From: Dehalococcoidia bacterium
Lineage (GTDB): Bacteria; Chloroflexota; Dehalococcoidia; Lucifugimonadales; JAAXIE01
Assembly (NCBI GenBank): GCA_965197805.1
Contig: OZ240229.1
Coordinates: 2,596,445 to 2,660,444, forward strand
Reading direction: 5' to 3'
Length of the DNA stretch: 64,000 nt
Shown here: one piece after another, positions 1-64,000 of the stretch
Layout: each line of letters begins with the position of its first letter
How positions within the stretch are numbered: the first letter of the stretch is position 1
The notes under the pieces: model-generated
Told to the model about the DNA's origin: nothing
The model's database searches: none
What the model saw: the letters and a program-made list of their open reading frames with translations, nothing else
Position numbers and translations under genes: made by a program

Positions 1-71
1 CAAGTAATTCCTCATGGCCCTGTGACGGTCACGTGTGTGAATGGAGATGGCTGACGCCTTGGGGGGATGTG

Positions 72-201
72 GACCTGCCCAACAGTCCGGGCCGTGGGTC
101 CCCGCTTTCACGATAGGGGGCGCGAGGATGACGGGGGCGGGGGACGTTGATCTGCTGGGGCGCGACCTGCCCAACGGTCCAGGCCGTGGGTTCCCGCCTT
201 C
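72..201. repeat. Two tandem copies of a REP-like unit (gacctgcccaac-gtcc-ggccgtggg-tcccgc-ttc...gcgaggatgacgggg); the second copy is split by the IS
   Basis: Copy A spans 72-140. Copy B runs 164-201 and resumes at 1450-1468 after the IS. Confidence 0.7.
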
Positions 202-1445
202 GGAGACCTTTGCATAACTCCTGATTTGCTCCGACAATCGAGGCAGTGAGGTAGGGGGGAGGGAGCATGCATACGGAGATGAGCCAGGGATCATTGGCGG
301 AGACGTTGGTGTCGGCGAAGCTGGGGCAAAACCAGAGGTTGGAGCGAATCGACCGGGCTGTGGCGTGGGACAGGCTGGACAAGCTGGTAGAAGAGGTCTA
401 CTCGGCCAAGGAAGGCAGGCCCAGCTATCCGCCCCTGATGATGGTCCCCGATGATGGTCAAGGGTGTTGCTGCTGGAGCAGTGGTACAACCTCTCCGACC
501 CTCAGATGGAAGAGGCCTTGAACGCCTGCCCCCGACCGCGATCGGGGGACCGGATGGCCTTCCGTCGATTCGTGGGATTGGGATTCCAAAAGGACGCGCC
601 AGACTACTCCACCATCAGCCGGTTCCGCACCGCATTGGGAGAGGAGCTGAGTGCCCAGCTATTCGCGGAATTGGAGAGGCAGCTTGAGGAGCAGGGGATG
701 GTGCTGAAGCGTGGGACTCTGATGGACGCCACACTGGTACAGGCCCAAGTGCGACGCCCGCCTCTGGACAAGGGACGCGGGGCCAAGAGTCCTACCGACC
801 CCGATGCAGACTGGACCGGGTTCCAGCGTGGCAGTCGGTCCCACTTCGGCTACAAGGTGCATATTGGGGTGGATGAGGGGTCAGGCATCGTGCGTACGGC
901 AGTGTTCACTCCGGCCAAGACGTATGAGAGCGAGGTGGCGGAGGAACTGGTCAGTGGAGACGAGATGGCGGTCTACGGGGACAGGGCCTACCAGTCGAAA
1001 CGTAGACGCGATTGGCTGAAGTCCCAAGGGATCAAGGACCGTACTATGAATCGGGCCAACAAGCACCAGCCAGTGCTGCCTCACTGGCAGCAGCGTCGCA
1101 ATGAATTGATATCGCCGATACAGTCGAAGGTGGAGAAGGTGTTCGGGACGCTGAAGCGCAGCTATGGCTACCAACGTGTGCGATACCGTGGGACTAAGCG
1201 CAACGCCTTGGAGATGTGGTTCAAGCTGATGGCCTACAACCTGAGGAGGGCTGACCGGATTCGCCACGGTTCGGCCTAGGGGGCAGTGTGCCTAGGGGAC
1301 GAGAGACGGAAGGGAGTGCTCCCGAAGACAGGGCTTTGGGGGCTGTAGCCTGTGCCCTTTCACGGAGCAACGCCCATTAGGAAGAGCCTCAGCGGCTCCT
1401 ATGCCACCGTCTCGTGAGAAACTCACCGGTTAATCAAAGGTCTCC
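202..1445 (+). mobile_element. IS5-family insertion sequence with IS1106-like ends
   Basis: Terminal inverted repeats GGAGACCTTTGCATAAC (202-218) and GTTAATCAAAGGTCTCC (1429-1445). 4-bp direct repeat CTTC at 198-201 and 1446-1449. Encloses a DDE transposase. Confidence 0.9.
267..1279 (+). pseudogene. IS5-family DDE transposase, frameshifted near 440-463
   Basis: The N-terminus (GRPSYPPLMMV) is in ORF 267-521. The rest (LLLEQWYNLSD, DATLV, GYKVHIGVD, VYGDRAY, VEKVFG) is in ORF 464-1279. A duplicated gatgatggtc plus one extra G lies at the junction. Confidence 0.85.
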
Positions 1446-1548
1446 CTTCGCGAGGATGACGGGGCGGGTGCTTGCTGAGGCTTGGATAGCTTTTTCATAG
1501 CAATGACGGGGGCGGCTGATTGTTGAGGGTTGGGGCGGTTGTCTGCTC

Positions 1549-1580
1549 ACCCCCATCCTAACCTTCCCCTTGAGGGGGAC
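1549..1580. repeat. REP-like palindrome (ccccatcctaaccttcccc-tga-ggggga)
   Basis: Same family as the hairpin elements at about 27007-27045 and about 50211-50250. Confidence 0.55.
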
Positions 1581-1725
1581 GGGATTCGCGGGGGCTAACC
1601 TTCCGGCTGAGTGAGAAGGGATTCTCGGGGCGACCGGCTTCTTTGGCGGCTGGTTTTGTGGCGATTGTGTTGAGGCCTCTGGGGCCAGCTTTCAGGTCTC
1701 GAGCGTGGCGGTGGGAACAGGTACG

Positions 1726-1755
1726 TTGACACTCTTTTTGGCTACGACCCATAAT
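1726..1755 (+). promoter_or_regulatory. Sigma70-type promoter upstream of pncB
   Basis: TTGACA at 1726-1731, 18-bp spacer, CATAAT at 1750-1755. Confidence 0.55.
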
Positions 1756-1890
1756 GGGGCCGTATTAGACCACAAGGCATTCGGGGTCAGGCAGCTGAGC
1801 TCGTTCAAGCTCCCCAGAGGGGTCTCACGTCCAGCCTCGTACCTCCGAGACACGGAGCAAGGGGTGATATCACGGTAGCGGCGGGCTGAC

Positions 1891-3273
1891 ATGGTGTTGA
1901 ATGGCGCAGAGCTGGCTCTGCTCACGGACCTATATGAGCTGACCATGGCCCAATGCTACTTCCAGAACGGCATGTCGGGTCAGGCTACCTTCAGCCTGCA
2001 TGTGCGCACCGCACCTCCCGACCGGGGATACATGGTGTGCGCCGGTCTGGAGGAGGTGCTGCGATATTTGGAGGCGTGGCGCTTCTCCGACAGCGATATC
2101 GACCATCTAGCGGCATCGGGCATCTTCCAGCAGGATTTTCTGGACTTCCTGCCACAACTTCGATTTACCGGCGATGTGTGGGCCATGCCGGAAGGCCGGG
2201 TCTTCTTCCCTGAGGAGCCAATCCTAGAGGTGACCGGCCCGGTGATGGAAGCGCAGGCGGTGGAGACTTTCATCGTGAACCAGGTGCACCTGCAGTCGCT
2301 CATCGCCACCAAGGCGGCGCGTTGCGTATGGGCGGCCCGAGGGAGGGTGATCAGCGACTTTTCTCTGCGGCGCACCCACGGGGTGGATGCCGGGATGAAG
2401 GTAGCCCGGAGCAGCTACATCGGCGGGGCCCTCTCCACCAGTAACGTACTCGCTGGGAAGGTATATGGGATACCGCCCAGTGGCACCATGGCCCACTCGT
2501 TTGTCACGAGCTTCCCCAGTGAAATCGAGGCATTTCGCGCCTACGGCCGCAGTTTTCCCAACCGCTCCATCTTCCTTATAGATACGTACGACACCATCGC
2601 AGGGGCCTATCAGGCAGTGACCGCAGCCAAGGAGATGGAAGAGCGAGGGGACCGCCTTTTCGGGGTGCGTCTTGATAGTGGAGAGTTCGATCGCCTGAGC
2701 CGTGCGGTGAGGGCCATACTGGACGAGGCCGGTCTTGACTATGTGAAGATCGTGGCGAGCGGCGGGTTGGACGAGCACGACATCGCCCGGCTCACCGGCG
2801 CGGACGCCCCGATCGACATCTTCGGAGTTGGCACCCGCATGGGTGTTTCCGCCGACGCGCCGGCATCGGACATGGCTTATAAGATGGTGTCGTACCACGG
2901 CAATCCAGTGATGAAACTCAGCGAGGGGAAGGTATCGCTGCCTGCGGAAAAGCAGGTCTTCCGTATTAGGGATGGCTCTGGCCGCCTGTTGGAAGATGTC
3001 ATCGCGGAGCGGGATGCTGTGGGCATGACGGGCGAACCGCTATTGGAGAAGGTGATGGAGGGAGGCCGCAGGGTCGATGCCCAGCCCAGCCTCCAGGAAA
3101 TGCAGAAGCGTTTGCAGAACGATCTGGGTGCGCTAGACGACGCCTGCAAGACCATACAGCACCCGGGAGTTTATCCGGTGCGCCTCAGCCCGGCACTGGA
3201 ACGACTGAGGCAGACGACTGAACAGGAGTTGCGCACCAAGGTTGGGGCTTTGGCGCATGAAGGACAAACATGA
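1891..3273 (+). CDS. pncB: Nicotinate phosphoribosyltransferase
   Basis: Motifs LLTDLYELTM, DFSLRRTHG, GTMAHSFV, LIDTYD, GVRLDSG, ASGGLDE, FGVGT. Confidence 0.95.
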   Translation: MVLNGAELALLTDLYELTMAQCYFQNGMSGQATFSLHVRTAPPDRGYMVCAGLEEVLRYLEAWRFSDSDIDHLAASGIFQQDFLDFLPQLRFTGDVWAMPEGRVFFPEEPILEVTGPVMEAQAVETFIVNQVHLQSLIATKAARCVWAARGRVISDFSLRRTHGVDAGMKVARSSYIGGALSTSNVLAGKVYGIPPSGTMAHSFVTSFPSEIEAFRAYGRSFPNRSIFLIDTYDTIAGAYQAVTAAKEMEERGDRLFGVRLDSGEFDRLSRAVRAILDEAGLDYVKIVASGGLDEHDIARLTGADAPIDIFGVGTRMGVSADAPASDMAYKMVSYHGNPVMKLSEGKVSLPAEKQVFRIRDGSGRLLEDVIAERDAVGMTGEPLLEKVMEGGRRVDAQPSLQEMQKRLQNDLGALDDACKTIQHPGVYPVRLSPALERLRQTTEQELRTKVGALAHEGQT

Positions 3274-5096
3274 AAGTAGCAGTGTGCATCAAGCAGGTCC
3301 CTGTGCTATCGAGGGTCACGTTCGACTACGAGACCAAGACCATCGTGCGGGAAGGCGTGCCCCTAGAGGTCAACTCCTATGACATGCTGGCCGTAGACCG
3401 GGCAGCCAAGCTAAAGGAGCAGACGAACACAGAGGTGCTGGCCATCACCATGGGGCCTCCTCAAGCCAGGGATGCCTTGGTGCAATGCCTCGCCATGGGG
3501 GCTGACAGGGGCATCCTGCTTACCGACCGGATCATGGCGGGGTCGGACACTCTGGCCACGGCGCGCACTTTGGCGATGGCACTGGAGCAGGAGGCCTGCG
3601 ACCTGATTTTCTGTGGTCGCCACTCCACCGATGCGGAGACGGGACAGGTCGGGCCGGAGCTGGCCGAGTTGATGGGTCTTCCCCATGTGAGCAATGTGTA
3701 CAAGCTGGACTGGGAGGCGGGATCCAACACGGTATTGGCCGAGCGGGAGACGGACGACGGTCACGAGGTCGTGCGCTGCCCGCTGCCAGCAGTCATATGC
3801 GTCAGCGAGGGCATCATGCCCGAAAGATTCCCCAACCGGGATGACATGGAGGCAGGACGGCAGAAGCCCATCGTGGAGGTGGGGGCGGACGCCTTGTCGC
3901 CTGAGCCATCGCTATTCGGGTCCGCGGGCTCGCCCACTTGGGTGGCCGATATACAGATTCTCCAGTCCTCCCGCCTAGCCGAGGTGGTGGAAGAGGAAGA
4001 CCGGGACGCCGCCGTGCGCCGGGTAGCCGATGCTTTCGCCGAACGGGAACCGCCGGAGGCGACGCCTGCGTTGACCGGACTTCCGCGCTATCCCGGACGA
4101 CAGGCTGAGGCGATATGGGTGGTGGTGGAGACTCCACCTGCGGGCTTGCGCACTTCCACCTACCAGCTTTTGGGCAAGGCCTGCCAGCTATCCCAATACA
4201 CCTCCAGCGAGGTCGCGGCGATAGTTATCGGATTTGGGGACGACGAGACGTTCCGGGCGCTGGCCGCCCATGGGGCGGACCGAATCATTGCATTGGACGA
4301 CTCGGAGGTGGGCCATCCCACCAGCAACAGCTACGCCGACTCCCTGTCGGGCTTGGTGCTGGACCGGCAACCCTACGCCATGCTGCTACAGGCCGATGCC
4401 AATGGGCGAGACATCGCGTCCCGCGTGGCGGCCCGTCTAGGCTTGGGTCTCACGGGCGACTGCGTCGACCTTGAAATCAACGACCAGATGGAGCTGGTAC
4501 AGATGAAGCCCGCGTTGGGGGGGAACGTCGTCGCCCCCATCTACTCCAAGACCAAGCCCTACCTCAGCACACTGCGTCCGGGCCTACTCACGCCCATAGA
4601 GCCCGACTGGTCGAAGGAAGCATTCATTGAGCATATGACTGCGGCTAGGGGGCCGACCCCGGATGTAGAACTGGTGGAACGCCATATCAACGAGGACGTC
4701 CAAGGCGTCGAATTGGAAAGCGCCCGCATAGTCATAGGCGTGGGCAAAGGCGTTGGTGGCCCGGAGAATGTACCAGCCATTACCAAGCTGGCAGAGTCCA
4801 TCGGCGCATCGGTTGTGTGCACCCGCGACGTAGCCGATGTGGGGTGGATGCCTCGCCAGACCCAGGTAGGCCTCACGGGCAAGGCCATAGCCCCAGAGCT
4901 GTACATTGCTGTTGGCATACGGGGCGACTTCAACCACATGGTGGGTGTGCAGAAGGCAGGCACCATCATAGCCATCAATAACAACAACAATGCCCGCCGC
5001 GTTCCCATACTGAATAGTGCCGACTACACCATCATAGGGGACTGGCAGGAAGTGCTTGAACCTCTGGTGGAGGCCCTGCGACCTCATCTGACCTAG
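3270..5096 (+). CDS. Fused electron transfer flavoprotein, beta + alpha subunits
   Basis: N-half has MKVAVCIKQVP, GSDTLATA and DAETGQVGP (EtfB). C-half has GLTGDC, IGVGKG, QVGLTG and YIAVGIRG (EtfA). No internal stop. Confidence 0.92.
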   Translation: MKVAVCIKQVPVLSRVTFDYETKTIVREGVPLEVNSYDMLAVDRAAKLKEQTNTEVLAITMGPPQARDALVQCLAMGADRGILLTDRIMAGSDTLATARTLAMALEQEACDLIFCGRHSTDAETGQVGPELAELMGLPHVSNVYKLDWEAGSNTVLAERETDDGHEVVRCPLPAVICVSEGIMPERFPNRDDMEAGRQKPIVEVGADALSPEPSLFGSAGSPTWVADIQILQSSRLAEVVEEEDRDAAVRRVADAFAEREPPEATPALTGLPRYPGRQAEAIWVVVETPPAGLRTSTYQLLGKACQLSQYTSSEVAAIVIGFGDDETFRALAAHGADRIIALDDSEVGHPTSNSYADSLSGLVLDRQPYAMLLQADANGRDIASRVAARLGLGLTGDCVDLEINDQMELVQMKPALGGNVVAPIYSKTKPYLSTLRPGLLTPIEPDWSKEAFIEHMTAARGPTPDVELVERHINEDVQGVELESARIVIGVGKGVGGPENVPAITKLAESIGASVVCTRDVADVGWMPRQTQVGLTGKAIAPELYIAVGIRGDFNHMVGVQKAGTIIAINNNNNARRVPILNSADYTIIGDWQEVLEPLVEALRPHLT

Positions 5097-5192
5097 ATGC
5101 GGGAGCTAGATACGCCAGCTATGTGCACGGGCTAGGCACCCGCCGAGCTAGGCGAGTCCTGCTGATACCAAAACCAACACGGAAAGACGAAG

Positions 5193-6005
5193 ATGGCACA
5201 GCCCCAGACAATGCAGAAGACAGGCGCACTGGAAGCCATCGTCAAGCGCGATCGGCTGGTGATCGCGATCTGCCTGCTGGGCATCGCCGGCTTGGCTTGG
5301 GCCTACACCGTAAACCTAGCCAGCAGCATGGGCAACGACGGCAGCATGGCGATGTCTATGGGCACGGCCAACACCACGGCGTGGACTGCCACCGATTTCT
5401 GGGCACAGTTCGTCATGTGGTCCGTGATGATGTTCGCCATGATGATTCCCTCGGCGGCCCCCATGATCATGGTATTCGCCACGGTCAATCGCAGGAGACG
5501 GGAGAACGCGGACCCCTACGTCCCCACCTTCGTGTTCCTGCTGGGCTACCTGATACTGTGGGCGTCCTTTTCGGCGGCGGCAGCCTCTGCGCAGTGGGGG
5601 CTGCACCAAGCAGCACTGCTCTCCTCGATGATGGGATCCAGCACCAGTGCAATACTGGGAGGCTCGATACTGCTGGCCGCTGGCATATTCCAGTGGACAC
5701 CCCTGAAGTACACCTGCCTCAAGCAATGTCGCTCGCCGCTGGGGTTCCTGATGAACGACTGGCGCGACGGGTACAGCGGAGCGTTGGCCATGGGCCTCAA
5801 GCACGGCGTGTTCTGCGTGGCCTGCTGCTGGGTGCTGATGGCCCTGCTGTTCGTCACCGGCGTGATGAACCTGCTGTGGGTTGCCGTCATCGCCGGTTTT
5901 GTGCTGCTCGAGAAGCTGGCGCCCAAAGGGCAATGGGTCGGCTGGGGCGCTGGACTGGTGCTGATAGGACTGGCTGGCTGGACATACGCCGGAGGACTGA
6001 ACTAA
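5193..6005 (+). CDS. DUF2182-type predicted metal-binding integral membrane protein
   Basis: Met-rich MWSVMMFAMMIPS, YLILW, FQWTPLKYTCLKQCRSP, CVACCWVLM, MNLLW, LLEK. Confidence 0.85.
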   Translation: MAQPQTMQKTGALEAIVKRDRLVIAICLLGIAGLAWAYTVNLASSMGNDGSMAMSMGTANTTAWTATDFWAQFVMWSVMMFAMMIPSAAPMIMVFATVNRRRRENADPYVPTFVFLLGYLILWASFSAAAASAQWGLHQAALLSSMMGSSTSAILGGSILLAAGIFQWTPLKYTCLKQCRSPLGFLMNDWRDGYSGALAMGLKHGVFCVACCWVLMALLFVTGVMNLLWVAVIAGFVLLEKLAPKGQWVGWGAGLVLIGLAGWTYAGGLN

Positions 6006-6094
6006 CGGACTTCTACTGAAGCCGATGCAAGAAGCTTCGCGGTTTTCTATTCGCGATTGCCTATCTAAAGGAACAACAATTATAGGGAGGTAGT

Positions 6095-6946
6095 ATGTGC
6101 GCCCAACTGTCTGACCTAGTATTCGAGTCCGAGCCACGCACTATAGGTCACGGGTTCAAGTTTACGGAGGGACCGCTGTGGCACCCCAACGGGTTCCTGC
6201 TCTTCACCGACATCCCGGCCAACACCATCTACAGATGGGAGCCGGGCGGGCAGGTGCTGGCGTACCTCAAGCCGAGCGGCAATGCCAACGGCCTCACCTT
6301 CGACAAGCAGGGCAACCTGCTGGCCTGCGAGCACGGCGGGCGCCGTGTCTCCCGCATGGGGGCCGACGGGCAGATGAACAACGTGGCCGACAGCTATGAC
6401 GGCAAGAAGCTGAACAGCCCCAACGACATAGTGTGCCACTCAAGTGGCCGCATCTACTTCACCGACCCGCCTTACGGCATCGACCCCGACCCAGGCGAGC
6501 AGGGCTGCAACGGAGTCTATCGCGCCGACCCTGACGGCTCCGTACACCGCCTGTTCGACGACTTCGGCCGCCCCAACGGCGTCGCCCTGTCTCCCGACGA
6601 GTCGCTGCTTTATGTCAACGACACTGTCAACCGCAACATCAGGGTAAGCGATGTGAACGGTGATGGCTCGGTGAGCAACGACCGGGTTTTCATCGACATG
6701 AACGTGGAGGCAACGGGCAGCCCCGACGGCATGAAAGTGGACGTTGACGGCAACATCTACTGTACCGGGGGCGGTGGCATCTGGGTCATCGACGCCCAGG
6801 GCAACCACCTTGGCACCATACCTGTACCCCACCAGCCGACGAACCTTGCCTTCGGCAACATCGACATGATGACGCTGTACATCACGGCTAGGCCAGTGAT
6901 ATGCGCCATCCAGTTGAGGGTGCCTGGCGTCAGCGCTCTTAGTTAG
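6095..6946 (+). CDS. SMP-30/gluconolactonase family protein
   Basis: FTEGPLW, FTDIP, NSPND, FTDPPYG, PNGVALSPDE, PDGMKVD. Confidence 0.92.
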   Translation: MCAQLSDLVFESEPRTIGHGFKFTEGPLWHPNGFLLFTDIPANTIYRWEPGGQVLAYLKPSGNANGLTFDKQGNLLACEHGGRRVSRMGADGQMNNVADSYDGKKLNSPNDIVCHSSGRIYFTDPPYGIDPDPGEQGCNGVYRADPDGSVHRLFDDFGRPNGVALSPDESLLYVNDTVNRNIRVSDVNGDGSVSNDRVFIDMNVEATGSPDGMKVDVDGNIYCTGGGGIWVIDAQGNHLGTIPVPHQPTNLAFGNIDMMTLYITARPVICAIQLRVPGVSALS

Positions 6947-6983
6947 TCGTCTAGGTTAGTCTGTTGGGACTAGTCTGCTGGTT

Positions 6984-8252
6984 CTAGCCTGCTGGAACTG
7001 GGGCGAGGGCGGCGGATAGCTGGTTGACTACTGGCACGCCGCCCTTCATCACGAGGCGCAGCTTGCCGGTGTCCTGTAACAGGCGCACATCCTGCAGGGG
7101 GTCGCCGTCGATGGCGATGAGGTCGGCCAGCTTGCCCTGTTGCACGGTGCCGATGTCGGCTTGCATATCCAGGCACTCGGCGGCCACTCCGGTGGCCGCC
7201 TGAATGGCTTGCATCGGTGTCATGCCTGCGTCCACCAAGCACTCGATCTCCCGGGCGTTGTGGGGGTGATCCCAAGCGCCGGCGTCGGTGCCGGCGACAA
7301 CCTTCACGCCTAGGGAGACGGCGCGGCGCAGGCTTTTGGCATGGTGCTCCTTCAGCGCTTGGGCGCGCACCCGGCCGTGGGGCGTTCCTTGGGTACCGTG
7401 GTAGACGTAGACGGTGAAGGTGGGGACGAAGAAGATGCCCTTATCCGCCATCATCGGAAGCAGGTCGGGGTCTTCATCTAGATACGTGCCGTGCTCGATG
7501 GAGTGAACGCCAGCCTCAATGGCCATGCGTAGCCCAGGCCCGCCGAGGGCGTGGCACATGGCGCGCCGCCCCAAGGCGTTGGCTTCACGCACCAGCATGT
7601 CGATCTCATCGCGGTCGAACTCAACCTCTTTGGGACCGTGCCCTACGCGGCTGGATGCGCCGCCGGTGGTGGCAAACTTGACCACATCGGCCCCGGCACG
7701 AACCATCTCCCTCACCTTACGCCGCACGTCGTCCACCCCGGTGGCCACGCCATCGGGCAGGTTGGGGTCGATATAGCCGTGGGGCTGCATGCATGAGTGG
7801 CCTGAAGGCGACACCCGGTCGGCGAGACCGCCGATGGGTGAGATGGGGCTGGTGGCCAGCACCAAGCGCGGTCCAGAAATCAGCTTCTGCTCGATGGCCT
7901 GCTTGAAGCCTACGTCCAGCCACCCTCCATCGCGGACGGTGGTATAGCCAGTCCGCAGCACCTGCTCCAACACCGTGGCGGTGCGCACATGCGCAGTGCT
8001 GATAGGCTCGGCCAAGGCGAACCGCTCAGCGAGGCTGGTGCCATGGGAGGATAGGTGGTCGTGGCAGTCGATGAGTCCAGGCATGAGGGTGAGACCCGTC
8101 AGGTCGTAGGTGGTCGCGCCGGGAGGAATCGTGACAGCGGCGCGGGGCCCGACCTCCTCGATACGTCCGGCATCGTTCAATACCACGGCCATGTCGTCCA
8201 CGGGCGGCTGTCCGGTGCCGTCGATAAGGGTCGCGCCCAACAACGCCTGCAT
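6984..8252 (-). CDS. Metal-dependent amidohydrolase (Xaa-Pro dipeptidase-like)
   Basis: PGLIDCHDH, VVK, CHA, SIEHG, AGTDAG, GKLADLIA. Confidence 0.9.
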   Translation of the reverse strand: MQALLGATLIDGTGQPPVDDMAVVLNDAGRIEEVGPRAAVTIPPGATTYDLTGLTLMPGLIDCHDHLSSHGTSLAERFALAEPISTAHVRTATVLEQVLRTGYTTVRDGGWLDVGFKQAIEQKLISGPRLVLATSPISPIGGLADRVSPSGHSCMQPHGYIDPNLPDGVATGVDDVRRKVREMVRAGADVVKFATTGGASSRVGHGPKEVEFDRDEIDMLVREANALGRRAMCHALGGPGLRMAIEAGVHSIEHGTYLDEDPDLLPMMADKGIFFVPTFTVYVYHGTQGTPHGRVRAQALKEHHAKSLRRAVSLGVKVVAGTDAGAWDHPHNAREIECLVDAGMTPMQAIQAATGVAAECLDMQADIGTVQQGKLADLIAIDGDPLQDVRLLQDTGKLRLVMKGGVPVVNQLSAALAPVPAG

Positions 8253-8419
8253 AGCTCGCCTCCTATACCAGCTTCTAGGGTGGATGCGAGAGGATGCTAT
8301 GTACAGCGGTGGGGAGGTGTCAAGTAAACGGATGGGGGCACCCTGCCCGTTTACACCCTGGAACCTGGTGGCGATAATTGACTCATCGCTCTATAACATC
8401 GATGCAAGAAAGAAGCGCC

Positions 8420-8674
8420 ATGCTGTATGACACAGCCCCTTTCAAGACTATGGCCAGAATGCTGGAGGGGATCGAGGTAGACCCCAAGATATGTGAGGGA
8501 AAGCCTCGGCTCCAGGGTACTGAAATCACCGTGGAGTCCATCCTCAACCTGATCGCGGACGGCTACGACACGCCCGACATAACCCGCATGCACCCCGAGT
8601 TGGAAGATGTGCATGTACGGCGTTGCGCTCGGTACGCCGTGTGGCTCATCGAGCACCCGGACCTGGCTCTTTGA
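8420..8674 (+). CDS. DUF433 antitoxin-like protein
   Basis: DPKICEGKPRLQGTEITVESIL...HPEL. ATG at 8420 preferred over 8378. Confidence 0.8.
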   Translation: MLYDTAPFKTMARMLEGIEVDPKICEGKPRLQGTEITVESILNLIADGYDTPDITRMHPELEDVHVRRCARYAVWLIEHPDLAL

Positions 8675-8734
8675 CGTTCAACACCACCTTCCGACCAGAC
8701 TGCGACTGAGGCACCGCCCACAGAGAGGAGAGCA

Positions 8735-8995
8735 ATGACACAGACCGGACCCGCCAAGCACGATGCTGCCGACTTGTGGGACCGTCTGAACTCCGACCCG
8801 GCTTACTGCGGAGGGAGAATCCGTGTGAAGGGCACCCGTTACACCGTGGCGTTAATCCTCGGCCTCATTGCCAGCGGGTACGAAGTGGCGGACATCCTGA
8901 AAGAGTACCCTGGTCTGGAAGACGCTGACATACGTCAATGCGCTAGGTGGGGCGCTTGGGAGACCAGCTATCAGACTATGGACATCACCTACTGA
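8735..8995 (+). CDS. DUF433 antitoxin-like protein (second copy)
   Basis: DPAYCGGRIRVKGTRYTVALIL...EYPGLEDADI. Confidence 0.85.
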   Translation: MTQTGPAKHDAADLWDRLNSDPAYCGGRIRVKGTRYTVALILGLIASGYEVADILKEYPGLEDADIRQCARWGAWETSYQTMDITY

Positions 8996-9364
8996 ATGAG
9001 GTTCATAGTAGACCTGAATATATCCCCGCGCACGCTGGCCATGCTCAACAATACAGGACATGATGCCATATCAGCCGAGGCTCTTATGCATCCAACCTCG
9101 CCAGACACCGACATAGTCGCAAGGGCTATCGAGCAACGTCGTACAGTTTTGACAATGGACGTAGGCATCTCGGAGATCGTCGTCAAGTCCGGCAGGAGGG
9201 AACCGTCCCTGGTCCTCATACGGATGGACCGCTCGCCTGTCGAAGACATTAATCGGGCGTTGGTGTCGACGCTGCCTGATGCGGAAGACGCACTGTTGCA
9301 GGGCGCAATCGTCTCCATCGACGGCATTCGCCATAGAACACGTCCCCTACCTGTGCACTACTAG
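8996..9364 (+). CDS. DUF5615 PIN-like toxin
   Basis: MRFIVDLNIS, D-DIV, VLTMD. Directly abuts the DUF433 gene. Confidence 0.85.
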   Translation: MRFIVDLNISPRTLAMLNNTGHDAISAEALMHPTSPDTDIVARAIEQRRTVLTMDVGISEIVVKSGRREPSLVLIRMDRSPVEDINRALVSTLPDAEDALLQGAIVSIDGIRHRTRPLPVHY

Positions 9365-9440
9365 GTAGGCTTTACCAGGCAGCCCGCACCCTGATCCTCA
9401 CCCCGGGCCTCGTCGCGTCACCTCGCACTGCCACTTCGGA

Positions 9441-9470
9441 TTGACGCCCCCCAAGGGGGGCGGCTACACT
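9441..9470 (+). promoter_or_regulatory. Sigma70-type promoter for the MBL-gcv operon
   Basis: TTGACG at 9441-9446, 18-bp spacer containing a GC palindrome, TACACT at 9465-9470. Confidence 0.45.
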
Positions 9471-9502
9471 CGCACCACGATAGAAGCACCGGGAGGTGTA
9501 GC

Positions 9503-10378
9503 ATGCAGCAAGTCACGAGCAATGTTTTTGCCGAGACCGAGTGTCGTGGTTGCAACTTCGGCTACTTGGTTACCTCTGATGGGCTGGTTATGTTCGACAG
9601 CCCGCACAAGCCCAGCGACGCCCTGCGGCTGAAGGCCGAGATGGAGTCCAAGGGGCCCCTCCGCTATATCATCAATACCGAGCCCCACGCCGACCACTGG
9701 TCGGGGAACGGCTTTTTCGACGCTCCCGTCATTGCGCAAGAGGGAGTGCTGACGCGCATACAGAATACCGACATGACGGAGCATGTGCGCCGTGTTGGGC
9801 TTTTCGGACCCGATGAGCCGGCCCTGCTGGAGGACTACGAGGCCAACGCACCCCTGATCACCTTCAAGAACGGCATGACCCTGCATGTGGGCAACCATAC
9901 CATCGAAATGATTCATATGCCGGGACATACCCTCTATCAGGCTGCGGTCTGCATCAAGGAAGAGGGCGTGGTGTGGACCAGCGACAACATCTTCCGCAGT
10001 GTGCAGACTTGGATACACGAGGGCAACCCTGACCTGTGGCTCACCGCGCTTGAGTCGCTGCGCAAGCTGGATGAGGACATCTTTGTTCCGGGGCACGGCG
10101 AGCTTTGCGACAAGGGCTACCTGAACGAGCAGTCCGCCTTGGTGCAGGAGTGGAAGGAGTACGTGAAGGGCGGCATCGAGCGAGGCATGACCAAGGACGA
10201 GGCAGTGGCCAACCTGACCGACCTGACCAATCGCTACCCCATGGACGTGGGACAGGACGGCATGGCCCCCGTGGTGATGCGCATGAACGTCGCCAATCTG
10301 TACAACTACCTTACGGGCAGCTGGCCGGCTCCCGAGCCCCCCAATTTCGCCGACTTCGCCAACCTGCCGGCAAGATAG
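9503..10378 (+). CDS. MBL-fold metallo-hydrolase (cyclase-like)
   Basis: TEPHADHWSGN, HMPGHT, SDNIF, VPGHG. Confidence 0.88.
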   Translation: MQQVTSNVFAETECRGCNFGYLVTSDGLVMFDSPHKPSDALRLKAEMESKGPLRYIINTEPHADHWSGNGFFDAPVIAQEGVLTRIQNTDMTEHVRRVGLFGPDEPALLEDYEANAPLITFKNGMTLHVGNHTIEMIHMPGHTLYQAAVCIKEEGVVWTSDNIFRSVQTWIHEGNPDLWLTALESLRKLDEDIFVPGHGELCDKGYLNEQSALVQEWKEYVKGGIERGMTKDEAVANLTDLTNRYPMDVGQDGMAPVVMRMNVANLYNYLTGSWPAPEPPNFADFANLPAR

Positions 10379-10392
10379 GCCGGCAGAGGTCC

Positions 10393-11505
10393 ATGACTAC
10401 GGCTTCTCCCCTTAATCGCACGGGCCTGTTCCAAGGTCATGTCGATATAGGGGCGAAAATGGTGCCTTTTGCCGGGTGGGAGATGCCTTTGCAGTACAAA
10501 GGCATCCTCGCCGAGGCGAGGGCTGTGCGCGTCGGAGCGGGCATTTTTGACGTCTCACACATGGGCCGGCTGTTCATCTCAGGCAGCCAATCCGAAGCCC
10601 TTCTCGGCCGGATACTCACCGCCAATGTGCCCGGCTTGGCGCAAGGGCGCTGCCGCTACTGCATGATATGCAACGAAGCGGGCGGCATTATCGATGACGT
10701 GGTGATTGCCCGCCTTGCAGAGGAGCGCTTTCTGTTGGTGTGCAACGCCTCCAACAGGGAGACGGTGGTGCAGTGGACTCAGGCACTAATGAGGGATGGC
10801 CTGTCGGACGTCCTCTTGGACGACCGCACCACGGCAACTGCTCTGATCGCGCTGCAAGGACCGTTTGCCGAGGGCATCCTGCTATCTCTCCTGGGTCAGG
10901 ATGCTTTGGAGGGCGCGGTAACCCGGCCTTTCGGTATTGTGGAAGCGACCATCAACGATAGTGACGCCCTGATAAGTCGTACCGGCTACACGGGAGAGGA
11001 CGGCGTGGAACTGGTGGTCGGGGCCGACCAAGGGCCGCGGGTATGGGCCCAACTGATGGAGCTTGGGGCAGTGCCCTGTGGCTTGGGCGCACGTGACGTG
11101 CTGCGTTTGGAAGCGGGTCTCCGACTGCACGGGAGCGATATGGACGCGGCCGTCACACCCTTGGAAGCTGGCCTGAAACGCTATGTGCATATGGACGGCG
11201 ACTTCATCGGTTGCGACGCCTTGCAGGAACAACAGGAAAGAGGTCTGACACGACAGTTGGTGGGCCTAAGCTTGCGAGGCCGCTCCGTGGCCCGTCATGG
11301 TTTCCGACTGCTGCACCAAGGCGAAGCGGTGGGAGTGGTCACGAGCGGCACCTTCTCTCCTACTCTCAGCGCCAGTATCGCCATGGGCTACGTGCCCCCG
11401 GAACTGTCGGAGGCAGGGCAACTGCTGGACGTGGAGATTCGGGGCGAGCCGGTGCAGGTGGAGGTAACCTCCTTGCCCTTTTACTCAAGGAAGCGACCGT
11501 CCTGA
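10393..11505 (+). CDS. gcvT: Glycine cleavage system aminomethyltransferase T
   Basis: FAGWEMPLQY, FDVSHMG, SRTGYTGEDG, GLGARDVLRLEAG, TSGTFSPTL. Start placed at ATG 10393. Confidence 0.95.
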   Translation: MTTASPLNRTGLFQGHVDIGAKMVPFAGWEMPLQYKGILAEARAVRVGAGIFDVSHMGRLFISGSQSEALLGRILTANVPGLAQGRCRYCMICNEAGGIIDDVVIARLAEERFLLVCNASNRETVVQWTQALMRDGLSDVLLDDRTTATALIALQGPFAEGILLSLLGQDALEGAVTRPFGIVEATINDSDALISRTGYTGEDGVELVVGADQGPRVWAQLMELGAVPCGLGARDVLRLEAGLRLHGSDMDAAVTPLEAGLKRYVHMDGDFIGCDALQEQQERGLTRQLVGLSLRGRSVARHGFRLLHQGEAVGVVTSGTFSPTLSASIAMGYVPPELSEAGQLLDVEIRGEPVQVEVTSLPFYSRKRPS

Positions 11506-11527
11506 TGGACGTAGGCGGAAGACAACT

Positions 11528-12865
11528 ATGGTAGACCTTGGTATAGACAGTGCCCCGCGGTTCCACTATCTACCCACGACGGAGGACGACCGGGCTGCAA
11601 TGTTGCAGGCCATAGGCGCCGCCGACCTCGATGACCTTTTCGCTGACATTCCAGCCGACTACCGGAACCCCACACTAGACCTGCCCGGACCTCTATCGGA
11701 ACTGGAGTTACGTCGTGAGATGGAGGCGTATGCCTCCCGTAACCGGCATGCTGGTGAATACGCCTGTTTCCTGGGAGCGGGGGCCTATAACCATTTCGCG
11801 CCCAGCGTTGTGCGAGCCATCATCAGCCGGGGCGAGTTTCTCACCTCATACACTCCCTACCAGCCTGAAATCAGCCAAGGGACGCTGCAGGTCACGTATG
11901 AGTTCCAGTCGATGATATGCAGCATCTATGACATGGAGGTCGCCAACGCTGGGCTCTACGATGGGGCCAGCGCCTTGGCCGAGGCTGCTCTGATGGCATG
12001 TCGTGTCACCGGCCGCACTCTGATAGGGGCCTGCAATACCCTCTCACCTGCCTATCGCGAGGTGCTGGAGACCTACTGCGTGCCTCAAGGCTTGGAAATC
12101 AGCACGGTAGACCCCGAAGCTACGGAGTTGAACACACACACGGCCTGCTTGGTATCGCAGTACCCCAACTTCTTTGGCCAACTGGAAGACTTGGCCCGCT
12201 ACCGTCGCATGTCCGACGCCGTAGCAGCGCTGATGCTGGTGTCTGCCGACCCTGTGGCAATGGCCATGCTCAAACCTCCTGGGGCATTCGGAGCGGACAT
12301 CGTGACGGGCGAGGGCCAAGCCCTCGGTCTGCCTCCGAGCTTTGGAGGGCCTTACGTCGGCCTCTTTTCCACTCGCCAAGCACTGCTGCGACAGATGCCG
12401 GGCCGTCTCGCGGGGCGCACCACGGACCGCGATGGACGCCCGGGTTTTGTGCTGACCCTCAGCACTCGCGAGCAGCACATCCGACGGGAGCGAGCCACGA
12501 GCAACATATGCACAAACCAAGCTCTTATGGCGTTGGCGGCTACTGTCTACACCGCGGCATTAGGGAAGCGCGGGCTGCGACAGGTTGCGGAGCAGGCCTA
12601 CCATAAGGCCCACTACGCCGCGGACCGCATAGCCTCTTTGCCCGGCTACTCGCTGCCCCTGCAGGGAACTTTCGCTTTCGAATTCCCCATCACCTGCCCG
12701 GCCCTTCCACGTGACATCAACACCCACTTACTGGAGCACGGGATCATCGGGGGTCTCGATATAGGAGACCGCTTCCCCAACGGGATACTGCTCTGCGTGA
12801 CCGAGGTGAATACCAAGGAAGAAATCGATGCCTTGGTGGATGCCTTGGTGGAGTTCAAGCCATGA
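11528..12865 (+). CDS. gcvPA: Glycine dehydrogenase subunit 1
   Basis: FLGAGAY, YTPYQPEISQG, REQHIRRERATSNICTNQ. Confidence 0.95.
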   Translation: MVDLGIDSAPRFHYLPTTEDDRAAMLQAIGAADLDDLFADIPADYRNPTLDLPGPLSELELRREMEAYASRNRHAGEYACFLGAGAYNHFAPSVVRAIISRGEFLTSYTPYQPEISQGTLQVTYEFQSMICSIYDMEVANAGLYDGASALAEAALMACRVTGRTLIGACNTLSPAYREVLETYCVPQGLEISTVDPEATELNTHTACLVSQYPNFFGQLEDLARYRRMSDAVAALMLVSADPVAMAMLKPPGAFGADIVTGEGQALGLPPSFGGPYVGLFSTRQALLRQMPGRLAGRTTDRDGRPGFVLTLSTREQHIRRERATSNICTNQALMALAATVYTAALGKRGLRQVAEQAYHKAHYAADRIASLPGYSLPLQGTFAFEFPITCPALPRDINTHLLEHGIIGGLDIGDRFPNGILLCVTEVNTKEEIDALVDALVEFKP

Positions 12866-14319
12866 GCGCACCATTGAACGCGGACAACCTGCCCCTACTT
12901 ATGGAACAGAGCGTCCCCGGCAGGGCTGGAGCGATTCTGCCTCCTCTGGACGTGCCAGCCCATGAACTCCCTGATGCTTCGTTGCTTCGGGACGACCTGC
13001 AACTGCCCGAAGTGACCGAACCGCAAGTGGTGCGCTACTTCACGCTGCTGAGCCAGCGGAATTTCGGCATCGACACCCACTTCTACCCGCTGGGCAGTTG
13101 CAGCATGAAGTACAACCCCAAGGTCAACGACGAGATGGCATTCCTCCCCGGCATGGCCAGAATCCACCCGTCTCAGACTGACGACACGGTGCAGGGAGCC
13201 CTGGCCCTGATGCACCAGCTTCAGGCGTACTTGGCGGAAATCACCGGCATGAACGGCACCAGTCTAGCCCCGCTGGCGGGCGCCCACGGCGAGCTGGCGG
13301 GGATGTTGATGGTGCGGGCCTGCCTGCGGGACCGGGGGGAGGGCCAGCGCAACATCGTCGCCATTCCGGACAGTGCCCACGGCACCAATCCTGCCTCGGC
13401 AGCCATGGCTGGGTTCGACGTGGTGTCGGTAGCCTCGGACAGCGACGGCAATATGGATGTCCGCGCGTTGGAGGATGTGGCCGACGACAGGTTGGCAGCA
13501 GTCATGCTCACGCTGCCCAACACTCTGGGGCTGTTCGACACCAACATCCTCGAGTTGTGCCAGACGGTGCACAATGCGGGTGGACTGGTATATGGCGACG
13601 GGGCCAACATGAACGCGATGCTGGGCCGCGCCAAGCCTGCTCACCTCGGCTTCGACGTAGTGCACCTTAACCTGCACAAGACTTTCAGCACGCCTCACGG
13701 GGGCGGCGGACCTGGCGCTGGACCCGTGTGCGTCGGAGAGACTCTGCTCCCTTACCTGCCTGCGCCGGTGGTGCAACAGGACTCCGAGGGCTATCACCTA
13801 AGACGTCCGGAAAGGACTATCGGCAAGCTGAGCGGGCATCACGGGAACTTTGGTGTGCTGGTACGGGCCTACTCATACATGCGGACCCTCGGCAACACTG
13901 GCCTGAAGCAGGTGTCGGGCGATGCAGTGCTTCACGCCAACTACCTGCTCAGCTCGCTGCGTGACACCTTTGACCTAGCCTACGACCGCACCTGCATGCA
14001 CGAGGTCATATTCTCCGCAAGTAGCCAGGCCCACACCGGAGTGAAGGGCTTGGACATCGCAAAGCGTCTGCTGGACTACGGGTTCCATGCGCCCACAATG
14101 TATTTCCCTCTGATCGTGCACGAAGCGCTGATGATCGAGCCTACCGAGACAGAGAGCAAGGAGACCCTCGATGCCTTCATCGATGCCATGAAGGCAATCG
14201 CCGGCGAGGTGGAGGACGACCCATCACTGGTGAAGACGGCCCCTCACAACACGCCTGTTTCCCGTTTGGACGAGGCCACGGCATCGAGGCGTCCCAACTT
14301 GCGCTGGCACGCCTCCTAG
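12862..14319 (+). CDS. gcvPB: Glycine dehydrogenase subunit 2
   Basis: YPLGSCSMKYNP, HGTNPAS, NLHKTFSTPHGGGGPG, EPTETESKE. Confidence 0.95.
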   Translation: MSAPLNADNLPLLMEQSVPGRAGAILPPLDVPAHELPDASLLRDDLQLPEVTEPQVVRYFTLLSQRNFGIDTHFYPLGSCSMKYNPKVNDEMAFLPGMARIHPSQTDDTVQGALALMHQLQAYLAEITGMNGTSLAPLAGAHGELAGMLMVRACLRDRGEGQRNIVAIPDSAHGTNPASAAMAGFDVVSVASDSDGNMDVRALEDVADDRLAAVMLTLPNTLGLFDTNILELCQTVHNAGGLVYGDGANMNAMLGRAKPAHLGFDVVHLNLHKTFSTPHGGGGPGAGPVCVGETLLPYLPAPVVQQDSEGYHLRRPERTIGKLSGHHGNFGVLVRAYSYMRTLGNTGLKQVSGDAVLHANYLLSSLRDTFDLAYDRTCMHEVIFSASSQAHTGVKGLDIAKRLLDYGFHAPTMYFPLIVHEALMIEPTETESKETLDAFIDAMKAIAGEVEDDPSLVKTAPHNTPVSRLDEATASRRPNLRWHAS

Positions 14320-14385
14320 GCGACGGCCCACCTTGGGCAGCCACTCTGACCTGACCGATTTGGCGTGCAGACCAGCGACTGAACC

Positions 14386-17300
14386 GTGAACTCGCTGCGG
14401 CTGTTACGGTGGCTACTGCCTAGGCGGCTGAAGTCCTCTTGGCAACTTCTGACCGTCAGTGCTTTCGGGATTTTGGCTGCTGCCACTGTGCTATCAGTGG
14501 GGGCGGTTTATTCTCAAGCCCTTTCCGAAGGGGGACTGCGCCACACCCTAGCCTCCTCTGTGCAATGGGTGTTGAACGCGCAGGTGTTGGCGCAAGACCG
14601 ACCCTTAGCCCCCGGCGACTATCCCAAGCTACGCAACACAGTGGAAAGCATTGCCGACTCACGCTTGGGCTACCTGACGGAGAGCATGGAGCGCTTGGGC
14701 AACACGCCGGCCCACATGCCCATGCTCGTCGGTCCACAGGTGCGCGAACCGGAGCCAGAAGACCCTCTCGGCAAAATGTTCTTCCTGACGGGGTTCGAGG
14801 AGCATTCACGGTTGGTCGCGGGCAGGTGGCCTGAGGCAGAGCCGGTCCTCCACGACAAGGGTGTAGTCATGGAGACGGTGATGGGGAGCGGCGCGGCGGG
14901 CGGGCTGGCCTTGGGCGTAGGCTCCGAAGTCAACCTCCTCCCCTTTCCCTCGAGCCCCACAGAGCGTGTGACTCTGCATGTTGTCGGTATAGCGGAGCCC
15001 ATCAACCGGCGCGACGAGTACTGGCTGGGCTACACCTCGCACTTCGAGCTCAGCGGCGTGGAGCCCATCGAGGTCCCCTTCTTTGTACGTGAGCAGGACT
15101 TCTTTGGCGGACTCGGGCAGCGCTATCCGACACTGATCGGCAATTTTGGTTGGTACTTGTACCTTAACGTCGGCAGCCTGACGACGGCCGACATAGAGCG
15201 CACCCGGAACGCTCTACATGGGTTGGAGTTGGATATCAACCGGATATACCCGCGGTCCATCATTACCAGCGGGCTTGAAAACAGGTTCCAACACTACGAG
15301 CGTAAGCTGACCCTAGCCCGGGTGCCCCTGTTCCTGTTCATCTCACTGGTCGCGTTGGTCACCCTGTACTTCCTAGCTGTGGCAACGGGCTTCCTGTCGG
15401 CGCGACGCCGTGAAGAGGCCAGTCTGTTGCGCAGCCGCGGTGCCAGCGCGTCACAGATTGGGGGGCTGCTCATGGCAGCAGAGGGCGTGATTGCCCTCGT
15501 CGCAATTGCCATCGGCCCGTTTCTAGCCCTGCTGGTGGTGCGGGGGATATTGGTCCGAACAATCAACCCGTTGCAGGTGGGTCAGGACCCGTTGGTCATC
15601 GGTCTGTCGGCGGAAGCGTTCATACTTTCAGCAGTGGGAGGCGTCCTCAGCCTGCTGGTGCTCCTGTTCTCGGAGATCCGGCTGATGCGCCTCGGCGTGG
15701 TGGACTACCTGCGCGAGCGTGCCCGGCCTCCCAGTGTGCCCTTTTTGCAGCGCTATTACATCGACTTCCTAGCAGTGGGAGCGCTGGGACTGCTGTGGTG
15801 GCAGATACAAGGACGGGGCGGCTTTCTGGACCGGGACCTCTTGGGACGCGCATTGGACGTGGACCCAACCCTGCTCTTCGGCCCAGCCTTGGTTGTGCTC
15901 ACGGCAGCACTGCTGATGTTACGGGTGATGCCCCTTGTAGTGCGGTTTCTGGCGTGGTCCGCGGTCCGCGCGGGCCCTGCTTGGCTGGGGCTTGCCCTGT
16001 CGAGGGTGGCCCGCGACCCGCTGCCCTATGGTTCCTTGGTAATCATCCTGATGATGGCCTCGACGTTGGGGGTATTTGGGGCAGTGTTCCAATCGAGCTT
16101 GTCGCAGAGCCAGCGGGAACAGCGGCAGTACGCCATCGGAGGAGATGTGGTGGTCGACGCCAATCCTCTCAATGTTGGGGCGGAATTGGCGCTTAACGAA
16201 TCGGAGGTGCCGCGTGTCGTGAGCCCAATGATGCGCGAGGCACTTCTCCTGTACGATGGCTTTGCCATCTCACCTGCTGCGGCGTTGGTGGTCGACTCGA
16301 CTACGCTGGCTGAGACGGCTTGGTTCCGCAAAAGCTTCGCTGGCAAGGAGTTGGATGAGTTGCTGATCCCGCTCCACCCGCCGGACTTCCGATTTCTGGG
16401 GGCAGACAAGGACCCGCGGCAGGGAATCCTGATACCCGCTGAAGCGCAAAGGTTGGGCCTTTGGGCTAGGGGGGAGAACTTGGGCATAGACCCCACCGGC
16501 AGGGACGTCCGAGTATGGGCTAGGTTGGTTGACTCGGCAGGCTTTCGTCGCGACGTGCGCTGGGGTAACCTGAGACGTACAGAGGAATTGGAGGAAGGCG
16601 AGGGGCTTGGCGGCTGGACCTATCTGGAGACTGCGCTGCCCGCGCCATCACGTTCGTTCAACCCCCCGTATCGAATCATCGCCGTCTTCATGAGCCGGAC
16701 TGCTTTCACGCAGACCCCGCCGGGGAGCCTGAGTTTAGACGAAATCACGGTCAAGGGAGCGGGGTTGCCCTCGCGAGGACTGGTGATCGAGGGCTTCGAT
16801 GAGCCGGGCTTGTGGGGGGCCATGAACCAAGGCGGGCCGGAGGGCGACAGGGTGGAACTGGTGTTGCCTGAGGAAGAGGGCGAACGCAGCATGCTGACCC
16901 TGTCGTGGCAGGAGCCTCTGACCTCTGCGGTGAGAGGCGTGGTCATACCACCCGGCCCTTGGCCAATACCGGTCATCGGTGGCCCCATGATGAAGCGGGG
17001 TACCGAGACCGTGATGGAGGTCGACGAACGCCGAGTTCCCATCGTGGTGCAGGACACCACTGAATTCTTCCCCACTCTCACGCCCGGTTTCCGCCCCTTT
17101 GTGATCATTCCTTTGAATGCCTACCTGTCGTACTTGGACCGCATACCTGGAGGCAACCCCAAGAGGGCCCACGTGTTCTGGCTGGCCTTGCACGAAGACC
17201 AAGACCGAGCGGAGGCCATCCGCACACTGCGTCAAGAGCTACCGCCCTCGGCGCTGATACGGGACCGGGAGGCGGCAGTCGATCGTGCCCAACGCGACCC

Positions 17301-17733
17301 GTTGGCTGGTGGTGGATGGGCGGGTCTGACCATCCTTAGTGTGAGCGCCTTGGCTGTGGCTGCCATCCTTGTGCTGGGGGCCCATGCAGCTATCTCCGTA
17401 TACCGTGGCGCTGTGGACCTCACGGTTGTGGGAGCTCTCGGTATCTCGAAACGTCAGGTGATGCTGGGCCTAGTGCTGGAGCGGGCTCTCGTAGCCGTAC
17501 TGGGCATCGGCTCAGGTGTCGCCTTGGGCTTGGCTCTTGGCCCTTGGGTGCTGGGCTACCTAGACATCACCCCCACGGGGCGGGACCTGTTGCCGCCCAT
17601 GGAGGTCACAGCCCAAGCCTGGCTCATCGGCCTCACCTTCGCCGAACTGGCTTTTGCTCTCGCAGTGGCAGTAGCCATCGCGGTCATATCTGCGGGACGC
17701 CTCAAGGCTGCCGATGTGCTGAGGACTTCATAA
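14386..17733 (+). CDS. Large FtsX/MacB-like ABC permease
   Basis: Two FtsX-like TM blocks (RREEASLLRSRGAS; VVGALGISKRQ) separated by large extracytoplasmic regions. 1115 aa. Confidence 0.85.
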   Translation: MNSLRLLRWLLPRRLKSSWQLLTVSAFGILAAATVLSVGAVYSQALSEGGLRHTLASSVQWVLNAQVLAQDRPLAPGDYPKLRNTVESIADSRLGYLTESMERLGNTPAHMPMLVGPQVREPEPEDPLGKMFFLTGFEEHSRLVAGRWPEAEPVLHDKGVVMETVMGSGAAGGLALGVGSEVNLLPFPSSPTERVTLHVVGIAEPINRRDEYWLGYTSHFELSGVEPIEVPFFVREQDFFGGLGQRYPTLIGNFGWYLYLNVGSLTTADIERTRNALHGLELDINRIYPRSIITSGLENRFQHYERKLTLARVPLFLFISLVALVTLYFLAVATGFLSARRREEASLLRSRGASASQIGGLLMAAEGVIALVAIAIGPFLALLVVRGILVRTINPLQVGQDPLVIGLSAEAFILSAVGGVLSLLVLLFSEIRLMRLGVVDYLRERARPPSVPFLQRYYIDFLAVGALGLLWWQIQGRGGFLDRDLLGRALDVDPTLLFGPALVVLTAALLMLRVMPLVVRFLAWSAVRAGPAWLGLALSRVARDPLPYGSLVIILMMASTLGVFGAVFQSSLSQSQREQRQYAIGGDVVVDANPLNVGAELALNESEVPRVVSPMMREALLLYDGFAISPAAALVVDSTTLAETAWFRKSFAGKELDELLIPLHPPDFRFLGADKDPRQGILIPAEAQRLGLWARGENLGIDPTGRDVRVWARLVDSAGFRRDVRWGNLRRTEELEEGEGLGGWTYLETALPAPSRSFNPPYRIIAVFMSRTAFTQTPPGSLSLDEITVKGAGLPSRGLVIEGFDEPGLWGAMNQGGPEGDRVELVLPEEEGERSMLTLSWQEPLTSAVRGVVIPPGPWPIPVIGGPMMKRGTETVMEVDERRVPIVVQDTTEFFPTLTPGFRPFVIIPLNAYLSYLDRIPGGNPKRAHVFWLALHEDQDRAEAIRTLRQELPPSALIRDREAAVDRAQRDPLAGGGWAGLTILSVSALAVAAILVLGAHAAISVYRGAVDLTVVGALGISKRQVMLGLVLERALVAVLGIGSGVALGLALGPWVLGYLDITPTGRDLLPPMEVTAQAWLIGLTFAELAFALAVAVAIAVISAGRLKAADVLRTS

Positions 17734-17734
17734 G

Positions 17735-20700
17735 ATGCCCTTTCGCGGTTCCAGTTTCACCTCTTTCCTGAACCTAGGATGGAACGTGGCCGCACGGCGG
17801 GCCCGAGCGAGTTGGGGACTTGAGCTGGCCCTGTTCCTGGGCATACTGCTGGCCATATCGCTGGTGTCGAGCAGCTTGGCTTTTTCCAACCTCCTAGCGG
17901 AGGCTGCGCTACGTAACGCCTTGGATGAGGCTCCTTACGAGGACACGAATATCTCCGCCCGTACCTTTTACGGGCTGGACGACCCCACGGGCGATCCTCA
18001 GATAGAGAACGACTACACCACAGCCCTGTATGTCATGCAGACCGAGGTGGCGTACCGCTTTCTGCCGTACCTAGCCGACGAAGCAAGGTTGCTCCAGAGC
18101 TCCACCTTCTACTTTTCAGGGCACGCGCACCTAGGATTCGACAGCCCGGAACGTCCTAGGGGCAAGGTGCAGCACATGACCGGGATGCTGCCGGACAAGG
18201 TGGAGATTGTGGAGGGCCGCTGGCCCTACGACGAGGAGGTGGTGGGAGCATCCCCCAACTTGGACCTTCGTGAACTCGAAGTGGCAGTCGATGTGCAGGG
18301 CTTGGAATTCTTGCAGTTGGGTGTGGGGCAAACGATGGACATCTTCCCCGCAACCGGCGTGGACCATTTGGATACGGTGCAGGTGCGCATCGTTGGAGTA
18401 TTCCGGCGCATCGACCCCACCGATGAGTTTTGGTATGGGGCGGAGAGGGCATTCAGTTTCCACAACGGCGAGTGGAAGACCACTCCCATGTTCACCACCG
18501 AAGAGGCCCTGACCACGGTTCTGGGCCGGGAATATCCGGACCTGTACAGCCAGATAACCTGGTTCTTCTATTTGGACCGCCACGGGGTGCGGACCGGGGA
18601 CCTCGACGACATTGAACGCGCCATTCGAGGGGCGGAGCACGGCATGCGTTCCGGCCTTTCCAACGGTTCTGCAACGACGCGCTTAGAGACAGTAATCGAG
18701 GACTACGACGAGCAACTGCTGCTGGCGCGCGTGCCCCTCTTCCTGATGGTCTTCCTGGTCAATGGCATACTCATGTACTACCTCGCACTAGCTTCTGGGC
18801 TTCTGCTGAAGACGCGGGCGGGCGAAATCTCGATGCTGAAGAGTCGTGGCTCAACGACGCCGCAGCTTGGGCTGCTGGCGGCTTTCGAGGGGTTGCTACT
18901 GGCAGTGCCAGCCATGGTTGTCGGCCCGTTTCTGGCGCTGCTCCTGGCCCGCCTTCTGGGGGCACTGTTCTTCGACTTTGGCCCAGTGAACGACCTGATA
19001 CCACTCTTTCCCTCTGGCTTCTCTTTCTTGGCGGGCGCCATCGGAGGCCTGATAGCAGTGTCGGTGCTTACCGTGGCCACCCTGCTGGGTTCGCGCCAGA
19101 GCATCGTGGATTACCATCAGACAGGCGCACGCCCCCCCACGACGCCCTTCCTGCAACGCTACTACCTGGACGTAGCGTTGCTGGCGATTATTGGGCTGCT
19201 GTGGTGGCAGATTCAGGCTCGGGGAGCGTTTCTGATACGACCCGTAGGCGGTGGCTTGGAACTGGATTACAGCCTGTTGCTGGGCCCCATCCTGGGGCTT
19301 GTGGCTTTGGGCCTGTTGGTAATGCGCCTGTTTCCCTTGGTGATGCGCGCTCTAGCAGCCGCAACCGCTCCTGTCTCTCCTCCTTGGCTGACCCAAGGGC
19401 TGAGACGCGTATCGCGCGACCCCGTAGTGCCTGGTGCTCTGGTGGTGTTGGTGGCCTTGGCCACAGCACTGGGGGTCATCGGCAGTTCCTTCAGTTCCAC
19501 GCTGGAACGCAGTCAAGTGGAGCGAGCTCTGTACGAGGTGGGAGCCGATGTGCGGGTACGACATTCCGGCGACAGCGTTCCCCTGGAGGAGCACCATCTG
19601 TCGGTGGCGATGCCTGAAGGTGCGGTAGTGGGCGGGGCCGATGTGCATCGCGCTGCAGGCCATCTATTGTCTCAAGGGCTGAACTCCACCCGTCTCTCCG
19701 TGCTGGCGGTGGATGCACCGGATTTCAGCGACACCGCTTGGTACCGCCCCGACTTCGCCAGCGGCGAGCCTCTGGATCTCATACTGGGAGGCATTCACTC
19801 CGATAGCCTTGCAGGTTCAGAGAGGGCCGGTCTGCTCCTGCCTGCCGACATGAACGGGCTGGCGGTGTGGGTGCGCACCGACAGAAGAATCTCGTTCGGC
19901 TCATTGCGGGCTAGGCTCAAGGACTCTCGGGGGTACCACTTCGACATGGAGTTGGGCGCTCTCAACCGCACCGGATGGCAGCGGCTGGACGGAGAGATGA
20001 CGCCCATCCCACCGACGCGACGATTCCGCCGCGCCGTTTACACCCCCCCTCCAGTCTACCCGCCCTTCACTCTGCTAGCGGTACACATATCGTCGATACG
20101 AGGGTTCGGCGAGCCGGGTCTGATCTTTATAGACCGGATTGAGGCTGATGGCCCGAGAGGGGCTACGATGGTGGCCGACGGTCGGACTCTCGCGTCTTGG
20201 CAGACCTTGGAAGACCATGCTCGACCAGGGCTGTACCAGTTGGACTTCATCGATTCGGTTTCGCAGCAGGGCGATGGAGGTTCGGCAGTTTTCAGTTGGT
20301 CAGCGGGCGGCGCAGGGCTCAAAGGCATCCGTGCGGGGCCGCCAGAACGACCGCTACGAGCGCTGGTGAGTCCCTCATTTCTGAAGGAAGTAGGCGGGAA
20401 CCAAGGAGAGGTCTTCAAGGTCGGCTTGTCCCAGTTCTCCATCGAATTGGAGGCCGTGGCAGTGGCCGATTTCTTCCCCACCTTGGAAGACCCACGGCGA
20501 CAGCCCTTTGCCGTAGTTGACCGGCAGGCCTTCGTCCAATACTCCAATGCCCATTCTCCTCGTCCCATCGGGGGTTCCAACGAATTGTGGGTGCAACTCG
20601 CCAATGAAGACGGAGAAGTTGACTTTGTCGACGCGACGCTACAGGAGAAAGGCCTCTTGGCCCGGAGTACCCTGCTGGCCTCGGAAAGGATCAGCGAGCG

Positions 20701-21151
20701 AGTCGACACGCCCCTGATCAGCGCTGGATGGCGCGGGCTGATCGTGCTGATGTTTCTCGCGCTGGTGGTGGCCGGAGTCTCCGGGGTCGTCCTATTCTGC
20801 TACATAGACACGCAGGAGCGCCGCACAGAGTTGGCTGTGCTCCGTACGCTGGGCTTCTCCAAAGCGCAGCTGAACATTGCCGTGTGGTTCTCGTTATTGG
20901 TTGTGGTAGTCTTCGGTATGGGGCTGGGCACTTGGGTTGGCCAGCAGATTGGCAACAGCATCCTCCCCTTACTAGAGGTGGCGGAAGAGGGTGCCCGAGT
21001 GACCCCACCCATGGTATTGCAGACCGACTGGACCACCCTGATGTTATCCTATGCCATGCTGGTGGGAGCGGCCTTGGCGAGCTTCCTGTGGCTGTCCTGG
21101 CTTACTTCACGTCTCGACGTACAGCGGGTACTGCGCATGGGTGAGGCATGA
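17735..21151 (+). CDS. Large FtsX/MacB-like ABC permease (paralog)
   Basis: EISMLKSRGST and ERRTELAVLRTLGFS. Shares PP-PFLQRYY with the upstream permease. 1138 aa. Confidence 0.85.
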   Translation: MPFRGSSFTSFLNLGWNVAARRARASWGLELALFLGILLAISLVSSSLAFSNLLAEAALRNALDEAPYEDTNISARTFYGLDDPTGDPQIENDYTTALYVMQTEVAYRFLPYLADEARLLQSSTFYFSGHAHLGFDSPERPRGKVQHMTGMLPDKVEIVEGRWPYDEEVVGASPNLDLRELEVAVDVQGLEFLQLGVGQTMDIFPATGVDHLDTVQVRIVGVFRRIDPTDEFWYGAERAFSFHNGEWKTTPMFTTEEALTTVLGREYPDLYSQITWFFYLDRHGVRTGDLDDIERAIRGAEHGMRSGLSNGSATTRLETVIEDYDEQLLLARVPLFLMVFLVNGILMYYLALASGLLLKTRAGEISMLKSRGSTTPQLGLLAAFEGLLLAVPAMVVGPFLALLLARLLGALFFDFGPVNDLIPLFPSGFSFLAGAIGGLIAVSVLTVATLLGSRQSIVDYHQTGARPPTTPFLQRYYLDVALLAIIGLLWWQIQARGAFLIRPVGGGLELDYSLLLGPILGLVALGLLVMRLFPLVMRALAAATAPVSPPWLTQGLRRVSRDPVVPGALVVLVALATALGVIGSSFSSTLERSQVERALYEVGADVRVRHSGDSVPLEEHHLSVAMPEGAVVGGADVHRAAGHLLSQGLNSTRLSVLAVDAPDFSDTAWYRPDFASGEPLDLILGGIHSDSLAGSERAGLLLPADMNGLAVWVRTDRRISFGSLRARLKDSRGYHFDMELGALNRTGWQRLDGEMTPIPPTRRFRRAVYTPPPVYPPFTLLAVHISSIRGFGEPGLIFIDRIEADGPRGATMVADGRTLASWQTLEDHARPGLYQLDFIDSVSQQGDGGSAVFSWSAGGAGLKGIRAGPPERPLRALVSPSFLKEVGGNQGEVFKVGLSQFSIELEAVAVADFFPTLEDPRRQPFAVVDRQAFVQYSNAHSPRPIGGSNELWVQLANEDGEVDFVDATLQEKGLLARSTLLASERISERVDTPLISAGWRGLIVLMFLALVVAGVSGVVLFCYIDTQERRTELAVLRTLGFSKAQLNIAVWFSLLVVVVFGMGLGTWVGQQIGNSILPLLEVAEEGARVTPPMVLQTDWTTLMLSYAMLVGAALASFLWLSWLTSRLDVQRVLRMGEA

Positions 21152-21206
21152 TTTTCATGTACCATTCCATGAAGGGAGCTTCTTGACAACAGGGCCGGCG
21201 ACGAAC

Positions 21207-22139
21207 ATGGGCAGCGATGCAGAGGCCCGGAAGCCCTACATACGCTGCCGCGACCTCTTCAAGATATACAAGCGGGCTGAACTGGAGGTAGTAGCCTTGC
21301 GGGGCGTCGACCTCACGGTGCGCACCGGCGAGGTAGCGGCCATCGTCGGTGCGAGCGGCAGCGGCAAAAGCACGCTCCTCAACGTGTTGTCCGGGTTAGA
21401 CCGGCCCTCAGCAGGCCAAGTGATGGTAGGCGACCGTGACCTGCTGAACATACCAGACAGCGATTTGGTACGTTATCGGCGCTTGGAGGTCGGTTTCGTA
21501 TGGCAGGCGACGGCCCGCAACCTAGTGCCCTACCTTACGGCGCAAGACAACATCGAGTTGCCTATGGCGTTATCGGGTGCCGACATCGGGGCGCGACACC
21601 GCCGCAGCCTGGAACTGCTGGCCGCTTTGGATATGACCGATAAGGGAGACAGATATCCGCAGCAGCTATCCGGTGGCGAGCAGCAGAGGGTGGCCATCGG
21701 TGTTGGGCTAGCCAACTCCCCACCCCTGCTGCTGGCCGACGAGCCCACGGGTGAACTGGACACCGACAACGCCAACCGCATATTCGATTTGATGCGACGC
21801 ATCAACCAGCTATTTGGCACCACTGTCGTTATGGTAACCCACTACCCTGGAGTAGCTGAGCACGTCGACAGGGTCATCCACATCAGGGACGGCCGCATAA
21901 GCTCCGAGAGCTTCCTCGAGCCGACATTCCAGAAGGACGGAGAGAACGTACTGCGGGAGTATCTGGTGGTGGACGACGCGGGTCGCCTGCAACTCCCTCA
22001 AGACTACATGACCCAACTGCAACTGCGCGGCTTGGCCAAGGCGGAAATCGAAGAACGCACCGTCACACTGGAGCCACCCTCCACAGCAGCTGGGGCCGCT
22101 GGCGAGACGGAACAGCCTTCTGCGACGGAGGATGAGTGA
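21207..22139 (+). CDS. ABC ATP-binding protein with C-terminal extension
   Basis: [27 protein letters not shown]. Tail VDDAGRLQLP. Start placed at ATG 21207. Confidence 0.92.
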   Translation: MGSDAEARKPYIRCRDLFKIYKRAELEVVALRGVDLTVRTGEVAAIVGASGSGKSTLLNVLSGLDRPSAGQVMVGDRDLLNIPDSDLVRYRRLEVGFVWQATARNLVPYLTAQDNIELPMALSGADIGARHRRSLELLAALDMTDKGDRYPQQLSGGEQQRVAIGVGLANSPPLLLADEPTGELDTDNANRIFDLMRRINQLFGTTVVMVTHYPGVAEHVDRVIHIRDGRISSESFLEPTFQKDGENVLREYLVVDDAGRLQLPQDYMTQLQLRGLAKAEIEERTVTLEPPSTAAGAAGETEQPSATEDE

Positions 22140-22846
22140 TCTCCCAGATTGGAGGCACCGGGCCTCCTCTCATCGCGGCTCAAGGCGTTACAAGGGCTTT
22201 TGGCTCCGGCGACCAGAGGGTGGTGGCCCTGCAGGAGGTAAGCCTCGACATCTTCACTGGGGAGTTCCTCGCCGTAACCGGCCGCTCCGGTTCGGGCAAG
22301 ACCACGCTGTTGAATCTGCTGGCCGGGTTGGACCAACCCACCGCGGGACAGGTCCTGTTTGACGGACAAGACCTGTCGGCCATCTCCGAGAACGACTTGG
22401 TGGAGCTGCGCCGCCACAAGATCGGCTTCGTATTCCAGTCCTTCGGCCTCATGCCCCTGCTATCAGCCTTCGAGAACGTGGAACTGCCTCTCCACATCGG
22501 TGGCGTTTCCTGGCGAGAGCGCAGGCGTCGTGCGCTGGAGGCTTTGGAATTGGTGGGGCTGGAGCCCCGCAGCAGACATCGTCCCTACGAGCTATCCGGC
22601 GGCGAGCAGCAGCGTGTGGCAATCGCACGAGCGCTGGTGTCGAACCCGCAAGTAGTTTTCGCTGACGAGCCCACAGGCGAGCTGGATAGCAACACAGGTT
22701 CCGCCATCTCTGAGATACTGCGCGAAATCACGTCCCAACGGGGCGTCACCGTCATCGCCGCGTCCCACGACCTCCACATAGCCCAAATCAGCAGCCGCGT
22801 GATAGAGCTTGCCGACGGGGAACTGGCCTCGACAGAGCAACCCTAA
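22136..22846 (+). CDS. ABC ATP-binding protein (LolD/MacB-like)
   Basis: [23 protein letters not shown]. Confidence 0.93.
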
Positions 22847-22903
22847 CTCCTCCACCATCGGGAGACCCCGATTTCCCGGGTGGGAGTCTTTGTTATGATT
22901 TTC

Positions 22904-22912
22904 TGGTATAAT
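22904..22912 (+). promoter_or_regulatory. Extended -10 promoter of the helicase
   Basis: Perfect TGnTATAAT about 130 bp upstream of the ATG. Confidence 0.6.
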
Positions 22913-23042
22913 CCAAGAACACGCTTGAATACCGCACCAAGGCTTCACACACGGCAACGGACTATCATCTGTCCCGTCATTCGTCTTCGTGCCCTGCGTT
23001 AAATCACGTACGATCCCGTCGGGATAAGGAGTTCGTTTCCCA

Positions 23043-24449
23043 ATGACTTTAGAATCAGTGTCAACACGCCCACGTTCGCCCGGCCTCGCGCGCCGACACC
23101 AAGTCATCTGCGCCAATTGCGGCACTCCTACAACAGTGCCCTTCAGGCCAAGCCAAGACCGCCCGACGTACTGCTCGCCGTGCTTCAAAGTGCGACGCAA
23201 CGGCTTGTCCTCCGCAACAAGCGTACCCGCTAGGGAGTCAATCACCACGAGTCGATCTTCTTCTGAGGGCTCCGAGGGCAGCGATGGCGCTTCCACTGCT
23301 GTTCCAGCGTTTGCGAAAATGGCTTTGAAGGCCACCAGTAGGGCAGCGCTCTCCCGTATGGATATATCAGAGCCCACGCCTATCCAAGAAAAGTCCATCC
23401 CTCTTCTCCTAGCGGGCCAGGACCTGATAGGACAGGCACGTACGGGATCCGGGAAGACCTTGGCATTCGCCGTTCCCTTGGCAGAACGGTGCGACCCATC
23501 GGTGCGGCGGGTGCAGGCATTGGTGCTAGTACCCACTCGCGAGCTAGCCATACAGGTGGCCGGGGTGATGGAGGCCATGGCATCACCGCAGCGGCTACGC
23601 TGCACTTTGCTTTACGGTGGACGATCATTGCAGCCGGAATACACCGCATTGAAGACTGGCGCTCAAATCATCATCGGCACCCCTGGCCGTACGCTGGACC
23701 ATCTTCGGCAGGGCACTCTGGACCTGCAATCAGTAAGGTTCTTGGTGTTGGACGAGGCAGACGAAATGCTGGACAGGGGGTTTGCCCACGACGTAGAGGC
23801 TATCCTCAGTCGAATCCCTTCGAGCCGGCAGACGGTACTGCTGTCCGCGACAATGCCCGACTGGGTGGCGACGACAGCTTCAAAGCACCTGCGCAACCCA
23901 GTAACGGTGGAGGTGGACGCAGACCTGCAGGCGCTGCCCACGGTGAAGCATCTGGTCTATACCATCCTGAAGGAAGACAAGATAGGGGCCCTCCGAACCC
24001 TGTTGGACCAGCGGGACGGCGATGCGGTTATCGTCTTCGGCAAAACCAAGCGCGGGGTGAAAAAGCTGGCAGCACAGCTGGCAGAGATGGGATATCCTGC
24101 AGGGGCGCTACAGGGCAATCTCAGTCAAAACGCACGAGAGCGCGTGATGGTGGACTTTCGCTCCGGCACCGCGCCTATCCTAGTGGCGACCAACGTAGCC
24201 GCCCGCGGGTTGGATATTGATGGTATTGGCCAAGTCATCAATTATGACTTGCCGGACTCTGAGCTACTTTTCACCCACAGGGTCGGACGGACAGGCCGCA
24301 TGGGGCGCTCGGGTGAGGCCGTGACGTTCATCACGCCGGATGAAGAGCCGAAGTGGCGTGAGATTAATCGGGGCATGGGCGGCCTGTTGACTCGCAAGCC
24401 GTGGAATGCTGCCCGCAAAGTGAGACAACATCAGGCTAGCGCTACGTAG
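23043..24449 (+). CDS. DEAD-box RNA helicase with N-terminal CxxC-x17-CxxC zinc ribbon
   Basis: GSGKT, PTRELA, TPGR, DEAD, SAT, HRVGRTGR. N-terminal CANC...CSPC. Confidence 0.93.
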   Translation: MTLESVSTRPRSPGLARRHQVICANCGTPTTVPFRPSQDRPTYCSPCFKVRRNGLSSATSVPARESITTSRSSSEGSEGSDGASTAVPAFAKMALKATSRAALSRMDISEPTPIQEKSIPLLLAGQDLIGQARTGSGKTLAFAVPLAERCDPSVRRVQALVLVPTRELAIQVAGVMEAMASPQRLRCTLLYGGRSLQPEYTALKTGAQIIIGTPGRTLDHLRQGTLDLQSVRFLVLDEADEMLDRGFAHDVEAILSRIPSSRQTVLLSATMPDWVATTASKHLRNPVTVEVDADLQALPTVKHLVYTILKEDKIGALRTLLDQRDGDAVIVFGKTKRGVKKLAAQLAEMGYPAGALQGNLSQNARERVMVDFRSGTAPILVATNVAARGLDIDGIGQVINYDLPDSELLFTHRVGRTGRMGRSGEAVTFITPDEEPKWREINRGMGGLLTRKPWNAARKVRQHQASAT

Positions 24450-24534
24450 CAACTGTCTCTCGCCGTGTAACGCGCTAGCATTTTGTGCTAAGTGGCGTCG
24501 TCGTGTCTCTGACCTGAAATGGCCCATGGAGTGA

Positions 24535-26379
24535 ATGGATTTGAGCGACTACCAGAACAAGGCGATACGTAATCTGGCCATCATAGCCCATGTCGACCAT
24601 GGCAAGACCACTCTGGTCGACGCGCTACTGATGCAAGGTCAAGTCTTCCGAGCCCACCAACAGGTGGGGGCGTTGATCATGGACACCAATCCTCTGGAGC
24701 GAGAGCGTGGCATCACGATTCTGGCCAAGAACGCCTCGGTCTCCTACGGGGGAGTCAGGATCAACATCATCGACACGCCGGGCCACGCCGACTTCAGCGG
24801 CGAGGTGGAACGCGTCATGAACATGGCCGATGGCTGTCTACTTTTGGTGGATGCCGTGGATGGGCCCATGCCCCAAACCACCTATGTGCTGCGCCAAGCA
24901 CTGCAACAGAATGTGACGCCCATGGTAGTCATCAACAAGATCGACCGCCCCGAGGCCCGTGTGGAAGAGGTGGTCGATCTGGTGCAAGACCTTTTCCTGG
25001 AATTGGCTACGGATGCGAAGCAGCTGGATTTTCCGGTGCTGTATGCCTCGGCACGACAGGGTTACGCTACTACCAGCCTGGACACGCCTTGGTCGGATAT
25101 GCAACCTCTCTTCCAAGCGATCCTGGATTCTGTGCCGCCCCCCGCGGGGGACCCCTCCGCCCCGCTGCAGATGCTGGTTGCTGCCTTGGACTACGATAAC
25201 TACCTGGGGCAGGTGGCCGTGGGCAGGATCACCAATGGGACGCTCAGGCAACGTGATGATGTGATGCTACTGCACCCAGACTCCGAGCCGACTGCTCACA
25301 AGCTGGAGCACGTTTTCGTTTTCCGTGGTATGGAGCGGGTGGAGGTTTCCGAAGCCTATGCCGGCGATATTGTGGCCGTGACCGGTCCTGAGGGGGTGTC
25401 CATAGGCGACACCATCGCCTCTCTTGAACACCCGGAGGCTCTGCCTTCTATCGATATCAACGAGCCGACGGTACGCATGACCTTCGGTGTCAACACTTCG
25501 CCTTTGATGGGCCGGGAGGGCGTCCACTGCACCTCGCGGACTCTGCACGAACGGCTGACGAGAGAGTTGCGGACCAACGTCAGCCTGAGAGTGGAGCCCA
25601 CCGCCAGCGCCGATGTGTTCGTGGTTGCCGGCCGGGGAGAGCTGCACCTTTCCATCTTGGTGGAGACCATGCGTCGCGAACAGTTCGAATTTCAGGTGTC
25701 CCGCCCCGCGCCCGTCAACAAGATGATCGACGGCCAGTTGTGCGAGCCCTACGAGATTCTGAATGTGACCACCCATGAGGAATATGTTGGCGTACTCACC
25801 GAGTACCTGTCGGCTCACATGGCCCGACTCCGGGATATGCGGTACGACGAGAACGGCTACGTTCACATGGAATACAAGATACCCACCCGTGGGCTGATCG
25901 GATTCAACGCCTTCTTTCTTCGCACCACCAGGGGCGATGGGGTCAAAACCAGTGCCTTCACCTCCTACGAGCCAATGGGGAGGGGAATAAAGGCGGAGCG
26001 AAGTGGCGTCCTAGTGGCTTCGGAGGGCGGTGTATCAGTTACCTATGGGCTGCTGAACGCTCAGGGCAGGGGCAACACATTTATCGACCCAGGCACCATA
26101 GTCTACGAAGGCATGATCATCGGCTCCCAACCCCGCGAAGGGGACATAGAAATCAACGTCTGCAAGGAGAAGAAGCTCACCAATATGCGCTCTTCGACGG
26201 CAGACATCGCCAAACGGCTGAACGCCACGGTGAGGTTGAGCCTGGAGGACGCGCTGGCGTTCATCTCCGACGACGAGCTGGTTGAGATCACTCCCCAGAG
26301 CTTACGCCTTCGCAAGATGGAACTTTCGGCGCTAGACCGAAAGCGCCACCGCCGGGACGGGACCCGCGCCCGAGATTAG
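24535..26379 (+). CDS. typA: Translational GTPase TypA/BipA
   Basis: [47 protein letters not shown]. Confidence 0.97.
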
Positions 26380-26543
26380 GGGTATCCCAAGATGGACGCC
26401 CCATCGAGGATTCCTCCGTTGAACGCGTCGGCCCTTCACCAAGTGGTTCTATTTCCATGGCAATTCCCCCGTGGCCCCGTGAGGGCGATTTGTCAGGATG
26501 GAAGTCGATTGTCTACCCACCTCCATTCTAACCATCCCCCTTA

Positions 26544-27063
26544 AGAGCCTGTCTCAGAAATCCCCTCTCCCCGACCTTGGGAGATTAGTTTAGCTCCATG
26601 ACATCCGCCCGTTGACACCCCACCACCCTCCCTATAGCCTCAATACAGGCGACCCCCAAGCCGGACCTACCCATCCGTTTGCCCCGAGCAAACCGCATCC
26701 CAAGCCAAAATCAGTGAGAACGACAGGTTTCACCCAAAATGCCACATTGCGCCAGCTACGAAACAAAGCTGAGGATGCCACACATGTCCCACGCTCCTGA
26801 TATGAAGTGCCTCGAAACAGTCGACCCATCTAGCATCCCAGATACAAAACGCCCCGAAAATGCCCATCGGCAGCTACGCGGATGCGTGACCAACCGTCCC
26901 CCACCACCTGGTACCGCTCTCTTAGCTACCAAACAAAGCTGGGGATGAAACACGAAATGCCCGTTGCCGCGGAATCCAGGAGTTCCAAACGGGTGGGAAT
27001 CTGAATCCCCCTCACCCTAACCCTCTCCCGCCGGGGGAGAGGGGATCTTCTGAGACGGCCTCT
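26544..27063. mobile_element. Putative MITE (non-autonomous, about 520 bp)
   Basis: TIRs AGAGCCTGTCTCAGAA and TTCTGAGACGGCCTCT (14/16 match), extendable inward with atcccctctcccc. TA on both flanks. No credible ORF. Confidence 0.6.
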
Positions 27064-27228
27064 TACAGGCAAGGCATTCTCCGTGCGACCGGCTCGCACT
27101 CTCCGGGCAGGCCATTTCTGCCTTGTTCACTTGTCGTGGGGTGATGGGAGAGTCTGGAGGCATCGCTATGCCCTATAATTCATGTGCTCTTGGGGACCGA
27201 TCAATGGAACTTGGGGGAGTAGGACTCG

Positions 27229-28419
27229 ATGTTGGAATTGAGGCGGGTAGCCCCTGACGAGTTCGAACAGTGGGTACGGGTCGAGGCCCGTGCTTATAGT
27301 AACCGGCTGGCTGTCGATCCAGAGGTACTGCGGACCAATTTTGACTTGGATCGTTCCATCGCCGTCTTCGAAGACGGCGATATAGTCGGAGGTGCGCACT
27401 CCCACCGGCTGGAGATGTCCATTCCGGGCGGCACTGCGATTCTTGGGGGGGTGGCAAACGTGGCCGTGCAGCCCACCCACCGTCGCCGTGGGATTATGAC
27501 TCAAATGATGCTGCACCAGCTCAATGACATCCACCAGAGAGGTGAGGCCTTCGCCGGCCTTTTCTGCTCCGAGAGCGTCATTTATGGCAGGTACGGATAT
27601 GGCATCGCCACGCTTCACGAAACCTGGAGCCTCGAACGACAACACAATGCCTACGCTCGTCCCTACGAGACCTCGGGGCGCATCGTCTTCGTAGACCCGG
27701 CCGACATCGGGAAAGAGCTGCCGGACATATCTCGCAGGGGCACCGAGGGCCGACCGGGAGTGTTCCAAAAGTCGCCATACCGATGGGAGCGGGACTCGCA
27801 AGCACGGGAGCACCGTGAAGGCGGGCCCGGAGGACTTTTCTACGCTGCCTATCTAGAAGACGGCAAGATGACCGGGTACGTGAACTACCGCACGTCCAGC
27901 GGCACCCTGACGATCAACGAACTGATGACCACTACCCGGGAGGCCAACGCCGCATTGTGGCGGTTCTGCTTCGACACAGACCTCATCCGCACCACCGAAG
28001 CCATCAAGCGTCCCGTGGATGACCCCCTGCCTTGGATGCTGGCAGACCCCCGGCGCCTGCAACGGTCAACTCGCGACGGGCTGTGGCTGCGATTGATTGA
28101 CGTGAGGGTCGCCCTCGAACAGCGGACTTACATGGAACCGGGACGCCTCGTCTTCGAGGTGCGGGACGATGTGTGCCCTTGGAACCAGCAACGGTTCGAG
28201 TTGGAGACATCCACCGAAAGCGCAGAATGCCGCCCCACTGAGTCGCCTGCGGATCTGACGCTGACGGTCGCGGCTCTGGCCTCAGCGTATCTAGGGGGCG
28301 TGACCTTCACCACGCTATCTGCTGCGGGTGTGGTGGATGAGCACACAACAGGCTCATTGCTTCGGGCTGACCGCATCTTCGCAGTCCATCACCAGCCTTG
28401 GACACCGCATAACTTCTAG
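27229..28419 (+). CDS. Eis-like GNAT acetyltransferase with SCP2-like C-terminus
   Basis: VAVQPTHRRRGI, SESVIYGRYGYG, LWLRLIDV, LASAYLGG. Confidence 0.9.
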   Translation: MLELRRVAPDEFEQWVRVEARAYSNRLAVDPEVLRTNFDLDRSIAVFEDGDIVGGAHSHRLEMSIPGGTAILGGVANVAVQPTHRRRGIMTQMMLHQLNDIHQRGEAFAGLFCSESVIYGRYGYGIATLHETWSLERQHNAYARPYETSGRIVFVDPADIGKELPDISRRGTEGRPGVFQKSPYRWERDSQAREHREGGPGGLFYAAYLEDGKMTGYVNYRTSSGTLTINELMTTTREANAALWRFCFDTDLIRTTEAIKRPVDDPLPWMLADPRRLQRSTRDGLWLRLIDVRVALEQRTYMEPGRLVFEVRDDVCPWNQQRFELETSTESAECRPTESPADLTLTVAALASAYLGGVTFTTLSAAGVVDEHTTGSLLRADRIFAVHHQPWTPHNF

Positions 28420-28488
28420 GGTAAAGCCTCGCTATGCTACACTCCCAGTCGACTGAGACTTGACGTACAAAACCGGACAGGAGGAGAG

Positions 28489-29550
28489 ATGACCACTCAC
28501 TCACCTGAAGAGATGGAGAAGTTCTACGAAGTAGTGGACCAGACCAACCTGATTCCGGGTTGGCGTCGGAGCATGTCCGTGGAGTGGAAACCACAGCCTT
28601 ACCTCTGGCGTTGGGTGGACTTGGAGCCACTGGCGATGAGGGCTGGCGAGTTAGTAACTCATAGCCGCGAGGTTGAGCGCCGGGTGCTGCGCCTAGCCAA
28701 TCCGGGCCTGCAGGGCAAGATGGGCACCACCCCCACCATGTCTGCTGCTGTGCAGCTCATCCTCCCCGGCGAGGTGGCCCCTGCCCACCGACATAGCCCC
28801 ACTGCCATCCGATGGATAATAAAGGGCGAGGGGGCCTACACCGCGGTGAACGGCGACCAGTGCTACATGGAGCGGGGCGACCTTATTCTCACCCCCGCTT
28901 GGACTTGGCATGACCATGGCCACGAGGGAGCCGAGCCCATGATCTGGATGGACGGCCTCGACTGGCCGGTAGTCCGCTCTCTTGATGCCATCTTCTACGA
29001 GGACTACCCAGAAGACCGCCACCCCGTAGTAGGAGTAGGCAATACCCGCCACCGCTACGCTGCGGGCGGACTCAAGCCAGCATGGGAGACCCACGATGAG
29101 AGTTGGTCACCTCTGTACCACTTCCGCTGGGCCGACACCCGTCAGGCTCTGATCGACTTGGCCCAAGTGGGCGCCAGCCCCTTCGACGACGTGGCCATGG
29201 AGTTCACCAACCCCGCGACTGGTGGCCCGGTGCTTCCCACGATGGCCTGTTTGGTGCAGATGATACGCCCCGGTGTGCATACCGAGGCCCACCGGCAGAC
29301 CAACAGCGCCGTGTATCATGTGCACGAGGGTCAGGGCTACTCAGTGATCGACGGTCAGCGGTTCGACTGGAAACAGGGCGACTTCTTTGTCGTGCCGTCA
29401 TGGCGATGGCACGAGCACGCCAGCGAGGGGGACGAGCCCGCCATCCTGTTTTCCATCCAAGACACGCCGATAATGCAGTCCAGCGGCCTCTACATGGAGG
29501 AGGCCTACAGCGAGAACGGCGGCCACCAGGAAATCACCAGCAGCTTTTAG
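28489..29550 (+). CDS. Bicupin dioxygenase (gentisate 1,2-dioxygenase family)
   Basis: ERRVLRLANPGL, APAHRHS, TPAWTWHDH, WMDGLD, AHRQT, VPSWRWHEH. Confidence 0.88.
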   Translation: MTTHSPEEMEKFYEVVDQTNLIPGWRRSMSVEWKPQPYLWRWVDLEPLAMRAGELVTHSREVERRVLRLANPGLQGKMGTTPTMSAAVQLILPGEVAPAHRHSPTAIRWIIKGEGAYTAVNGDQCYMERGDLILTPAWTWHDHGHEGAEPMIWMDGLDWPVVRSLDAIFYEDYPEDRHPVVGVGNTRHRYAAGGLKPAWETHDESWSPLYHFRWADTRQALIDLAQVGASPFDDVAMEFTNPATGGPVLPTMACLVQMIRPGVHTEAHRQTNSAVYHVHEGQGYSVIDGQRFDWKQGDFFVVPSWRWHEHASEGDEPAILFSIQDTPIMQSSGLYMEEAYSENGGHQEITSSF

Positions 29551-29556
29551 AGGCGG

Positions 29557-30609
29557 GTGGGCCCCGTGACAGGACTGACCAGCCTCGCACCCAGCCTCAC
29601 GCAGGCCGCGGTGTTTCTGGTAAAGCGCACGCCTTGGTGGCTGCGGTTCGTCGTCGGCCTATGCTTCAGTCTCGCATTAGGCTACTTGGCCTTGCGGGAG
29701 TTAGACTGGGGACAAGTACATCGCGCGTTCGCCGACCTGTCCATTAGTTACGCCCTGCTGGGGCTGGGAACGTACCTGACGAGCCTCTTCTTCCGCGCTC
29801 TGCGATGGCGTGTGTTGTTCGTGAGAGAGAAGGTCTCTCTACTGCAACTGGCCATCACCCAGAACGTTGGCACCGGCGTCAACAACATGCTGCCGGTGCG
29901 TGTGCTGAGCGAGCCGGTGCAGATGGCCATGCTCACTGGCCGCTACAAGGTGTCTGCGCCCACCGCCTTGGCGACGCTGGCCACGGAGCACATGCTGGAC
30001 ATCGTAGCCACGGCAGTGCTGATGGGCACGGGAGTTGCCCTGTTGCCCCAACTGCGGGGGCTTAGCATCCAACTGAGCGGCGCCCTCATCCTAGGTGTCG
30101 TGAGCTTGGGGGCCCTTTACTTCATCGTCCGGGGCGTCCCATCCCTGCCGATAGTAGGCAAGATACCGGCCTTTGAGCGTTGGACTCAGGCTATGGCCAC
30201 ACTACGACAGGAACGGGCCCGCCTGACCGCCTGCTTCCTATCAACGGTAGTGCACTGGGTATGCTTGGGGCTGAGTGGCTGGTTCATCGCCCTGGGTCTC
30301 GGTTTGGATGTGAATATCCTTGCGCTGACGGTGATGTTTGCCGCAGCCGCGCTGTTCGTCAACTCTGTCCCGTCGGCTCCGGGAGCGGCTGGCACCTTCG
30401 AGTTCGCCATCGTATACACCCTTGGGTTCTTCGACATAGCGAGGGTCGATGCCGTACCCTTCGCCTTCCTGATGCATGCCGGCATATTCCTGCCGCCCAT
30501 GCTGGTGGTGTTAATGGTCCTGTCAGGTGATGGCTTGGCGCAAGTGGCCCGTCGCAGGACGGCCACCTCCTTAAGCACGCGGGTTCCCACACGGAACACC
30601 CAAGGCTAG
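29557..30609 (+). CDS. Lysylphosphatidylglycerol synthase TM-domain / flippase-like protein
   Basis: RALRWR, NNMLPVR, PSAPGAAGTFE. Multiple TM helices. Confidence 0.8.
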   Translation: MGPVTGLTSLAPSLTQAAVFLVKRTPWWLRFVVGLCFSLALGYLALRELDWGQVHRAFADLSISYALLGLGTYLTSLFFRALRWRVLFVREKVSLLQLAITQNVGTGVNNMLPVRVLSEPVQMAMLTGRYKVSAPTALATLATEHMLDIVATAVLMGTGVALLPQLRGLSIQLSGALILGVVSLGALYFIVRGVPSLPIVGKIPAFERWTQAMATLRQERARLTACFLSTVVHWVCLGLSGWFIALGLGLDVNILALTVMFAAAALFVNSVPSAPGAAGTFEFAIVYTLGFFDIARVDAVPFAFLMHAGIFLPPMLVVLMVLSGDGLAQVARRRTATSLSTRVPTRNTQG

Positions 30610-32936
30610 CGGGGAAGGGCCGACTGATGTGATTCGGCCTGAGCCTCCAGCTTCTCCCAATTGTAGGTCATCGGCAGCATGCTCACCTGCTGCCAGACCG
30701 GAGCTTGGTCGGCGTAGTGGGGGCTGCCCGGATGCCCTGACGACCCTAGGGGAACGACCCATCTAGAGCCTTCCCAATCGGCTAGGTCGAAGGTATAGCG
30801 GGCCACGGACATGCTGGTCATGACGAACTGGTCTCCCGGCGAGTAGGAGCCCGCTTGTGGGGTGTCGCCGTCGCCACCCATCGGCATCGAGGGCGGATCC
30901 AGAAGGTCTGACAACTCTGGCAGCGGAGCGCTGAGAGGATGGCGCGGCCGGGTATGGTGCACCGTGCCCCAACGCCAAGCCGCAGTATCTGAGCCCAAGC
31001 GCTGGCTCAACTCATCCAAGGCCTCGACGAAGGAATCCGACAGCAACGACTCCCAGTCGGCCGGCGGCGGGAGGAGTGCGGAGTCGCCAGTTTGAATCAT
31101 GCCAGGGAAGTTGGAGCGCAAGCGGGCAACATGGCCGGGACCGCCACGACCTGCGGGGCTGAAGGCCTCGGCCGCCAAGGCCCCCAAGATGGGCTCCAAC
31201 ACCTTGCGTACCAAGCGGTCCCTTGTCGCGCTATAGATGGTAGGCGCTACGGCACCGGGAGACATCTCGCCATCCCACTGAGCCAGTGCTTTGCGCGCAG
31301 CCCCAGCCAAGGGATGGTCGACCTCCAACGAGGCAAGTTTTGGGCCGTAGAGGGCAGCAGGTATCGATGTCTTCTCTGAGTGCATAGCCGCCATGTCGTC
31401 TACGGTGGCAGCTTCCAACTTCAGTAGGCGGTGAGTCAGGCGGTCCGCACGGAATCCGGGGGCGAAATCGAGGGCGATGTAGTGGGGGTAGTCCTCACCT
31501 GCCACCCTGTTGTTCGCGGTGACGATGTAGTTGCAGTCGGGGTTGGTCGAGCGGGGCAACTCCTCGAAGGGCACATCACCCTGCCACTCATGCTCGCCGT
31601 CCCAGCCCGGGACCGGTATCCAGCGATTGGCCTCGTGGCGCACCGGGATGCGTCCCCGGGTGAGATAAGCGATGTTTCCTGCAACGTCGGCGTAAAGGAA
31701 GTTGTTGACCGGGTCGACCCAGCACCGCATCGCCTCATCCATCTCATCCGCTGATTTAACTTTGAGCATATCCAGCAGGGCGTCGGCCCAAGGTTGGGCC
31801 TCGCAGGAGGCGCTATATCGGAAGGCGAGTCCCACACCGTCCTCCAGACTACCTCCGATGACCGGACCGTGGTGGGTGACGGGCACGTCCAAGGCCACCG
31901 GAGACTGGCCCCGTACCTCGATGGTCTCGTGGTGCACCTCCAGTGGCAGCCAGTCGCCTTGGAACTCGTATGCCGGAGAGCCATCCGGCCTTAGATGTTC
32001 TAGGTACAGGTCTTGGTAGTCGGCCCCCGTGTGGGTGACGCACCATGCCACTTTGTCGTTATGTCCGAAATGGGGAAATCCGGGAACGCCCGGAAAGGAG
32101 AGGCCGATGACATCGAATTCGGGGCAGGCAACGTGGTTCTGATAGTAGACGTTGGGGGTGTCCAAGCCGCGGTGGGGGTCTCCCGCCAATAGGGGAGCGC
32201 CTGATGCGGTCCGCGCACCCGCAAGCACCCAATTGTTGCTGCCCACCTCGATGGCCTCCATGGACTGCATCCAAGACTCGGCCTCTCGCAAGAGCTCCGC
32301 GACGCCGTCGACAACTCCCTCATACTCTGCGCCGGGCGGCACGATAACGAACTGCCCCTGCTGGTAGCCAGGGCAGAGAGTCGCCAGCATTTCAGGGCCG
32401 ACCTGCCTCAGCAGCTTGTCCCGCCACAGCTTCTGCTCGAATACGCCCATTAGGATGTGGCGGACCTTGAACACGCCGAGCGAATCATGGGGTCTCCACG
32501 GTTCGGGGGACGAGCCTAGGATTTCATACTCCACAGGAAGAGTAGCAGTCGATTCGATGAAGGCGTTGATCCCTGCGGCGTAGGCTTCCAGCATCTCGCG
32601 GGCTTCCTCGCTTATCACCTCCAGGTCTGCTTTGGCACTGGCCTGCAGCCTGAAGCTGCGCATCAGCTTGTCCTGTGCCAGCGCATCCGGCCCAGCGAGT
32701 TCGGCCCAACGGCCGTATGCACGGCGCCGGTCGTAGTCCATCTGGAACAGCCGGTCTTGGGCAGTGTAGAAACCTTGGATGAAGAAAGCGTCCCAAGTCG
32801 AACCTGCACGCCCGTGGGGGATTCCCTGTTGATCGCGGTAAATGGTCGCTTCGCCCTTCAGGCCGTCCAGGGAGACCTTGGAGGTTGTGTCTGGTTGACA
32901 AGCGTGGATCCGCTCGCGAGTCATGTTGGGTGTCAT
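30606..32936 (-). CDS. Penicillin acylase family Ntn hydrolase
   Basis: RDQQGIPH, QDRLFQMD, GSNNW (catalytic Ser), DPHR, SGHPGSPHYADQ. Start at ATG 32936 with a GAGGTG RBS. Confidence 0.92.
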   Translation of the reverse strand: MTPNMTRERIHACQPDTTSKVSLDGLKGEATIYRDQQGIPHGRAGSTWDAFFIQGFYTAQDRLFQMDYDRRRAYGRWAELAGPDALAQDKLMRSFRLQASAKADLEVISEEAREMLEAYAAGINAFIESTATLPVEYEILGSSPEPWRPHDSLGVFKVRHILMGVFEQKLWRDKLLRQVGPEMLATLCPGYQQGQFVIVPPGAEYEGVVDGVAELLREAESWMQSMEAIEVGSNNWVLAGARTASGAPLLAGDPHRGLDTPNVYYQNHVACPEFDVIGLSFPGVPGFPHFGHNDKVAWCVTHTGADYQDLYLEHLRPDGSPAYEFQGDWLPLEVHHETIEVRGQSPVALDVPVTHHGPVIGGSLEDGVGLAFRYSASCEAQPWADALLDMLKVKSADEMDEAMRCWVDPVNNFLYADVAGNIAYLTRGRIPVRHEANRWIPVPGWDGEHEWQGDVPFEELPRSTNPDCNYIVTANNRVAGEDYPHYIALDFAPGFRADRLTHRLLKLEAATVDDMAAMHSEKTSIPAALYGPKLASLEVDHPLAGAARKALAQWDGEMSPGAVAPTIYSATRDRLVRKVLEPILGALAAEAFSPAGRGGPGHVARLRSNFPGMIQTGDSALLPPPADWESLLSDSFVEALDELSQRLGSDTAAWRWGTVHHTRPRHPLSAPLPELSDLLDPPSMPMGGDGDTPQAGSYSPGDQFVMTSMSVARYTFDLADWEGSRWVVPLGSSGHPGSPHYADQAPVWQQVSMLPMTYNWEKLEAQAESHQSALPR

Positions 32937-32976
32937 GTATCTCACCTCTCTTGGAGCTTGGCTGGATAGAGCGATG

Positions 32977-33663
32977 CTAGACCTCGTCCAGTATTTCTCT
33001 GACCTTGGCGAAAATGCTCTCGAACATGGGGTGGGTGAGGCGTCCGGTCTGCGTGTTCTGCTGGCTGGGGTGGTAGGAGCCCAGCAGCACCAGGCCATTG
33101 GACAGACGGTGTAACGAGCCGTGGCCAAACTTGGGTCGGGGCTTGGGGATTTCGACGTCAGCGTCCCGGGCCGCCACTAGGAACGCATCGAAGGCAATCT
33201 TGCCCAAGGCAACCACCACTCGCAACTCGCTCAGCAGTTGCAACTCACGCACCAGATAGGGGCGGCATGTTTCCAACTCTGTTGGCAGCGGTTTGTTGGC
33301 CGGAGGGGCGCAACGGGCGGCGGCGCTGACCAACACATCCTGCACCTGCAAACCGTCGCCGCGGTGCATTGAGGTAGGCTGGTTGGCAAAACCGAACTTA
33401 TGCAGCGTGCCATAGACCCAATCGCCACTGCGATCGCCTGTGAAGGCCCTCCCTGTACGATTTCCTCCATGGGCCGCTGGGGCCAAGCCGAGGAGCAGCA
33501 CGCGGGCATCAGCAGACCCGAAGCTGGGTATGGGACGTGCCCAGTAGTCCCAGTCGAGATACATGCGCCGCTTCTTCTGCCCAACATCCCTTATGTACTC
33601 GGCCAAACGGGAGCACTTGGTGCAGGCAACGATATCGCTGTTCAACTCTTCAAGGGCGGCCAT
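32977..33663 (-). CDS. udgB: Uracil-DNA glycosylase family 5
   Basis: CTKC, GLAPAAHGGNRTGRAFTGD, RCAPPANKP, YHPSQQNT. Confidence 0.9.
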   Translation of the reverse strand: MAALEELNSDIVACTKCSRLAEYIRDVGQKKRRMYLDWDYWARPIPSFGSADARVLLLGLAPAAHGGNRTGRAFTGDRSGDWVYGTLHKFGFANQPTSMHRGDGLQVQDVLVSAAARCAPPANKPLPTELETCRPYLVRELQLLSELRVVVALGKIAFDAFLVAARDADVEIPKPRPKFGHGSLHRLSNGLVLLGSYHPSQQNTQTGRLTHPMFESIFAKVREILDEV

Positions 33664-33755
33664 GGCTTCCTTCCGGCGAGGGTTGGGATGCGCTAGTATA
33701 CTACCTCGCCGTAACGGCCAAACCGCTGGCCCGCGGCTGAGGGAGGCCTCCGTCG

Positions 33756-34109
33756 ATGCAGTTGCAGAGAATCAGCGCCGTCACCCTAGCCGTGAGCGAC
33801 ATGGCCAGCTCGGTGGAGTTCTACCGCGCCGCCGGTTTCCAGCTGCTCTACGGCGGCCCGGACCGGGACTTCTCCAGCTTTCAGGCAGGGCAGGGCTACC
33901 TCAACCTGACCCTGCGAGAGGCTTATGAGGGGCACTGGTGGGGCCGAGCCATCTTCTACGTCTCGGATGTGGACGCCGCCCACGGGCATGTGGTGTCCGC
34001 CGGGCTCACGCCTGACACATCGCCGCAAGAGGCCCCTTGGGGCGAGCGATACTTCCACCTGACCGACCCTGACGGTCACGAACTCAGCTTCGCCAAGCCC
34101 TTGCATTGA
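33756..34109 (+). CDS. VOC/glyoxalase family protein
   Basis: TLAVSDMASSVEFY, WGERYFHLTDPDGHELS. Confidence 0.88.
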   Translation: MQLQRISAVTLAVSDMASSVEFYRAAGFQLLYGGPDRDFSSFQAGQGYLNLTLREAYEGHWWGRAIFYVSDVDAAHGHVVSAGLTPDTSPQEAPWGERYFHLTDPDGHELSFAKPLH

Positions 34110-34131
34110 CTTCGCACGACGGCACATCTCC

Positions 34132-34992
34132 TTGACACTACAAATAGCGTGGGGTTTACTTGCCCCGCATTTGGCTACACTTGCACAAGCTAGAATAGGG
34201 GCATGCTGCGTGTCGGCACTAACCACTTGGCGGCTCCAGCCAGGGTCATTGAAACACCCACTCATCATCGCCCACCGGGGAGCCCACGACGATGCACCGG
34301 AGAACACGATACCTGCATTCCTTCGAGCAGTGGCGATGGGGGCTGACGCCGTGGAGCTGGACGTCCATCTTTCCAGCGACCGCGAGGTGGTGGTGTTCCA
34401 CGACCGCAGGCTGGAGCGTGCGACCAACGGGCAGGGCTGGATTGGGCGCCATACGTTGCAGCAGCTACGAGCTCTCCACTTCGACGAGGACTCGTCCCAC
34501 CGCATACCCACCTTGGACGAGGTATTCGACAGCTTGGCCCCCGACTACTTAATATGTGTCGAACTCAAGGCAAGAATCGCGGGCATGAAAGAACTGCCCC
34601 AGCGAGTGGCCGAGGTCATCGGAAGACACCGGCGCTGGGGCGCGACCCTTGTGCACAGCTTCAACCCTGTCTCCCTCTACTATATGCGCCACGCCTCTCC
34701 AGACGCGACTGTCGGGTTCATATGGGCACAGAAGCATCCCTATCCGCTTCGGAAACGGTGGCTGAGCCCCGTGGCCAACGCTCTTTGGAACGCACCCGCC
34801 GAAGACACCTACAACCAACGGGTGCTCTCGCACTTTCACGAGCAGGGGAAGTTAGTCATGGCGTGGGATGTGGATGCTGGGACCGATCTAGAGGCATTGG
34901 GGCAGACCGGACTGGACGCGGTGGTGACCGACAATCCCCGGAGGTTGACCGAACAGAAGCGATCGCTGCGCAAGATCGTCGCGGGAGCATGA
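34132..34992 (+). CDS. Glycerophosphodiester phosphodiesterase
   Basis: IAHRGA, PENT, ELDVH, VFHD, IPTLDEV, VTDNP. The true start is probably near 34248. Confidence 0.88.
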   Translation: MTLQIAWGLLAPHLATLAQARIGACCVSALTTWRLQPGSLKHPLIIAHRGAHDDAPENTIPAFLRAVAMGADAVELDVHLSSDREVVVFHDRRLERATNGQGWIGRHTLQQLRALHFDEDSSHRIPTLDEVFDSLAPDYLICVELKARIAGMKELPQRVAEVIGRHRRWGATLVHSFNPVSLYYMRHASPDATVGFIWAQKHPYPLRKRWLSPVANALWNAPAEDTYNQRVLSHFHEQGKLVMAWDVDAGTDLEALGQTGLDAVVTDNPRRLTEQKRSLRKIVAGA

Positions 34993-35016
34993 TGTCGGCG
35001 GGGTGTCCGGTACTCG

Positions 35017-36402
35017 GTGCACGGAGTGTTTTTGGTGGGTGACAACCGGGACGCTGGGAACCCAGCGCGCCGCCTCACGGAACGAGGCGGGAGGCCGCAC
35101 CTGAGGGACTACCTCGACATCAGTCTCTACAGCTTCGGTTTACGCGGATTTACCTTCGCCCTGTCGGCCATCATAGTTCCGGTACTGGTCTTGGACCTAG
35201 TCCCCGGCGACCGCAAGAATACCTACCTAGGACTCGCCACCTTCTCAGCCCTCATGTTCTCCGTGGTAGCCATACCTGCCATGGGGGCGCTCAGTGACCG
35301 TATTCGCCTCCCATTCGGGAGGCGAATGCCATACATCATATTGGGCACCATCGTGGCCTGCGTCCTGATGCCAGCCATAGTGATCACCGACCACTATATC
35401 GTGTTCGTTTTGATATTGGTGGCTGTCACTCTAGGCGTGAGCATCGCCCAAGGCCCCTACCAAGCCTTTATCCCCGATCGTGTGCCAGCGGCTAGGCGCG
35501 GGGTGGCATCGGCTGCCAAGACCCTGATGGAGATACTGGGGATCGCCATTGTAGCTGGCTCTGTAGGATATGTAGCTGGACGGTACAACTCGGACTTCTC
35601 AGGCACCTTTCACTGGATTTGGGCATCGGTCGGGCTGTTGGTCTTCCTGTATCTCGTGTCATTGGTCATCACCATGATGACCGTGGTGGAGCCAAAGGCA
35701 CAGGCAATGCCTCTGCCCGCAACTGCTCCGGCTGAACCTGCCGGAACACAATCGCACGCCCGCGATCCTCGCGACCGATTTCTCCCCCCTGGATTCGGCT
35801 GGTACCTCATATCCCGCTTCCTGTTTCTCGCTGCCACTGGCGTCATAGAGACCTTTGGACTGTTCTATCTACGGGACGTGGTCGACGTGGAAAGTCCCGC
35901 CGAGGCCGCCGGATATCTCATTATCATCTTCGGGATGGCGGCGCTACTGGGTGCGGTTTTCGCAGCACGCACCAGCGATCGCATCGGTTATCGTCCTCTG
36001 GTGGCCATCTCTGGACTATTGGGGGCCACTGGCGTAGGTGTTCTGTTGACCGCCAACAGCCTAGTGGCGGTCATAGCAGGTGGCATGATAATCGGTTTGG
36101 GGGCTGGTGCCTTCTTCAGCGCCGACTGGGCACTGGCCATCGACTTAGTAGCCCCAGGGCGAGCTGCGCAGCATATGGGCCTAACCAGCGTAGCCACCGC
36201 TGGCGGCGCGGCCGCGGCGAGACTGCTTGGGTTTGGTGTAGACGCCCTGAACACCGGGGCCAGCGACCTGGGATACGAGGGTATGCTCCTCGTCTGCGGG
36301 ATCGCATTCCTGTTGGGAGGGCTACTCGTGTATGCCGTTCGCCCAGCACAACCCTCGCCCCAAACTCAGCCCAACGATACGAGCGAAGGACCGGAGCAAT
36401 GA
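35017..36402 (+). CDS. MFS transporter
   Basis: GALSDR...GRRMPY, SDRIGYR, DWALA. About 12 TM segments. Start uncertain. Confidence 0.85.
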   Translation: MHGVFLVGDNRDAGNPARRLTERGGRPHLRDYLDISLYSFGLRGFTFALSAIIVPVLVLDLVPGDRKNTYLGLATFSALMFSVVAIPAMGALSDRIRLPFGRRMPYIILGTIVACVLMPAIVITDHYIVFVLILVAVTLGVSIAQGPYQAFIPDRVPAARRGVASAAKTLMEILGIAIVAGSVGYVAGRYNSDFSGTFHWIWASVGLLVFLYLVSLVITMMTVVEPKAQAMPLPATAPAEPAGTQSHARDPRDRFLPPGFGWYLISRFLFLAATGVIETFGLFYLRDVVDVESPAEAAGYLIIIFGMAALLGAVFAARTSDRIGYRPLVAISGLLGATGVGVLLTANSLVAVIAGGMIIGLGAGAFFSADWALAIDLVAPGRAAQHMGLTSVATAGGAAAARLLGFGVDALNTGASDLGYEGMLLVCGIAFLLGGLLVYAVRPAQPSPQTQPNDTSEGPEQ

Positions 36403-37199
36403 TGCAGGAACTGTTCAGTGAGCGTCGCAAGCTGTTCATTGGGGTAGTGCACCTGCTGCCGCTGCCTGGCTCGCCTCGCTGGCAGGGCGATTTCGACGCC
36501 TTGGTCACCCGCGCCCGGCAGGAAGCCCACACACTCGCGGAGGGCGGGGTCGACGGGATCATCGTAGAGAACTTTAATGACGCACCCTACGCGAAGGGTC
36601 GGGTGGAACCCCACACCATCGCATCCATGACGCTGGCCATCGCAGGCGTAATCGACACCGTCGACGTCCCGGTGGGCATCAACGTGCTACGAAACGACAT
36701 CAAGAGCGCCTTGGCGATGGCCATGGTCACCGGGGCGAGTTTCGTGCGAGCCAACACCCACTATGGCGTCATGGTGTCCGACGAGGGCATCATTGAGGGC
36801 GAGGCCTACGAGACCACACGCTACCGTCGCCATCACTGCCCCGACGTGAAGATTCTGGCCGACGTGCTGGTGAAGCACGCCACACCGTTGGGCGACCAAG
36901 ATATCGCCTTGGTGTCGGAAGACACTGTAAACCGAGGCTTGGCCGATGCCGTCATCGTCAGCGGCCCTCTTACCGGACTGGCTGCCGACGTAGACGAGGT
37001 CAGAAGAGTCAAGGAAGTTGTGCCCGATACCCCGGTCCTAGTCGGCAGCGGAGTCACTGTCGCCAACGCCTTCCAATTCCTGCAAGCCGCCGACGGAGCA
37101 ATAGTCGGCACCAGCCTCAAGGTCGACGGACAGGTGGGGAACCCTGTGGATTTGGGGCGAGTGCGGGAGTTGGCGGCGCTGTTTCGCGAGTTGGAGTGA
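36399..37199 (+). CDS. BtpA/SgcQ family protein
   Basis: GVVHLLPLPGSP, VENFNDAP, GINVLRND, DVLVKH, GSGV. Confidence 0.92.
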   Translation: MMQELFSERRKLFIGVVHLLPLPGSPRWQGDFDALVTRARQEAHTLAEGGVDGIIVENFNDAPYAKGRVEPHTIASMTLAIAGVIDTVDVPVGINVLRNDIKSALAMAMVTGASFVRANTHYGVMVSDEGIIEGEAYETTRYRRHHCPDVKILADVLVKHATPLGDQDIALVSEDTVNRGLADAVIVSGPLTGLAADVDEVRRVKEVVPDTPVLVGSGVTVANAFQFLQAADGAIVGTSLKVDGQVGNPVDLGRVRELAALFRELE

Positions 37200-37217
37200 A
37201 GGAGTTGCGCCAGCCCA

Positions 37218-37595
37218 CTAAAAGGGTTTGACGTGCTCCTCAAGCCACTCGCGCAACTGGTGAAAACGGAACGAGTTGGTCTCGAATAGGCGCATGAAGA
37301 AATCGTATGCCGCGCGGCTGTCGCAGTCGATATAGCTTCCATTGAGGCGCAGGAAGGCGTCGGTAGCACCCAAGGCTGTCCGCTTGTTGCCATCGACGAA
37401 GGGGTGGTTCATGGCCAAACTCTCCAACAGAGCGGCCGCTTCATCAACGAGTCCCTCGTAGTAGCCGAGTTGTGGGCGCATGATAGCCGACTCTAGCGCA
37501 CCCACGTCGCGAAGCCCCAAAGCACCTCCGAAATGGGAGAGCAGTTCGTCGTGCATGGTAACCACTTCCAAGAGTGTGGGGAACTCGTGGGTCAC
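37218..37595 (-). CDS. Doc/Fic toxin
   Basis: HPFVDGNKRTA Fic motif. Confidence 0.92.
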   Translation of the reverse strand: MTHEFPTLLEVVTMHDELLSHFGGALGLRDVGALESAIMRPQLGYYEGLVDEAAALLESLAMNHPFVDGNKRTALGATDAFLRLNGSYIDCDSRAAYDFFMRLFETNSFRFHQLREWLEEHVKPF

Positions 37596-37819
37596 TGGGC
37601 CAACAACTCATACAGAAGACGGTTCCTCTCAACGCTCGCGCGAAAGTGGGCCATCACCTCCGGGCGGACCTGCTGTTGCGCTTGATTCTCCAAGTAGCTG
37701 CGCATGGCGTCTTCCAGCACTGCCTGGAACTGGCGTCCCTGCTTCCTGGCGAGTTCGTGCATCCCCATCAATACGTCAGGGGGTGCTTGGCTGGAAAACT
37801 TCTTTCGCGTAGTCGTCAT
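37592..37819 (-). CDS. Putative antitoxin (RHH-like)
   Basis: 75-aa ORF whose stop overlaps the Doc start. Confidence 0.75.
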   Translation of the reverse strand: MTTTRKKFSSQAPPDVLMGMHELARKQGRQFQAVLEDAMRSYLENQAQQQVRPEVMAHFRASVERNRLLYELLAQ

Positions 37820-38007
37820 GACAACTCTCCATACTTGGGGTCTTGTAGTCTTAGTTTAGGGTGCGCGGCTCGGGCCATCAAGACGTTTCTTGATATATAT
37901 TGGCATAGGGCCCAGCTGGCAGTGGGCCATCACCTCTGGCGCACCACACCCTGCCTGTTTTGCTTGATGTACTGCTTCGTGGCAACTTCCAGTACTCGAT
38001 GAGGATG

Positions 38008-38991
38008 TTACAGCTTCAGCAGCGCTTTCGCGTTCTCTGAGAGGATCGCGGTGCGCTCCTCCTCTGGGATGGGGAGGCCCTCGACGTCGGCGACGGTGGG
38101 TTCCATCGGGCCGTAGGGGTAGTCGCTGCCGAATAGGAGTTTGTCGGGGCCGGACATGCCGTGGGCGAGCATGATGGCTGGAGGGTGATAGCAGACCGTG
38201 TCCATGTACACCCTCTGGAAGTAGTCGGCGGGCAACCCGCTGGCCCTGCCAGCCCAATCGCGACCGCTGATTCCAGCGCCTCGATTGATACGCCCCATCA
38301 GGTAGGGAATGGTGCTACCACAGTGGCACAGGATGATTTTCAGGTCCGGGAATCGCTCCATGGTGCCACTGAGAATCAGGCGCATCATGGCCAGGGTGGT
38401 GTCGTAGAGGAAGCCAAGCACCTGCACCATGCGCCAGTCTCGCAGGGGCTCCACCGACGCCATGATGGGCCAACTGGGGTGAATCATGATGGGCACATCC
38501 AACTGCTGAATGCGCTCGTAAACGGGCATCAGATCGTCGTCGTCCAGCATCTTGCCCGCCACGTTGGAGGTGACCATGAAGGCGCGCATGCCCAAGTCGT
38601 TTACCGCCCGGCTAGCCTCTGTCACGGCCTGCTGCGGATCCAGGAGGGGCAGGCTACCCATCCCGATGAACCGCTCAGGGTTCTCCCGGACCACCCGGGC
38701 CAACCCTTCGTTGGCCGCTTGGGCCAAGGAGACGTTCAGCCCCGTGTCCTTCCCCGTCTCGCCCGCCGGACAGATGATGCTCACCACATGGGTATCAATG
38801 CCCGCCGCATCCATGTCCTGGATGCGCCGCTCCATCAAGTGCATCCCTGGTTGTAGCTGGTACGACTGGATGGGGTCGACATTGAGTACCCACCCTTGGT
38901 CGTTGGGCACAGTATTGGGGTAGCCCTGGCGTCCTGACAGCACCTCCAAGTATTCGACTGGAGCGAAATGGTTGTGGATGTCGATGCGCAT
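38008..38991 (-). CDS. Amidohydrolase 2 family (ACMSD-like)
   Basis: IDIHNH, IMIHP, CHCG, FGSDYPY. Confidence 0.9.
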   Translation of the reverse strand: MRIDIHNHFAPVEYLEVLSGRQGYPNTVPNDQGWVLNVDPIQSYQLQPGMHLMERRIQDMDAAGIDTHVVSIICPAGETGKDTGLNVSLAQAANEGLARVVRENPERFIGMGSLPLLDPQQAVTEASRAVNDLGMRAFMVTSNVAGKMLDDDDLMPVYERIQQLDVPIMIHPSWPIMASVEPLRDWRMVQVLGFLYDTTLAMMRLILSGTMERFPDLKIILCHCGSTIPYLMGRINRGAGISGRDWAGRASGLPADYFQRVYMDTVCYHPPAIMLAHGMSGPDKLLFGSDYPYGPMEPTVADVEGLPIPEEERTAILSENAKALLKL

Positions 38992-39016
38992 GTTCGGCTC
39001 TCCTAGCGTCTGCTGA

Positions 39017-40078
39017 CTACTGCACTCGCTCGGTTACGGCGCGAGTCGCCGACCAGAGGGGCATCCACGAGGAGTGGCGCCCTGCGCCGCCAGCCACAAC
39101 AATCAGGATGTCGTCGGGACGGGCAACCATTGGCACCAAGTAGTCGTCGGCGGCGTCTTCAATCCACTCAGGCCAAGTGCGCTCACCGTAGTGAGAGCGT
39201 CCCACTAGGTGTCTTTTCGGAATACGACAGTTCTGGAACAGGTACTCTTTGATGTCCTGCTTCGAGTAGCCGGAAGCGGCGATTTCCTGGGCATGCTCGG
39301 GGCACAGCACCAGAAGTACCTGACAATCGCGCCCTTGGATATAGTAGCTCACCACACCCAGCACTCTCATGCTGTCGGCAACCGTCTGCAGCGCCTCTTC
39401 ACCCGTCTCCACTGTCGTCTCGGTTATCTGGTGGAAGGCGCGGACTGCTGCCAGAGTCACCGTGCTGTCGTCGGAGGCGTAGCCGCGGTCCATGTGGAAG
39501 GGTTGCCAAGGACTCTGGGACTCGTTTTCGGCGGTGCAGAACGTGTACTTGGCGGGCTGGGCTTGGGTAGACTTCTCCATCTCGCCGGGGTGGGCCCCAC
39601 CGAGGTTGCGCACCACAAGGGCCAGCGAGCGCCCAAGGACGGCGTTGGCCTGATAGCCGGAGCCGAAGCAGGCTGTGTCGCCATTGAACCCAATGCGGCC
39701 GGCCACTGGCCCGTTGACGATGATCAGGGGCGCTGCCCCGGCAGTGGTGGCTGCCACACCACCGACGTTGTAGTCGGCGGTCAAGGCGGCGCGAACAGCA
39801 GCCAGCACCGCTGGCATGTGTTGAGGCATGGCGCCGGCCATGACCGCATTAGCGGCCACTTTCTCGACGGTGACAATGCCATCGCCCGGAGGCATCACGC
39901 CCAGAACCTCTTCGGCTGGCAGACCCACGGCATCCACCATTGCTGCCACCCGCTCTTCTGTGGGCGGCACAATGGGGAGTCCATCGCTCCATCCCCGCTC
40001 CAGGAACAGGCGGTTCACTTCGTCGAAAGCGGGGGCGACCTGTAAGCGGGTGGCCCTCACGCTAGACTCGCTGGTCAT
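39017..40078 (-). CDS. Uncharacterised protein usually partnered with UGSC-family proteins
   Basis: WSDGLPIVPPT, ANAVMAG, CPEHA, VAGG. Its start overlaps the UGSC stop (ATGA). Confidence 0.75.
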   Translation of the reverse strand: MTSESSVRATRLQVAPAFDEVNRLFLERGWSDGLPIVPPTEERVAAMVDAVGLPAEEVLGVMPPGDGIVTVEKVAANAVMAGAMPQHMPAVLAAVRAALTADYNVGGVAATTAGAAPLIIVNGPVAGRIGFNGDTACFGSGYQANAVLGRSLALVVRNLGGAHPGEMEKSTQAQPAKYTFCTAENESQSPWQPFHMDRGYASDDSTVTLAAVRAFHQITETTVETGEEALQTVADSMRVLGVVSYYIQGRDCQVLLVLCPEHAQEIAASGYSKQDIKEYLFQNCRIPKRHLVGRSHYGERTWPEWIEDAADDYLVPMVARPDDILIVVAGGAGRHSSWMPLWSATRAVTERVQ

Positions 40079-40614
40079 GCTGCACCTCGTGACAGGCCAG
40101 CCAGTATCTCCGGCAGGGCGGATTCGGCCGCTTCTTGTAGCTGGACTGCCGACTTGCTGGCCATGGGATGTTGCACCAATATCAGACGGTGCTGGGGCAT
40201 TGCCTTGGCTTGTGTGCGCAGCTTGGCCGCCCGCTCAAAGGCTGTGGTGACTAGGGTGACGGCGGGCCTGCCCCGCTTCTCTACTTCTACCGCGTCGTGG
40301 AGACCCCACGCTGTACAGGACCCTCAATCGGCGACCCCGTGCACCACAGCGTCACACTGGGCCAGCAGGTCGTCCATCTTGGACGGGTCCATGGGGATGC
40401 TGGGGTTGGCCTTGCGCACGATGACGGTGTCGACACCCTCCTCACCCAGCAGCACCTTCAGGTTGTCCATGAAACGGTCCGAGTTGTGTCGCGAGTTATC
40501 AATCAGTCCCACGGTGGCCCCTTGCAGTTGGGCCAAGCGCGGGTGTGGTCGTTCTTCGGGTATTGCGCCCTCGGCGGCAGGGTGGAGGATGGTCAGCATG
40601 TCATCGGGTGGCAA
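40075..40614 (-). CDS. UGSC-family selenoprotein (179 aa, UGA read as Sec at 40324-40326)
   Basis: The frame continues past the TGA as G-S-C-T-A-W-G-L-H-D to a stop at 40075. AGGAGG RBS precedes TTG 40614. A hairpin lies just 3' of the UGA. Confidence 0.85.
40296..40310 (-). promoter_or_regulatory. Candidate bacterial SECIS hairpin
   Basis: mRNA CGUGG-GGUCU-CCACG, loop starting with G, about 18 nt after the UGA. Confidence 0.55.
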
Positions 40615-41317
40615 TGGCGCCTCCTGTAGTTGTGTTAAGAGTCTTATCGTAAAGGGACTCCGGATGCCCTTCGATCATGTGAAGATCGAGTTCGCGCCCC
40701 AAGTGGTAGGTGAGACCATAGGCGACGGTAGCAATGTCCACTGGGCGGCCCAGAACTCGCTCCATGGAAGTAACGCCAGCGTCGGTGACCCCACAGGGGA
40801 TGATGTGCTGGAAGTAAGAGAGGTCAGGGGTGACATTAAGGGCGAGGCCATGATAGGCGACGCCATTGGTAATTTTCACTCCGATGGCCCCGATTTTCTC
40901 GTTCTCCACCCACACGCCAGTCCGTCCGTCTACCAGTCCCCCTTGGATATCGAACTGGCCAAGCGTGGCCAGCATCGCTCTTTCCAGAGCTCTAACGTAA
41001 CGCAGCGGCCCACCCCATGAGCGCAGGTTGACCACGGGATAGGCCACCAGTTGCCCAGGCCCATGATAGGTCACTTGTCCACCACGATCGGCCTCGTGAA
41101 GGGCGATGCCCCGTGCTTCCAGTTGCGAGTCATCCAGCAGGACGTGATCACGGTCGCCACGGCGACCCAGGGTGTAGACGTGGGGATGTTGCAGCAGGAG
41201 CAGTGTATTGGAGGATTGGCCTGCTTTGATGGCTTCCACCAGTTCAAGTTGAATGTCCCAAGCATCGGAGTATTCGACGATGCCAAATGAGATGACGTGG
41301 CAGGTTGGCTGGGCCAA
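40601..41317 (-). CDS. lipB: Octanoyltransferase LipB
   Basis: HPHVYTLGRR, DRGGQVTYHGPGQLVAYP, KIGAIG, HGLALN, IPCG. Start approximate (TTG). Confidence 0.92.
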   Translation of the reverse strand: MAQPTCHVISFGIVEYSDAWDIQLELVEAIKAGQSSNTLLLLQHPHVYTLGRRGDRDHVLLDDSQLEARGIALHEADRGGQVTYHGPGQLVAYPVVNLRSWGGPLRYVRALERAMLATLGQFDIQGGLVDGRTGVWVENEKIGAIGVKITNGVAYHGLALNVTPDLSYFQHIIPCGVTDAGVTSMERVLGRPVDIATVAYGLTYHLGRELDLHMIEGHPESLYDKTLNTTTGGAIATR

Positions 41318-41337
41318 TGGTCGATCACACGGCCGGT

Positions 41338-42699
41338 TCAGTAGATCGGCGTGTCGGGCCCCATGGCCTCGAGACGCTGCTTGACCGCCTGTAGGAAGGC
41401 GCTGGACTCGGAGCCGTCGGCAACGCGGTGGTCGAAAGAGAGGCACACGTTCATCATGGAGCGAATCGCAATAGCGTCGTTCATCACGACGGGCCGTTTC
41501 TGCACAGCCTCAATGGTTAGAATGCCCGCTTGGGGGTGGTTGATGATGGGCTGGGAAACGACGGAACCCAATGCGCCGGTGTTGTTCAGGGTGAAGGTAC
41601 CACCCTGAACGTCTTCCAAGGACAGCCTGCCTTGGCGGGCCCGCTCCGTAAGCTCATGAGCCGCTCGGGCTAGGCCGGCAATGCTGTGCCCGTCGGCGTT
41701 GTGGATGACCGGCACCACGAGCCCTCCCGGGGCAGCCACAGCGATGCCGATGTTGGTGCGCTTCTTTAGGATAATCTTGTCGCCACCCCAAGACGAGTTG
41801 AGGAGGGGGTTCTCTTTGAGCGCCTCTACCAAGGCTTTGATGGCAAAGGGGAGGTAGGTGAGGGCCACGCCTTCTCGTTGTCGGAAGTCATCTTTGATAC
41901 GGTCGCGGTAGGATGCCAAGAAAGTTAGGTCGACCTCAATCATGCTCCAAGCATGGGGTATCTCCGAGGCGCTGCGTGACATGTGTTCCGCGATGATGCG
42001 TCGCACTGCGGTGAGGGGCACGGCCTCCTCATCAGCCCCCGCAGTCATGGGTATGGGTGTGGGGGCCGGTGACGCTGGGGCAGCAGGGGCTGAAATCGGA
42101 GGTGCAGAGGCCGTGGCCACGGCCGCGCCACGGGTTTGTACAGCTTTCATTACGTCTTCGCGAGTCACCCTCCCGCCCATACCGCTGCCACTTAGCGTGT
42201 CTGGGTCGATGTTCTGCTCTCGCGCCAACCGACGCACCGCAGGGGAATATCGCCGGCGCGAGGCTGGTTCGTCCCGCTCGGTATCGGGTTGTGGTGCAGC
42301 GTCGGGAAGAGCAGTCTCCGGCCCAGCCATGATTCCACCAGTGGGACCCACGGGCCGGAGGTCTTTCGACAGGTAACCGATGGTGCTGGGGGGCGTCGGG
42401 GCGGAAGCTTGCACCGGCGGAGTGGCCGCGTGAGAGGATTGGACTACTGAGCCGTTCGTATCCGCTGTTTCCATCTCAGCGATGGGGGCGCCCATGGGAA
42501 CGGTGTCGCCCTCTTGGGCCAACAGAGAAGTAAGGACGCCATCATAAGGGGAGGGTACTTCCATGGTTACCTTGTCGGTGACCACTTCCACCAAGGGGTC
42601 GAAACGCCTCAGTTTGTCGCCCGGTTGGGCCAGCCACTTGCCGATAACACCTTCAACGACCGACTCGCCAACATGGGGCAGTTCGATCACTACAGCCAT
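41338..42699 (-). CDS. 2-oxoacid dehydrogenase E2 dihydrolipoamide acyltransferase
   Basis: Lipoyl TDKVTMEV, PSBD SPAVRRLA...GSGMGGRVT, catalytic DHRVADG. Confidence 0.95.
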   Translation of the reverse strand: MAVVIELPHVGESVVEGVIGKWLAQPGDKLRRFDPLVEVVTDKVTMEVPSPYDGVLTSLLAQEGDTVPMGAPIAEMETADTNGSVVQSSHAATPPVQASAPTPPSTIGYLSKDLRPVGPTGGIMAGPETALPDAAPQPDTERDEPASRRRYSPAVRRLAREQNIDPDTLSGSGMGGRVTREDVMKAVQTRGAAVATASAPPISAPAAPASPAPTPIPMTAGADEEAVPLTAVRRIIAEHMSRSASEIPHAWSMIEVDLTFLASYRDRIKDDFRQREGVALTYLPFAIKALVEALKENPLLNSSWGGDKIILKKRTNIGIAVAAPGGLVVPVIHNADGHSIAGLARAAHELTERARQGRLSLEDVQGGTFTLNNTGALGSVVSQPIINHPQAGILTIEAVQKRPVVMNDAIAIRSMMNVCLSFDHRVADGSESSAFLQAVKQRLEAMGPDTPIY

Positions 42700-42721
42700 G
42701 GTACCGCCCCTCTCTCCTCGC

Positions 42722-43705
42722 TCAGTAAGCAGCCAGCCGACGCAGAGCTTGGGCAACTTTGTCGGTGCTAGGCATATAGACCTCTTCCAAGGAGGAGGCA
42801 AAGGGCATGGCAGGCACGTCGGGGCCGCAGAGGCGGGTCACTGGGCCATCCAAGTGCTCGAAGGCTTGATCCGCTATGAGGGCAGCCACTTCCGCACCGA
42901 CCCCACCCGTCACGTTGTCCTCATGCACGATGAGGGCCTTGCCCGTCTTTTTCACCGAGTCCAATATCGTGTCGCGGTCCAAGGGGCTGAGGGTGCGCAG
43001 GTCCACAACTTCCACGCTTATGCCCTCTGCTGCGAGGAACTCCGCTGCCTCAAGGCAGTAATGAAGCACCAGCCCATAGGAGATAACGGTTATGTCGCCT
43101 CCGGCATGTTTGACGTCGGCGACGCCTATGGGTAGGCAGTACTCCCCGTCGGGTACCTCGCCGCGGACCAGACGGTAGGTCTTCTTGTGCTCCAAGAAAA
43201 CTACCGGGTTGTCGTCGCGGATGGCCGACTTGAGCAGACCCTTGGCATCGAAAGGAGTAGCCGGGGCAACGACCTTCAGACCGGGCGTATGAAAGAAGTA
43301 GGACTCCACATTCTGAGAGTGGTACAGACCTCCGCGTATGCCTCCGCCATAGGGCACACGCACCACCATCGGGGCCGAGATGGCACCATTGGTGCCGTAG
43401 CAGGCACGGGAAGCCTCGCCTATTAGCTGGTTGGCAGTGGGCCAGATGAAGTCGGCGAATTCCACTTCGGCGATGGGGCGCAGCCCACGGAAAGAGGCGC
43501 CTAGGGCGATACCCACTATGGAGGCTTCAGCCAAGGGTGTGTCGATGACCCGACCGGGGCCGAACTCGTCGAGAAAACCCTGCGTAGCTAGGAACACACC
43601 GCCACGCTGCCCGATGTCCTCTCCCATGATCAGCACCTTCGAGTCGCGCACGAGCTCTTCGTGCATCGCCTCCCGTACCGCCTCGATAACGCTCTTCACA
43701 GCCAT
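42722..43705 (-). CDS. 2-oxoacid dehydrogenase E1 beta (branched-chain type likely)
   Basis: GEDIG, DTPLAE, GGLYHSQ, VVDLRTL. Confidence 0.93.
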   Translation of the reverse strand: MAVKSVIEAVREAMHEELVRDSKVLIMGEDIGQRGGVFLATQGFLDEFGPGRVIDTPLAEASIVGIALGASFRGLRPIAEVEFADFIWPTANQLIGEASRACYGTNGAISAPMVVRVPYGGGIRGGLYHSQNVESYFFHTPGLKVVAPATPFDAKGLLKSAIRDDNPVVFLEHKKTYRLVRGEVPDGEYCLPIGVADVKHAGGDITVISYGLVLHYCLEAAEFLAAEGISVEVVDLRTLSPLDRDTILDSVKKTGKALIVHEDNVTGGVGAEVAALIADQAFEHLDGPVTRLCGPDVPAMPFASSLEEVYMPSTDKVAQALRRLAAY

Positions 43706-43713
43706 GATATATC

Positions 43714-44730
43714 TCAGCCTGCGTACAGGTGGTGGTAGAAGGTTGAGGGATCGGGGAGGGGAGCGTCCTCGGCCAAGGCAGTAGCCCGGTCCACTTGGAC
43801 TCGGGCCTCAGAGCGCATCATTTCGTCATCCGACTCCGTCAGATGGCCGGTCTCCAGCAGGTAGTTGCGGAGTGCGTCGATGGGGTCGCGGGTGCGGGCG
43901 GCCTCCAGTTCTTCCGTAGAGCGGTAGCGCCGGTCATCGTCATCGGTTGTATGCGGCATGAGGCGCTCAACCTGCATCTCCAACAGGACGGGCCCCTCGC
44001 TCCGGGCATAGGCTATAGCATCGCAGGTCGCCCGATAGCACTCGAACAAGTCAAGGCCATCCACCTCATGGCCGGGGAAGCCATAGCTCTGCGCCCTCTG
44101 TGTCACCCCAGGAACAGACATCTGTAACCTGAGGGGGACCGATATGGCGTACCGATTGTTTTCGCAGATGAATATCACGGGCAGGCGGTGCACTGCGGCG
44201 AAATTCATGGCCTCATGGCACTCGCCTTGGCTGGAGCCTCCATCGCCCAAGTAGGCCAGCACAACAGTGTCCTCACCCAAAGCCCTGCACCCCAGCGCAT
44301 AGCCGACCGCTTGGGTAAGGTTAGCTGCCACCACGTTGGAGGTCTGAATCACACGGTTATGGGGCGAGGCTCCCTGTAGGGGAAACTGGCGTCCGCCACT
44401 ATAGGGGTCTCCTGCTTTCCCCATGAAGGAGAGCATGGCCTCGTCGACGGATATTCCTGCAGTCAGCTTGATGGCCAAGTCGCGGTAGTAGGGGAAGAGG
44501 AAGAAATCGCCGTCGTCCTGAGCAGCGAGAAGACTACCCAGTTGGGCCGCCTCGTGGCCTTGGCATGAAGCAGCGATGGGCACCTTGCCCTGCCGATTCA
44601 ACGCCCAGATACGCTCGTCGAATGTACGTACCAGTACCATCTGCGAGTAGACCTGCAACGCCTTGGGGTCGCTAAGGACATGAGAGCCGTGGAGGCCTTC
44701 GTTGCCGTGGGCCTTTTCCGCCTGGGCCAT
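43714..44730 (-). CDS. 2-oxoacid dehydrogenase E1 alpha (branched-chain type likely)
   Basis: SCQGHEA, PYYRD, TPP motif GDGGSSQG...ENNRYAIS. Confidence 0.93.
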   Translation of the reverse strand: MAQAEKAHGNEGLHGSHVLSDPKALQVYSQMVLVRTFDERIWALNRQGKVPIAASCQGHEAAQLGSLLAAQDDGDFFLFPYYRDLAIKLTAGISVDEAMLSFMGKAGDPYSGGRQFPLQGASPHNRVIQTSNVVAANLTQAVGYALGCRALGEDTVVLAYLGDGGSSQGECHEAMNFAAVHRLPVIFICENNRYAISVPLRLQMSVPGVTQRAQSYGFPGHEVDGLDLFECYRATCDAIAYARSEGPVLLEMQVERLMPHTTDDDDRRYRSTEELEAARTRDPIDALRNYLLETGHLTESDDEMMRSEARVQVDRATALAEDAPLPDPSTFYHHLYAG

Positions 44731-44758
44731 ACTACCTCTCCAGGAAGGTTCTTGCTCG

Positions 44759-46951
44759 CTAGGAAGGTTCTTGACGTTGCGAGCTGGCTACCAGCAGGTC
44801 GCCCCGGTCACCCCAGCGCTTAAAGAAGCGTTTGAAGTTCTTGAAGCTAAGCTCGTTCCGTTGGGCCTCGTCCAAGGCAGCCCACACCCGGTGCTCATGT
44901 CGCACTATGGGCAGGTCGTCCGCAGCAAAGATGCGGTGTCCCAAGTTCTTCATCTGGAAACTGAAATCGAGGTCGAGGTTGCGATAGAAGCGGAAGCACT
45001 CGCGCATCAGGCCCACCTCATTGACAAGGGAACGCCGGAAGCCTTGGCAATAGGCCTGCATGGCGTCGGACTCGCCCGATGTGACCTCGTCGTGGAAGTG
45101 ATGTATGTCGTCGGTGCATACACCCCACGGCCCGACCATCGAGATTCGCTCATCATCCAACCAGCGGTCGACGGGCGTCAGGATGTCGCCGACTACCTCG
45201 ACTGAGGGATCCAGGAACAGTACGGTGCGCCCACGACACTGCATCAGGCCAATGTTCTTGGCTGCGCCCTCACCCAGCACATGGTCGGCGTGGACTACGT
45301 TGACCCGTGAATCGCTGGCCCGGAGTTCTTCCAGCCATTCCGAGGTACCGTCAGTGGAGCCGTTGTCGACCACGACAAGCTCGGCGTTGTGGCCCTCAGC
45401 CCACTTCAGGGCGCTGCGGGTGACCCGCTGCACATCGTCCTTATAGTCAGACACCACCGAGACCATGGAAAAGTCCAGCGTCGGAGGCTCGCCCAAGTAG
45501 GAGAGCACCTCCTTGGGCGAGGAAATCGTGGCGAACTGTCCCTGCATCCGCTCCAGCGGGGTCTTGGGGCGCACTGATGCGCCGTCGGCTTGGTCTTGGA
45601 CCACGTAGCCGTGGGATGAGATGTGCTCGCGCAGGGCATCCGCCTCGTCATAGGAATGGCTGCTGCGGAAGCTGCTCCGCCGTTCTACATGTGCGCCCAC
45701 CTGAGAAGGGACCTCGTGAGTGGCGGCGGCCTGGTCCAAGCCCAGCCCCAGAAGCTCATCGAACTCCCGCAGCAGCGCAGCCTTGGCCGCGTCGGGCAGC
45801 GGGGACTGGGACATGTTCCACACGCTCGCCAAGGCACTGGGAAGGTCGAGGTCGTTCTCCACCTTCTCCCAGAATTTCGTCCGCCACTCCTCGGCCTCGG
45901 TTGGCATCTCGGCAAGGTCAGAGGCTTGGCGCCAGACAGCCATGCGAGCTTGAAGACCGGTCAAGGCCCGCTGAGCAGCCCTCAGCGTGGAGAAGGTGAA
46001 GTTCATCCGATTGCGGTAGCGCACCGTGAGGCAGAGGTAGCGGAAGGACAATGGGTCGAAGTCCCGCGCCACCAGATCATCGAGAATGAACACGTTGCCC
46101 GAGGACTTGGCCATCTTGACGCCGTCCGCGAGCAGATGCTGGCCGTGGACCCAGTAGCGCACGTAGGGGACCCCAAAAGCAGCCTCGCTCTGGGCTATCT
46201 CGTCCTCGTGATGAGGGAAGATGTTGTCCACGCCGCCGGTATGGATATCGAGCTGCTGCCCCATGTACTTGGTAGACATGGCCGAGCATTCGATGTGCCA
46301 GCCAGGGAAACCTTCTCCCCAAGGGCTGTCCCACTTCATCTCACGTCCGGGCTCCGCCAGCTTCCAGAGCGTGAAATCACGCGGGTCGCGCTTCAGCGGG
46401 TCGGCCTCACTGCGAACACCCTCCATCAACCCTGCCTGCTGATTGCCCGAAAGGGCCCCGTAGGCTTCGAATTTGGCGACATCAAAGTAGATGTTGCCAC
46501 CCACCAAGTACGCATAGCCTTTGGCCATCAACTGTTCGACCAAGGCCACCATCTCAGCCACATGCTCAGTGGCCCAAGGATAGATGTGAGCCGGAAGAAT
46601 GTTGAGCCTGGCTTCGTCGTCGTAGAAAGCTTGGGCGTAGAACTGGGCAATCTCCTGAGGAGACTTACCTTCTTCCAAGGCCGCCAGGATAACGCGGTCG
46701 CCACCCTCTTCCAGCATCTCTTGGCGCATGTGGCCCACGTCGGTTATGTTCTTGACGTGAGTAACCTCATAGCCTCGATGCATGAGAGCGCGACGTATCC
46801 AGTCGGCCATCAGATAACTTCGGAGGTTGCCTATATGGGCGTAACGGTAGACAGTAGGACCGCAGGTGTACATTTTGGCGACACCGGGCTCTAGAGTCTG
46901 CACCTCCTCCGCCCGACGCGTCATAGTGTTGTGTAAGCTAAGCACCATCAC
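44759..46951 (-). CDS. cysS: Cysteinyl-tRNA synthetase fused to a C-terminal GT2 glycosyltransferase domain
   Basis: CGPTVY, HIGN, WHIECSAM, FPHHEDE, KMAKS, anticodon helix ADALR. Then VVVDNGSTDGT, AAKNIGL, LFLD, DLDFS. Confidence 0.9.
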   Translation of the reverse strand: MMVLSLHNTMTRRAEEVQTLEPGVAKMYTCGPTVYRYAHIGNLRSYLMADWIRRALMHRGYEVTHVKNITDVGHMRQEMLEEGGDRVILAALEEGKSPQEIAQFYAQAFYDDEARLNILPAHIYPWATEHVAEMVALVEQLMAKGYAYLVGGNIYFDVAKFEAYGALSGNQQAGLMEGVRSEADPLKRDPRDFTLWKLAEPGREMKWDSPWGEGFPGWHIECSAMSTKYMGQQLDIHTGGVDNIFPHHEDEIAQSEAAFGVPYVRYWVHGQHLLADGVKMAKSSGNVFILDDLVARDFDPLSFRYLCLTVRYRNRMNFTFSTLRAAQRALTGLQARMAVWRQASDLAEMPTEAEEWRTKFWEKVENDLDLPSALASVWNMSQSPLPDAAKAALLREFDELLGLGLDQAAATHEVPSQVGAHVERRSSFRSSHSYDEADALREHISSHGYVVQDQADGASVRPKTPLERMQGQFATISSPKEVLSYLGEPPTLDFSMVSVVSDYKDDVQRVTRSALKWAEGHNAELVVVDNGSTDGTSEWLEELRASDSRVNVVHADHVLGEGAAKNIGLMQCRGRTVLFLDPSVEVVGDILTPVDRWLDDERISMVGPWGVCTDDIHHFHDEVTSGESDAMQAYCQGFRRSLVNEVGLMRECFRFYRNLDLDFSFQMKNLGHRIFAADDLPIVRHEHRVWAALDEAQRNELSFKNFKRFFKRWGDRGDLLVASSQRQEPS

Positions 46952-47062
46952 CCCCTGGAGGCGGTTTCCACACCAGCCCGCCCACCATCATCGACCGGAA
47001 TTCTACCACACTTTCCGAGTTTGGACTGTACCGACAAGCCTTTCACTGAAAGATATGTCACG

Positions 47063-47091
47063 TTGACAATGCGCTGAGCGCTTCCTACAAT
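47063..47091 (+). promoter_or_regulatory. Sigma70-type promoter
   Basis: TTGACA at 47063-47068, 17-bp spacer, TACAAT at 47086-47091. Confidence 0.65.
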
Positions 47092-47146
47092 CGTGCCCAC
47101 CCGATCATATTATTCAGGCAAACGCATTCCCGCGGAGGCCCGGCGC

Positions 47147-47848
47147 ATGTCCACGGTGCGACAGCTATTTCACCTACAGGAGCTAGACTTGGAGATTGCC
47201 CGAATGGGCAGCGAAGTCTCTTCCTTGGAAGGCCGCATCGGAGACCGCAGGCTGCTGGCCGAATGCGAGGTTGCCCTTCAGACAGCCCAAGTCCGGCAAC
47301 ACCAGTTGCAGACGGACCACGCCAACGGCGAAATGGAGGCAGGCTCCGTTCGCACCAAGCTGGAATCGGAACGTGAGAAGCTGTACGGCGGAACCGTCAC
47401 CAACATACGGGAACTGGAGGGCTTGGAGAAAGAGACGACCAGCTTGGGTGCGGACCTCCAGAAGCGGGAAGAAATCCTGCTGCTGATGATGGAGGAACTG
47501 GAGGAGAGCAACTCAGTCCTGGCCGAGGCAGAACAGCGCAACACCACCGAGGCATCCCGATGGCACGAGGAGCAAGCAGAACTCACCAGCCAGTGGGAGC
47601 AGTTGGGCGGGGGCTTGGAAGAGCTTCAGAAGAAGCGCAATGAGACTGCCGGCGCACTGCCCCCCAACGAACTTCGTCTGTACGAGTCCCTACGCACCTC
47701 CAAGGGCGGCTTGGCAGTGGCCCGCGTCGAGCGCGGCCTATGCCGGGGTTGCCTGATGACGCTGCCCACTCACCAGATGCAAAAAGCCCGCATGGCCCGC
47801 GAACCCATTGCCTGCAACAGCTGCGGTCGACTTCTGTTCGTAAGCTAG
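47147..47848 (+). CDS. Coiled-coil protein with C4-type zinc ribbon (DUF164-like)
   Basis: LQELDLEI, long coiled coil, CRGC...CNSCGRLL. This family is commonly found next to rnpB. Confidence 0.9.
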   Translation: MSTVRQLFHLQELDLEIARMGSEVSSLEGRIGDRRLLAECEVALQTAQVRQHQLQTDHANGEMEAGSVRTKLESEREKLYGGTVTNIRELEGLEKETTSLGADLQKREEILLLMMEELEESNSVLAEAEQRNTTEASRWHEEQAELTSQWEQLGGGLEELQKKRNETAGALPPNELRLYESLRTSKGGLAVARVERGLCRGCLMTLPTHQMQKARMAREPIACNSCGRLLFVS

Positions 47849-47867
47849 CCACTGTCCCAACCCTCTT

Positions 47868-48563
47868 ATGTTTGCGTCGCCGAAGCGTAGTCGTGCCCGC
47901 TCACAGCCCAGATTAGATAACCCATTCCGATGCACGTCTTTTCGCCACCTCCGTTTGACAGACCTTTCGCCAGCAAGGTGCCAACAAATTGTGATCAAAG
48001 ACCTCCTTCTCCATTTCGAGCTGGCATCTACCGTAGTCTTGATCGCGCTGGCTTGTGGCGACAACGATGAGGGCCGTGACGCGACCCCCTTTCGCGTAGG
48101 GGTGATGGAGTCCCTTACGGGCTTGGGCGAGACCTATGGTTCGGTGGCCAATCGGGCAAAGCAGATGGCGGCGGACGAAATTAACGCGGCGGGCGGCATC
48201 AACGGGCGCAGGTTGGAACTCGTCGTGGAAGATTCCAAGTGCAGCGGCATGGACGCAATTGCCGCCTACGAGAAGCTGACCGAGGTGGATGGCATCACGC
48301 TCCCTTGGCATCTGGGATCAGCCTACGACAACGTCTACATCACTGCCGAGTGCCTCAGACAGACCAACGACGACCAGGACGCGGAGGGTTTCCGCGACTA
48401 TCTGTACGCCATCACCTGGAGTGGCGCTATAGGTGACGGCTACAGTTTCGACGCCAACGGGGAGGTCGTCGGTCTCTCCCGTGTGGTCGTCGAGGTGTTG
48501 CCAGCAGCCGAGCGCACCGCAGACAGAAAATACAGGGTGTTGGGGCCGGCCCCCGACCTCTAG
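47868..48563 (+). pseudogene. Branched-chain amino-acid-type ABC substrate-binding protein with large internal deletion
   Basis: Lipobox LACG, EINAAGGINGRRLELVVEDSKC, then an abrupt jump to the C-terminal AYDNVY. Only about 190 aa remain. Confidence 0.7.
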
Positions 48564-48600
48564 AGAGCTGGCACAGGCCGACCCCTGCGCCGGAATCGCC

Positions 48601-48630
48601 TTGACCCCCTTCGGAGGCGCATGCTAGATT
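48601..48630 (+). promoter_or_regulatory. rnpB promoter
   Basis: TTGACC, 18-bp spacer, TG-c-TAGATT ending 8 bp before the RNA 5' helix. Confidence 0.5.
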
Positions 48631-48638
48631 CGGCCTGT

Positions 48639-49104
48639 AGGAGCCGGCCAGGCTGGGTGGCCGCCGCCCTCGTCAGCGAGGGGGGAGGAAAGTCCGGGCT
48701 CCACCGGGCAGGGTGCTGGGTAACGCCCAGGCTCCCATTCTTCGAGCAATCGAAGGCGGGAGACGGATAGTGCCACAGAAACATACCGCCTACGGCCCCC
48801 TTGGGGTCAGGTAAGGTTGAAAGGGTGAGGTAAGAGCTCACCGCGTCCTCAGTGATGGGGATGGCAGGCAAACCCCACCTGGAGCAAGGCCGAATAGAGG
48901 GACTATGGGCGCCCGGCCCGTCCCCGGGTTGGCTGCTGGAGTCTAGCGGTAACGCTGTCCCACAGGGACGCCGGCCACCACCATATGGTCCGGCAGACCT
49001 AGATAGATGGTCACCACCTTCGAGCGTCCAGGAGGAAGTCCCTGAGATGTAAACTGGCTCGCACGAGGGGAACAGAACCCGGCTTACAGGCCTGCCTGGC
49101 TCCT
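48639..49104 (+). ncRNA. rnpB: RNase P RNA, type A
   Basis: GAGGAAAGTCCGGGCTCC, AGTGCCACAGAAA, GAGCAAGGCC, AGATAGATG, ACAGAACCCGGCTTA. Terminal P1 pairing AGGAGCC with GGCTCCT. Confidence 0.96.
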
Positions 49105-49232
49105 CACGCCCATATGGAACGCGCAACCCTACTAGCGATCAAGTACAGCAATCAAGAACTAGCGATCGGGAAAGACAACCCAAGACCCGGCAACCCAAAG
49201 GATGTCGCCTCAAGGCTATGGAGGGCATTGCG

Positions 49233-50201
49233 ATGAAGGCAGCCAGACTGACGGGACCAAAACAGTTCGAGCTGTTTGAGACCGAGGCACCCACAGCCGG
49301 AGACGGCCAGTGTCTGATCAAGCTGGAGCATGTTTCGGTGTGTGGCAGCGACATCCGCACCGAATACGGCCGCCTCTTCCCTGAGGAGCACTACCCAGCA
49401 AGACTGGGCGCCCCATGCCACGAGTGCGCCGGGGTGGTGGTGGAGAGCCGCTGCGACGAGTTCCACGAGGGGCAGCGGGTGATCGTGATTCCCGGAGCCG
49501 ACACCAGCCACGGCCTCGTCGAATACATCGCCTCTCGACCCAGCCGCATGATTGCGTTGCCCGATGGGGGCGACCTGAGCGATTGGGTCATGTGCCAGCC
49601 TTCGGGAACAGTGCTCTACTCCTGCCAGCGCATGGGGAACGTGTTGGGCCAAAACGTTGCCATCGTGGGCCAGGGAGGCATAGGCCTCTCATTTACCATG
49701 TTGGCAGCCATGATGGGGGCACGGCGCGTCATCGGCATTGACCTGCTGGACTACAGACTGGAATGGGCCAAGAGCTTTGGAGCGACCCACACCATCAACC
49801 CCGGACGGGAAGAGGTAGTGCAGGCCATTCAGGACATCGTCGAAGGTGAGGGGGCCGACGTAGTGGTGGAGGCCGCTGGGTTCCCAGACGCGTTCAACCT
49901 CTGCTTCCGGTTGGTGCGCCAACTGGGCACCGTAGTCCTGTTCGGCATTCAGCCGTCGGACACCATAACCTTGGAACACGACTTGATGATGGCCAAGCAG
50001 CCCACCATAGTGCCTACTGTGGGGGCCCGGACTCCCAACGTAACGGCTTACATTGAGCGCATGGTCGAACTTAAGTCCCGCGGCCTAATCGACCCCGGCC
50101 GCATGGTTACCCACCGTATCGGCTTCGGTGATGTGCAACGGGCCTATGACATGTACGAGCAGCAGCAGGACGAGGTCGTCAAGGTTGTGATGTCACTCTG
50201 A
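49233..50201 (+). CDS. Zinc-dependent medium-chain dehydrogenase
   Basis: CGSD, CHECAG, GQGGIG, VVEAAG. Start near 49233 (or 49218). Confidence 0.88.
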   Translation: MKAARLTGPKQFELFETEAPTAGDGQCLIKLEHVSVCGSDIRTEYGRLFPEEHYPARLGAPCHECAGVVVESRCDEFHEGQRVIVIPGADTSHGLVEYIASRPSRMIALPDGGDLSDWVMCQPSGTVLYSCQRMGNVLGQNVAIVGQGGIGLSFTMLAAMMGARRVIGIDLLDYRLEWAKSFGATHTINPGREEVVQAIQDIVEGEGADVVVEAAGFPDAFNLCFRLVRQLGTVVLFGIQPSDTITLEHDLMMAKQPTIVPTVGARTPNVTAYIERMVELKSRGLIDPGRMVTHRIGFGDVQRAYDMYEQQQDEVVKVVMSL

Positions 50202-50210
50202 GACGACCGT

Positions 50211-50350
50211 CCTCACTCTCCCTTCATGCCCTTCATGGGAGAGGGTTGAGGCTAGGGCGATGCGTTCATCAACCTGAGTTGTCATTCAACATCAGGCTCT
50301 ACGATTTCGCATCGTCTCGCTCGCCTTAGCCCGCTCACATGAGGAGAGGG
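50211..50350. repeat. REP-like hairpins in a convergent intergenic region
   Basis: cctcactctccc...gggagaggg and gccttagcccgctc...gagagggg, resembling the 27007 element. Confidence 0.5.
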
Positions 50351-50377
50351 GGCTTTGGCCGATGGGCCGAGCCCCGG

Positions 50378-50836
50378 CTATCCGCCAGCCCTGATTCGGC
50401 TTACCGAGGGCACAGGGTCTGGGTCGCCTTCCAGCGTCCACTCTTCCTCGCGACTCTGTAGCTCCAGTTGCAGGCGGATGCCGTTGGGGTCCTTGAAGTA
50501 GAAGGTCTTGCCGTAGGACCGCTCGATGATGTCGGTGCAGTCCCCGCCGTTCCCTCGAATCTTGCGGTAGGCCTCGTCGAACTCCTCGGCGGTGTCCACG
50601 TTGACCGACAGGTGATTGAGCAGTTGCGGGGAGGAAGCAGGCAGCGTCGCGCCATCGAAAAAGGCGAAATAGTTGCCGTGCCCAGCGTCGAAGAAGTAGT
50701 GACGCCGGTCGTTGTCGCCGCCCGTCCGCAGGGTGCGCACCAGCTTCATCCCCAGCACGTCATTGTAGAAGTGGACCGTGGCCTCCATGTCGTCAGTTTC
50801 CAAGGCGACGTGATCGACCCCCAAATATGTAGCCAT
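50378..50836 (-). CDS. VOC/glyoxalase family protein
   Basis: DHVALET, LNHLS, FYFKDPNGIRLQL. Confidence 0.88.
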   Translation of the reverse strand: MATYLGVDHVALETDDMEATVHFYNDVLGMKLVRTLRTGGDNDRRHYFFDAGHGNYFAFFDGATLPASSPQLLNHLSVNVDTAEEFDEAYRKIRGNGGDCTDIIERSYGKTFYFKDPNGIRLQLELQSREEEWTLEGDPDPVPSVSRIRAGG

Positions 50837-51131
50837 TTCTACCTCCTTGAGACCATTAGCCAGAACCGGCTGTAGTCGCTATAGGGTATATTACAGCGCC
50901 CTCCGCTCCCGGCCAACTGCAGGATGGAACTAGTATCCTTTTTCATTTCCACACATACGCACGATCCGAAGGATTGTACGACTCCCTTCGCTAGCGGGGT
51001 ATTGCCTGAAAGAATATAATCCCGGCGTCAGAAACGTTACGAGGCAGCTCACCGGCTCCTGACAGCTAAGGGCTACCCAGGCCACCATCCCCTTAGCTCT
51101 TCCACAGCCACCTCCCTGGGCTTCAGTAGAG

Positions 51132-52581
51132 ATGCAGAGGCCAACACTAGCATTGTTAAATACCTGCAAGGCCTTAAATTGGCGAATCATCCTAGCCTTT
51201 GGCATGGCCTTTGCCGTTCCTGTCATACAGCCACACCGCGAGGCGATTGGACAGGACGCTGGCTGCCAGGACTGCCCTGTCGTAACCCTGGTCAGCATCG
51301 TGTCCTCTCCTGTGAAGGAAGGGGACTGGCTGACAGCCACAGTGAGCATTGACGAACCGCTCGCCGTCGGCGAGCTGAAACTCGACGGAGGCATCATCGT
51401 ATTTGATCCCTCCGACGCGCCCCAAGCGACCGAATTGATAGCCTTTACGTTTCGGGGAGGCCAAAAGAGAGAACCGTCAGTTTCAAAGTCTGCGACGATG
51501 GCTTCACCACGGCCGACTGGGAAATCCGTGCTCTAGTCAACCCACTTTTTGACCGGGAACCAAACCCGTACCGAGCCGGAAACCCTTCAGAGGAAACGGT
51601 ACGGGCAACAGACAGCGGCGTCGGCGAGCCAGCAGAGACCTTATCCGCTGATGAAGACCCGTTTTGTCCGAAACGTTGGCCGCCTACCGACGCTACGCCG
51701 CGTCCGACCCCTGCCGCCTCACCAACGCCCGGCGGTGGCGGCGGTGGCGGCGGTGCGCCCACCCCCGTTCCACCGCCTGCGCCGACGCCCGCGCCTACTC
51801 CCACGGCTACGGCTAATCCCACGGCTACGGCTACGGCTAATCCCACGGCTACGGCTACGGCTAATCCCACGGCTACGCCGACGCCGAGGGTTACACCGGT
51901 GCGCACTCCGAGGCCGACGCGGAAACCCACGCCCACCCCCACGGTAACGCCGCGCCCTACGCCCAACGCCAACGGCGACGGTAACTCCAATGGCAACGCC
52001 GATTCCGACGGATACGACCAGGAGCACACCCGTACGCACTCCGAGGCCAACTCCGAAAGCTACACCCGTACGTACTCCGAGGCCGATTTCCACTCCCACA
52101 CCAACGCCCACTCCAACACGTACTCCCACTCCAAGCCCCACCGCTACACCTATATTTACTCCGACTCAAACTCCGACACTTACACCGACTCCGACGCTCC
52201 GGCCGCCGCCTACTTCTACCCCCAACGCCCACGTCGACATCACAGAAGCCAATGCCGACGCCCACGCCGACCACTACAGTGACACCCAGCCCTACTATAG
52301 CTGCTCCCCCCGCAGCAGGGCCCAGTGCCGCGCCTCCGGGCCAAAGAGCCATGTCCGTGCCTACCGTTCAGCCCATCGCCAAACTCGGTCAAGCTGATTT
52401 GGAGACACCCTCTGCCTCCATAATCCGCAACACATTGGGCGGAATCGCATCCACTCCGCGGCGGCGCACTACGCTTATCGCGATTCAAGGCATGACAATC
52501 TTCTTTACCTTTGGCGTCTTCGGACACTTGATATTCCGGAGAGACCGGAGGGACGATGGTAGCGGGACCACAGAGGAATAG
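51132..52581 (+). pseudogene. Secreted/anchored Pro-Thr-rich protein interrupted by three 1-nt indels
   Basis: Signal-like N-terminus, beta-rich domain, long PT linker spread over three frames, C-terminal TM followed by RRDRR. Confidence 0.65.
51800..51877 (+). repeat. 24-bp coding tandem repeat (PTATATAN)
   Basis: cccacggctacggctacggctaat x2 plus partial copies. Confidence 0.85.
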
Positions 52582-52606
52582 CGGCCGGGGGATTTAGTAC
52601 GGCGCT

Positions 52607-54520
52607 TTAGCCGACAGCCTCAGGCTCGGCGTCAACTTCTTCGCTGATGGCAACAGGCAGAGTCAGGATGAACTCTGCGTACTCCCCGTGCACGGAGGCC
52701 ACCGAGAGGTCTCCGCCCAAACGCCTGGCAACATCGGCTGCGAAAGACAACCCCGGCCCCGCCCCCATCGCGCCATCGCGAGTCGAGAAGAAGGGGTTGA
52801 ATATGTGTCCGATCACGTCGTCCGCAATTCCGGTGCCGTTGTCCCGAACTCTTATCTCCACCATGGCGTCAACCACCCGAGTGGAAGCCGACAACGCAGG
52901 CTCGTAGCCGTCTTCCCCTGCTTGTGCTCGTTGCCTCATAGCGTAGCAGGCATTTGATACCAAGTTCAGCATCACCTCACCGAAGTCATGCTCAACCAGC
53001 ATCACTTCGCCGAGTGATTGGTCAAAATCAAAAGTGGGCTGTACCGAGAAGCCATCCCACTCGTCGCTGAAAGTCTTGCAACCCGCCTGCACGGCGTTGC
53101 GAACCGCATCATTCAACCCGACCTCCACAGGGTCTCCGCCCACAACGCCCAACCCACGCATGCGCTCGACGATGGCCAAGGCCCGCCCGCCGTTGGAAAG
53201 GACGCGACTCAGGCTATTGGCCAATTCCTGACTTATGTCATCCAGCAAGGCCGTGTCGTCTGCTGACATCCTGTCCCGATAGGTGTTCAGCATCTCAGTA
53301 AGCTCACCGTACAGCTCCAGCGAGCCCTCTGAGAAGTTGTTGACGAAGTTCAATGGATTGCTGATCTCGTGGGCCACGCCCGACACCAGCTCGCCCAAGG
53401 CCGCTCATTTCTCCTGCGCAACGAGCCGGGCTTGCACTCGCTGAAGTTCGGCATTGGCGTGACGCAACTCCTCGTATAGCTGTTCCACCAAATTCAGACG
53501 TTGGACCTCCAAGGCCTGCTGTCGGAAGACTTCCAAGGCATTGGCCAACTCCCCGATTTCATCGCGCCCGACTTCCGGGACGGGGGTCTCCAAGTCTCCG
53601 TCGGCCATATTGCGCATTCGCTCGGACATGCGGGACAGTCGTCGCACCATGCCGTTGCCCACCCATAGCCTAGCCGCCAAGGTGGCGACGATGACGCTGA
53701 TACCGGTCAGGAGCGTCCGGCCTTCATCGAAGCTGCTTACTGCCAGACCGATGGTTTCCGATGAATGAGCACGGGCAGCCACCAGCAGATTTGAGACCGT
53801 GGTCTCCAAAGTGGCGCTCGCCGCTTCGAAAGATACGGCCGAGTCTCTGATCCTAGACTCCAAGTCCAACTGTGTGATGCGGACGTTGAAGACGCCCTCG
53901 GCCTGTTGCAAGGTTGCTTCAGATTGGTCGCTGCCAGAGGTGTATGAGTCCGAGAACTCCCCCCAAAGTTCGAGTAGAGAAGCCTTATCGTTCGGTTGCA
54001 GCATCTGACGCAAGACTGAGGAGACGGCCTCCGACTCTTCGAAGTCGGAGGATGCCATCGACAAGCGTGAACGATAGTCGGCGGCTTCCTCGCTAGCACT
54101 TAATAGCTGGCCTCGGTCAAAGGCAAGGCCATCGATTACGTCCGCTAGGTCCTGGGCTGCCAAGTTTACTATTTCAGCATCGGCGGCTAGGGTCGGCACA
54201 CCCTTGACCTCGCTCAAGGCAGTCTTGAGCGTCGCCAGAGATTGGTCGACGGACTTGGTGTCCAAGTTCTGGAAACCGGACTCGTCTTCGGCCACCACAC
54301 TCAGTCCCAGATTCCTCAGACGCTCCGTCTCACGAGCAGCGGTCCACGACGCCTCCAAGGCTGGGACTGACTCTGACTGTACCTGATAGTTGAGGTCACC
54401 GCTTTGCTCGAAGTAGTAGACGCCCACGGCGCCGGAAATCAGGGTCAGGGCCACTGCGAAGAACAATGCAAGATAGAGTCGTGCTCCTATACGTCGCCAT
54501 CTGTCGACTACGAAACGCAT
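52607..54520 (-). pseudogene. HAMP sensor histidine kinase with in-frame TGA at 53405-53407
   Basis: TM, periplasmic domain, TM, HAMP, then AQEK*AALGELVSGVAHEISNPL. HATPase NLVSNA, DNGTG, PFFST. Confidence 0.85.
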
Positions 54521-55189
54521 GCCGGAAACTACTCCTGAAGAAATCGGGACGGCGCGGAAGGTGCGACGGAATACCTCCGTCCTCAGAGGCAGGATAACAC
54601 AGCCCATCTTTGTCGATAGATGGGAGGCCATTTGCCATGACTGCGTCTCCCTCGGTTGTAGGTAGCCATTCAATTCAATTTCGGATACTTCTCGAAGAGT
54701 GTTACGATTCGGGTCTGGGTGTGTCCGGTTTCAACTGTACGGCCCGGGGACCAGGACTGGTCGAGAAGGCCGATTGACGAGAGGTCGCGCAGATTTGCTA
54801 GTCCCTGTTCTCTCATCTAAAGTCTCATCGACTCCGCCCAACCAAGCGCCTCGAACTTTAAGGACGATCCGGTAAGCAGTTCCGTAAAGACGCCGGGATT
54901 ACGTTGAGGCGCGCCATTGACTGCGCTAGATGCATCTCGCTGTGGCGGCTAGGGAATCCCATATAGCCAATCAGAGTCGGAGTGGTCGTTGCCGCTGTCG
55001 CCAACGAGGCCGTAAGGCCTCTTATGACGTGGGCCAGGGCCACGGTGACATTGTGAGGGAAGAGGTCGCGGGGACGGTCTCCCAACCCAGATTGTGCGTT
55101 GCTCCGAATTTGCAATGGCAAATCTCCGCGGTGGCAGAACGGCTCTCCAGCGAGCTTTCAAGGGATGAGCGGCTAGGCGTGGGGCAGCG

Positions 55190-55963
55190 ACGTAACGCGC
55201 AGTAGGCTTTCTTCTGTACGCGGGCCCTGTCGACATGGCGGCTTATCTGGCGTACTTCACAGCCGTGTCCGGTTTTTCCCTATGGCACTGGTGTTTGTCG
55301 TGTTAGCTTCCTTTATCGGAGCTGGGACGATCCGCGGAACCCTTATGGGTATGCTGGCCTACTACTTTCCCGCCTCTACCGACCTGTCCCAGCACGCCCT
55401 TGAAGGCTTGTCCCGCCACTTCTCCGCCATCGGTCGATTGCCTTAGCAGGTGTCTCGATCGCGGCAAATGGCCTGCCTATGGCCGTCCGCAGGGCTGTAG
55501 ACCGAGTCTTCGGCATAGAGCATCGAAAGACCACAATTAGGTAAAGTGTCGCCGAGCCTCTAGTTATGGCAATCCTGGGGATGTTGGCCTTTTCGTCCAT
55601 AGCGGTGGCCGCGTTCTGCCAGGTTGCATCGGCTTTGGCGAGGAGATTGTCCAGTCAGCCTTGGGAGGAGTGACTTTCGGCTCTTGTTGCTTTTGGGTAC
55701 CTTTTCAGCGACCCTGCCAGCAGGCGTGACCGACAATGTCCACCATACTGTACCGTCGACTGCCCCATGTCCGGGTGGAATGGAGCGATGCCGCGTTTGG
55801 TGGAATCATAGCGCTCATTCTATTCGAGAGCGGAAAGAACCTGTTTTTCTCGCTTACGAGCGCCGCGGCCCAAACGGATATCATCTATGCCGTCGCAGGT
55901 GTCTGGCGGTTCAAACTCCGCTGTCGACAATGGTGCCCCCTTGCCCGCGGGTCGGACCGCTGA
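55190..55963 (+). pseudogene. Degenerate YihY/BrkB-like membrane protein remnant
   Basis: LYRRLPHVRVEWSDAAFGGIIALILFESGK resembles the YihY C-half. The upstream part is broken by stops. Confidence 0.45.
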
Positions 55964-55989
55964 AACTCGAAGGTGTGAACACCAGGCCG

Positions 55990-56268
55990 TTATTGAATAC
56001 TAAAGCAGAGTCGGCGTATCTGAGAATCGATGCTGTCAGTGGTGCAAACCTTTGTGGACCTCAGCCACATCTGGCCTATGTCCATCTCCCGCACTTGCCT
56101 CTGTCCGAACTCGAATTGATACTTGGTTGTTGGTAGCACGTTGAGCTGATGCAGAATGGGTGTAGGCAGGCAACAGATGGACGCCCCGGTGTCCACTAGC
56201 GCCTCGAGTGTCACCCAGTTTTGGCCTTCCAGGTTGCTGACTTCTATGGGCATGGCAAAAACTCCCAT
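55990..56268 (-). pseudogene. Truncated clan AA (retropepsin-like) aspartic protease
   Basis: EALVDTGASICCLP. The second half (LLG-x-x-LE motif) is missing. Confidence 0.65.
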
Positions 56269-56325
56269 AGGAACCCCTTTTGTTGCTCGTCGATTTTTCG
56301 GTTGATCCACAATAGGGGCACGGCC

Positions 56326-57957
56326 CTAGCTTGAGAACACGGGGTCCTCACGGGTGATGAATTCGAGGACGGCGGGGTGGCCGGCGGCGGTGGACTCTAG
56401 GGCACGGCGGATTGCGGGGACGATTTCGCCGGGGCGTTCGACGCGCTGGCTGAAGGAGCCGAGGGACTGGGTCATGCTCATGTAGTCGCCGGTGAGGTAC
56501 TTGGTGCGGTAGCGCTCGGCCGCCACAGGGATGTTCTTCTCGTAGCCGCCCATGGCTGAGTTGTTGAGGATCACGGTCATGAGAGGGATTCGCTCGCGGA
56601 CTGCCGTCTCAAAGTCGATGCCCGCCATGCCCACGGCGGTGTCGCCCATGACGTTGATGGCCTGCTTACCTGGGGCCGCGAGTTGCGCTCCCAGAGCGAG
56701 GCCAAGTCCGGTGCCCAACTGGGTGGAGTTGCCCCAGCCGATGTAGGTGCGAGGGTTGGTCGTCTGCCAGAAGGGGACCATCTGGTCGCGGGGGTTGCCT
56801 GAATCGTGGGTGGCGATTGTGTTGCCTACGTCGACGGTGTGGAGCAGGTCCCAGATCACCCGGTAGGGGTTGAGGGGCACTTGGTCAGAGGTGAGACGCT
56901 CGCCCCACTGCTTGAGCCAGTCTTCCTTGACCGACTTTATCTCTGCTGCTGTCCCGTTGGCATTCGACGGACCATTAGCTCCGGCTTGGGCCTTCACCTC
57001 GTCAATCACTTGGCGCAACACCAGCTTGGCATCGCCGATAATCGCTATGTCGATGGGGTACTCGCCGTTGATGTCCTTGGCGTCGTTAGTGGACTGGACC
57101 ATGACTTTGCCCTTGGGGACGGTAGTCGACACCAGCGTTTTCTGGAAACTGGTGCCGATGCCGAAGACAAGGTCGCACTTGTCTAGGAAGTGACCCACCA
57201 TGCGGGTGCGGGTGTTGCCGCCAGCACCCAAGGCGAGGGCGTGGTTTTCGGGGAAGGAGCTCTTGCCAAGGGTGGTGGTCATCACCGGGGCTTGGAGTAG
57301 CTCGGCAAGCTCGACCAACTCGTCGGTCGCCTCGGCGTAGAGGCAGCCCTGACCGGCGTAGACCAGCGGCAGCTTGGCTCCCAGAAGGGCGCGGGCTACG
57401 TCAGCGACGTCGCGGGGGTCGCCTGCGCTGCGGATGGGACGCACCGGGCTGTATTGGACCTCGTCTGCGACGGGGGCCATAGCCACATCGCCAGGGACCT
57501 CGAGCAACACGGGAGAGGGTCTGCCGGAACGGAGGTAGGTGAACGCGCGACGCATCATCTCCGGCACACGGGCGGGCGAATTGATGAGCTCGGCCCACTT
57601 GGTGATGCCGCGGTAATTCTCCATGCCGGAGAAGTTGGAGGGCGTGCCCAGCTTGTCCGTGCCAGCCTGCCCCGGCAGCACAAGGATGGGAGTGGAGTCG
57701 GCATAGGCTTGGGCGATGCCTCCGAAGGCGTTCTCGATACCCGGCCCAGCCTGTACGGTCAGCACGCCGGTGCGGCGACCGTTGAGGGTGCGGGTGTAGC
57801 CGTCGGCCATGTTGACGGCGCAGCGCTCCATGCGGGCGACTATGGGGCGTATCTCGGCAGCGGCGGCGGCATCGATGATGGGGCTGTTGGGGAAGCAGAA
57901 GAGGTATTCCACTCCCTCTTGCTTCAGGATGTCGGCGATAGCATTGCGTGCTTCCAC
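56326..57957 (-). CDS. Thiamine-pyrophosphate-requiring enzyme (acetolactate synthase superfamily)
   Basis: ERCAVNMADG, GPGIEN, SPVLLEVP, TPP motif GDTAVGM...LNNS. Confidence 0.92.
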   Translation of the reverse strand: MEARNAIADILKQEGVEYLFCFPNSPIIDAAAAAEIRPIVARMERCAVNMADGYTRTLNGRRTGVLTVQAGPGIENAFGGIAQAYADSTPILVLPGQAGTDKLGTPSNFSGMENYRGITKWAELINSPARVPEMMRRAFTYLRSGRPSPVLLEVPGDVAMAPVADEVQYSPVRPIRSAGDPRDVADVARALLGAKLPLVYAGQGCLYAEATDELVELAELLQAPVMTTTLGKSSFPENHALALGAGGNTRTRMVGHFLDKCDLVFGIGTSFQKTLVSTTVPKGKVMVQSTNDAKDINGEYPIDIAIIGDAKLVLRQVIDEVKAQAGANGPSNANGTAAEIKSVKEDWLKQWGERLTSDQVPLNPYRVIWDLLHTVDVGNTIATHDSGNPRDQMVPFWQTTNPRTYIGWGNSTQLGTGLGLALGAQLAAPGKQAINVMGDTAVGMAGIDFETAVRERIPLMTVILNNSAMGGYEKNIPVAAERYRTKYLTGDYMSMTQSLGSFSQRVERPGEIVPAIRRALESTAAGHPAVLEFITREDPVFSS

Positions 57958-57974
57958 AGTGATGGCTCCTCTTC

Positions 57975-58069
57975 TTGCTTCAGGATTTGGGGGTTGCTTC
58001 AGGATTTGGGGGTTGCTTCAGGATTTGGGGGTTGCTTCAGGATTTGGGGGTTGCTTCAGGATTTGGGGG
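57975..58069. repeat. Five perfect tandem copies of a 19-mer
   Basis: TTGCTTCAGGATTTGGGGG x5. Confidence 0.97.
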
Positions 58070-58165
58070 CCGGACCGGGTCCGGGGTATTGGGTTGTGTC
58101 GGGTTCACTGTAAGGGAGGGAGGGGAGCAAGGCAAGGCGGCGAGGTCGGGGTCGGCGTCGGGGGG

Positions 58166-58365
58166 TGTCACAATGTCACAGGCGGTTGTATCTAAAAAAG
58201 GGTTTTTGTAGCTGAAAAGTGTGACATCTGTGACATTGTGCTAGCTGGCCAGATAGGCGCACGGTGTGACATGGATTCGTATCTGAGGGGGTGTCACAGA
58301 AATGTGACATTTGTGACATTTGTGACATTGTGCTAGCTGGCCAGCTAGGGTCACAGTGTGACATG
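58166..58365. repeat. TGTGACA/TGTCACA iteron-like array
   Basis: 10 exact heptamers in both orientations, plus a direct repeat of about 54 bp and the perfect palindrome CTAGCTGGCCAGCTAG at 58333-58348. Confidence 0.9.
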
Positions 58366-58419
58366 CAGGACACCCTCCTGAGTTGGGCTGAGAGCGGATA
58401 GTCGGGGTGATCAGAGTTG

Positions 58420-58449
58420 ATTATAGAACTGATGTACGTTGCATGTCAA
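58420..58449 (-). promoter_or_regulatory. Leftward sigma70 promoter with LexA-like box
   Basis: Minus strand reads TTGACA-tgcaac-GTAC-atca-GTTC-TATAAT. Confidence 0.75.
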
Positions 58450-58456
58450 TAAGCCC

Positions 58457-58486
58457 TTGACAGATTCCGTACATATGTTCTATGAT
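58457..58486 (+). promoter_or_regulatory. Rightward sigma70 promoter with LexA-like box
   Basis: TTGACA-gattcc-GTAC-atat-GTTC-TATGAT. Confidence 0.75.
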
Positions 58487-58504
58487 AGTTTTGTTGAGCG
58501 CGCT

Positions 58505-58546
58505 GGGGACTGACCCCAAGAGGTCGGCCCCGGCTTTTTTGTTTTT
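58505..58546 (+). terminator. Intrinsic terminator-like hairpin
   Basis: GGGGACTGACC/GGTCGGCCCC stem followed by ggcTTTTTTgTTTTT. Confidence 0.65.
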
Positions 58547-58594
58547 ACGGACAAGGGCTTGGGCCTCCAAACCTTATCGAGAGGAAGGAGACCC

Positions 58595-59104
58595 ATGGAG
58601 GATGAGCAACAGGTGCCAAGAGGAAGCGACTATGGTGGCGGCGAGGAAGGGGTTAGCGAGGCGACACCCGAGGGCAAGGAAGAGAGGGGCTGCGGAAAGA
58701 GGGGTTACAGGGAGGAGTGGCTTGGCACGACGGTAGCGAAGGAGCGGTTTTTGGCGGCGCACAAGCTGGGCATGTCGGTGGTGAATGCGGCGCGGGTGGC
58801 GGGAGTTGAGCGTCGGACCATCTACCGGTGGCGGGACAAGGACCCGGAGTTTGCCAAGGCATGGAGGGAGGCGCGGGAGGGGCTGGTAGAAGACTTGGAA
58901 ATGGAGGCTTACAAGCGGGCTTTCAAGGGGAATGACCGCCTGCTGATGTTCCTTCTGAGGTCGTACAAGCCGGTGACGTACAACCCGGTGGCGTACAACC
59001 CGCGCCAACAGCAGGGGAAGAAGAGCCAACAGCAGCCCAAGTCCAGAGGGGGCAATGCTGTGGACTTAGTGGAACTGGTGGACAAGGTGCGGGAATGGAA
59101 ATAG
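58595..59104 (+). CDS. Terminase small subunit-like HTH protein
   Basis: AARVAGVERRTIYRWRDKDPEFAKAW...LEMEAYKRA...LLMFLL. Overlaps the terL start. AAGGAG RBS. Confidence 0.7.
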   Translation: MEDEQQVPRGSDYGGGEEGVSEATPEGKEERGCGKRGYREEWLGTTVAKERFLAAHKLGMSVVNAARVAGVERRTIYRWRDKDPEFAKAWREAREGLVEDLEMEAYKRAFKGNDRLLMFLLRSYKPVTYNPVAYNPRQQQGKKSQQQPKSRGGNAVDLVELVDKVREWK

Positions 59105-60558
59105 AGGAAGGGGCAGGGGCCGCTTGGCAGTTTCTTGGAGAGGGGGTCAATGGGGATGTGTTCTTCGACGACCACCGCGATGACCTGCCCGGCTACGAGG
59201 TCCCGAAGGACTTGGCGGAGGTTTTCAGGAGCTCGCCAGTGGGCTTTGCGCGTGAGTACCTGGGGGTGCGGCTGTGGAGCAAGCAGGAAGAGACGCTGAA
59301 CGCCATCCGGGACTACCGGCGGGTTGCGGTGAAGGCGGGGAACGGAGTGGGGAAGGGGTTCACGGCGGCTGTGGCGGTGCTGTGGTTCATCTGCAGCCAC
59401 AACCCGGCGATAGTGCTGACGACGGCGCCCACTGGGCGGCAAGTGCGGCACGTTCTGTGGCGCGAGATCCGGGGCCTTCATGAGAACTCAGCACTTGGCC
59501 TGGGCGGGAGGATGTTCAACACGCGTTTCGAGGTTGGCCATGACCGGTTTGCGCTGGGCCTCTCCACCGACGAGGCGGACCAGTTTCAGGGGTTCCACTC
59601 GCCGAACATGCTGATCGTGGTGGACGAGGCGGAGGGCGTGACGGAACCGATCTACGAGGCCATTGACGCGGTGATGACGGCGAGCAACAGCAAGCTGCTG
59701 CTGATCGGCAACCCGACCAGCGACTCGGGGGCATTCCGCCGGGCCTTCCACGAAGACCGGCGCATATTCCACAACATTACCATATCCGTCTTGGAGTCCC
59801 CCAACGTGGGGCAACAGGGGGTGGTGATCCCTGGACTGACGACCGAGGAATGGGTGTCGGAGCGCAGGGCCATGTGGGGGGAAGAGAGCCCGATGTACCA
59901 AGCCCGGGTGCTGGGTCGCTTCTGCGACCACCCCCAAGACAGGCTGATTGCACTGAGCAAAATCGAAGCGGCCATAGCCCGCTATGGGAACCCGCTGGCG
60001 GAGGAAGGGGAAGAGGAGGAGGCTGAGGCACCGACTGTGCTGGCGGTAGACGTAGCCCGCTTCGGCCCCGACCAGAGCGTGTTACTCCTGGCCAACTCCA
60101 ACAGGGTTTTGGAGATGAAGGCTCACCAGGGCTTGGACACGATGGAACTGGCAGGACGCATCGTGGACGCGCACCGTCGCTGGGGCCCGGAGCGGATTGT
60201 GGTCGACGAAATCGGTATCGGGGCAGGGGTGGTGGACCGGCTGAAGGAGTTGGGCCTGCCGGTGGCTGGGATCAACGTAGGGCGGCCTGCCCGCCAACGG
60301 CGGATGTTCGCCAACCTGAGGGCCGAAGGGTACTGGGGCCTCTACGAACTGTTCAACCAGGACGCCATGGCCATCCCGGACGACCCCGAACTGGCGGGGC
60401 AGCTAGCAACGGTGCGCCACCGGTACAACAGCCGGGGCCAGTTGTTGATAGAATCCAAAGAGGAAACCCGTGCCCGGGGCCTGCCCTCCCCCGATAAAGC
60501 GGACGCTCTGATGCTCGCTTTCCTGAGCCACAGGCCCACTGTGACGCTGCGCACATGA
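59095..60558 (+). CDS. Phage terminase large subunit
   Basis: Walker A AGNGVGK, Walker B VVDEA, LIGNP coupling motif, RNase H-like AVDVARFGPD, SPDKADA. Confidence 0.9.
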   Translation: MEIEEGAGAAWQFLGEGVNGDVFFDDHRDDLPGYEVPKDLAEVFRSSPVGFAREYLGVRLWSKQEETLNAIRDYRRVAVKAGNGVGKGFTAAVAVLWFICSHNPAIVLTTAPTGRQVRHVLWREIRGLHENSALGLGGRMFNTRFEVGHDRFALGLSTDEADQFQGFHSPNMLIVVDEAEGVTEPIYEAIDAVMTASNSKLLLIGNPTSDSGAFRRAFHEDRRIFHNITISVLESPNVGQQGVVIPGLTTEEWVSERRAMWGEESPMYQARVLGRFCDHPQDRLIALSKIEAAIARYGNPLAEEGEEEEAEAPTVLAVDVARFGPDQSVLLLANSNRVLEMKAHQGLDTMELAGRIVDAHRRWGPERIVVDEIGIGAGVVDRLKELGLPVAGINVGRPARQRRMFANLRAEGYWGLYELFNQDAMAIPDDPELAGQLATVRHRYNSRGQLLIESKEETRARGLPSPDKADALMLAFLSHRPTVTLRT

Positions 60559-60780
60559 GTCCTGCTGCTATTGATCCCATTCCACGTATGGGGGCCACAC
60601 CACGTATGGGGGCGTTGGATGCCGTGGGATGTGGCCGTCTGCCCCGTGACCACAGGTCTCGCTAGAATCGGCGGACTAGCGGGTGGGAAAAGGCGGGTGT
60701 GGACTTGAATGGCTTCCAGCGTAAGGAGCGGTGATAGTGCTGCCAGGGGGGTAGTGTATCAGTTTGAAACTGGGGGCCCG

Positions 60781-61251
60781 TCAGCATGGGCTACCGAAGC
60801 GTAGGCAGGGCAGCATATCACCTCCGGGGTCGGTTTCAGTCAAGTATCCTTGATCATTGAGGTCCGCTATCTCCGGCCATGTTTCTAGGTAGCGGAGCGC
60901 AGTAGCTGACGCGGCAAGATTGGTTTCGTGATAGTTGCTGCCCCATGTTATGTAGCTAAGTACGATCTTACCTAGGTTAGGGTTGTAGACAAAGCTGGAC
61001 TGGATGCTGTGCCCCCATATTGGGTCGTCACGCGGGACCTCACAAATGTGATCAGGTTGTGCTGATGTGTTAGCGACGACCAATCTCCCATTGCGGTCAT
61101 ACTGAATGTGTACTGTCTCACACGGTTGCCCAGCTACCCAAGTGTGCTTGGCATAGGTGGGGTCGTCTTCCCAACTTGAGCAACTTGCTAGCGCGATAGA
61201 TACCGCGCACAGCAGGGCGAGAACTAGAGGGAACCCAACGACGTTGGACAA
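60781..61251 (-). CDS. Hypothetical lipoprotein (cargo)
   Basis: TTG start, hydrophobic signal and lipobox LASC. No recognisable family. Confidence 0.55.
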   Translation of the reverse strand: MSNVVGFPLVLALLCAVSIALASCSSWEDDPTYAKHTWVAGQPCETVHIQYDRNGRLVVANTSAQPDHICEVPRDDPIWGHSIQSSFVYNPNLGKIVLSYITWGSNYHETNLAASATALRYLETWPEIADLNDQGYLTETDPGGDMLPCLRFGSPC

Positions 61252-61482
61252 AAGGAGCCCCCCCTTGCTGGAGAGATGATCGGGCTGCTCCTGGCACGAA
61301 TCAGCCGTCCCACAGCAGACCGCAAGGGGGCGTGAGACGCCCCATCTCGCTAATGGTCTGCTGGGCATGGGGCGACGCGCTCGTGCCAGGAGCAAGCGCA
61401 ATATAGCAGGAAGCTCTTGACAGCCTACCCCATAGTCGGTAGCGTTGAAGTATGCATATAGAGACCTCATAGGAGGCCCGTC

Positions 61483-61941
61483 ATGCCAACGGGACCTAAC
61501 GGAGAACGAAGGTCCGGGAACCCAATAGCCCGCGCCGTTCAGATCGGGAAGATTGCTACCGGAGAGGAGACTGACGGCGCTATGGGCATTTTTACGGCGG
61601 CTGTTCTTGTCGGCAATATGGCCGGCGGTGAGTTACACGATGTGGAGGCCATTGTTGACACCGGCTCCTTGCATACGGTACTGCCTCGTAGCCTCTTGAA
61701 TACACTAGGCGTCCAAACACCCTATCAATGTGCGGTTACCTTCGCCAATGGCATAGAGGATACTTGGGATATGGGCCAAGCACGATTCGAGATTGGCGAT
61801 AAAGTGCTTATCTGTAACGTCCTAGCAGGTCCGGAGCAAGAGGCGCTGCTAGGGGCGACAACACTTGAAGCGTTTGGGTTGATGGTGGACCCGATGAACA
61901 GTGCGCTTGTACCAAAACTCATTCGCGGGCGACCGCTGTAG
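61483..61941 (+). CDS. Clan AA aspartic protease with an N-terminal IS-associated peptide
   Basis: AIVDTGSLHTVLP and ALLGATTLEAFGLMVDP. N-terminus MPTGPNGERR...KIATGE. AGGAGG RBS. Confidence 0.8.
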   Translation: MPTGPNGERRSGNPIARAVQIGKIATGEETDGAMGIFTAAVLVGNMAGGELHDVEAIVDTGSLHTVLPRSLLNTLGVQTPYQCAVTFANGIEDTWDMGQARFEIGDKVLICNVLAGPEQEALLGATTLEAFGLMVDPMNSALVPKLIRGRPL

Positions 61942-62008
61942 GGCGTAACTGAGAGCGCCTGTAAAGCCTCGGCTGTAGGGCCGAGGCTTTTTATTTGTCG
62001 CATTTTGC

Positions 62009-62398
62009 TTGACAACTGTATCACCGATAAAGACCCGCGCACAGATTCTTCAGATGCTCCTTGAGGGTTCCTCCATTCGGTCTACGGCGCGTGTGACGGG
62101 CGTTGCTCGGGTGGTGACTGGGAATCCGCGGCGGGAGGACATCAGCACTTCCCATGTCGAGCGCCATAACCTCACAATACGGATGAGTATGAGGCGCTTT
62201 ACCCGGCTGACTAACGGCTTCTCGAAGAAGATGGAGAACCACGTGCACATGCTGGCAATCTACTTTGTCTCGTACAACTGGTGCAGGCCCCACAAATCAC
62301 TCGCAGGACAAACCCCGGCTATGGCAGCGGGCCTCGCAGACCGTCAGTACGACGCCAAGTGGATGCTTGGCTTGAATACTAAACTACGTTCAAACTGA
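62009..62398 (+). pseudogene. IS1-family transposase with central deletion
   Basis: N-terminal RAQILQMLLEGSSIRSTARVTGV joined directly to C-terminal ISTSHVERHNLTIRMSMRRFTRLTNGFSKK...TPAMAAGL. Confidence 0.8.
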
Positions 62399-62681
62399 TA
62401 CTACCCGCTGGGGGGCCTACTTGCGTTAGGTGGGGATTGTGCCGAGCAGACGGCAGACCCCATGGCCATTCCAGAGACGCCTGATATCATGCCCGCTCGA
62501 GAGCCTCGTTGGACCGAGAGGTCGCCAAAGCGAAAGAAAGGGACTGATGGGTTGGGGGGTTTGGTGAAGGGTGGGAGGCTATGCGGTCGCGTTGACTGTA
62601 GCTGTACGGCGCAGGTACACTCCCGCGAAGCTGATGTGCTGAAGTGGGTGTGTAGTCGGAAGATGCTTCGGAGACTCAGGG

Positions 62682-63914
62682 GTGGGACTGTTGCGAGTGG
62701 TGTTGGAGAAGCTGATTGGGGCCTTGGGGGCAGCCAGCCGCACCAACCACGGCCTGCTGGACTCTCTTGCGGGGATTCGGGCACGTCAGAGGTTGTCGCT
62801 TGCGGTGCGCTACTGGGGCTGGAGAAAGCTGTTCAACCTGATATTGGTGGAGTTCCAGCTATGGATAGGGCGCACTCGCGTGTGGGGCTACCCCTTCGAG
62901 TGGGAGGTCGACACCACCAACATCTGCCAACTGAAATGCCCCCTGTGTCATACCGGTCTCGGGACGGTACACCGCGAAAAGGGAACCATGCACTTCGAAA
63001 CCTTCACCTCAACCGTCGACCAAATGAAAAACTACTGTATCTGGCTCAGTCTCTACAGCTGGGGCGAGCCCTTCCTGAACCGGGACATCGACCGGTTCAT
63101 CGCCTACGCGCATGAGAAAAGCATCGCCACCATAGTCAGCAGCAACCTCAACAAGCCCCTCACTCCAGAAATGGCAGAGAGGCTGATACAGTCGGGCCTC
63201 GATGTGCTTATAGTCTCGTTGGATGGCACCACTCAAGACGTGTATGAGACGTACCGGGTGACCGGACATCTTGACCGGGTCCTGAACAACCTACGCCTGA
63301 TAGTGGAGACCCGCAAGCGTCTCGGCTCGAGGACTCCCTTCCTTGAGTGGCAGTACATCGTGATGCGCCAGAACGAGCATCAGATGGAGGATGCCCGGCG
63401 CATGGCCGAGGAGATGGGTGTGGACACCATCACCTTCAAGCCTGTGGACTTCCCTCACGGCGAAAAGGATATCGAACTGGCCCGACAGTGGCTGCCACAG
63501 GCGGAGCTTGATGCACGGCTAGCCAACCCGTTCCGCAAGCCCTACGCCGAGGACGGCTCGCGCTGCTGGAGGCTGTGGCGCAGCGCCGTGGTCAACTGGG
63601 ATGGAGGGTACGCGCCCTGCTGCTACCTGACCGACGCTGTGGACGATTTCGGCGATGTGCGCACCCACTCCATCAAGGAGATCTGGAACAACGACCTGTA
63701 CCGCACTGCGCGAGGACTATTCCGCGAGTCGGGGACACCCAAGCAGTATGTAGGATGCCTCGACTGTAGTGTTTACAATGGTTCCAAGGCCGCCAAGTCG
63801 CGCGACCCGGCCAGACTGCCGCGGCGTAATGGTTATTCGTCGCCCGCGTGGGCACCGCTGGTGGAGGCCAAGTCAAAGAGCCGCATCGAGGCTGGAGATG
63901 GCTCACAACAGTAA
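62682..63914 (+). CDS. Radical SAM/SPASM-domain protein
   Basis: CQLKCPLC, WGEPFLN, SSN, VSLDG. C-terminal CWRLW...PCC...C. Confidence 0.9.
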   Translation: MGLLRVVLEKLIGALGAASRTNHGLLDSLAGIRARQRLSLAVRYWGWRKLFNLILVEFQLWIGRTRVWGYPFEWEVDTTNICQLKCPLCHTGLGTVHREKGTMHFETFTSTVDQMKNYCIWLSLYSWGEPFLNRDIDRFIAYAHEKSIATIVSSNLNKPLTPEMAERLIQSGLDVLIVSLDGTTQDVYETYRVTGHLDRVLNNLRLIVETRKRLGSRTPFLEWQYIVMRQNEHQMEDARRMAEEMGVDTITFKPVDFPHGEKDIELARQWLPQAELDARLANPFRKPYAEDGSRCWRLWRSAVVNWDGGYAPCCYLTDAVDDFGDVRTHSIKEIWNNDLYRTARGLFRESGTPKQYVGCLDCSVYNGSKAAKSRDPARLPRRNGYSSPAWAPLVEAKSKSRIEAGDGSQQ

Positions 63915-64000
63915 ACACGAGTTGGCGCCAGTGGAGACGATTAAGGACGCCCATGAGTCGCACGGTCTCCGGATTTTCGTATCATCGCCGGTAAGGGAGA

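Follow-up and report, generated by a model that had tools for sequence, protein, structure and literature searches.

UGSC entered the literature in 2007 as a selenoprotein without known function (PMC1976440). A 2008 study of the Global Ocean Sampling (GOS) data placed it with the most abundant families of selenoproteins there, with 255 selenocysteine (Sec) forms and 21 cysteine (Cys) forms, and it was reported to be sometimes fused to a conserved domain called 'Unknown_1' (PMC2398784). A 2026 review still lists UGSC among the uncharacterised selenoproteins (PMC13188914), which agrees with the statement in the original prediction that the family is recognised and has no established role. Two other groups of proteins invite comparison: GrdB and PrdB (PF07355), the Sec subunits of glycine/sarcosine/betaine reductase and of D-proline reductase, of which PrdB has the same UxxC spacing as UGSC (PMC2398784, Table 2), and the flavodoxin-like proteins, such as flavodoxin, SsuE, MdaB and ArsH.

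Here we describe a UGSC gene in a stretch of 64,000 nucleotides (the window) that belongs to a Dehalococcoidia genome consisting of a single contig of 3.68 Mb. The locus shows nothing different in kind from the UGSC family as described (Zhang and Gladyshev; PF24696, NF041046): the D-U-G-S-C-T motif, the length and the domain are the same, Sec forms outnumber Cys forms, as in the GOS data, and fusion to a conserved unknown domain is already in print. What is specific to the locus within the family is that the genome, which is of the Dehalococcoidia type, contains four paralogous pairs of UGSC and a partner gene, and that the present pair is located in an operon behind E1-E2-LipB. The locus therefore adds a member and material to a known family and no new concept. 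We consider it very probable that the gene encodes one UGSC selenoprotein, in which UGA codon 97 is recoded by means of a downstream hairpin, and that this protein works as one unit with its partner, with a chemistry that would resemble that of GrdB and PrdB.

The UGSC gene and its reading frame

The gene is encoded on the minus strand (Table 1). Translation starts at TTG 40614, with ATG 40599 as an alternative start, and yields LPPDDMLTILHP...VHGVAD up to the TGA at 40323-40321; in a longer form, the segment before this TGA reads LPPDDMLTILHPAAEG...CDAVVHGVAD. After the TGA, the frame continues as GSCTAWGLHD... (GSCTAWGLHDAVEVEKRGRPAV...) for 82 further codons and ends at the TGA at 40077-40075. 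The first TGA is the sole interruption of the 179-codon frame, and its translation as Sec gives VAD-U-GSC. The terminal TGA shares three bases with the ATG of the partner gene (40078-40076) in the arrangement ATGA. Thus, the minus-strand translation bears out three claims of the original prediction, namely an in-frame TGA between VAD and GSC, about 82 codons beyond it, and a frame end that overlaps the next ATG. Both the AGGAGG sequence and the TTG start are kept in the orthologue of the closest relative (L016).

Table 1. Features of the UGSC locus, in positions of the window
Feature	Position	Strand	Remark
E1-alpha	43714-44730	-	
E1-beta	42722-43705	-	
E2	41338-42801	-	
LipB	40601-41446	-	stop overlaps the UGSC start region
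Shine-Dalgarno AGGAGG	40620..40625	-	5 nt upstream of TTG; seen in the sequence and in orthologue L016
UGSC family selenoprotein gene	40075..40614	-	179 codons plus stop; translation through TGA
Sec codon TGA	40321..40323	-	selenocysteine 97 of the U-G-S-C motif
SECIS-type hairpin CGUGG-GGUCU-CCACG	40293..40307	-	zero synonymous variation in 65 distinct sequences
353-aa partner gene	39017..40078	-	ATG overlaps the UGSC stop as ATGA

The list of open reading frames under genetic code table 11 missed the gene, because there it appears as two separate pieces, one of 96 aa (40324-40614) and one of 41 aa (40075-40200). The gene had been described as hidden, and this holds for such a plain list of reading frames; it does not hold for the family, which is curated in Pfam (PF24696) and in NCBIfam (NF041046). 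In short, 40614-40075 is a genuine Sec-containing gene of the long-known UGSC family that ordinary gene finding splits in two. A genome-wide use of TGA as a sense codon was also considered and was rejected, since the UGSC gene itself and the neighbouring genes stop at TGA. A scan for promoters and terminators gave nothing above shuffled controls.

Family membership and the Sec column

When the TGA is read as a residue, the Pfam profile of UGSC (PF24696) spans it in one stretch, with 146.7 bits against a cut-off of 25; the match extends over residues 9-175 and covers profile positions 2-171 of 172. The NCBIfam model NF041046, 'UGSC family (seleno)protein', scores 123.9 bits, which is 1.1 under its equivalog cut-off of 125. 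The closest public relative is an uncultured Dehalococcoidia MAG, the UGSC orthologue of which is 88% identical. A search against the sequences of PDB chains gave no match for UGSC or for the partner.

In an alignment of 36 members, the column that corresponds to codon 97, in the U/C-G-S-C motif, is invariant, and the 82 codons after the TGA are conserved as protein, including Cys100, D107, E112, G115 and P117. Cys100, at position +3 to Sec, is invariant in all forms seen, including those with USTC and UGAC. We also collected 80 related loci from contigs of one genome per species. The motif was visible in 79 of them, and its Sec column holds TGA in 78 cases and TGC in one (the haloarchaeon Natrialba, L078). 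In an even sample of the phylum, the family occurs in 13 of 151 genomes, and every one of the 17 matches that span the site carries exactly one TGA.

The original prediction proposed a search for Cys homologues that align across the UGA, and named homologues consistently split at this codon, together with a lack of Sec machinery, as the finding that would speak against it. Continuous Cys homologues do align across the Sec codon (P0004 and the TGC form of Natrialba), and the two halves are therefore one protein. The database also contains short homologues of 99-110 aa that end in ...VAD (for example, P0005-P0007); these are gene-calling truncations at the UGSC TGA.

A conserved hairpin downstream of the UGA

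In the mRNA, the UGA is followed by GGGUCCUGUACAG CGUGG GGUCU CCACG. The last three elements form a hairpin with a stem of 5 bp (40307-40303 paired with 40297-40293) that starts 13 nt after the UGA, and its loop, GGUCU, begins with G and starts 18 nt after the UGA. The folding energy of an 81-nt stretch is no lower than expected by chance (z-score 0.33), and a scan of 39900-40700 against Rfam detected no SECIS family, only four weak matches to eukaryotic miRNA, snoRNA and lncRNA families far below the thresholds.

Despite the z-score, the hairpin is real beyond chance, because its synonymous sites are conserved. The 65 distinct sequences compared share only 37-50% identity at the protein level. 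At the three degenerate codons from which the hairpin is built (NCG, GGU and CUC), their third positions have an entropy of 0 bits, compared with 1.0-1.9 bits at most flanking four-fold sites. Where the same stretch has its other invariant Gly, GGU is the codon used least often, in 5 of 65 sequences. Moreover, other stems with compensatory changes are found at the same place: CGUGCA-GUG-UGCACG in two paralogues (p1 and p3) and in L126 and L129, and CGGCCA-GUG-UGGCCG in L127 and L128. Variants with G-U pairs occur in L021-L023 and L130, and a subfamily of fusion proteins (see below) has a different GC-rich hairpin at this position. The bacterial SECIS (bSECIS) model of Zhang and Gladyshev from 2005 reportedly consists of a stem-loop shortly downstream of the UGA with a G in the apical loop, and the present hairpin fits this model. 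A hairpin with a G in its loop at a SECIS-compatible distance had thus been foreseen correctly, and the suggested check for a SECIS element returned a conserved element of this type.

Selenocysteine machinery and other selenoproteins of the genome

The genes selA, selB, selC and selD, which should accompany a functional Sec codon and had been proposed as a check, are all present in the genome. The products of selA (544 bits), selB (348 bits) and selD (391 bits) each score above the curated cut-off, selD has an in-frame TGA of its own, and a tRNA-SeC with anticodon TCA was located by aragorn at C1 1412572-1412666.

The same genome contains a cluster of the glycine/sarcosine/betaine reductase type (G000:C1:1977758-1985580; loci L096 and L097). 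It comprises a PrdB-like selenoprotein (LTPT-U-PLCTH), a GrdC-like gene (DUF5940 and ACP_syn_III), the fragment of GrdA that follows GrdA's own TGA (PF04723), GrdE (PF09338) and a GrdB-like selenoprotein (LTSA-U-GTSTR). Table 11 calling splits each of the three Sec genes in this cluster. Since genes for GrdA, the GrdB-like and the PrdB-like selenoproteins coexist in the genome, Sec decoding is in regular use.

The partner protein

The gene that follows UGSC encodes a protein of 353 aa, for which no Pfam or NCBIfam family was matched. It has more than 3,685 homologues, none with a functional name; the few that are named are all 'hypothetical protein'. The genome contains exactly four paralogues of the partner, each directly beside one of its four UGSC genes and nowhere else, and each of the four UGSC genes has exactly one TGA, in the same column. 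The other three pairs are located at G000:C1:309978-311651, 2091734-2093333 and 2561738-2563317, each with the in-frame TGA. Two of the four pairs have the order UGSC-partner and a SECIS-type hairpin with the loop GGUCU, and two have the order partner-UGSC and one with the loop GUG. The pairs were duplicated as units, because the ranking of the paralogues by identity is the same for both proteins.

We looked around the four pairs of the genome for a third conserved gene, but the neighbourhoods differ. The neighbours of the other pairs are a molybdenum enzyme of the xanthine dehydrogenase family with a sulfate adenylyltransferase and DnaE in one case, an SMP-30-like protein and a GMC oxidoreductase in another, and CoA-transferases with an asparaginase, a ThDP enzyme and FAH in a third. 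Because of these differences, the genomic context gives no substrate.

The partner gene is found on the same strand within 6 kb downstream of UGSC in 73 of the 80 related loci, a sample in which close relatives are over-represented. About 30 of the related loci (for example, L047, 6554-7327) have a gene for a 257-aa protein of the endonuclease/exonuclease/phosphatase family (PF03372) between UGSC and the partner, and in the SAR202/Dehalococcoidia loci with this insert the gap between the two is constant at about 800 nt.

In other Chloroflexota, the two proteins occur as single-frame fusions of about 550 residues, in which a linker joins the UGSC domain (with U-S-T-C or U-G-A-C) to the partner that follows it. 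Database proteins of 419-446 aa represent such fusions, with the gene call beginning only at the next start codon downstream of the TGA. The fusions match the 'UGSC/Unknown_1' fusion of 2008 and give independent support for a functional unit of UGSC and its partner.

Several polar residues of the partner are invariant: D32, T40, E72, K73, N77, N145, R150, E184, E186 and H335. No Cys of the partner is conserved in all members (the fusion subfamily has Thr in place of Cys181), and a cofactor motif is not recognisable.

Neighbouring genes in the window

An operon for a 2-oxoacid dehydrogenase on the minus strand (40601-44730) runs directly into the UGSC gene. The UGSC-partner pair follows E1-alpha, E1-beta, E2 and LipB and precedes an Amidohydro_2 enzyme, the genes overlapping or nearly abutting each other. 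The cluster includes no gene for E3 (dihydrolipoamide dehydrogenase). This arrangement would make dihydrolipoyl-E2 a conceivable reductant of UGSC; however, the order E1-E2-LipB-UGSC-partner-amidohydrolase is common only to the closest relative, L016, so that we take it as a weak local hint.

Upstream of the operon there is a 730-aa reading frame (44759-46951, minus strand) that, judged by eye, is an unusual fusion of an N-terminal part similar to cysteinyl-tRNA synthetase and a glycosyltransferase-like part comprising the C-terminal 250 or so residues. Elsewhere in the window there is a toxin gene of the Fic/DOC family (37218-37595, minus strand; PF02661, E = 1e-13), and a 75-aa reading frame upstream of it (37592-37819, minus strand), which overlaps it by 4 nt and has no Pfam match, probably encodes the antitoxin.

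Predicted structures

The structure of UGSC was predicted by AlphaFold2 using the 36-sequence alignment (pLDDT 89.4, pTM 0.83). The model consists of five parallel beta-alpha units. Sec97 is located between strand 89-95 and helix 98-113, that is, where strand 3 meets helix 3, and both U97 and C100 lie in the first turn of this helix. The best matches of the model in the PDB are flavodoxin, SsuE, MdaB and ArsH, which include FMN reductases, with TM scores of 0.45-0.53. Because of these matches, the predicted fold is flavodoxin-like and not a thioredoxin fold: the best 50 PDB matches listed are mostly flavodoxin-like, and no thioredoxin fold was recognised among them. In this respect the model differs from the 'Trx-like fold' suggested in print. 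The three-layer alpha/beta/alpha topology with five parallel strands is common to the model and the flavodoxin-like proteins, although TM is only 0.45-0.53 and identity 11-17%; in the model, moreover, no FMN-binding loop is evident and the putative active site is a Sec/Cys pair.

The partner was also modelled with confidence (pLDDT 91.8, pTM 0.91), and a Foldseek search of the PDB with this model gave no match above a TM score of 0.27. Class I fumarate hydratase and the cyclic amide hydrolases of the Toblerone fold (cyanuric acid hydrolase) were considered as homologues and rejected, with TM of at most 0.27 and rmsd of 11-18 Å.

Comparison with GrdB and PrdB

Around the Sec codon, the GrdB-like gene of the genome reads ...VDAVVLTSA-U-GTSTRSGAAIATELEKAGIPVAQV..., the PrdB-like gene ...VDAVILTPT-U-PLCTHTV...FEEAGLST... 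and UGSC ...CDAVVHGVAD-U-GSCTAWGLHDAVEVEKRGRPAVTL... In each case, a hydrophobic strand (DAVVxxxx-U) leads straight into Sec, which opens a helix and is followed by E-x-E-K/R-x-G-x-P, another strand and an HP-type loop. An hhalign comparison of UGSC with a profile built from seven GrdB-like proteins of the class, restricted to their C-terminal modules, gave probabilities of 82-88% (E from 3e-6 to 1e-5); the alignments cover 72-95 columns and pair Sec with Sec. The probability was 69% with a single GrdB-like sequence and only 3.5-40% with PrdB-like profiles. UGSC may also resemble these systems in its mode of work, in that GrdB and PrdB act together with a subunit that is specific for the substrate and encoded by a gene of its own; the partner would be the counterpart of that subunit.

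On the other hand, UGSC has about 180 residues and is without the region of about 350 residues that PF07355 models in GrdB and PrdB; in the GrdB-like and PrdB-like genes of the genome, this profile ends just before Sec. None of the 36 UGSC members has a HMMER match to PF07355 (GRDB) at E <= 10. The partner is unrelated to the pyruvoyl proproteins GrdE and PrdA of the GrdB and PrdB systems: comparison with the GrdE of the genome gave an hhalign probability of 0.2%, the partner has no match to PF09338, and no relation was found to the N-terminal part of GrdB. Unlike in glycine reductase, components of the GrdA and GrdC types are not associated with UGSC. The Sec half of UGSC is probably a remote relative of the Sec module of GrdB and PrdB. 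UGSC was not filed as a member of the GrdB/PrdB family, given that PF07355 does not match it and that its partner is unrelated to GrdE.

Working model and alternative explanations

The working model is taken by analogy from PrdB and GrdB, the Sec subunits of the proline and glycine reductases. SelB with Sec-tRNA(Sec) would read the UGA at codon 97 as Sec, directed by the hairpin that begins within the coding sequence 13 nt further on. The protein would end at the second UGA (codon 180), where such a hairpin is absent. Translation of UGSC would be coupled to that of the 353-residue partner, and the two proteins would form a physical complex and act as one working unit, the likely function of which is that of a two-part selenium-dependent reductase. 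In the model structure, Sec97 and Cys100 have the geometry of a redox-active selenol/thiol pair that could close to a selenenylsulfide. The partner would most likely bind and activate a small organic substrate through its invariant polar residues. Sec97 would act on the substrate as a nucleophile or reductant, Cys100 would resolve the intermediate or adduct, giving the selenenylsulfide, and an external dithiol would re-reduce the Se-S bond.

That the TGA is a true stop, and the gene a split or decayed one that yields a 96-residue fragment, is what standard gene calling shows, and the many database proteins of 99-110 aa ending in ...VAD could be read in the same way. We regard this as exceedingly improbable, since the 82 codons downstream are conserved as protein in the 36 aligned homologues, 78 of 79 loci and all four paralogues have TGA at this position, and the conserved hairpin is accompanied by a complete Sec machinery. 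A different question is whether UGSC works alone. The literature groups it with thioredoxin-like redox proteins by its UxxC motif (PMC2398784, PMC13188914), and 7 of the 80 loci have no partner within 6 kb; accordingly, UGSC might be a stand-alone 'thioredoxin-like' thiol/selenol oxidoreductase for general redox homeostasis, with a 353-aa neighbour that is unrelated or loosely linked. This appears unlikely to us in view of the overlap between the UGSC stop and the partner start, the presence of a partner paralogue beside each of the four UGSC genes of the genome, the recurrence of single-chain fusions, and the predicted fold, which is flavodoxin-like rather than that of thioredoxin.

UGSC and its partner might also cooperate in another manner, with UGSC as a carrier of selenium or sulfur, or a persulfide/perselenide relay, that feeds a biosynthetic or modifying partner enzyme, and not as part of a reductase. 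The partner, with neither a redox cofactor motif nor an invariant Cys, would suit such a role, as would the flavodoxin-like fold of UGSC and the weak fold echoes of the partner, which are hydro-lyases and hydrolases (TM at most 0.27). However, the Cys at +3 is kept even in the USTC and UGAC forms, as is usual for the resolving cysteine of a redox cycle, and the Sec half of UGSC aligns with the reductase module of GrdB, so that we consider this role quite improbable, somewhat more so than that of a stand-alone oxidoreductase.

Returning to the two-part reductase, a fuller reading can be offered tentatively, as a possibility that we would not yet call probable. UGSC and its partner might represent a widespread, unrecognised class of two-component and sometimes fused selenoenzymes that reductively cleave or reduce small organic compounds. 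Such an enzyme would join a minimal Sec module of the GrdB/PrdB-like kind to a catalytic subunit for which no structure of related fold has been solved; the pair would have been multiplied in this lineage into four substrate-specific copies, and at the present locus electrons might come from the dihydrolipoyl-E2 of the upstream operon, which is without E3.

Implications

For annotation, a single Sec-containing gene should replace the two fragments at 40324-40614 and 40075-40200, and the same repair is needed for the three other UGSC genes of the genome. In aquatic metagenomes, UGSC belongs to the most abundant families of selenoproteins, and it has been without an assigned function since 2007. 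Since this genome encodes four clean UGSC-partner pairs, probably coupled in translation, alongside a classical Grd system, constructs for co-expression and structural studies could reasonably be taken from it.

Follow-up and report, generated by a model that had tools for sequence, protein, structure and literature searches.

The window, a stretch of 64,000 nucleotides from the genome of a Dehalococcoidia bacterium (GCA_965197805.1, OZ240229.1:2596445-2660444), contains a single open frame of 730 amino acids at positions 44759-46951 of the minus strand, which starts with GTG and has ATG as its second codon. This frame is confirmed to encode a complete cysteinyl-tRNA synthetase (CysRS), a conserved linker of 28 amino acids, and a glycosyltransferase (GT) domain of the GT-A/GT2 type (Table 1). 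Pfam placed tRNA-synt_1e at residues 18-327 (329 bits) and Glycos_transf_2 (PF00535) at residues 505-606 (57.3 bits, cut-off 23.3), and CysS_C at residues 413-461 scored 19.9 bits, slightly below its cut-off of 23. The initial annotation had described a CysRS that continues in frame into a glycosyltransferase. This was borne out, as the domains are not parted by any stop codon in the source genome or in four congeners.

Table 1. Parts of the fusion gene and the genes that follow it, in window coordinates.
Feature	Position	Strand	Remarks
CysRS body	45740..46951	-	Residues 1-404; Rossmann catalytic domain and helical bundle
Short variable spacer and C-terminal alpha/beta anticodon-binding domain (ABD)	45566..45739	-	Residues 405-462
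Conserved linker	45482..45565	-	Residues 463-490
GT-A/GT2-like glycosyltransferase domain	44786..45481	-	Residues 491-722
Variable C-terminal tail and stop codon	44759..44785	-	Residues 723-730; model pLDDT <50
Genes for E1-alpha, E1-beta and E2 (2-oxoacid dehydrogenase) and octanoyltransferase LipB	40604..44730	-	Downstream on the same strand, after a 28-bp gap

Uninterrupted frames of 729-972 amino acids are present in 35 of the 38 fusion-bearing genomes of the order. Two of the other three genomes (G439 and G445) have one in-frame stop each, within the match to the ABD-GT module, and the third (G458) has a frame of only 441 amino acids with a CysRS fragment at a contig end. Searches with the GT region matched more than 900 proteins at 90% clustering, and nearly all of the matches listed are fusions of about 725 amino acids, which the database labels merely as 'cysteine--tRNA ligase'. 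The fusion layout is kept in hundreds of uncultured Chloroflexota species, and literature searches found no published description of a CysRS-GT fusion. Every part of the frame is under purifying selection within the genus, which is strongest on the GT domain (dN/dS 0.02-0.05) and the CysRS core (0.035-0.07), intermediate on the linker (about 0.1), and weakest on the ABD (0.15-0.39).

The NCBIfam model cysS (TIGR00435) recognizes the CysRS half as a cysteinyl-tRNA synthetase: its score of 423 bits exceeds the cut-off of 340, the match spans model positions 1-463 of 466, and the search of the genome gave 424.6 bits. The model for MshC, the Cys:GlcN-Ins ligase of mycothiol synthesis (TIGR03447), gave 235 bits, below its cut-off of 485.1. 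In PDB profile searches, CysRS entries scored 280-403 bits and MshC entries about 186-202 bits. All of the CysRS motifs named in the initial annotation are present together with the anticodon domain, and they align with the E. coli and Borrelia enzymes: C30 in CGPT, HIGN at 39-42, WHIEC at 218-222, HHEDE at 247-251, and KMAKS at 279-283. The zinc ligands C30, C222, H247, and E251 and the cysteine-pocket residue W218 match E. coli residues by alignment. The HIGN variant is common to the Borrelia (3SP1) and Elizabethkingia (6UJD) enzymes, whose structures are the nearest to this half, and the fusion belongs to this 'type 2' form, which has an inserted NITDVGHMRQEMLEEGGDR segment. The type-2 design is probably that of a working synthetase, because it is the only full-length CysRS in three families of the phylum (f31, f42, and f45) and because its nearest structures are Borrelia and Elizabethkingia CysRS. 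These comparisons suggest that the CysRS half of the fusion probably still binds and charges the single tRNA-Cys of the cell. Residues 1-462 comprise the same parts as the full bacterial type-2 enzymes (Borrelia burgdorferi 3SP1, 8QHP, and Elizabethkingia 6UJD), and the fusion differs from them in having about 270 additional C-terminal residues, which form the linker and the GT-A domain. Within this order it also differs in being dispensable, as a second copy that accompanies a canonical type-1 CysRS.

The check for a second, stand-alone cysS proposed with the initial annotation found one in the source genome at C1:999555-1000907, which scores 500 bits against 424 for the fusion. The housekeeping CysRS is thus a separate canonical gene, and the fusion is an accessory second copy. 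The proposed survey of its distribution found the fusion in 38 of the 61 genomes of the order (about 60%), and 35 of these 38 also have the canonical gene. Two of the exceptions are incomplete genomes (81% and 68% complete) in which the fusion occurs without canonical cysS, and the third has canonical cysS in fragments at contig ends. Exactly one canonical cysS is present in 21 of the 23 genomes of the order that have no module match; of the remaining two, G412 has one canonical cysS and a 311-amino-acid CysRS fragment, and G420 is the sole genome among the 61 with no cysS match. In a sample of 77 genomes from across the phylum, no fusion genome has fewer than two cysS matches.

The ABD of the fusion keeps the residues with which CysRS reads the anticodon. 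In alignment with 1LI5 and 1U0B, the E. coli CysRS-tRNACys complex that serves as the mechanistic reference, R429, Y434, D438, and R441 of the fusion correspond to R427, W432, D436, and R439, the anticodon-contact residues of E. coli CysRS (PMC13449415). Over 39 fused and 27 stand-alone modules, R425, R429, D438, and D453 do not vary, and in all 66 modules position 441 is R or K and position 434 is always aromatic. The linker has the family consensus RPKT..E...ERW..VSSS.EV.S.LD.P, with E467 and S477 invariant in an alignment of 37 proteins. It reaches a pLDDT of 72-93 in both structure models, which predict that it is folded rather than floppy. The linker also accompanies the GT domain in stand-alone modules, and the ABD, linker, and GT domain are predicted to form one compact unit.

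The GT domain was assigned to the GT-A fold by the initial annotation from its VVVDNGSTDGT and LFLDPS motifs, and the PF00535 match and structural comparison agree with this assignment. The structure model of the ABD-GT module (pLDDT 89, pTM 0.79) was matched by Foldseek to GT27 and GT2 structures with a probability of 1.00 and TM scores of 0.5-0.8, including ppGalNAc-T2/T3, WrtF, and 6P61 at E values of about 1e-11 to 1e-12, and PDB profile searches also led to GT2 enzymes. Its motifs are VVVDNGSTDGT (D529), D556-H557, G560..N566, HHFH (617-620), FRFYRNLD660LD662, and RHEHRVW (684-690), and it ends in a C-terminal helix, SFKNFKRFFKRW. The DxD motif had been described as degenerate, which holds insofar as the second Asp of the canonical motif is replaced by Ser (D581-P-S583-V-E585). 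The description does not extend to the domain as a whole, which is intact and constrained: the 'DPS' of LFLDPS belongs to a conserved D-x-S-x-E motif in which D581 is kept in at least 90% of the 37 aligned proteins and S583 and E585 are invariant. Counted over the modules, D581 is present in all 39 fused and in 22 of the 27 stand-alone forms (three more have Glu), and E585 is present in 38 of 39 and 25 of 27, respectively. D660, R640, N566, and N705 are invariant over the same set, and D660 may correspond to the 'ED' catalytic base of GT2 enzymes, as a by-eye alignment suggests. In fused forms throughout the phylum, the catalytic-type residue signature DDHDSEDHH is almost invariant, whereas the nucleotide-binding residues D529 and D556-H557 are progressively lost in stand-alone and GT-only derivatives. 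The generic GT2/GT27 enzymes compared (ppGalNAc-T2/T3, the fucosyltransferase WrtF, the Leptospira GT 6P61, GalT1, and K4 chondroitin polymerase) have the fold and the N-terminal nucleotide-binding half in common with the fusion GT. They are only 14-20% identical to it, have DxD or DxH in place of D-x-S-x-E, and lack the HHFH, FRFYRNLDLD, RHEHRxW, and SKRNFxRFxxxW motifs and the obligatory N-terminal linker of the fusion GT family. These residue patterns point to a catalytically competent GT-A glycosyltransferase. The domain is acidic, with a pI of about 5-6 and a net charge of -6 to -14. Reads or relatives with a stop between the domains, or a GT domain that lacks catalytic residues and evolves neutrally, had been named as grounds for abandoning the hypothesis; neither holds, because the GT half is an intact and strongly constrained GT-A domain.

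The ABD and GT domain form an evolutionary unit that also exists alone. Elsewhere in the phylum they occur as a separate protein of 300-450 amino acids, and nearly all of the 107 phylum-wide module matches begin at the ABD. The stand-alone proteins form two derived clades in the tree, and therefore at least two splits took place. Both splits retained the ABD, even though separation of the GT domain from it looks equally possible. Every checked genome with a stand-alone module has a HIGN-type CysRS, and in one locus (L051) there is an overlap between the module and the beginning of a complete type-2 cysS, which bears its own ABD. About 60 of approximately 75 representatives of the GT family carry an ABD or a whole CysRS. 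True GT-only relatives, which have no ABD (P0288), are rarer and more degenerate; their existence means that the wider GT family can function with no handle for tRNA. The GT-only form was rejected as ancestral because such proteins nest within the long-branched stand-alone clades, in a tree that was rooted by midpoint only and in which the direction of change is tentative. Four further GT-only database entries were rejected as frameshift artefacts. P0122, P0194, and P0187 are split fusions rather than cases of a natural inter-domain stop, since all three originate from a single long-read assembly and an overlapping-frame CysRS fragment lies directly upstream of each, and P0223 lies on a 1x contig in which every gene is fragmented.

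The recurring neighbours of the fusion are housekeeping genes, namely pyk, metG, lipB, and a zinc-ribbon gene, as well as polyprenyl synthase. The E1-E2 block lies 3' of the fusion in the window and in a near relative (L004), and lipB is found no more than 4.5 kb downstream in 7 of the 23 loci analysed. A functional link with lipB or the 2-oxoacid dehydrogenase was rejected, as their occurrence with pyk, metG, and polyprenyl synthase looks like housekeeping synteny, and the downstream E1-E2/LipB genes are probably not functionally tied to the fusion. No universal neighbour was found among 20 stand-alone modules, which show family-level synteny only, such as pepF and a ManC-like gene in f42 and an MshC-like gene 6-26 kb away in f31. 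The source genome has one tRNA-Cys gene, and one strong match was found per genome in the order. Across the order, the identity of this tRNA is 90-100% irrespective of the fusion, and one genome that lacks the fusion (G435) has the identical tRNA. Therefore, no tRNA feature tracks the enzyme, and both a dedicated second tRNA-Cys isoacceptor and a co-varying tRNA feature were rejected.

Glycosylation of tRNA, which the initial annotation had raised as a secondary idea, is the reading most favoured by this evidence, and it is put forward here tentatively as a real possibility. The accessory CysRS would hold tRNA-Cys while its GT domain adds a sugar to this tRNA or to something that the tRNA carries. 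In this mechanism, the accessory type-2 CysRS, whose ABD is joined through the folded linker to a putatively competent GT-A domain, would bind and charge the single tRNA-Cys. The ABD would grip the GCA anticodon, and the adjacent GT domain would use a nucleotide sugar to glycosylate the bound tRNA. Since the ABD, linker, and GT domain are predicted as one compact unit, the anticodon arm or its vicinity would be the likeliest target of the sugar, and the tRNA-carried cysteine a less likely one. The outcome would be a modified sub-pool of Cys-tRNA-Cys. It is possible, though somewhat doubtful, that the ABD and GT domain constitute the first bacterial tRNA-directed glycosyltransferase, which would use a borrowed CysRS anticodon reader to select tRNA-Cys and add a sugar to the tRNA or its cysteine. 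Indirect indications from sequence comparison may favour tRNA glycosylation: ABD contacts are kept in 66 of 66 modules, the matches begin at the ABD, the ABD was kept through the splits, and a HIGN-type CysRS occurs wherever checked. The acidic GT domain counts against it, unlike the usual extended RNA-binding surface, as do the lack of co-variation of tRNA-Cys, the GT-only relatives, the non-canonical D-x-S-x-E motif, and the faster-evolving ABD. We know of no glycosylated nucleoside in bacterial tRNA-Cys. QTGAL is a GT-A/GT2-type enzyme. Together with QTMAN (GTDC1), QTGAL (B3GNTL1) is an animal glycosyltransferase that acts on a tRNA anticodon nucleoside (PMC11755703). Unlike the fusion, both enzymes are eukaryotic, act on Q34 of tRNA-Tyr or tRNA-Asp, and are not fused to an aminoacyl-tRNA synthetase (aaRS) or an ABD, and the likeness to the fusion GT seen here goes no further than the generic fold. 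tRNA-Cys (GCA) is not known to be a queuosine tRNA.

The protein may instead be a second CysRS, serving as a back-up or condition-specific synthetase, with an unrelated passenger GT whose acceptor is not tRNA (envelope glycan, lipid carrier, protein, or metabolite). The fusion would then serve co-regulation only, and the ABD in split forms would be an accident of breakpoints. This is rather unlikely, although the GT resembles ordinary GT2/GT27 enzymes for peptides or glycans and is acidic, genuine GT-only relatives exist, tRNA-Cys does not co-vary with the fusion, and the need for the ABD rests on only two independent splits. Against a passenger role, members of the GT family are hardly ever seen away from CysRS parts, to which they are joined or adjacent, and the anticodon contacts are kept in stand-alone modules, where no synthetase function would preserve them. 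All genomes checked had a HIGN-type CysRS, the fusion and stand-alone loci have no recurrent neighbours with envelope or glycan functions, and no signal peptide or membrane segment is evident in the fusion sequence. A GT-like domain with a sensory or regulatory rather than a catalytic role, in which, for instance, nucleotide-sugar binding tunes CysRS activity or tRNA-Cys availability, could account for the non-canonical metal motif and for the progressive loss of D529 and D556-H557 in the derivatives. Such a role is very improbable given the near-invariant catalytic-type set of the fused forms across the phylum, a GT dN/dS as low as that of the synthetase core, and the invariance of the candidate catalytic base D660 in all 66 modules.

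The main proposal of the initial annotation, a channelled route to a cysteinyl-glycoside or new low-molecular-weight thiol, was not upheld and is now considered improbable. The GT would make a glycoside, to which the CysRS-like half would ligate Cys via Cys-AMP in the manner of MshC (3C8Z and 8HFM). MshC derives from CysRS and, like the fusion, is a paralogue that accompanies the housekeeping enzyme; cysteine and a glycoside both figure in its pathway. In addition, BshC (0 of 39 genomes) and an MshC-like gene were not found in the order, which leaves it with no known glycoside-thiol ligase, deacetylase genes of the PIG-L/LmbE type abound, and an accessory redox cofactor would fit the patchy distribution. 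However, the fusion scores above the cut-off of the cysS model and far below that of the MshC model, and it has both the ABD, which MshC has lost, and a fused GT, which MshC lacks. The invariant anticodon contacts of this ABD would serve no purpose in a small-molecule ligase. Stand-alone ABD-GT modules have no ligase half, other Chloroflexota have a separate MshC-like gene alongside the fusion, and the conserved neighbours are pyk, metG, lipB, and the zinc-ribbon gene. PIG-L/LmbE genes are present in 58 of the 61 genomes independently of the fusion, the copies in the source genome lie more than 460 kb from it, and only in G416 does one adjoin the fusion among the matches listed. Their co-occurrence was therefore rejected as a clue, being near-universal and uninformative, and no mycothiol- or bacillithiol-type partner that tracks the fusion was found among PIG-L/LmbE, BshC, and MshC-like genes. 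An accessory aaRS fused to the consumer of its product is known from LysX, the LysRS-MprF protein of mycobacteria (PMC5388404). Following this logic, the accessory CysRS would make Cys-tRNA-Cys, and the GT would glycosylate the bound cysteine (S or N) to give glycosyl-Cys-tRNA for non-ribosomal or specialised ribosomal use. LysX, like the fusion, is an accessory aaRS paralogue joined to a second catalytic domain beside a housekeeping copy; its partner MprF is an aminoacyl-tRNA-dependent transferase on a membrane anchor, whereas that of the fusion is a soluble GT-A domain and not of the GNAT, Fem, or MprF type. We know of no GT-A fold that uses aminoacyl-tRNA. S-glycosylation of cysteine by GT2 enzymes of the SunS and ThuS type is known, which counts in favour of glycosylation of the bound cysteine, and the close structural match 8QHP is described as a homodimer, which could allow action in trans. 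A FemAB-family aminoacyl-tRNA transferase adjoins the stand-alone module in L007, and it was rejected as a partner because this is the case in only 1 of 21 stand-alone loci and because FemAB is absent from the source genome. Moreover, the fusion loci have no conserved downstream consumer gene, and the GT follows the ABD in the predicted compact unit, which would place it at the tRNA end opposite the aminoacyl group; this route is thus quite improbable.

Paralogues and fusions of aaRSs have repeatedly revealed new biochemistry, as in MshC, GluQRS, LysX, and tRNA-dependent transferases. What is new here is that the fusion is optional, a second copy beside the housekeeping gene, and that the constraint on its sugar domain equals that on the synthetase core, which raises the question of the role of a glycosyltransferase tethered to a tRNA-Cys anticodon reader. 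If the acceptor is tRNA or tRNA-bound cysteine, the fusion would represent a new type of bacterial RNA or aminoacyl modification and would provide a natural module for tRNA-specific targeting, of possible use in engineering. A dedicated accessory synthetase that yields glycosylated tRNA would be new both as a class of tRNA modification enzyme and as a kind of aaRS fusion. With any other acceptor, the fusion would still tie cysteine charging to glycosylation, a so far unrecognized link, in a lineage that is globally abundant and poorly understood.

The fusion of cysteinyl-tRNA synthetase (CysRS) to a glycosyltransferase (GT) described in the initial annotation is correct at the coordinates given, because the gene is one open frame, gives Pfam and NCBIfam matches for its CysRS, anticodon-binding (ABD) and GT parts, and carries every motif listed there, all alignable to solved CysRS structures. 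The NCBIfam cysS equivalog TIGR00435 scored 423 bits (cut-off 340) and covered model positions 1-463 of 466; the MshC model TIGR03447 gave 235 bits, far under its cut-off of 485, and the CysRS half thus scores as cysS and not as MshC. The closest enzymes to the CysRS half are those of Borrelia burgdorferi (3SP1) and Elizabethkingia (6UJD) together with 8QHP; all have its HIGN variant of HIGH, and 3SP1 and 6UJD also share an inserted 'NITDxGH...gD' segment. The HIGN form with this insertion is labelled type 2 here, and by sequence the N-terminal 462 residues can be assigned to it. The full-length AlphaFold model (pLDDT 78, pTM 0.75) can be superposed on CysRS structures, among them 1U0B with its bound tRNA (target-normalised TM 0.76); MshC structures rank lower. 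In family f53 (L201-L203, L210) the CysRS genes join the HIGN/HVGN motif of type 2 to the NITDIDDK segment of type 1, without the insertion, and so are intermediate between the two types.

Features of the fusion, its surroundings, its own genome and related loci
Feature	Position	Strand	Remarks
CysRS-GT fusion, 730 aa	window 44759-46951	-	start GTG, codon 2 ATG
Class-I CysRS catalytic domain	residues 18-327		Pfam, 329 bits
CysS_C anticodon-binding domain	residues 413-461		Pfam, 19.9 bits, below cut-off 23
Glycos_transf_2	residues 505-606		Pfam, 57 bits, cut-off 23.3
Complete 2-oxoacid dehydrogenase block, then LipB octanoyltransferase	window 40604-44730	-	E1-alpha (28-bp gap from fusion), E1-beta, E2 with lipoyl domain
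353-aa ORF	window 39017-40078	-	between lipB and Amidohydro_2 gene; no Pfam match at E <= 1e-4
186-aa ORF	window 36833-37393	-	no Pfam match at E <= 1e-4
231-aa ORF	window 47868-48563	+	between zinc-ribbon gene and rnpB
rnpB, bacterial RNase P RNA class A	window 48645-49102	+	249 bits, full model; ~1.7 kb upstream of fusion
Canonical cysS	C1:999555-1000907		500 bits; HVGH, NFTDIDDK, KMSKS
tRNA-Cys(GCA), single	c[3384544,3384620]		ARAGORN
tRNA-Sec, outside window	C1, c[1412572,1412666]		ARAGORN
FemAB-family gene and stand-alone module	L007 744-2805		GCA_016196905.1, JACPWV010000076
Stand-alone module and type-2 cysS	L051 9056-11325		G029:C24
MshC-like paralogues outside the order	G034:C2:1176387-1177520; G233:C1:2575836-2576951		examples

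The fusion is an accessory paralogue and not the housekeeping CysRS of the cell. The initial annotation had asked whether a second stand-alone cysS exists, and the single 3.68-Mb contig of the genome does hold a canonical one, adjoining ispF and ispD. The same contig, outside the window, encodes a tRNA-Ile with anticodon UAU and four copies of tRNA-Pro(UGG) (ARAGORN). Among 61 very diverse genomes of the order (more than 55 families), 38 carry the fusion, and a canonical cysS stands beside it in 35 of these; the other three comprise two incomplete genomes (81% and 68%) and one in which the canonical gene is broken into pieces at contig ends. In the 35 genomes with both, canonical genes score about 470-530 bits and the fusion, more weakly, about 370-425. 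Exactly one canonical cysS was found in 21 of the 23 module-less genomes; of the remaining two, G420 had no cysS hit and G412 had one canonical copy plus a 311-aa CysRS fragment. In a phylum-wide sample of 401 genomes, 95 carry the module; 77 were checked, and those with the fusion all show two or more cysS matches. Many have a third, MshC-like paralogue of about 400-420 aa, lacking the ABD and matching only cysS model positions 1-375, a form carried by many Chloroflexota outside the order; family f31 has it 6-26 kb away from the stand-alone module. In the species-level genome collection the close relatives of the fusion amount to 206 loci, all of them from uncultured Dehalococcoidia or Chloroflexota MAGs; literature searches found no published description of a CysRS-GT fusion.

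The ABD and GT form an evolutionary unit found together with HIGN-type CysRS. A six-frame search of the phylum using residues 413-730 as query yielded 107 matches, of which nearly all start at query positions 2-17, in the ABD. Open frames of ~640-930 aa, mostly confirmed fusions, hold about half of the matches, and frames of 300-500 aa the other half. Single-contig genomes show that the stand-alone modules are real genes, and in P0224 (L007) the gene upstream is unrelated. In E. coli CysRS, Arg427, Trp432, Asp436 and Arg439 contact the anticodon in 1U0B (PMC13449415). Modules of both kinds, 39 fused and 27 stand-alone, keep the equivalents: R429 and D438 are invariant, 441 is R or K and 434 is always aromatic, and R425 and D453 are likewise invariant. 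In the module tree, fused forms are scattered on short branches with an almost fixed catalytic signature, and stand-alone forms make up two long-branched derived clades (f42 with L007; f41, f45, f53 and f31), indicating at least two splits with the ABD retained in both. At L051, the stand-alone gene shares a 19-bp overlap with the start of a complete type-2 cysS, which has its own ABD; this order is the reverse of that in the fusion. A HIGN-type CysRS is present in each stand-alone-module genome that was checked, and families f31, f42 and f45 have no other full-length CysRS, which argues for type 2 being an active synthetase design. When 1.84 billion representatives were searched exhaustively by phmmer using the GT-only segment, about 75 family members came up at E <= 1e-30; among the matches listed were about 15 GT-only proteins of 237-272 aa, nested in the stand-alone clades and mostly missing the DNGS motif. 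At least one of them, P0288, is a genuine GT-only gene whose locus leaves no space for an ABD, so the GT shows a strong tendency, short of a rule, to travel with the ABD. Other 'stand-alone GT' database entries are false; they stem from long-read metagenome contigs at 1-15x coverage, L004-L006 (ENA ERZ26167216) and L008 (ERZ25766727), on which frameshifts split the fusion and neighbouring genes.

It is possible, if somewhat doubtful, that the GT acts on an unrelated acceptor and that fusion serves co-regulation. The fusion heads a same-strand run continuing through the dehydrogenase genes, LipB, an ORF of unassigned function and an amidohydrolase, and in L004, a near relative, the E1-E2 block likewise follows the fusion. 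Among 23 loci, 21 from the order and two with split fusions, pyruvate kinase is directly upstream in 10, the zinc-ribbon gene recurs in 13, a recombinase-like ORF in 11, lipB in 7, and metG and a polyprenyl synthase in 6 each; these recurring neighbours look like housekeeping synteny, and stand-alone modules have no universal neighbour. Upstream in the window are a divergent CT398-type zinc-ribbon gene and rnpB, which explains the GC-rich, strand-skewed stretch and spurious ORFs there. The 231-aa ORF may be a decayed substrate-binding-protein gene, since L004 has two short pieces of Peripla_BP_6, of 113 and 192 aa, at the matching place. The cysteinyl-glycoside thiol route of the initial annotation is unlikely: BshC is absent from 39 genomes searched, and PIG-L/LmbE is ubiquitous in the order without tracking the fusion. 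At L007, 28 bp separate the stand-alone module, in which D556-H557 and D581 are lost, from an upstream gene of the FemAB family of aminoacyl-tRNA-dependent transferases. FemAB was rejected as a general partner, as this pairing was seen at L007 alone and the fusion's own genome has none.

A non-catalytic sensor role for the GT-like domain is highly improbable. In the family signature, D581-x-S-x-E585 replaces DxD, alongside DNGS-DGT, D556-H557, G560..N566, HHFH, FRFYRNLD660-L-D, RHEHRxW and a basic/aromatic C-terminal helix; the domain is acidic. Among the genus's five genomes, where dS is about 1 and hence near saturation, the GT domain had a dN/dS of 0.02-0.05 and the CysRS core one of 0.035-0.07, while the linker stood at ~0.1 and the ABD segment at 0.15-0.39. 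By these values the GT domain is clearly not decaying. No inter-domain stop, loss of catalytic residues or neutral evolution, the contrary signs named in the initial annotation, was found in the fusion. Modelled by itself from an alignment, the C-terminal part (pLDDT 89, pTM 0.79) has a predicted layout of alpha/beta ABD, folded linker and GT-A domain. Its Foldseek matches are generic GT27/GT2 proteins (polypeptide GalNAc-transferases, WrtF, Leptospira GT 6P61; E ~1e-11 to 1e-12), and sequence profiles match ordinary GT2 enzymes only. The closest known systems are type-2 CysRS, MshC, LysX, which has the same logic with a different partner fold, and animal queuosine glycosyltransferases, which share the idea of a tRNA acceptor with no demonstrated relationship. 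Glycosylation of tRNA-bound cysteine by LysX-like logic is distinctly unlikely. Genomes that carry the fusion and genomes that lack it have essentially the same tRNA-Cys.

The fusion is a conserved, selected, accessory CysRS-ABD-GT protein, and our preferred reading, a tentative one, is that its CysRS half would charge tRNA-Cys, and that the GT, packed against the anticodon reader, may glycosylate the bound tRNA-Cys or something on it.

Follow-up and report, generated by a model that had tools for sequence, protein, structure and literature searches.

In the genome of an uncultured Dehalococcoidia bacterium we found two back-to-back promoters, here called P_L and P_R, each of which carries a LexA-type box within its spacer. 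They stand beside a stray pair of phage genes for DNA packaging. Both are probably repressed directly by the LexA protein of the host, and DNA damage would then probably turn on the genes that they serve. Control of this sort is familiar and would here operate in an uncultured Dehalococcoidia lineage. More unusual is the system around the pair, which comprises apparently mobile SOS-type promoter cassettes, a leader hairpin found genome-wide and scattered terminase modules. The host is a metagenome-assembled genome (MAG; G000) in a single contig (C1) of 3.68 Mb with 60% G+C. The pair lies in a stretch of 64,000 nucleotides (C1:2596445-2660444), hereafter the window, and coordinates given without a contig are those of the window.

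Two divergent promoters with mirror-image boxes

A preliminary description had read TTGACA-N6-GTAC-N4-GTTC-TAT(A/G)AT on both strands, 7 bp apart, and this layout is exact in the sequence. Its elements are the following:

58420..58449, minus strand: promoter P_L, with -35 TTGACA at 58444-58449, an 18-nt spacer and -10 TATAAT at 58420-58425
58457..58486, plus strand: promoter P_R, with -35 TTGACA at 58457-58462, an 18-nt spacer and -10 TATGAT at 58481-58486
58450..58456, no strand: the 7-bp gap between the -35 hexamers, centre of a 67-bp imperfect palindrome
58425..58438, minus strand: LexA-type box of P_L, 14-mer CGTACATCAGTTCT, with the core GTAC-N4-GTTC at 58426-58437
58468..58481, plus strand: LexA-type box of P_R, 14-mer CGTACATATGTTCT, with the core GTAC-N4-GTTC at 58469-58480

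On the minus strand, from 58449 to 58420, P_L reads TTGACA tgcaac GTAC atca GTTC TATAAT; on the plus strand, from 58457 to 58486, P_R reads TTGACA gattcc GTAC atat GTTC TATGAT. The boxes fill the 18-nt spacers, share one base with the -10 hexamer in each promoter and are 43 bp apart from centre to centre. Both overlap core promoter elements, so the predicted binding would block RNA polymerase. With 73% complementarity, the two arms make up an inverted repeat of 30 nt.

In a promoter scan P_L matches the sigma-70-type consensus at 12 of 12 positions and P_R at 11 of 12, both with 18-nt spacers. Between 57800 and 58800 the scan found no promoter-like site other than these two, and shuffled sequence of the same region gave a mean of 0.5 promoter sites. 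A degenerate 30-nt pattern, allowed up to two mismatches, matches only P_L and P_R in the window, and the whole 3.68-Mb genome adds no further match to these two; 100 dinucleotide shuffles produced not a single match. The arrangement of promoters and boxes is thereby confirmed and a chance origin of it excluded.

The boxes are a variant of the LexA motif of the order

The LexA box of Gram-positive bacteria (Cheo or DinR box) is CGAACN4GTTCG. With GTAC in one half, both window boxes are a single base off its core, GAAC-N4-GTTC. We compared them with the lexA loci of 29 further genomes from the order of the host. In 22 of the 29, GAAC-N4-GTNC lies no more than 150 nt before lexA, at a density of 6.7 per kb upstream of lexA compared to 0.06 per kb elsewhere in those loci. 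The consensus of the sites upstream of lexA, AGAACAT(A/T)CGTNCT, describes a site that nearly all of these genomes carry, usually directly 3′ of the -10 hexamer. The third base of the second half-site is variable: the 26 collected sites have GTCC (7), GTAC (6), GTGC (5), GTTC (4), GTTT (3) or TTTC (1). GAAC-N4-GTAC, the form of 6 of these 26 sites, is the window form GTAC-N4-GTTC read on the opposite strand. The window core, described earlier as LexA-like, is accordingly a genuine variant of the LexA box of the order. Two relatives (L102 and L087) carry the boxes GTACATTAGTTCT and AGTACATTTGTTCT within the spacer of the lexA promoter.

From the 26 sites, all of them from other genomes of the order and none from the host, we built a scoring matrix. 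The P_R box, read as AGAACATATGTACG, scores 18.9 bits with this foreign lexA matrix, which is the top score in the 3.68-Mb host genome; for the P_L box the score is 12.7 bits. Applied to recA, the matrix yields upstream sites of 12 bits or more in 10 of 28 genomes compared to none of 28 control stretches, as fits an SOS box.

The host itself carries one lexA (C1:301842-302471) and one recA. Its LexA matches TIGR00498 with 173.9 bits (cut-off 110.95) and, in the translation read by eye, retains the AAG cleavage site, the GMSM motif with the catalytic serine and the TLKH motif with the lysine. The LexA helix-turn-helix (ISSTSVVDYNLRxLQ; PPTVRDIQ..C.ISSTSVVDYNLR.LQ) shows almost no variation among the host and the other genomes of the order, so the motif of the order should be transferable to the host.

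No box at the classical SOS genes of the host

We borrowed the motif from other genomes because the promoters of the host lexA and recA, from which the preliminary description had proposed to build it, are without a GAAC-N4-GTTC-like box (best scores 2.8 and 6.6 bits). None is found upstream of uvrA, the dinB-like or the imuB-like gene either, where the best scores are 6.9, 0.5 and 2.8 bits. The only repair-type gene of the host with a canonical box is a radical SAM gene of DNA-repair type (AGAACAAACGTTTT, 18.2 bits). It encodes a protein of 298 aa (C1:3331300-3332260), which we take to be SplB-like; the box lies between the -10 hexamer and the ribosome-binding site and is the best canonical box outside the host promoter family described below.

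A host motif derived from its own lexA was also considered. The promoter offers only the palindrome GAACATGTTC with 2-bp spacing, conserved in the sister genome G004. As a host motif such N2 palindromes were rejected: elsewhere in the genome they fall largely within coding regions and do not define a family of promoters. The host lexA promoter (C1:302480-302620) also contains AGAAC-N8-TGAACATGTTCTACT upstream of TGACATC and the -35, an arrangement kept in the sister species (L112, G004).

Since the canonical SOS genes are without the box, the host regulon is not a classical SOS regulon. To judge from these promoters, LexA autoregulation, the usual anchor of a LexA motif, is missing in the host genus, and the classical SOS genes seem to be uncoupled from the box motif there. 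That the classical SOS genes of the host, lexA included, have no box is the main weakness of reading the window boxes as LexA operators.

The same absence favours a reading in which the boxes are operators of a regulator other than LexA and owe their likeness to mimicry or shared ancestry. Candidates would be a repressor that belongs to the phage-derived or mobile promoter family, or a small protein with an HTH_23 domain encoded at C1:223504-223920 (109 aa, with a Cys-rich N-terminus). Two LexA-type boxes of 13.5 and 17.0 bits lie upstream of the HTH_23 gene, one of them in a promoter spacer, which is the layout typical of an autoregulated repressor, and the protein, at C1:223.6 kb, is a candidate for a role in regulating this same circuit. 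The ties of the box family to mobile or phage-like DNA point the same way. Against this stand the presence of the same motif before lexA (22 of 29) and recA (10 of 28) in the order, and the host LexA itself, whose identical recognition helix predicts that it binds the boxes regardless of what else does. The window, moreover, encodes no repressor beside the promoters. We therefore consider another regulator unlikely and retain direct repression by the host LexA as the preferred reading.

A genome-wide family of promoters with the box in the spacer

Counts of raw matrix matches in the host genome are not above those in second-order Markov genomes: 112 matches of at least 12 bits compared to about 170 expected, hence no excess, and 4 of at least 18 bits compared to 2.6 expected. 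We therefore discarded the matrix score as evidence in itself and used promoter context as support. A site was counted as promoter-embedded when flanked by a -35 of the form TTGAC or TTGCC and a -10 of the form TAnnnT. Among matrix sites of at least 14 bits, 17 of 33 lie exactly between -35 and -10, as do 28 of 99 at 12 bits or more and 36 of 281 at 10 bits or more; three random genomes contain 0 to 2 promoter-embedded sites. P_L and P_R are thus two members, placed back to back, of a family of around 36 promoters with a box in the spacer. Promoter architecture of the P_L/P_R type is found at around 90 promoters of the host genome.

In the set of 36 the sequence information falls chiefly on the -35, box and -10, and the bases between -35 and box are nearly random, which argues for a maintained motif and not for recent copies. 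Many promoters of this class face metabolic genes, among them genes for a Rieske oxygenase, an amidohydrolase and luciferase-like monooxygenases, as fits cassettes that land beside unrelated genes.

Half-sites are conserved between species and the box recurs in distant genera

The divergent pair is kept in two sister species, at the loci L003 (genome G063) and L116 (genome G062). P_L compares as follows:

-35 of P_L: TTGACA in the window, TTGCCA in L003, TTGACA in L116
Box core of P_L: GTACATCAGTTC in the window, GTACATAGGTTC in L003, GTACATGAGTTC in L116
-10 of P_L: TATAAT in the window, TATAAT in L003, TATGAT in L116
Other spacer bases of P_L: TGCAAC in the window, AATCGC in L003, ATCCGC in L116

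The half-sites of the P_L box are identical in the three species, and the N4 centre and the other spacer bases drift, which is the footprint expected of a working operator. In P_R the half beside the -10 (GTTCTA) is invariant in the three species. Its distal half is GTAC in the window and AAAC in both sisters, which makes the sister boxes weaker sites of the GAAC-N4-GTTT type, a form also found at lexA in three relatives.

Boxes of at least 13 bits are present in 14 of 77 regions upstream of terS or terL in other Dehalococcoidia, compared to none of 77 control regions inside terL. Those of four distant loci, GGAACATAAGTTCT (L059), GGAACATTAGTTCT (L078), TGAACATTAGTTCT (L052) and AGTACATTAGTTCT (L076), each lie directly before a -10-like hexamer TAnnnn. 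Distant terL promoters (L059, L064, L073, L076 and L078) share the plan ATGACAC-N5-TACGAT-N3/4-LexA box-TAnnnn, in which TACGAT replaces TTGACA.

P_L faces a mobile element

The preliminary description had P_L firing toward a thiamine pyrophosphate (TPP) enzyme. Its conserved partner is instead a 224-bp element made of TGTCACA words, which lies between P_L and that gene:

58142..58365, minus strand: 224-bp element, an array of the words TGTCACA/TGTGACA, with predicted transcription from P_L
57975..58069, no strand: perfect tandem repeat of 19 bp x 5, TTGCTTCAGGATTTGGGGG, immediately ahead of the TPP gene's ribosome-binding site
56326..57957, minus strand: gene for a TPP-dependent enzyme (Pfam TPP_enzyme_N/M/C)

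The 224-bp element has 15 copies in the host with 79-90% identity and occurs in similar numbers in sister genomes. For 11 of the 15 copies, a promoter in the same orientation with a LexA-type box in its spacer lies upstream, and the element stays beside P_L in the sister species. The 19-bp x 5 repeat is absent from the block conserved in the sister species. The left neighbour of the block also changes, being the TPP enzyme in the host, a valyl-tRNA synthetase in G063 and a luciferase-like monooxygenase in G062, and we rejected the TPP enzyme as a conserved target of P_L on that ground. The stretch from P_L to the TPP start has no further predicted promoter and no predicted terminator, so read-through from P_L into the TPP gene is possible but would be lineage-specific.

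The element consists of two tandem half-units and has the ends ATGTCACA...TGTGACAT. A 62-codon frame with a good ribosome-binding site in the window was considered as a small protein and rejected; we treat the element as non-coding because the frames differ between copies. The word TGACAYC, the same as the unit of the 224-bp array, also stands 6-9 nt upstream of the -35 in 63 TTGAC promoters, compared to 9 in a control with reversed order and 5 in a control with shifted spacing. Examples are at C1:302563 (lexA), 1560009 (a tRNA) and 930313, and TGACAYC appears to serve promoters of the host lineage generally as an upstream element.

Among orthologs of the TPP gene, that of G062 has its own promoter-element cassette, and those of G004, G063 and G061 have neither element nor box upstream. 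The cassette, present at TPP in the host and G062 and absent in the other three, is on this distribution mobile, and the 224-bp element behaves as a mobile cassette together with its LexA-box promoter.

In a further rival reading the box might be inert, a passenger in a copied promoter cassette that is kept by descent and by the overlap of GTTCTA with the -10 region; the far better conservation of the GTTCTA half than of the distal half would be explained by this, and so would the spread of the cassette to the TPP gene in two genomes of the five. The copies, however, share motifs and not sequence, with almost no information in the bases from -35 to box. In addition, the distal half is limited to variants allowed at lexA sites (GTAC, GCAC, AAAC, GAAC), and distant genera with a different -35 keep the box in the same place. 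An inert box is thus decidedly improbable. That an AT-rich promoter spacer merely resembles GAAC-N4-GTTC by chance is scarcely credible: sites of 16 to 19 bits do turn up, 3 to 13 times, in random genomes as large as the host's, but here two sites lie at mirror positions 43 bp apart, 36 sites are promoter-embedded where random genomes have at most 2, and the half-sites are conserved across species.

A conserved hairpin separates P_R from the terminase genes

Rightward, P_R faces terS-terL, as the preliminary description had it. A direct firing into these genes is less simple than described, as a conserved, strong terminator-like hairpin lies in between:

58502..58546, plus strand: leader hairpin GCUGGGGACUGACC-CCAAGA-GGUCGGCCCCGGC, a stem-loop at 58502-58534 followed by U6GU5
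58595..59104, plus strand: terS, small terminase with a helix-turn-helix (phrog_4044, E=1.8e-20)
59095..60558, plus strand: terL, large terminase (phrog_2, E=8e-36)

The hairpin has a 13-pair stem (-25.7 kcal/mol) and was partly recovered by a terminator scan. It begins around 15 nt past the -10 of P_R, ends 50 nt before the terS start, is invariant in four members of the genus and looks like an intrinsic terminator. Because it stands between P_R and terS, release of LexA alone may not express terS-terL, and expression probably needs read-through in addition. The conserved terminator thus corrects the simple picture of a damage switch into terS-terL.

The hairpin is not peculiar to P_R. Around 42 host promoters are followed, around 10 nt past the -10, by the same hairpin, GC[A/U]GGGGACUGACCCC-loop-GGUC.CCCC[U/A]GC, and a U-run (examples at C1:30905, 187154, 930260 and 3647748). 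One stem pair covaries, being A-U in 18 units and U-A in 13. A consensus fold of the 42 hairpins recovers the outer 5 pairs only, because differences in loop length spoil the alignment. Together they look like a family of immediate terminators or short RNAs. An Rfam search of 57000-59500 returned no family at E<=1, so the leader hairpin and the 224-bp element both fall outside the described RNAs. Distant terL loci of Dehalococcoidia (L049, L067) also contain the 5′ half of the hairpin.

The terminase genes belong to a dispersed set. The host genome has seven paralogs of terS and three more copies of terL (C1:738676, 609-610k, which is broken, and 3479831). Relatives of terL are found in more than 100 Dehalococcoidia loci, all from Dehalococcoidia or Chloroflexota MAGs, and the comparison with Dehalococcoides drawn in the preliminary description is apt at the level of the class. 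An intact prophage past terL was looked for in the window and rejected, the next genes encoding a protein of unknown function, an aspartyl protease and a radical SAM/SPASM protein. At the distant locus L059 (3560-6909), a terL with an N-terminal extension of around 118 aa is followed by a portal gene and then by ABC-transporter genes; this locus, as in the window, is a packaging stub without a phage.

Elsewhere in the host, a phage-like cluster (C1:3466000-3485200; L159, L124) contains two divergent operons. The plus-strand operon at 3.479-3.485 Mb consists of terS, terL, a gene for a 770-aa protein of unknown function and a portal gene, and its promoter carries CAAACATACGTTCT. The minus-strand operon at 3.466-3.476 Mb encodes a prohead protease, major head protein, adaptor, tail terminator, HNH endonuclease and RusA, and its promoter has a perfect GAAC-N4-GTTC core, GCGAACGGGTGTTCT. 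Within the examined stretch C1:3466000-3485200 we saw no genes for tail fibres, lysis or an integrase. The terS-terL of the window is best read as an extra copy of the packaging module from this cluster, under the same type of operator.

A model for the promoter pair

The comparison establishes the anatomy of the sequence, the LexA motif across the order, the promoter family and conservation inside the genus. From these features we infer LexA binding, repression, induction by damage and terminator function at P_L and P_R, and propose the following mechanism. P_L and P_R would be two of the genome-wide sigma-70-type promoters with a LexA operator over the spacer and the -10 region. The operator would have the form AGAAC-N4-GTNCT, with GTAC as the weaker half at P_L and P_R. 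One LexA dimer would occupy each spacer and block RNA polymerase there; the 43 bp between box centres are around four helical turns, which would put both dimers on roughly the same face of the DNA. Upon DNA damage, activated RecA would lead to self-cleavage of LexA, and both promoters would open. P_R would then transcribe a short leader ending in the conserved hairpin and U-run before terS, and terS-terL would probably need read-through or antitermination as a second step. P_L would transcribe the 224-bp element and, in the host species only, may continue into the TPP-enzyme gene.

A bolder scheme, which we regard as quite doubtful, is that LexA gates dispersed phage-derived packaging and no longer the classical repair genes, so that damage would lead to packaging or cutting in the manner of a gene transfer agent (GTA) at many fixed sites. 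Its parts may be the several terS(-terL) modules, the one head and one portal operon and the roughly 15 224-bp elements with LexA-box promoters. The small terminase would use the word arrays as its sites of recognition or entry on the chromosome, and promoter cassettes, once landed, would also place neighbouring metabolic genes under SOS control.

The analysis provides a concrete LexA motif and a candidate regulon of around 36 promoters for a large, uncultured bacterial class; to our knowledge, only one experimental LexA study exists for Dehalococcoidia (Dehalococcoides, 2002). It further hints at direct control of phage-derived packaging and head genes by LexA, with no phage repressor involved. 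Direct control of this kind would bear on damage-driven gene transfer or prophage activity in environmental bacteria. A mobile promoter cassette with an SOS-type operator, in turn, can rewire the control of any adjacent gene.

Comparison with known systems

A Cheo-type box is reportedly recognised by the LexA of Dehalococcoides ethenogenes. Like the Cheo box, the box of the order is palindromic and 14 bp long, with a 4-bp gap between half-sites of 4 bp, and the strong half AGAAC is identical; it differs in a second half that is loose at the third base (GTTC, GTAC, GTCC, GTGC or GTTT).

Lambdoid phages place an immediate terminator, tR', after the late promoter P_R', and it is read through only with Q. 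P_R resembles this arrangement as a strong promoter with a putative intrinsic terminator within around 60 nt, just upstream of late or terminase genes. It differs in that no Q-like gene or qut site was identified here, and since the same hairpin follows around 42 host promoters, any read-through factor would be host-wide.

The B. subtilis form of the LexA box is quoted in PMC3091678, which also relates to it the cyanobacterial LexA box RGTACNNNDGTWCB (Mazon et al. 2004, as quoted there). With that quoted consensus the window boxes share GTAC-N4-GTWC as their core, and by our count each 14-mer agrees at 13 of 14 positions, the exception being C for R at position 1. The host, on the other hand, belongs to the Chloroflexota, and the consensus of its order at lexA sites prefers GAAC in the strong half.

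In phage GIL01, according to PMC4551915 and PMC6182141, the host LexA binds SOS boxes in promoter P1 and represses it directly, a small phage co-repressor, gp7, is required, and the LexA-controlled promoters drive early and replication genes. The window is similar to GIL01, as so described, in that a phage-derived unit has boxes for the host LexA in its promoter and no intervening CI-like repressor, and direct SOS induction is predicted. It differs in that boxes of the window type are on promoters of packaging (terS-terL) and head genes.

Production of the gene transfer agent RcGTA of Rhodobacter capsulatus is LexA-dependent, indirectly via repression of cckA (Kuchinski et al. 2016, as cited in PMC6363796). 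RcGTA, on that account, is comparable to the present case in that chromosomal packaging and head genes of phage origin are linked, in our host putatively, to the SOS regulator; the difference is that in our host the LexA-type boxes lie within the terS-terL promoter itself.

Follow-up and report, generated by a model that had tools for sequence, protein, structure and literature searches.

RcGTA-type GTAs, known from Rhodobacter capsulatus and from alphaproteobacterial homologs, consist of phage-derived head and packaging genes that are fixed in the chromosome, split over several loci and inherited vertically under purifying selection, and come without an integrase or a replication module. RcGTA has a single terS-terL pair, which lies with tail genes in a ~15-kb head-tail cluster. 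Capsid-forming PICIs (cf-PICIs) are tail-stealing phage satellites, which occupy ~15-kb mobile islands with an integrase, AlpA and a primase-replicase. SaPI and PICI islands with TerS-SP encode an extra small terminase, unlinked to virion genes, which confers new specificity on capsids encoded elsewhere; these islands carry terS alone and borrow the TerL of a helper. In the lambda terminase gpNu1-gpA, the large subunit pairs with the small subunit through its N-terminal ~50 residues and with the prohead through its extreme C-terminus. To our knowledge, no GTA or satellite has been described whose terminase alone has been multiplied into constrained portal-less paralogs with swappable cassettes of terS and the TerL N-terminus.

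Dehalococcoidia, including SAR202, are abundant, uncultured bacteria of the ocean and of sponges whose routes of gene exchange are unknown. A literature search on GTAs, terminases and orphan terminases of SAR202, Dehalococcoidia or Chloroflexi turned up no relevant work. The window analysed here, by which we mean the whole 64,000-nt stretch of DNA from a Dehalococcoidia bacterium, contains an orphan terS-terL pair. In gene content and inheritance, this pair and its relatives elsewhere in the genome share with RcGTA-type GTAs each of the features given above, including vertical inheritance under purifying selection with no integrase (capsid dN/dS 0.06-0.08, host-like dS, synteny). In contrast to RcGTA, no tape-measure gene was found, the capsid operon is divergent from or unlinked to the terminase operon, and the terminase has been multiplied into portal-less paralogs. 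The likeness to cf-PICIs is found at one locus only, locus C, which encodes terS, terL, portal, protease, major capsid, adaptor/connector and HNH proteins with no tail genes. Unlike a mobile island, locus C has no integrase within 50 kb, is syntenic and co-diverges with housekeeping genes, and consists of divergent operons interrupted by TIR, HicB and repeat-protein genes; furthermore, no helper phage is known. As in islands with TerS-SP, an extra small terminase is unlinked to virion genes and may bring new specificity to capsids encoded elsewhere, but each cassette here brings its own TerL with a matching N-terminus.

The terS-terL pair and its surroundings

The pair and the features around it are as follows.

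58150..62585 (bounds within ~25 bp), no strand: insertion of ~4.4 kb into the TPP-enzyme/radical-SAM intergenic spacer, specific to this species; the site is empty in relatives
58160..58372, no strand: MITE-like dispersed repeat ("TGTGACA iterons") with sharp ends and inverted ATGTCACA termini
58420..58449, minus strand: second promoter copy, TTGACA, 18 nt, TATAAT (12/12), back to back with the first
58457..58486, plus strand: first, sigma-70-type promoter, TTGACA, 18 nt, TATGAT (11/12), with the ACATNNGTTCTA spacer motif; part of a portable promoter-leader cassette
58501..58546, plus strand: leader hairpin (GCUGGGGACUGACC...GGUCGGCCCCGGC) with a U-tract after it; an attenuator resembling an intrinsic terminator, located downstream of the promoter and upstream of the terS ribosome-binding site
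58595..59104, plus strand: terS, small terminase subunit, 169 aa (PHROG 4044 at 1.8e-20, alignment, dN/dS)
59095..60558, plus strand: terL, large terminase subunit, 487 aa (PHROG 2 at 8.3e-36, motifs, fold match)
Within terL, plus strand, ~residues 45-300: ATPase domain, with Walker A at nt 59338-59358, Walker B at 59617-59634 and GNPT at 59707-59718
Within terL, plus strand, ~residues 310-480: RNase H-like nuclease, with D319 at nt 60049-60051, D371/E372 at 60205-60210 and D467/D470 at 60493-60504
60781-61470, minus strand: lipoprotein gene, inside the insertion
61483-61941: Asp-protease gene, a truncated ORF, inside the insertion
62009-62398: IS1-like transposase remnant, inside the insertion

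Both terminase ORFs run without interruption. The ATG of terS at 58595 is preceded by a AGGAAGGAG ribosome-binding site, and the longest form of the ORF starts at a TTG at 58559. The terS stop and the terL start share 10 nt (ATGGAAATAG), and the pair is translationally coupled. The best PHROG match of terS was family 4044, 'terminase small subunit', and seven of the ten further, weaker families are also annotated as terminases; Pfam gave only sub-threshold matches, to HTH and Sf6_terminase. TerS has an acidic, variable N-terminus, a conserved HTH at ~residues 48-92 and a helical GNDRLLMFLLKSYKP core, and the A-type allele found here carries a 15-bp tandem repeat (x2.7) at 58962-59002. The HTH, the position directly upstream of and coupled to terL, and the similarity to TerS-family profiles indicate that this gene encodes a small terminase. 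A terS partner accompanies every terL copy of the genus.

The PHROG family matched by TerL is annotated 'terminase large subunit'. A Foldseek search with an AlphaFold model of TerL (pLDDT 77) returned Sf6 gp2 as the best match (E 2.6e-21), with further matches to T4 gp17 (1.1e-14), HK97 (8.7e-14) and the terminases of D6E, E217 and P74-26; all 42 of the top 42 matches were terminases. The nuclease domain superposed on the nucleases of E217, Sf6 and G20c (TM 0.67-0.71) and also aligned to Sf6 gp2. Over both domains, the P22-like Sf6 gp2 (PDB 4IDH, 5C10) is the best structural match and has the C-terminal nuclease motif PSPxxADALM in common with TerL, but sequence identity is only ~18%, and the gene for Sf6 gp2 is part of a complete phage genome. 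The ATPase motifs comprise Walker A GNGVGKG (K87), Walker B VVDEAEG (D177, E178) and the GNPT coupling motif (205-208), and the nuclease has the acidic residues D319, D371/E372 and D467/D470. The catalytic motifs of both domains were invariant in a family alignment of 45 sequences. TerL therefore combines an ASCE ATPase, an RNase H-like nuclease with three acidic metal ligands and the whole-protein fold of a large terminase, which bears out the initial annotation of an intact pair with both sets of motifs retained. Long forms of TerL contain inserts, for which an intein was ruled out; they are P/S/T-rich low-complexity linkers.

The insertion that carries the pair contains the MITE, the promoters, terS-terL, the lipoprotein and Asp-protease genes and the IS1-like remnant. 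At the same site, G001 and G003 have an empty spacer of 275 and 334 bp, respectively, and G002 has the MITE and a different ~8.8-kb insert with no terS-terL, which suggests that the MITE probably predates the pair. The neighbouring genes had been called decayed, a description that fits the IS1-like transposase remnant and the truncated Asp-protease ORF only, and not the other neighbours. As the initial annotation had stated, the window has no portal, capsid or integrase near the pair: the genome has one portal match over the Pfam cut-off and one capsid match, both ~820 kb from the window, and its seven tyrosine recombinase (PF00589) matches all lie outside the window and more than 50 kb from every terS-terL copy.

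What had been read as iterons is a single copy of a non-coding, MITE-like repeat of ~205 bp, which occurs 18 times in this genome and 3-30 times in congeners. The block is short and sharply bounded, has inverted termini, and contains an internal 54-bp duplication around a 16-bp palindrome; it adjoins the pair and is not specific to it. A role for the iterons as an origin or pac site of the element was rejected, since the block is a dispersed repeat. The promoter-leader-terminator cassette is likewise portable and precedes at least 19 genes, which are mostly catabolic. Its hairpin is kept upstream of terS at 16 of 19 loci in the genus, and the leader had no Rfam match at E<=1. The minus-strand promoter points towards the MITE block and the TPP-enzyme gene. 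The promoter box GTAC-N4-GTTC, which had been linked to host SOS-like control, lies within the repeated cassette; lexA is preceded by GAACATGTTC, a palindrome with a different (N2) spacing, and recA by none. SOS control of the pair is unsupported: the near-Cheo boxes belong to the repeated cassette and are not shared by the regions upstream of lexA and recA. These cases serve as an annotation warning that gene-adjacent 'iterons' and 'SOS boxes' can be portable repeats.

Paralogs, head module and inheritance

The chromosome (3.68 Mb) encodes four terL copies with terS: copy A, the intact orphan in this window; copy B, which is intact and 81% identical; copy C, which is portal-linked; and copy D, which is frameshifted. 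There are eight terS genes in total, four of them solo. Copy A does not stand beside a portal in a virion module, and the sole portal of the genome stands beside copy C. Locus C comprises terS, terL, portal, S78 protease, HK97 capsid, adaptor, connector and HNH genes and ends at a connector/tail-terminator-like gene. A single capsid and a single portal were found in each genome of the genus. The tape measure (PF10145), the one tail family searched for, was absent from five genomes, four of them from the genus, and in this respect the complete head-tail gene set of a GTA is not present. The initial annotation had offered a split, domesticated GTA-like or satellite-like packaging module, which is a fair description because the unlinked, single and conserved capsid/portal/protease/connector locus carries a paralog of the pair.

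Locus C is syntenic in G001, G003 and G004, and its capsid shows dN/dS of 0.056-0.079 at dS of 0.75-1.1, the same as gapdh, valS and coaBC. The portal has stops or frameshifts in G004, G016, G023 and G025, which suggests that the head module may be non-functional in some genomes. In G003, the portal-linked terL has an in-frame TGA and the valS-locus pair is lost, which indicates that the system is dispensable. Because the genomes are long-read MAGs, some of the portal and terL stops may be assembly errors. Across Dehalococcoidia, TerL is adjacent to a portal at 73 of 80 loci (50-65% identity), and terminase and portal recur in about 70 species. No close viral relatives were found among GenBank phages (best identity 39%) or in IMG/VR (37%). 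Given a capsid as conserved as gapdh and a terminase and portal that occur in about 70 species and in none of the viral collections searched, the system is a strong candidate for a domesticated DNA-packaging device in Dehalococcoidia/SAR202.

In the TerL tree, the genus forms a clade (100/100) within which an orphan clade of 12 rows (96/99) is nested among portal-linked copies. Orphan pairs are present in four of the five genus genomes, and G003 keeps only fragments. One orphan locus, valS...terS-terL-HAD-coaBC, is syntenic in at least seven genomes or contigs from several species, and its pair has co-diverged with the host (dS 0.75 for G004a against G001b, compared with 0.66-1.1 in flanking genes). 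The orphan sites A, G001a, G001d, G002c and P0005 are non-syntenic. For terL, dN/dS is 0.11-0.23 over dS up to 0.9, and 0.20 against a 97%-identical strain; for terS, it is 0.2-0.5. These substitution ratios indicate that the pair is under purifying selection. The proposal of a recent prophage remnant does not hold for the family, since relatives show no full prophage at the site, orphan pairs occur in most genus genomes and terL is constrained. Strain-specificity, which would have counted against a maintained module, applies to the position of copy A, which is species-specific, and not to the gene family. We conclude that selection maintains the pair as a paralog of the terminase belonging to an old phage head module passed on vertically, and that it is not recent prophage scrap.

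Proposed specificity cassettes and competing explanations

The terS type and the TerL N-terminus are inherited together and independently of the TerL core. Between G000B and G001a, for example, the cores are 90% identical, whereas identity reaches 48% for terS and 22% for the TerL N-terminus. The TerL core and C-terminus are conserved among paralogs, and the C-terminal tail is common to orphan and portal-linked copies. This arrangement, in which terS and the TerL N-terminus co-segregate and the core and C-terminus are shared, resembles the division of labor in lambda gpNu1-gpA, although there is no detectable sequence relation and the interaction is here proposed from recombination patterns only.

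These genomic patterns show that an ancestral module with the genes listed for locus C was passed on vertically and that its terS-terL operon, with the promoter/terminator leader, was duplicated within the genus to give portal-less orphan pairs, which persist at the syntenic valS...HAD locus and at variable sites. The window copy is a younger, species-specific secondary copy that landed in the TPP/radical-SAM spacer beside the pre-existing MITE. In the mechanism that we propose, TerS would bind DNA via its HTH and recruit TerL via the TerL N-terminal ~35-50 residues, and this segment and terS would form one swappable specificity cassette. TerL would cut by its RNase H-like nuclease and translocate DNA by its ATPase. 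Because the genome offers a single portal and a single capsid, and because paralogs keep the core and C-terminus of TerL, the orphan TerL would most likely dock on the single portal, or else on the portal of an infecting kin phage. The orphan enzymes may start packaging at putative recognition sites of their own and would thus act as alternative packaging-specificity cassettes of a split system that is GTA-like or like a capsid-forming satellite. Expression of the pair probably requires read-through of the leader terminator. We give about an even chance to this reading, in which the pair is an active paralogous terminase that serves as an alternative specificity cassette of a chromosomally fixed, tail-less head module.

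A broader and rather unlikely extension is that Dehalococcoidia, including SAR202-type lineages, harbor an undescribed, vertically inherited, tail-less capsid-portal-terminase system, either a new GTA-like family or a 'domesticated cf-PICI' family. In this genus, the terminase would have diversified into portal-less cassettes around the chromosome, each with its own packaging start site, with a single capsid set potentially serving the export of different chromosomal regions (programmed multi-origin lateral transduction). The idea is testable without cultivation, and the terminase family provides a natural experiment on the evolution of packaging specificity.

Packaging could also serve the pair rather than the host. 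As a selfish 'pac island', a minimal satellite-like pair would use resident or kin-phage capsids to transduce itself and flanking host DNA, entering new genomes when its flanks, or dispersed repeats, recombine homologously, with no gain for the host. This hitchhiker differs from the packaging cassette in its beneficiary alone and is mechanistically the same. Its traces may be seen in the variable copy number, in the non-syntenic sites named above, in decayed or solo remnants (copy D, the four solo terS, the G003 remnant), in A-type and B-type cassettes that swap at the same valS locus and whose genes are mosaic, and in a duplicated unit sharply confined to the MITE, promoter, terS and terL. 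An element that needs its enzyme is expected to show purifying selection, which therefore fits a selfish element equally well. However, the pair has no integrase, replication gene or right-end terminal repeat, and the valS locus has co-diverged with the host, and we consider a selfish hitchhiker improbable. An ATPase-nuclease that no longer packages, and instead acts as an HTH-guided DNA-processing, repair or anti-phage enzyme, possibly stress-induced, would explain why the pair is intact and constrained with no linked virion genes. The strong promoter and terminator leader suggest conditional expression, and the existence of four solo terS paralogs suggests an HTH protein capable of acting by itself. 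Such a neofunctionalised enzyme is nevertheless quite unlikely: PADLOC matched neither protein to a named defence system and gave only three marginal ATPase-model matches for terL (Cas3d, RecD-like), the features specific to packaging are all kept, including GNPT and the C-terminal tail of portal-linked copies, and the SOS link is unsupported, as described above.

That the pair is an inert remnant, the last and as yet unmutated piece of a decayed prophage or segmental duplication, would suit a species-specific copy that sits in an insertion hot spot next to the remains of IS elements and MITEs, and copy D and the G003 copies do decay. This is very doubtful given the constraint on terL, which extends to the 97%-identical strain, the invariance of all catalytic residues, the empty site in relatives and the synteny of the parental orphan locus in several species. 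Far less probable is a terminase-derived transposase, in which TerS-TerL would mobilize the adjacent TGTGACA MITE as a non-autonomous partner; no terminase-based transposon is known to us. Downstream of terL there is no MITE end, TGTGACA word or transposon end, and nothing more than a local 13-bp direct repeat occurs there. The block is missing from B-type and C-type pairs, and G002 has the MITE at this site with no terS-terL, which suggests that it was already there. What this transposase would account for is the MITE immediately upstream of A-type pairs, seen in four species at four different loci, and, anecdotally (n=5), the coincidence that G003, which lacks an intact terL, has only 3 MITEs, the lowest number of the five genomes, against 10-30 in the other four.

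Terminase copies in the source genome

The source genome, a single 3.68-Mb contig from an uncultured Dehalococcoidia bacterium, encodes four terS-terL copies (A-D), with the pair under study designated copy A. Another four terS genes lack terL, and at least two of them (1295k and 2351k) are preceded by a promoter-leader cassette. Coordinates refer to the window for copy A and to the genome for the others.

58595-59104, plus strand: terS of copy A, 169 aa from ATG, ribosome-binding site AGGAAGGAG upstream
59095-60558, plus strand: terL of copy A, 487 aa
738 kb: copy B, 81% identical to A, intact
3.48 Mb: copy C, 70-76% identical, 564 aa, P/S/T-rich linker between two domains
609 kb: copy D, frameshifted into three pieces
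1295174-1295632, minus strand: solo terS, leader cassette upstream
~1846704-1846949, minus strand: solo terS
2351324-2351833, plus strand: solo terS, leader cassette upstream
~3603254-3603586, plus strand: solo terS

The two genes of copy A overlap by 10 nt and match PHROG 4044 'terminase small subunit' (terS, 1.8e-20) and PHROG 2 'terminase large subunit' (terL, 8.3e-36); Pfam returned only weak HTH and AAA matches on the pair. Across 45 aligned members of the family there is no variation in the Walker A lysine (K87 in GNGVGKG), Walker B (VVDEAEG), the coupling motif GNPT or the acidic positions of the nuclease (D319, D371/E372 and D467/D470), and copy A keeps all of them, which bears out the initial annotation of intact reading frames with ATPase and nuclease motifs. 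The AlphaFold model of TerL (pLDDT 77) has large terminases exclusively as its top PDB matches, with Sf6 gp2 best (E 2.6e-21, both domains covered), followed by T4 gp17, HK97, D6E, E217 and P74-26. The composition of copy A is host-like (GC 0.635 vs 0.601 for the genome; tetranucleotide distance at the 84th percentile). The window contains neither a tRNA nor a tyrosine recombinase, and no terS-terL copy has such a recombinase closer than 50 kb. Against these several copies, the genome has just one HK97-type capsid gene and a single portal match above the Pfam cut-off, both beside copy C, which agrees with the earlier observation that portal and capsid are missing beside copy A and answers its question of whether unlinked portal and capsid genes exist.

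Insertion site and upstream elements of copy A

Copy A lies between a TPP-enzyme gene and its divergent radical-SAM/SPASM neighbour, downstream of two upstream elements that had been interpreted as iterons and SOS-like control.

56326-57957, minus strand: TPP-enzyme gene
58160-58372: MITE-like repeat (TGTGACA array), ~205 bp, sharp ends, inverted ATGTCACA termini
58457-58546: promoter-leader cassette, TTGACA..ACATNNGTTCTAnnAT..AGAGCGCGC..GGGGACTGACCCC hairpin..U-tract
62682-63914: radical-SAM/SPASM gene, divergent

Two congeners without an insert, G001 and G003, have spacers of 275 and 334 bp, respectively, between the two host genes. In the window, conserved spacer sequence flanks an insertion of ~4.4 kb (~58150-62585) that comprises the MITE block, promoters, terS-terL, genes for a lipoprotein and an Asp protease, and an IS1-like remnant. 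The congener G002 carries at the same point a MITE and a different ~8.8-kb insert, and comparison of the window with the relatives' spacers (extracts L133, L134 and L135) marks this spacer as an insertion hot spot. Homology of the A type across species is bounded exactly by the MITE (58161) and the terL end (60527), with 81% nucleotide identity to the valS-locus copy of the congener G004; neither a repeat nor a TGTGACA word follows terL. The empty site and the bounds of this homology block argue that copy A is a species-level secondary copy, probably placed via recombination at the MITE. The initial annotation had named strain-specificity of the pair, or a full prophage at this site in relatives, as grounds against its reading; the position of copy A is indeed limited at the level of species, whereas no prophage occupies the site in G001 or G003. 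A perfect 19-bp tandem repeat in five units (TTGCTTCAGGATTTGGGGG, 57975-58069) immediately precedes the start codon of the TPP-enzyme gene and is missing from the orthologous spacers of G001, G002 and G003. Retropepsin-like Asp-protease paralogs (PF13975/PF13650) are abundant in the genome (at least 24 tblastn matches) and occur near both the A and B loci, with window examples at 55990-56310 and 61483-61941.

The supposed iterons are one copy of a dispersed repeat. Inside this repeat, 54 bp are duplicated around the palindrome CTAGCTGGCCAGCTAG. This genome has 18 copies, the four congeners 21, 30, 3 and 10, and four genomes from other families none. The one genome that lacks an intact terL, G003, is also the one with just three copies, an anecdotal match (n=5).

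The terS promoter consists of TTGACA, 18 nt and TATGAT, with ACATNNGTTCTA as its spacer motif. Behind it come a conserved AGAGCGCGC box and then a strong hairpin plus U-tract; the folding energy of the hairpin region is -45 kcal/mol for 109 nt (z -2.8). A second promoter copy lies back to back with the first on the minus strand. These parts make up a portable cassette, which has no Rfam match and is present at no fewer than 19 loci in the genome (e.g., 392978, 1556871, 2124077, 2351209, 3352151 and 3479076), mostly ahead of catabolic genes, and upstream of terS in 16 of 19 genus loci, orphan and portal-linked alike. The region upstream of lexA carries GAACATGTTC, with spacing unlike the cassette box, and no similar box was found upstream of recA. 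Judged by their distribution, neither the MITE block nor the cassette is specific to the terminase, and specific control of the pair by SOS or iterons is therefore unsupported. The terminator within the leader suggests that terS-terL expression needs read-through, and the cassette may be a lineage-specific attenuator.

The head module beside copy C

The portal-linked copy lies within two divergent operons (locus C, extract L010) that form a conserved, apparently tail-less head module.

3470056-3485261 (genome), both strands: locus C
minus strand: S78 prohead protease, capsid, head-tail adaptor, connector/tail-terminator-like gene, HNH endonuclease
plus strand: terS, terL, 770-aa repeat protein, portal, with gapdh next
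L010 6070-7994 (genome ~3476069-3477993): HicB-like and TIR-domain genes, inserted between protease and terS in this species
L010 11535-13847: 770-aa repeat-rich reading frame between terL and portal, overlapping the terL stop

The TIR gene is of the CAP12/Pycsar type (PADLOC PDC-S35 at 5e-22). The 770-aa frame has no family matches and is confined to this species, with a 37% relative in a 488-aa frame near decayed copy D. The search for unlinked structural genes yielded capsid and portal, but no tape-measure gene in the four genomes of the genus that it covered.

Locus C is syntenic in G001, G003 and G004. Capsid dN/dS is 0.056-0.079 (dS 0.75-1.1), on par with gapdh (0.05-0.07), valS and coaBC, and portal dN/dS is 0.17-0.18. 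All genomes compared are MAGs, and the in-frame stops or frameshifts found in portals (G004:C2:678063-679412, G016:C2:1046659-1047804, G023:C1:3361821-3362934 and G025:C1:159637-160779) and in the portal-linked terL of G003 (G003:C1:3052556-3053113) reflect either genuine decay or errors in the assembly of long reads.

Outside the genus, TerL relatives of 50-65% identity lie directly upstream of a portal relative at 73 of 80 loci from ~75 Dehalococcoidia species, including SAR202-labelled MAGs, with host genes flanking the pair and never more than one terS-terL copy per genome searched. Among 41 relatives at the order level, 11 possess capsid, portal and TerL together, and all 11 have larger genomes. 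The best viral matches reach 39% (50,697 GenBank phage records) and 37% (IMG/VR), and no relative above 39% identity turned up in these collections. Synteny, housekeeping-like capsid constraint, the breadth of TerL-portal adjacency and the lack of a close phage match in these collections together argue that the head module is a cellular, vertically inherited lineage and not a circulating prophage family. Our literature search turned up no account of such a system from Dehalococcoidia or Chloroflexota.

Origin, proposed specificity and possible role of the orphan pairs

The maximum-likelihood tree unites every TerL copy of the genus in one clade (100/100). Nested within it, 12 orphans, i.e., copies without an adjacent portal, make up a clade of their own (96/99) beside portal-linked copies, which argues that the orphans arose within the lineage by duplication of the resident terminase. 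Copy A groups with a metagenomic strain 97% identical to it (100/99). The relatives also answered the earlier question of conservation: synteny is kept at one orphan locus, valS...(preS)-terS-terL-HAD-coaBC, across the source genome (where it holds copy B), G001, G004 and four contigs from metagenomes. This locus is almost deleted in G003, and the remaining orphans occupy variable positions. Orphan terL dN/dS is 0.11-0.23 (0.20 for copy A vs the 97% strain), and that of terS is 0.2-0.5.

Two terS types occur, an A type of 150-180 aa and a B type of 140 aa that is accompanied by an additional gene upstream, and each is always co-inherited with the first ~35-50 TerL residues, the remaining TerL having a separate history. 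For example, copy B against G001a gives 90% for the core, 48% for terS and 22% for the N-terminus, whereas the values for copy B and G001b are 82%, 82% and 72%. The core and C-terminal tail are common to orphan and portal-linked copies. Such patterns would follow from docking of TerS on the N-terminus of TerL, with all paralogs still serving one partner at the opposite end. In lambda, the small subunit gpNu1 docks on the N-terminus of the large subunit gpA; docking here would parallel that arrangement.

We conclude that the pair is an intact, constrained paralog of the resident, vertically inherited head-module terminase and not a recent prophage remnant, the simple alternative raised initially, with which the constraint on orphan terL and the empty site in G001 and G003 are at odds. 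The pair would be an active terminase, to which the terS/TerL-N cassette would give a distinct DNA specificity, and it would use the single portal/capsid set or those of infecting kin phage. The same packaging mechanism could instead be selfish, with the pair hitchhiking as a pac-island, which we consider unlikely. A neofunctionalised nuclease seems quite improbable. Copy D illustrates decay of such a pair, and that copy A is likewise an inert remnant is very doubtful given the constraint on terL and the invariant catalytic residues. Mobilisation of MITEs by the pair, which adjoins one, appears far-fetched.

TerL long forms (copy C, G001c, G001d, G002b and G002c) carry variable P/S/T-rich low-complexity inserts of ~80-260 aa between the ATPase and nuclease domains, and these inserts hold repeated VIPAQAGTHVTP-like units.
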